Source: an uncultured archaeon (GTDB lineage: Archaea > Asgardarchaeota > Lokiarchaeia > Sigyniarchaeales > Promethearchaeaceae). From it: a DNA stretch of 6,614 nt. Shown here piece after piece: positions 1 through 6,614 of the stretch (within the stretch, counting starts at the first letter, position 1; each line of letters begins with the position of its first letter). Below the pieces are notes generated by a model. The model worked only from the letters and a program-made list of their open reading frames with translations. It ran no database searches and was not told the DNA's origin. Where the stretch lies: contig CAYRPF010000037.1 of assembly GCA_964426185.1 (NCBI GenBank), positions 1 through 6,614 of the forward strand, written 5' to 3'. A program made the position numbers and the translations under genes.

Positions 1-29
1 TTGGATTGATTATAGTATATTGTTCTAAA

Positions 30-1232
30 TTATTTATTATTTTTGCGCATTTGAGGAATATATTTATCCAACAAACTCAGTAATTTATCAACATGTTCTT
101 TTTCAGTCCAACGCCCCAGACTGAACCGTAGAGAACCAGCTGCTTCATCTGGTGTTAAACCAATCCCTAAAAGTACTCGAGAAGGGTTGGTATCTCCCGC
201 ATGGCAAGCAGCACCTACCGAACAAGCCACTCCTGCCATGTCGAGCTTTACCATTAAATCGTAAGCATAAATATCTTGAAAACAAATATTTACGTTATGG
301 GGCAATCGATTTTTCCATGAACCGTTAAGTTTAGTTTCTGGAATTTCTTTAAGAATATGAGAGATTAAGTAATCCCGAAAATTTCTAAGCCGAGTATATT
401 CATCATCAAAATCAGATTGAGCAATTTCCACCGCTTTTGCCATTCCAATTACTCCAGGAATATTTTCTGTGGCAGGTCGCATGTTGAATTCTTGAGATCC
501 CCCATACATCAAAGGACGAAGATATTTGCGAGCAGTTGATACGTTTTTTTCAGTGTTTGGGTCATTTCTAATATAAAGAAATCCAACACCTTTAGGACCA
601 TAAAATTTGTGCGCGCTAACAGATAACATATCGATATTTTCTTTCTGAACATCGATTTTCACTTTAGTGAAAGCCTGCACAGCATCGGTATGGAACATAA
701 TACCTGCTTTTCGGGCAACTTTTCCGATTTCTTCAATGGGATTAATGGTCCCGATTTCATTATTAGCATACATTATGGAAATTAGCGCAGTATTCTCACG
801 AATCGCTTCTTGAATTTGCTGTGGTGAGATGGATCCATTAGAATCAACCTGTAGATAAGTTACTTCAAATCCTTGACGTTCCATAAATTTAGCGGTTTCA
901 AAAACAGCAGGATGTTCAATATTTGAAATGATTAAATGGGGAGTAATATTTGGATGTTCTTCATGGTACTTGAAAAGACGGCCTTGTATTGCCAAATTAT
1001 CGGCTTCCGATCCCCCAGATGTAAAAATTATCTCTTCACTTTTACAGTTGAGAAATTGAGCACACATATTTCGAGCCCAGCTAATCCCTTCATAAGCTGC
1101 CAATCCATCGGAATGAGCAGATCCTGCGTTTCCGAATTTTTGAAGATAATATTCATCCATAATCTTTACCACATCTGGATGAACGGGTGTGGTTGCATTG
1201 TAATCGAAATAAATACGGTTATAATCTTTCAT
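30..1232 (-). CDS. iscS: Group I PLP-dependent cysteine desulfurase (NifS/IscS family), with a selenocysteine-lyase-like active-site loop
   Basis: 400 aa with all aminotransferase class V/NifS motifs in order: IYFDYNATTP, FTSGGSEADN, IEHPAV, ANNEIG, FHTDAVQ, PLP lysine in SAHK209FYGPKG, GGSQE..RPATEN, catalytic Cys343 in SVGAACHAG, and SLRFSLGR. The family is secure; the exact symbol and substrate (iscS, nifS or SCLY-like) are less so. Confidence 0.92.
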   Translation of the reverse strand: MKDYNRIYFDYNATTPVHPDVVKIMDEYYLQKFGNAGSAHSDGLAAYEGISWARNMCAQFLNCKSEEIIFTSGGSEADNLAIQGRLFKYHEEHPNITPHLIISNIEHPAVFETAKFMERQGFEVTYLQVDSNGSISPQQIQEAIRENTALISIMYANNEIGTINPIEEIGKVARKAGIMFHTDAVQAFTKVKIDVQKENIDMLSVSAHKFYGPKGVGFLYIRNDPNTEKNVSTARKYLRPLMYGGSQEFNMRPATENIPGVIGMAKAVEIAQSDFDDEYTRLRNFRDYLISHILKEIPETKLNGSWKNRLPHNVNICFQDIYAYDLMVKLDMAGVACSVGAACHAGDTNPSRVLLGIGLTPDEAAGSLRFSLGRWTEKEHVDKLLSLLDKYIPQMRKNNK

Positions 1233-1298
1233 GTTTCATATTAAAGAATACGGTTTTATCTACTTATGCTCACATATCTATTCAAGAAAATATAAGGT

Positions 1299-3386
1299 TT
1301 AATTGCTTTTCTTTAGGATAATTTTCCTTTTTTGAGAATTTTGATTTGAATTTTTATCGATTTTCTTGTTTGAATTTCGGGATTTCTTTGATTTCTTTAA
1401 TTCTTGCTGTTTAAAGTAGTTTTGAATTGTTTGAGCAATTTTCTGCCCAACCACGCTTCTTAAATCATCATAGGATGCTTTTCGAATTTCTTTCACGCTT
1501 CCAAAAAATCTGAGCAATTTTTGTTTCCTAGCGGGTCCAATTCCAGGAATTTCATCCAATTCTGACTTAGATTGGCGTTTTTGGCGTAATTTTTGATGAT
1601 ATCGATTGGCAAATCTATGAGATTCATCTCTTAAATGCTGAATCAACTGTAAAGCGGGAGAATCTAAAGGAAGATTAATGATTTCGTTGGAATTAGAAAG
1701 AATTATTGTAGGTGGAGTTAATTTTTCACTTCTCCCTTCGGGTTTCACCAAACCGATATGGGGAATATGATCCAATTGCAACTTTTGGAGTAATTGATGA
1801 GCCATATTTAGTTGCGCTTTGCCACCGTCAACTACAATCAAATCGGGAAACTCTTCTTCCTTTATCGCCCGATGGTATCTACGTTCCATTACTTCGCGCA
1901 TGGCAGCCACGTCATCCGGTCTTGTTATGGTTTTAACCCTATAGTGCCTGTAGTGTGATTTACTAGGTTGCCCATCTACAAATTGAACCATGGAACCAGT
2001 ATAATCCGTACCTTGAAAATGAGCCATATCAAAACCTTCAATGATTGAAGGTGGTTGTCCTAAGTGTAAAATTTCTTGCAGTTCAGCCAAACCTTGTTGA
2101 ATTCTGTTAATATAATTCTGCATTTGATGATGAGAAGATAAATACTTATCATATTCATCTTGCTGTCGAATTAGTAATTCAATATTCTTTTGAGCTATTC
2201 GCTCTAATCCAGCCGTTTTATCTTCTTCTGATGGAGAACGAAATGTGAGCAGTTTTCCTTTTATTTTTGCTTGTTTTTGCAATGTAGATTTAAGAGATTT
2301 AGGTAAATCTTCTCTTAATACAATTTCATCTGGAAAGGGCACATCAGGTCGCAGATAATGCTGCTGGATGAATTCGATTAAATATTTATTAGGATTTGTT
2401 AATTTTTGGTCGATATTCACGACATAGGGTGTTTTACTAAGTAATTTTCCCTTTCTAACATGAATAATAATCATTCCAGCACGACTTTTCGAGATACTGC
2501 CTGCAATTACGTCTATATCTTTTATTTGAATTCCATTAGAACTTAAATCATGTGTTCTTAACATTTTTTCACGATTTTTACTATTAGATAATGATAGAGT
2601 GAAGATAGACTGACTTTTAGTAAAAATTTCGAGTGCATGAAGCTGATCTCGGATTACTGCAGCTTCTTCAAATTTAAGGCTTGTAGAAGCAGTAGTCATG
2701 CGTTCTCTCAGTATCGAAGCAACAAAATCGACATTTCCGCTAAGTAATTCCTCTATATGGTAAATATTCTGCATATAATCCTTAGAAGAGATTTTTCCGC
2801 AGCAAGGACCGGGACAGAGTTTTAATTGATAATTAACACATGGGCGAGTTTTTGGATTTGGTATGACCGTTTTTTTGCATGTACAATATGGAAAAATCTT
2901 ACGGATATAGCGTAGAAATCGTTTTAAATCTCCAGCATCAACAAAAGGGCCGATATATTTATGATTTAATACATTTTTGGCAGGATTTCGAATGATTCGG
3001 ATTCGAGGAAATGGTTCATTAGTAATTTGAACCCAAGGGAAGGATTTATCATCCTTTAAATCCACATTGTATTCAGGTTGGTGTTTTTTAATCAGTTCAT
3101 TTTCGAGTAAAATCGCTTCCATTTCATTCTCGACGACAAAAACATCAATATCAGCAATATTACCTACTAATCGGTGAATTTTTTTAACATAGAAGAGATC
3201 CTCAGATGAACTTCGAGACATCCAATATGAATTTACCCGTTTTTTCAAAGATTTAGCTTTTCCAATATAGAGTACCTTTCCCTCAGAATTTTTAAAAAGA
3301 TAACACCCAGGTTTATCCGGGAGATTCTTCCGTTTAAACTCTAAGGGAGAAATTGGTTCAGAGGGAAAAGAAACGGGTGTGTCCAT
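1299..3386 (-). CDS. uvrC: Excinuclease ABC subunit C (UvrC)
   Basis: N-terminal GIY-YIG nuclease (PGCYLF..LYIGKAKSLKKRVNSY, LLENELIKKHQPEYN, KDDKSFP), Cys-rich region, UVR domain (LKFEEAAVIRDQL), RNase H-like nuclease (IEGFDMAH, DDVAAMREVMERRY, PDLIVVDGGKAQL, LRDESHRFA) and HhH domain (LDEIPGIGPARKQKLLRFFGS). The ORF extends to ATG 3425, but its first 13 codons (MNSFLIFHRIVIF) look like AT-rich intergenic sequence, so ATG 3386 is preferred. The start is uncertain. Residue numbers elsewhere use the 708-aa ORF. Confidence 0.96.
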   Translation of the reverse strand: MDTPVSFPSEPISPLEFKRKNLPDKPGCYLFKNSEGKVLYIGKAKSLKKRVNSYWMSRSSSEDLFYVKKIHRLVGNIADIDVFVVENEMEAILLENELIKKHQPEYNVDLKDDKSFPWVQITNEPFPRIRIIRNPAKNVLNHKYIGPFVDAGDLKRFLRYIRKIFPYCTCKKTVIPNPKTRPCVNYQLKLCPGPCCGKISSKDYMQNIYHIEELLSGNVDFVASILRERMTTASTSLKFEEAAVIRDQLHALEIFTKSQSIFTLSLSNSKNREKMLRTHDLSSNGIQIKDIDVIAGSISKSRAGMIIIHVRKGKLLSKTPYVVNIDQKLTNPNKYLIEFIQQHYLRPDVPFPDEIVLREDLPKSLKSTLQKQAKIKGKLLTFRSPSEEDKTAGLERIAQKNIELLIRQQDEYDKYLSSHHQMQNYINRIQQGLAELQEILHLGQPPSIIEGFDMAHFQGTDYTGSMVQFVDGQPSKSHYRHYRVKTITRPDDVAAMREVMERRYHRAIKEEEFPDLIVVDGGKAQLNMAHQLLQKLQLDHIPHIGLVKPEGRSEKLTPPTIILSNSNEIINLPLDSPALQLIQHLRDESHRFANRYHQKLRQKRQSKSELDEIPGIGPARKQKLLRFFGSVKEIRKASYDDLRSVVGQKIAQTIQNYFKQQELKKSKKSRNSNKKIDKNSNQNSQKRKIILKKSN

Positions 3387-3428
3387 GAATATCACAATCC
3401 TATGAAATATGAGAAAAGAATTCATATT

Positions 3429-3488
3429 AAAAAAAAAAGGGCTCGCAATTAATTTTTTGAAATCTCATTGACATAGAAGTAAAAAAAA
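3429..3488 (-). terminator. Candidate archaeal-type oligo-T terminators downstream of the HEAT-nitrilase gene
   Basis: Minus-strand T8 (3481-3488) and T10 (3429-3438) tracts, about 43 and 93 nt after the stop at 3531, with no strong GC hairpin. Confidence 0.4.
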
Positions 3489-3530
3489 TCTTGTATTAAA
3501 GATACTGAAAGCACCGGAAGTTAAGAAAAT

Positions 3531-6257
3531 TCATTTTTTGTTATTCGCAAAATATAAGCTTTCAGGTACTTTGTACTCCCATTTTAACATTCCCTCGGTA
3601 AATTCAGCTTGCAATGAATTTTCTTCTGATTTACCATAAAGATATACTCCCGTCCCACCAAATTGACCAGTATTTACATAAAGAATTGGAATTTTAATCT
3701 CTTCTGCTAAAGAATTTAGAAATTCTTGTTCGTTTTTAGTCCAATAGCCGTTATTCAAGAAGACCACAAAATTTAAGTGCTTCTGCTCGGTGATAAAAGG
3801 CAAAAATTGCGAATGCTCTTTAATATCTTCTCCAATGAGAATTAAAAATCTTCCGAATGGTGAATTAAATATTCTAAGCACAGGAGGCTTGGTTAAGTTG
3901 ATATTTTCCTTCCATTCATCTAAATGGCGTTCAGTGGGTGGTAATATGGTAGGACTGTTTTTTTCTTGGTATACCATATCATTTGCTAAAGGAGATATTA
4001 CGAATGCACGATTAAGGAATTTTCCTTCACTTTTTGAAGCGATCGTTTCACATCCAGTAATAATGAATATGTTGAATCGATCAGCAAACTGTTGCAATTT
4101 GCTCAAATAACTTTCGGGCATGGAAGTTTCGGGAAAGATTATAACATGGTTTCCTTCATATATTGCATCATCTAGATACCCGATAACCTTTGGTTTTGAG
4201 CGCATTTGGATGGATTCTTTAGTAAACTGCAAAATATGATTACGACGGAAAAGTTCATAATTGTAATATCGTTGAATATGTCTCTCCAATATTGTTCTAT
4301 TATCTTCTATCATACTTTGGCGGGGTGATCCCTTTAGATACTGAACTAATGCTATATTGACCTTTTTTCCTGTATACATAGTCATATCAGAATCTAGTGT
4401 TATTTCCTCAAGAATAAAATTGCGTTTGGTCTCTTGGGTCATTTTTAAGTGGCGTTGAATAATCTCGTCATCTTCTTCGCGGAAAACAGGTTCAATATCT
4501 ACTGTGGTGGGAGAAACTACTAGATCTTCAATAGAACGAAGGGTAAATTCTTGTTCTTCATCTATCCTTAATTCTAAAGGTTCAATCTGCATAATTATAT
4601 TACCAATAATCTCAATATCATCCTTCAATTGCTCAATTTCATGAAGCGCGGCATCTAAAGTTAAACCACGTTTGTTGATTTGAATAAATTTTTCATTTAA
4701 TCGATTTTGAGGTTCGGAAAGAAGAGGGCGTAAATCTTCAGGGAGTTTTTTCTCCAATAAAAGAATTTTTAAACCCAAGTCTTGGAAATGTTGGATAAAT
4801 TGTCCTTTATTTTTACTTTTAAATATTTGATTGTATACTTCTAAAACTTGCCAATAACCTTTTGAAATGAAAGTCTGATTTCCAATCATTCGTGCAGCAT
4901 TGTCCAGATGTTCATAAATTTCCTTAAATTCCAGTTTTGAAGTTGTGTAGTTCTTTTTTGCAATTTTTTCTAGCACCATACATCCTTTACTGGATGCGAT
5001 ATAAAAAGGTTGACGAAATTCCCAGGTGAGAGATTCTTCACTCGCTTTTTGAAAGTATTGACTGGCTTTATTATATTTTTTTTCACTTAAGGTAATTTTA
5101 GCTAAACTTTCGGCGGCCGCAGCACGTACACTCAATTCTTTATGATTCAACAGCTTGGATAGAGGTCGAACGGCATGATTTAAGAAATAAAATGGCACAT
5201 TAGATATATTATTTCCTTCAATTTTACCTAAAGCCCGCACTCCCGCTACTAATATTTCAGGGGTTTTTTCTTTTTTAAGTAGGTTTATTATGGGTTTTGA
5301 AGCTGTTTTATCCAATAACATCCCAAGAGCATTGCAAATTTCTTCTCTAATTTGTGGATTCTCATCTGTTAACAATTCTATTAAAGGTTCAACTGCAATA
5401 GCATCGCCTAGCTTACCAAGAGCATTTGCTGCAGTTTCTCGAATTTCAGGACTTGGATCATGGAGTCGATCAATAAACTGGCGAACAGTAGCTGGATCTT
5501 TAATATCACTTAGCGCAGATGCACAAGCTCTTCGAACATAACTATCTTCATCATTTAATATATCTAATAGTGGTTCAATGATTTCAGGACTTTTTGTTTG
5601 TCCTAATGAAAGCACAGCATATTGACGAAATCGTGGATTATCGGATTGAAGGAGTTTTACTAATGGTTCAATAATTCTTTTATCTTTTTGACCTAATGGT
5701 CCTAGTGTCAAAATTGCCATTTGCTTAACTGCATCATCAGTTTCAGATTCAAGCAGTTCAATTATAGGCTCTACAGAACGTGGATCACCCAAATTTGATA
5801 ATGCAACTAATGCATTAATCCTAACTTGTGGATTTTTATCTTCTAAACATTCAATTAAAGGAAATAAACTATTTTTATCTTCGATTAAACCAAGAGCTAG
5901 CACTGCTGCTGCCCTAATTTCATCATGAGGATCCGATAAGATCTTAATTAAGGGTTTTACGGCAGATGCAGATCTAAATTCTGATAATGTCTTGATCGCT
6001 GCGAGCTGAACATTAACGTCTTCGTCAGATATTGCAGTAATAATTGGATTAACGATTTTATCAGTAGCCGGTTGAACGCTTAAAGAAAGTATCGCTGCTT
6101 CACGAATTTTGGGATTTTCATCTAATAAAAGATTTAATAGTGGTTCAATGATAGACTCATCATCATAAATCATGCCCAATCTTTTTATTGCGAGCAGTTT
6201 AGAATTCAAATCATCACTTTGAAGTTGTTGTAGTAATAAAGAAACTTGTTGGCTCAT
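3531..6257 (-). CDS. HEAT-repeat protein fused to a C-terminal nitrilase/carbon-nitrogen hydrolase-like domain (probably non-canonical or inactive)
   Basis: 908-aa intact ORF. aa ~5-390: about 12 HEAT-like repeats. aa ~391-630: helical/acidic region. aa ~631-900: CN-hydrolase motifs in correct order (VNIALVQ, VIIFPE710, FIITG, FLNRAFVI, YQEK766, IFNSPFGRFLILIG809ED, ILYVNTGQFGGTGVY). Confidence 0.85.
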   Translation of the reverse strand: MSQQVSLLLQQLQSDDLNSKLLAIKRLGMIYDDESIIEPLLNLLLDENPKIREAAILSLSVQPATDKIVNPIITAISDEDVNVQLAAIKTLSEFRSASAVKPLIKILSDPHDEIRAAAVLALGLIEDKNSLFPLIECLEDKNPQVRINALVALSNLGDPRSVEPIIELLESETDDAVKQMAILTLGPLGQKDKRIIEPLVKLLQSDNPRFRQYAVLSLGQTKSPEIIEPLLDILNDEDSYVRRACASALSDIKDPATVRQFIDRLHDPSPEIRETAANALGKLGDAIAVEPLIELLTDENPQIREEICNALGMLLDKTASKPIINLLKKEKTPEILVAGVRALGKIEGNNISNVPFYFLNHAVRPLSKLLNHKELSVRAAAAESLAKITLSEKKYNKASQYFQKASEESLTWEFRQPFYIASSKGCMVLEKIAKKNYTTSKLEFKEIYEHLDNAARMIGNQTFISKGYWQVLEVYNQIFKSKNKGQFIQHFQDLGLKILLLEKKLPEDLRPLLSEPQNRLNEKFIQINKRGLTLDAALHEIEQLKDDIEIIGNIIMQIEPLELRIDEEQEFTLRSIEDLVVSPTTVDIEPVFREEDDEIIQRHLKMTQETKRNFILEEITLDSDMTMYTGKKVNIALVQYLKGSPRQSMIEDNRTILERHIQRYYNYELFRRNHILQFTKESIQMRSKPKVIGYLDDAIYEGNHVIIFPETSMPESYLSKLQQFADRFNIFIITGCETIASKSEGKFLNRAFVISPLANDMVYQEKNSPTILPPTERHLDEWKENINLTKPPVLRIFNSPFGRFLILIGEDIKEHSQFLPFITEQKHLNFVVFLNNGYWTKNEQEFLNSLAEEIKIPILYVNTGQFGGTGVYLYGKSEENSLQAEFTEGMLKWEYKVPESLYFANNKK
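3558..4367 (-). other. Nitrilase-superfamily (CN hydrolase) fold domain within the 908-aa protein
   Basis: Motif order matches the superfamily: beta1 ending in Q (IALVQ), the xxFPE catalytic Glu (codon 4128-4130), a G-containing strand, N-x-A-x-(V/I), the catalytic Lys (codon 3960-3962), a 'T/SPFGRxGxxICxD'-like segment (here SPFGRFLILIGED; Gly codon 3831-3833) and a late N...G-x-S/T motif. Recognised by eye, not by HMM. Confidence 0.8.
5088..6245 (-). repeat. Protein-level tandem HEAT (PBS-lyase HEAT-like) repeats, about 12 units of ~31 aa
   Basis: Recurring consensus (A/I)(V/I)EPL(I/L)xLLxD(E/P)(D/N)PxVRxxA(A/V)xALGx(I/L) beginning near aa 5, 36, 68, 99, 130, 161, 195, 226, 257, 288, 319 and 362. 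The units are diverged at DNA level. Confidence 0.92.
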
Positions 6258-6326
6258 TGTATTGATTTTTCAACCCCATTATTGATATTATATTTACTGT
6301 ATAACTTTTTATTAGCTTCTCTTTAG

Positions 6327-6340
6327 TATAAAGCTTTCTT
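6327..6340 (-). promoter_or_regulatory. Candidate archaeal BRE + TATA box for the HEAT-nitrilase gene
   Basis: The minus strand reads AAGAAAGC-TTTATA (purine-rich BRE followed by TTTATA) about 70 nt upstream of ATG 6257. A second, weaker AAAAAG-TTATAC lies at ~6299-6310. The AT-rich context makes chance matches possible. Confidence 0.4.
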
Positions 6341-6412
6341 CTTTGCCATGCAATAGAATGAAATGAAGTGATTTTTTGTAACTATTAATTGGAATGGATT
6401 ACTTTCTATATT

Positions 6413-6607
6413 ATGGGCATTTTTAAGGCGCTTAAGCGTAAATCTAAAAAACCAACAATTAAACTCTGTCCGCAATGCGAGCAACCCACAATTTCACGCA
6501 CTGCGGTGGGACAGTTTACAAATGTGGATTATTATGTCTGTAGTAATTGTAATTATCAAGGTTCATTTTATATTGAAATGGAATTACCTGAGAAGAAGGA
6601 CTCTTAA
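6413..6607 (+). CDS. Small zinc-ribbon protein (CPxC-x20-CxxC-x-Y-x-G), function unknown
   Basis: MGIFKALKRKSKKPTIKLCPQC-x20-CSNCNYQG..., 64 aa from ATG 6413 (the ORF track uses TTG 6389), stop TAA 6605-6607. Two Cys knuckles, a basic N-terminus and an acidic C-terminus, as in archaeal one-domain CPxCG-like zinc-finger microproteins. Confidence 0.8.
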   Translation: MGIFKALKRKSKKPTIKLCPQCEQPTISRTAVGQFTNVDYYVCSNCNYQGSFYIEMELPEKKDS

Positions 6608-6614
6608 AAAATAG

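Follow-up and report, generated by a model that had tools for sequence, protein, structure and literature searches.

The window, by which we mean the whole stretch of DNA that was analysed (6,614 nucleotides), contains a gene for a HEAT-nitrilase protein on the minus strand. This gene lies between uvrC and a gene for a small zinc-ribbon protein. The following features were assigned.

3531..6257, minus strand: whole HEAT-nitrilase gene, a single ORF of 908 aa plus stop codon with 27 homologues
5082..6257, minus strand: HEAT-repeat solenoid, aa 1-392, with 12 helix pairs and a net charge of -15 (Pfam HEAT_2, AF2 helices, Foldseek)
4572..5081, minus strand: conserved eight-helix middle domain, aa 393-562 (AF2 block with pLDDT about 70-90; mean pairwise identity 61%)
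4416..4571, minus strand: disordered acidic linker, aa 563-614, net charge -7 (pLDDT <50 for 563-612; mean pairwise identity 39%)
3534..4415, minus strand: nitrilase-fold domain without nucleophile, aa 615-908 (AF2, Foldseek, VIA, PADLOC RTasNitrilase 45 bits)
4128..4130, minus strand: Glu710 codon (FPE), catalytic Glu position by alignment, invariant in the HEAT-fused family
3960..3962, minus strand: Lys766 codon (QEK), catalytic Lys position by alignment
3930..3932, minus strand: Glu776 codon, aligned with the second Glu of the nitrilase tetrad and at least 90% conserved
3831..3833, minus strand: Gly809 codon, nucleophile Cys position by alignments (ILIGED versus ICxD)
1299..3425, minus strand: uvrC (Pfam UvrC domains), directly downstream of the HEAT gene on the same strand, with a gap of 105 bp
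6413..6607, plus strand: small zinc-ribbon protein gene, divergent from the HEAT gene and about 155 bp apart

The true start of uvrC is probably Met14, since its homologues align from residue 13-27. A further neighbour of the HEAT gene encodes a cysteine desulfurase.

The earlier note had placed a HEAT-nitrilase fusion protein at 3531-6257, and the single open frame bears this out. From N to C terminus, the 908-aa protein is composed of HEAT repeats, an eight-helix domain, an acidic linker and a nitrilase-fold domain. The AF2 model of the full-length protein had a pLDDT of 80, with an uncertain relative arrangement of the domains (pTM 0.51). Most of the 27 homologues are full-length (about 895-914 aa), among them the orthologues of Promethearchaeum syntrophicum and Lokiarchaeum ossiferum, whose genomes are closed. 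Thus the fusion is not an assembly chimera. The architecture is real and conserved, and a full-text literature search brought up no paper on nitrilase fusions to HEAT, LRR or TPR repeats in Asgard archaea, in keeping with the previous statement that no characterised HEAT-nitrilase fusion was known.

Pfam analysis of the protein returned HEAT_2 in 8 stretches (E 9.6e-91) and HEAT (E 7e-47). The full-length AF2 model has 12 helix pairs at aa 2-391, and the Foldseek neighbours of the solenoid in the PDB are alphaRep, importin and Integrator solenoids. The N-terminal part is therefore a solenoid of tandem helix-turn-helix repeats of ~31 residues, as in the HEAT-repeat family (PF13646/PF02985), and the proposed number of about 12 repeats holds. 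PBS-lyase-type HEAT proteins (CpcE/NblB-like) and the designed alphaRep have the same 31-residue type of repeat, with 34-39% identity to alphaRep. They differ from the HEAT form in having neither an extra helical domain nor a nitrilase fold. Membership of the phycobilin lyase/NblB HEAT family was rejected, as CpcE, CpcF and NblB gave 108, 70 and 104 bits versus equivalog cut-offs of 330, 220 and 300. Matches to the PADLOC models HEAT-ARM_XIII and HEAT_CxxC_PD-DEXK were taken as generic repeat similarity. The region between solenoid and nitrilase fold had been described as one helical/acidic connector of 240 aa. This description holds in part: residues 393-562 form a confidently folded eight-helix domain with a conservation equal to the rest of the protein, and just residues 563-612 are disordered, acidic and variable. 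The Pfam search gave no family for the middle domain, and an Atlas structure search with aa 395-570 yielded just generic TPR-like or helical neighbours (TM <=0.54).

The C-terminal domain was analyzed by structure prediction. The AF2 model of aa 615-908 had a pLDDT of 82 and a pTM of 0.82. In Foldseek searches of the PDB every top match was a nitrilase-superfamily member (E about 1e-10), and VIA-align with Nit2 and other superfamily structures resulted in Z 22.6-20.6 and an rmsd of 2.4-3.3 Å over 205-225 residues. Thus the domain has the alpha-beta-beta-alpha sandwich of the nitrilase superfamily (PF00795), and the fold proposed for aa 630-908 was confirmed. Canonical enzymes (Nit2/Nit3, the NadE glutaminase domain, beta-ureidopropionase and vanin) share this fold (Z 21-22.6), with Glu, Lys and second Glu aligned. 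In contrast to these enzymes, the HEAT form lacks the nucleophile Cys, is about 35 residues longer from beta1 to alpha1, has a shorter loop before the GG strand, and stays below the Pfam cut-off. The domain scored 14.6 bits with Pfam CN_hydrolase (PF00795; gathering cut-off 23.2), and the HEAT-nitrilase gene was not among the matches of a PF00795 search of its own genome. A profile of the family's domain only gave no useful match to PDB sequences, and hhalign of the family profile with one canonical CN_hydrolase spanned just 32 columns. The residue alignment to canonical enzymes was made via a multiple alignment with bridging relatives and a broader profile.

The motif alignment included the domain, the three canonical CN_hydrolases of the same genome and the solved Nit3 and NadE. 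The nitrilase motifs were present in the order claimed before. IIFPE aligned with the catalytic Glu (E710), QEK with the Lys (K766) and ILIGED with the I-C-x-D/E nucleophile motif. The catalytic Glu and Lys of the superfamily are thus in place. At the position of the nucleophile Cys, Gly809 is found. To our knowledge, Cys is the catalytic nucleophile throughout the nitrilase superfamily (Pace and Brenner 2001). In Nit3, NadE and the genome's own canonical CN_hydrolases, the Gly809 column holds the catalytic Cys, and hhalign paired LILIGED with ivlCrdf. Among the HEAT-fused sequences, 24 of 26 carry Gly in this column, with Ser in P0028 and Lys in the truncated outlier P0029. The genome-derived Asgard relatives with LRR, TPR or ATPase fusions all keep I-C-K/R-D, and so do 31 of 32 protein-library sequences of more distant kinship. 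In the tree the HEAT family is a single clade (SH-aLRT 88), and this monophyly implies a single loss of the Cys. Within the family E710 is invariant, and the conservation of K766, E776 and G809 is 90% or higher. C1116 is a catalytic residue of DRT1 (PMC13275509), and the C876A exchange abolishes defence by UG5-large (PMC13436386). The replacement of Cys by Gly809 was absent from the claims of the earlier note.

The HEAT form occurs as a single copy in 10 of the 14 genomes of one GTDB family of Lokiarchaeia. Its absence from one genome of this family, G207, is probably an assembly gap. No strong match was obtained in 187 other sampled Asgard genomes. Mean pairwise identity is about 60% for the nitrilase segment, equal to that of the HEAT segment. 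Compared with the closest orthologue, dN was 0.074 in the nitrilase domain and 0.090 over the entire gene; dS was 1.37 in the HEAT segment and 2.53 over the entire gene, the nitrilase domain alone being too saturated to compute. The gene is under strong purifying selection, and the domain is not a decaying relic. It represents a natural example of a nitrilase-superfamily fold without nucleophile kept under strong selection, which must therefore serve a purpose other than thiol-based C-N hydrolysis. Catalysis by other means would require the retained Glu-Lys-Glu to work with water or a substrate-borne nucleophile, a new chemistry in the nitrilase fold. Such an enzyme would be in line with the selection on the domain, and with E710, K766, E776 and the pocket loops being invariant or nearly so. 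Yet Gly has no side chain to offer, the sole Cys of the domain (C736) is not conserved, the Cys nucleophile is the catalytic residue superfamily-wide, and its mutation abolishes function in the related UG5-large. We therefore regard a surviving enzyme as distinctly unlikely. The conservation of Glu, Lys and second Glu is above expectation for a purely structural pseudoenzyme, and residual or new chemistry would also fit this pattern. The Ser at the nucleophile position of P0028 is an observation that counts against a dead enzyme.

The gene neighbourhood was compared across the family, where a syntenic block Pus10-ThiF-Zn ribbon-HEAT-UvrC is found. In nine of the 10 genomes carrying the HEAT gene, uvrC is the next gene downstream, in the same orientation and 8-160 bp away. 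This adjacency spans four genera, down to 42% identity of the HEAT protein and 47% of UvrC, with differing genes beyond uvrC. As uvrA and uvrB share a different contig, uvrC alone is found with the HEAT gene. These observations argue for a nucleotide excision repair accessory that shares a transcript with uvrC and uses its HEAT and helical domains to bind UvrC or damaged-DNA-processing partners. However, the whole region is syntenic in the family, so the adjacency may just be inherited. The zinc-ribbon gene and uvrC are the older conserved pair; they are direct neighbours in 51 of 61 genomes of the sister family (hand tally). UvrC is present in 79 of 81 genomes of the order, nearly all of them without a HEAT-nitrilase protein. 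In G162 uvrC comes after alaS, and in G203 the most divergent HEAT homologue lies beside nadA, with uvrC on a different contig. Furthermore, the acidic solenoid makes direct DNA binding unlikely, and T-runs between the HEAT gene and uvrC may terminate transcription. A working link to UvrC is possible; a role as repair accessory, taken as a whole, we consider unlikely. The zinc-ribbon protein was also considered as a specific partner and rejected, as nearly every genome sampled from the order (79 of 81) has one clear copy of its gene, whether the HEAT gene is present or not.

Single-copy, vertically inherited and conserved in position, the HEAT form behaves like a core gene. Its neighbourhood is housekeeping and no defence island. 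No fused or adjacent reverse transcriptase (RT) was found in the protein, among the window neighbours or at the orthologous loci.

Next to this genomic setting stands the kinship of the domain. The PADLOC models gave E 1.6e-12 (45 bits) for RTasNitrilase, 1.5e-7 (28 bits) for RT_UG5-nitrilase and 0.0027 for Drt1a, so that the domain matches the defence RT-nitrilase models (RTasNitrilase, UG5/DRT11, DRT1) in sequence. In its own genome the RTasNitrilase model matched just the HEAT-nitrilase protein and none of the three canonical CN_hydrolases. The closest Atlas structures were Promethearchaeota TPR-nitrilase proteins and bacterial RT-nitrilase fusions. In the tree, a conflict-type clade splits from the canonical enzymes (SH-aLRT 96), and the alignment revealed a short NTGQ-FGG loop common to this clade and the HEAT form. 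As had been proposed, the domain is therefore nearer to defence-associated than to metabolic nitrilases (RTasNitrilase 45 bits versus CN_hydrolase 14.6). The LRR clade consensus suggests a long stretch from beta1 to the FPE strand there as well. DRT1 as closest relative did not hold, since besides the Drt1a value the match to its structure was weak (PDB 9yfd, E 3.1e-4), behind Nit3 (3.6e-9) and NadE (7e-9) with the broader profile. The defence RT-nitrilases (RTasNitrilase, UG5/DRT11) have, by profile score, the same nitrilase-fold subtype, likewise as C-terminal domain of a large multidomain protein. In contrast to the HEAT form, they contain an RT and, in UG5-large and DRT1, the Cys needed for defence or catalysis in place of Gly809, whereas the HEAT form stands without RT in a housekeeping context.

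The closest sequence relatives of the domain are uncharacterised Asgard LRR-, TPR- and ATPase-nitrilase fusions (e.g. L009, L052, L012, P0045), with E 1e-9 to 1e-4 for a single sequence and 1e-13 to 1e-28 for the family profile. Like the HEAT form, they begin with a repeat solenoid and end with a nitrilase fold, and at about 890 aa the TPR form is similar in length; homology to the HEAT form is confined to the nitrilase domain. The HEAT-nitrilase protein is not a new kind of system. Of 201 Asgard genomes, 54 contain RTasNitrilase-type domains, with a maximum of 8 matches in a single genome and with tandem arrays. One LRR-nitrilase-HNH protein is encoded among MmeI-type restriction-modification, NucS_C-domain and PLD genes. 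In contrast to the HEAT form, these relatives keep Glu-Lys-Cys, and a defence island surrounds at least one of them. Being patchy and multi-copy, they behave like variable immune (conflict) genes. The HEAT form might likewise be an active antiviral conflict protein, in which the solenoid senses an invader protein and the nitrilase fold signals or assembles a response. The repeat-solenoid plus nitrilase architecture of the LRR and TPR relatives and the RTasNitrilase match are consistent with this, but the single copy, conserved position, vertical inheritance and lack of defence genes nearby are not. The residue needed in UG5-large (C876) and catalytic in DRT1 (C1116) is missing, and the sequence divergence follows that of UvrC, unlike the rapid turnover typical of immune genes. 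We find an antiviral function of the HEAT form highly improbable. The term sensor-effector conflict protein, applied to it before, fits the relatives and not this gene.

Taking these data together, we lean, by a modest degree, towards a cytoplasmic scaffold or adaptor encoded by a core gene, with a Cys-less nitrilase fold of conflict-type descent used for binding or assembly. In this scaffold, the acidic 12-repeat HEAT solenoid and the eight-helix domain would be protein-binding surfaces, joined to the nitrilase-fold domain by the flexible acidic linker. The nitrilase-fold pocket retains Glu710, Lys766, Glu776 and the NTGQFGG loop, minus the nucleophile. With Gly809 in place of Cys there is no thioacyl intermediate, which C-N hydrolysis needs in the superfamily. 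The domain is therefore most likely a non-catalytic binding or assembly module, and the loss of Cys is consistent with the non-catalytic role suggested previously. Prediction of a homodimer from two copies of the domain resulted in a median score of 0.38 (mark 0.42), which weighs neither way on oligomerisation. A conflict-type nitrilase domain may have become fixed as a single-copy, vertical gene in one Lokiarchaeia family. As the HEAT gene sits between the zinc-ribbon gene and uvrC, which are direct divergent neighbours elsewhere in the order, it is probably expressed from the old uvrC-side promoter region. A point against this account lies in the order of events, which may have been insertion between the zinc-ribbon gene and uvrC or loss elsewhere; the homologue of G203, the most divergent one, is located away from uvrC.

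A wider reading, which we hold to be very unlikely, assigns to Asgard archaea an immune-type family that is large and undescribed and combines a nitrilase effector with LRR, TPR, ATPase or unknown 1000-residue sensors. A member would have been captured in one family of Lokiarchaeia, lost its nucleophile, come to lie directly before uvrC, and now serve the DNA-damage response as an adaptor that senses ligands or proteins. If true, one could trace here, among the archaea most closely related to eukaryotes, how an immune effector fold came to serve as a housekeeping regulator. In any case, the fold is tied to a wide, apparently unstudied repeat-nitrilase expansion in Asgard archaea, and for its bacterial counterparts DRT1 and UG5 a role in phage defence was shown just recently. 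Both Lokiarchaeia in culture, P. syntrophicum and L. ossiferum, encode the protein, so that its partners, its oligomeric state and any tie to UvrC are directly testable.

The window is one entire contig (C37, 6,614 bp) of a 3.26-Mb source genome that is 92% complete, with a G+C content of about 34% along its whole length. The following genes were placed on it.

30-1232, minus strand: class-V aminotransferase / cysteine desulfurase
1299-3425, minus strand: uvrC, listed start ATG at 3425
3531-6257, minus strand: HEAT gene, 908 aa
6413-6607, plus strand, divergent from the HEAT gene: zinc-ribbon gene, 64 aa, with the pattern CPxC...CxxCxYxGxF

No Pfam family matched the zinc-ribbon protein. The orthologous region of a closed genome from the same genus (G204) repeats the window's gene order, from the desulfurase through uvrC and the HEAT gene to the zinc-ribbon gene, and continues with ThiF. 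Thus, the contig ends are assembly breaks and not biological ends.

The domain structure of the HEAT protein was analyzed by profile searches and modelling. Pfam HEAT_2 covered aa 5-400 (E 9.6e-91), and the full-length AlphaFold2 model (pLDDT 80, pTM 0.51) contained 12 helix pairs within aa 2-391, in agreement with the roughly 12 repeats claimed in the earlier note. The same model placed eight more helices at 395-558, disorder at 563-612 and an alpha/beta domain from 615. The earlier description of a helical/acidic connector fits the disordered stretch, the linker being the sole variable part of the protein (39% mean pairwise identity). It does not fit the eight-helix middle domain, whose conservation equals that of the remaining protein (61% mean pairwise identity); this domain matched no Pfam family and had only weak, TPR-like structural neighbours. 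With a net charge of -15, the solenoid is acidic. Foldseek with the whole model returned generic HEAT solenoids only, namely alphaRep (34-39% identity), importins and Integrator subunits.

The C-terminal domain is predicted to adopt a nitrilase fold. A model of this domain by itself, built with 18 orthologues as input, reached pLDDT 82 and pTM 0.82, and its best Foldseek matches in the PDB were all nitrilase-superfamily enzymes (E about 1e-10). VIA-align superposed it on Nit2, CJ1056C, NIT4, NadE and others with Z 22.6-20.6 and an rmsd of 2.4-3.3 Å across 205-225 residues. These structural results support the fold previously claimed for aa 630-908. The Pfam CN_hydrolase score was below the cut-off (14.6 vs 23.2 bits). 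A PDB search with a profile of this domain built from the HEAT family only gave no matches, and judged by sequence the domain is highly divergent.

The domain was aligned both to more distant relatives and to the canonical CN_hydrolases of its own genome, three in number. The catalytic Glu column holds E710 (IIFPE), the Lys column K766 and the column of the second Glu of the tetrad E776. The nucleophile Cys column (I-C-F/E-D) is occupied by G809 (ILIGED). In hhalign, LILIGED stood opposite ivlCrdf of a TPR-nitrilase relative, and with a broader profile the G809 column fell on the catalytic-Cys motif (I-C-x-D) of yeast Nit3 and NadE. Gly was found at this position in 24 of 26 HEAT-fused sequences examined, the others carrying Ser (P0028) and Lys (the truncated outlier P0029). 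The domain has a single Cys, C736, and this residue is not conserved. Every LRR-, TPR- or ATPase-fused relative extracted from Asgard genomes has kept the nucleophile Cys, and so have 31 of 32 more distant protein-library relatives. A second clade-specific change is Gln865, invariant in the HEAT clade versus Glu in the relatives.

Among HEAT-family orthologues E710 is invariant, and K766, E776, G809 and the NTGQFGG loop show either no variation or at least 90% conservation. In a comparison with the closest orthologue (88% identity), the domain had a dN of 0.074 and the whole gene one of 0.090; dS came to 1.37 in the HEAT segment and 2.53 across the whole gene, and was saturated beyond computing for the domain alone. 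The domain is not decaying. Its retained Glu and Lys residues would suit an enzyme with a new, Cys-independent chemistry, which we regard as quite unlikely given a Gly in place of the nucleophile.

The domain's relatives are of the conflict type. PADLOC models matched the HEAT protein with RTasNitrilase (E 1.6e-12), RT_UG5-nitrilase (E 1.5e-7) and Drt1a (E 0.0027); in its own genome RTasNitrilase matched this protein alone, and PF00795 matched three other genes and not this one. A maximum-likelihood tree of 63 conflict-type and canonical domains set the two apart (SH-aLRT 96). Together with 45 bits for RTasNitrilase versus 14.6 for CN_hydrolase, this upholds the proposal that the domain lies nearer the defence-associated clade than metabolic amidases. 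The HEAT family (88), TPR/1,280-aa (98) and LRR-plus-ATPase (97) clades were recovered, their order not being settled by the tree, in which long branches call for caution. The best solved relatives with the broader profile were Nit3 (3.6e-9) and NadE (7e-9), with DRT1 (9yfd) at only 3.1e-4, so that DRT1 is upheld just in part as the nearest known relative. Searched against the Atlas, the domain model had as structural neighbours Promethearchaeota clusters of TPR and CN-hydrolase proteins and a bacterial RT (RVT_1) cluster.

With phmmer, run exhaustively against 1.84 billion representatives, 42 proteins were matched. Once orthologues were set aside, 23 of 32 were LRR fusions, one with HNH and one with an HTH/DUF2240 region; an AAA_21/OLD-like ATPase fusion was a separate protein. 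Of the 201 Asgard genomes sampled, 54 carried RTasNitrilase-type domains, and a single genome gave as many as eight matches. Further Asgard forms were TPR fusions (about 890 aa), an ATPase fusion and a stand-alone form. Proteins of 1,275-1,290 aa had as their only recognised part a C-terminal, Cys-containing RT-associated-type nitrilase, about 1,000 N-terminal residues being without assignment; they sometimes form three or four tandem paralogues (e.g. locus L051 4255-16021, G117:C33). The LRR-nitrilase-HNH protein P0045 (L005 10001-12433, a metagenomic contig) is flanked by two MmeI/Eco57I-type methyltransferase-endonuclease genes, near NucS_C-domain, Nmad3-like and PLD nuclease genes, a neighbourhood that looks like a defence island. 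P0058 and locus L012 (G144:C3) join an AAA_21/OLD-like (AriA/GajA/PtuA-type) ATPase to the same nitrilase subtype, likely another conflict architecture.

The nitrilase domain of DRT1 makes up the core of the tetramer, carries the catalytic residue C1116 and is presumed to be the effector (PMC13275509); defence by UG5-large is lost in the C876A mutant (PMC13436386). In contrast to both, the HEAT-fused domain has no nucleophile and therefore cannot work as they do. That the HEAT protein is a still active defence protein, as its relatives could suggest, is very improbable, also in view of its distribution. With a HEAT-family profile, 10 of the 14 genomes from the window's GTDB family each gave one copy, among them the closed genomes encoding the P. 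syntrophicum and L. ossiferum proteins. The 187 Asgard genomes outside this family gave no strong match. In one genome lacking the gene (G207, 74% complete) both flanking genes sit at contig ends, so an assembly gap is probable; in another (G162, 91% complete) alaS precedes uvrC with no HEAT copy.

The region is syntenic: Pus10, ThiF, zinc-ribbon gene, HEAT gene, uvrC, then MFS/M24 or desulfurase. In 9 of 10 carriers uvrC lies directly downstream on the same strand (gaps 8-160 bp); the most divergent homologue (G203, 31% identity) adjoins nadA, apart from uvrC. In the window's genome uvrA and uvrB lie together on a different contig from uvrC. Out of 81 genomes sampled from the order, 79 contained UvrC and 79 the zinc-ribbon gene, the latter in one clear copy each. 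By hand comparison of two coordinate tables for the sister family (n=61 genomes), a distance of under 400 bp separates the zinc-ribbon gene from uvrC in about 51, and the two are divergent in 48 of those 51. In the window's family this interval is exactly where the HEAT gene lies, most simply read as its placement into a divergent pair that was there before it. Co-expression with uvrC is therefore plausible, and a repair accessory factor working with UvrC could be envisaged; the older pairing makes adjacency alone weak evidence of a common function, and we consider this role unlikely. UvrC's true partner over the long term may be the zinc-ribbon protein and not the HEAT protein.

We lean slightly towards the HEAT protein being a scaffold with a dead but well-preserved nitrilase fold, of conflict-type origin and now a core gene. 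The dead fold would bind a ligand or partner, or mediate assembly. Full-text literature searches found no description of the HEAT-nitrilase architecture or of an Asgard repeat-nitrilase expansion, and no paper on the tandem ~1,280-aa or ~890-aa TPR-nitrilase Asgard proteins. We regard as new the restriction of the HEAT-nitrilase to one family and its position within the zinc-ribbon/uvrC pair, the retained second Glu and the selection figures, and the LRR, TPR and ATPase sister groups that contain the Cys, with their conflict-like behaviour.

The first 13 residues from the listed uvrC ATG (window 3387-3425, minus strand) were absent from every homologue. Since homologue alignments begin at residue 13-27, Met14 (about 3386) is the likelier start. 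With this start the gap between the HEAT gene and uvrC is about 145 bp and contains two T-runs (T8, T10).
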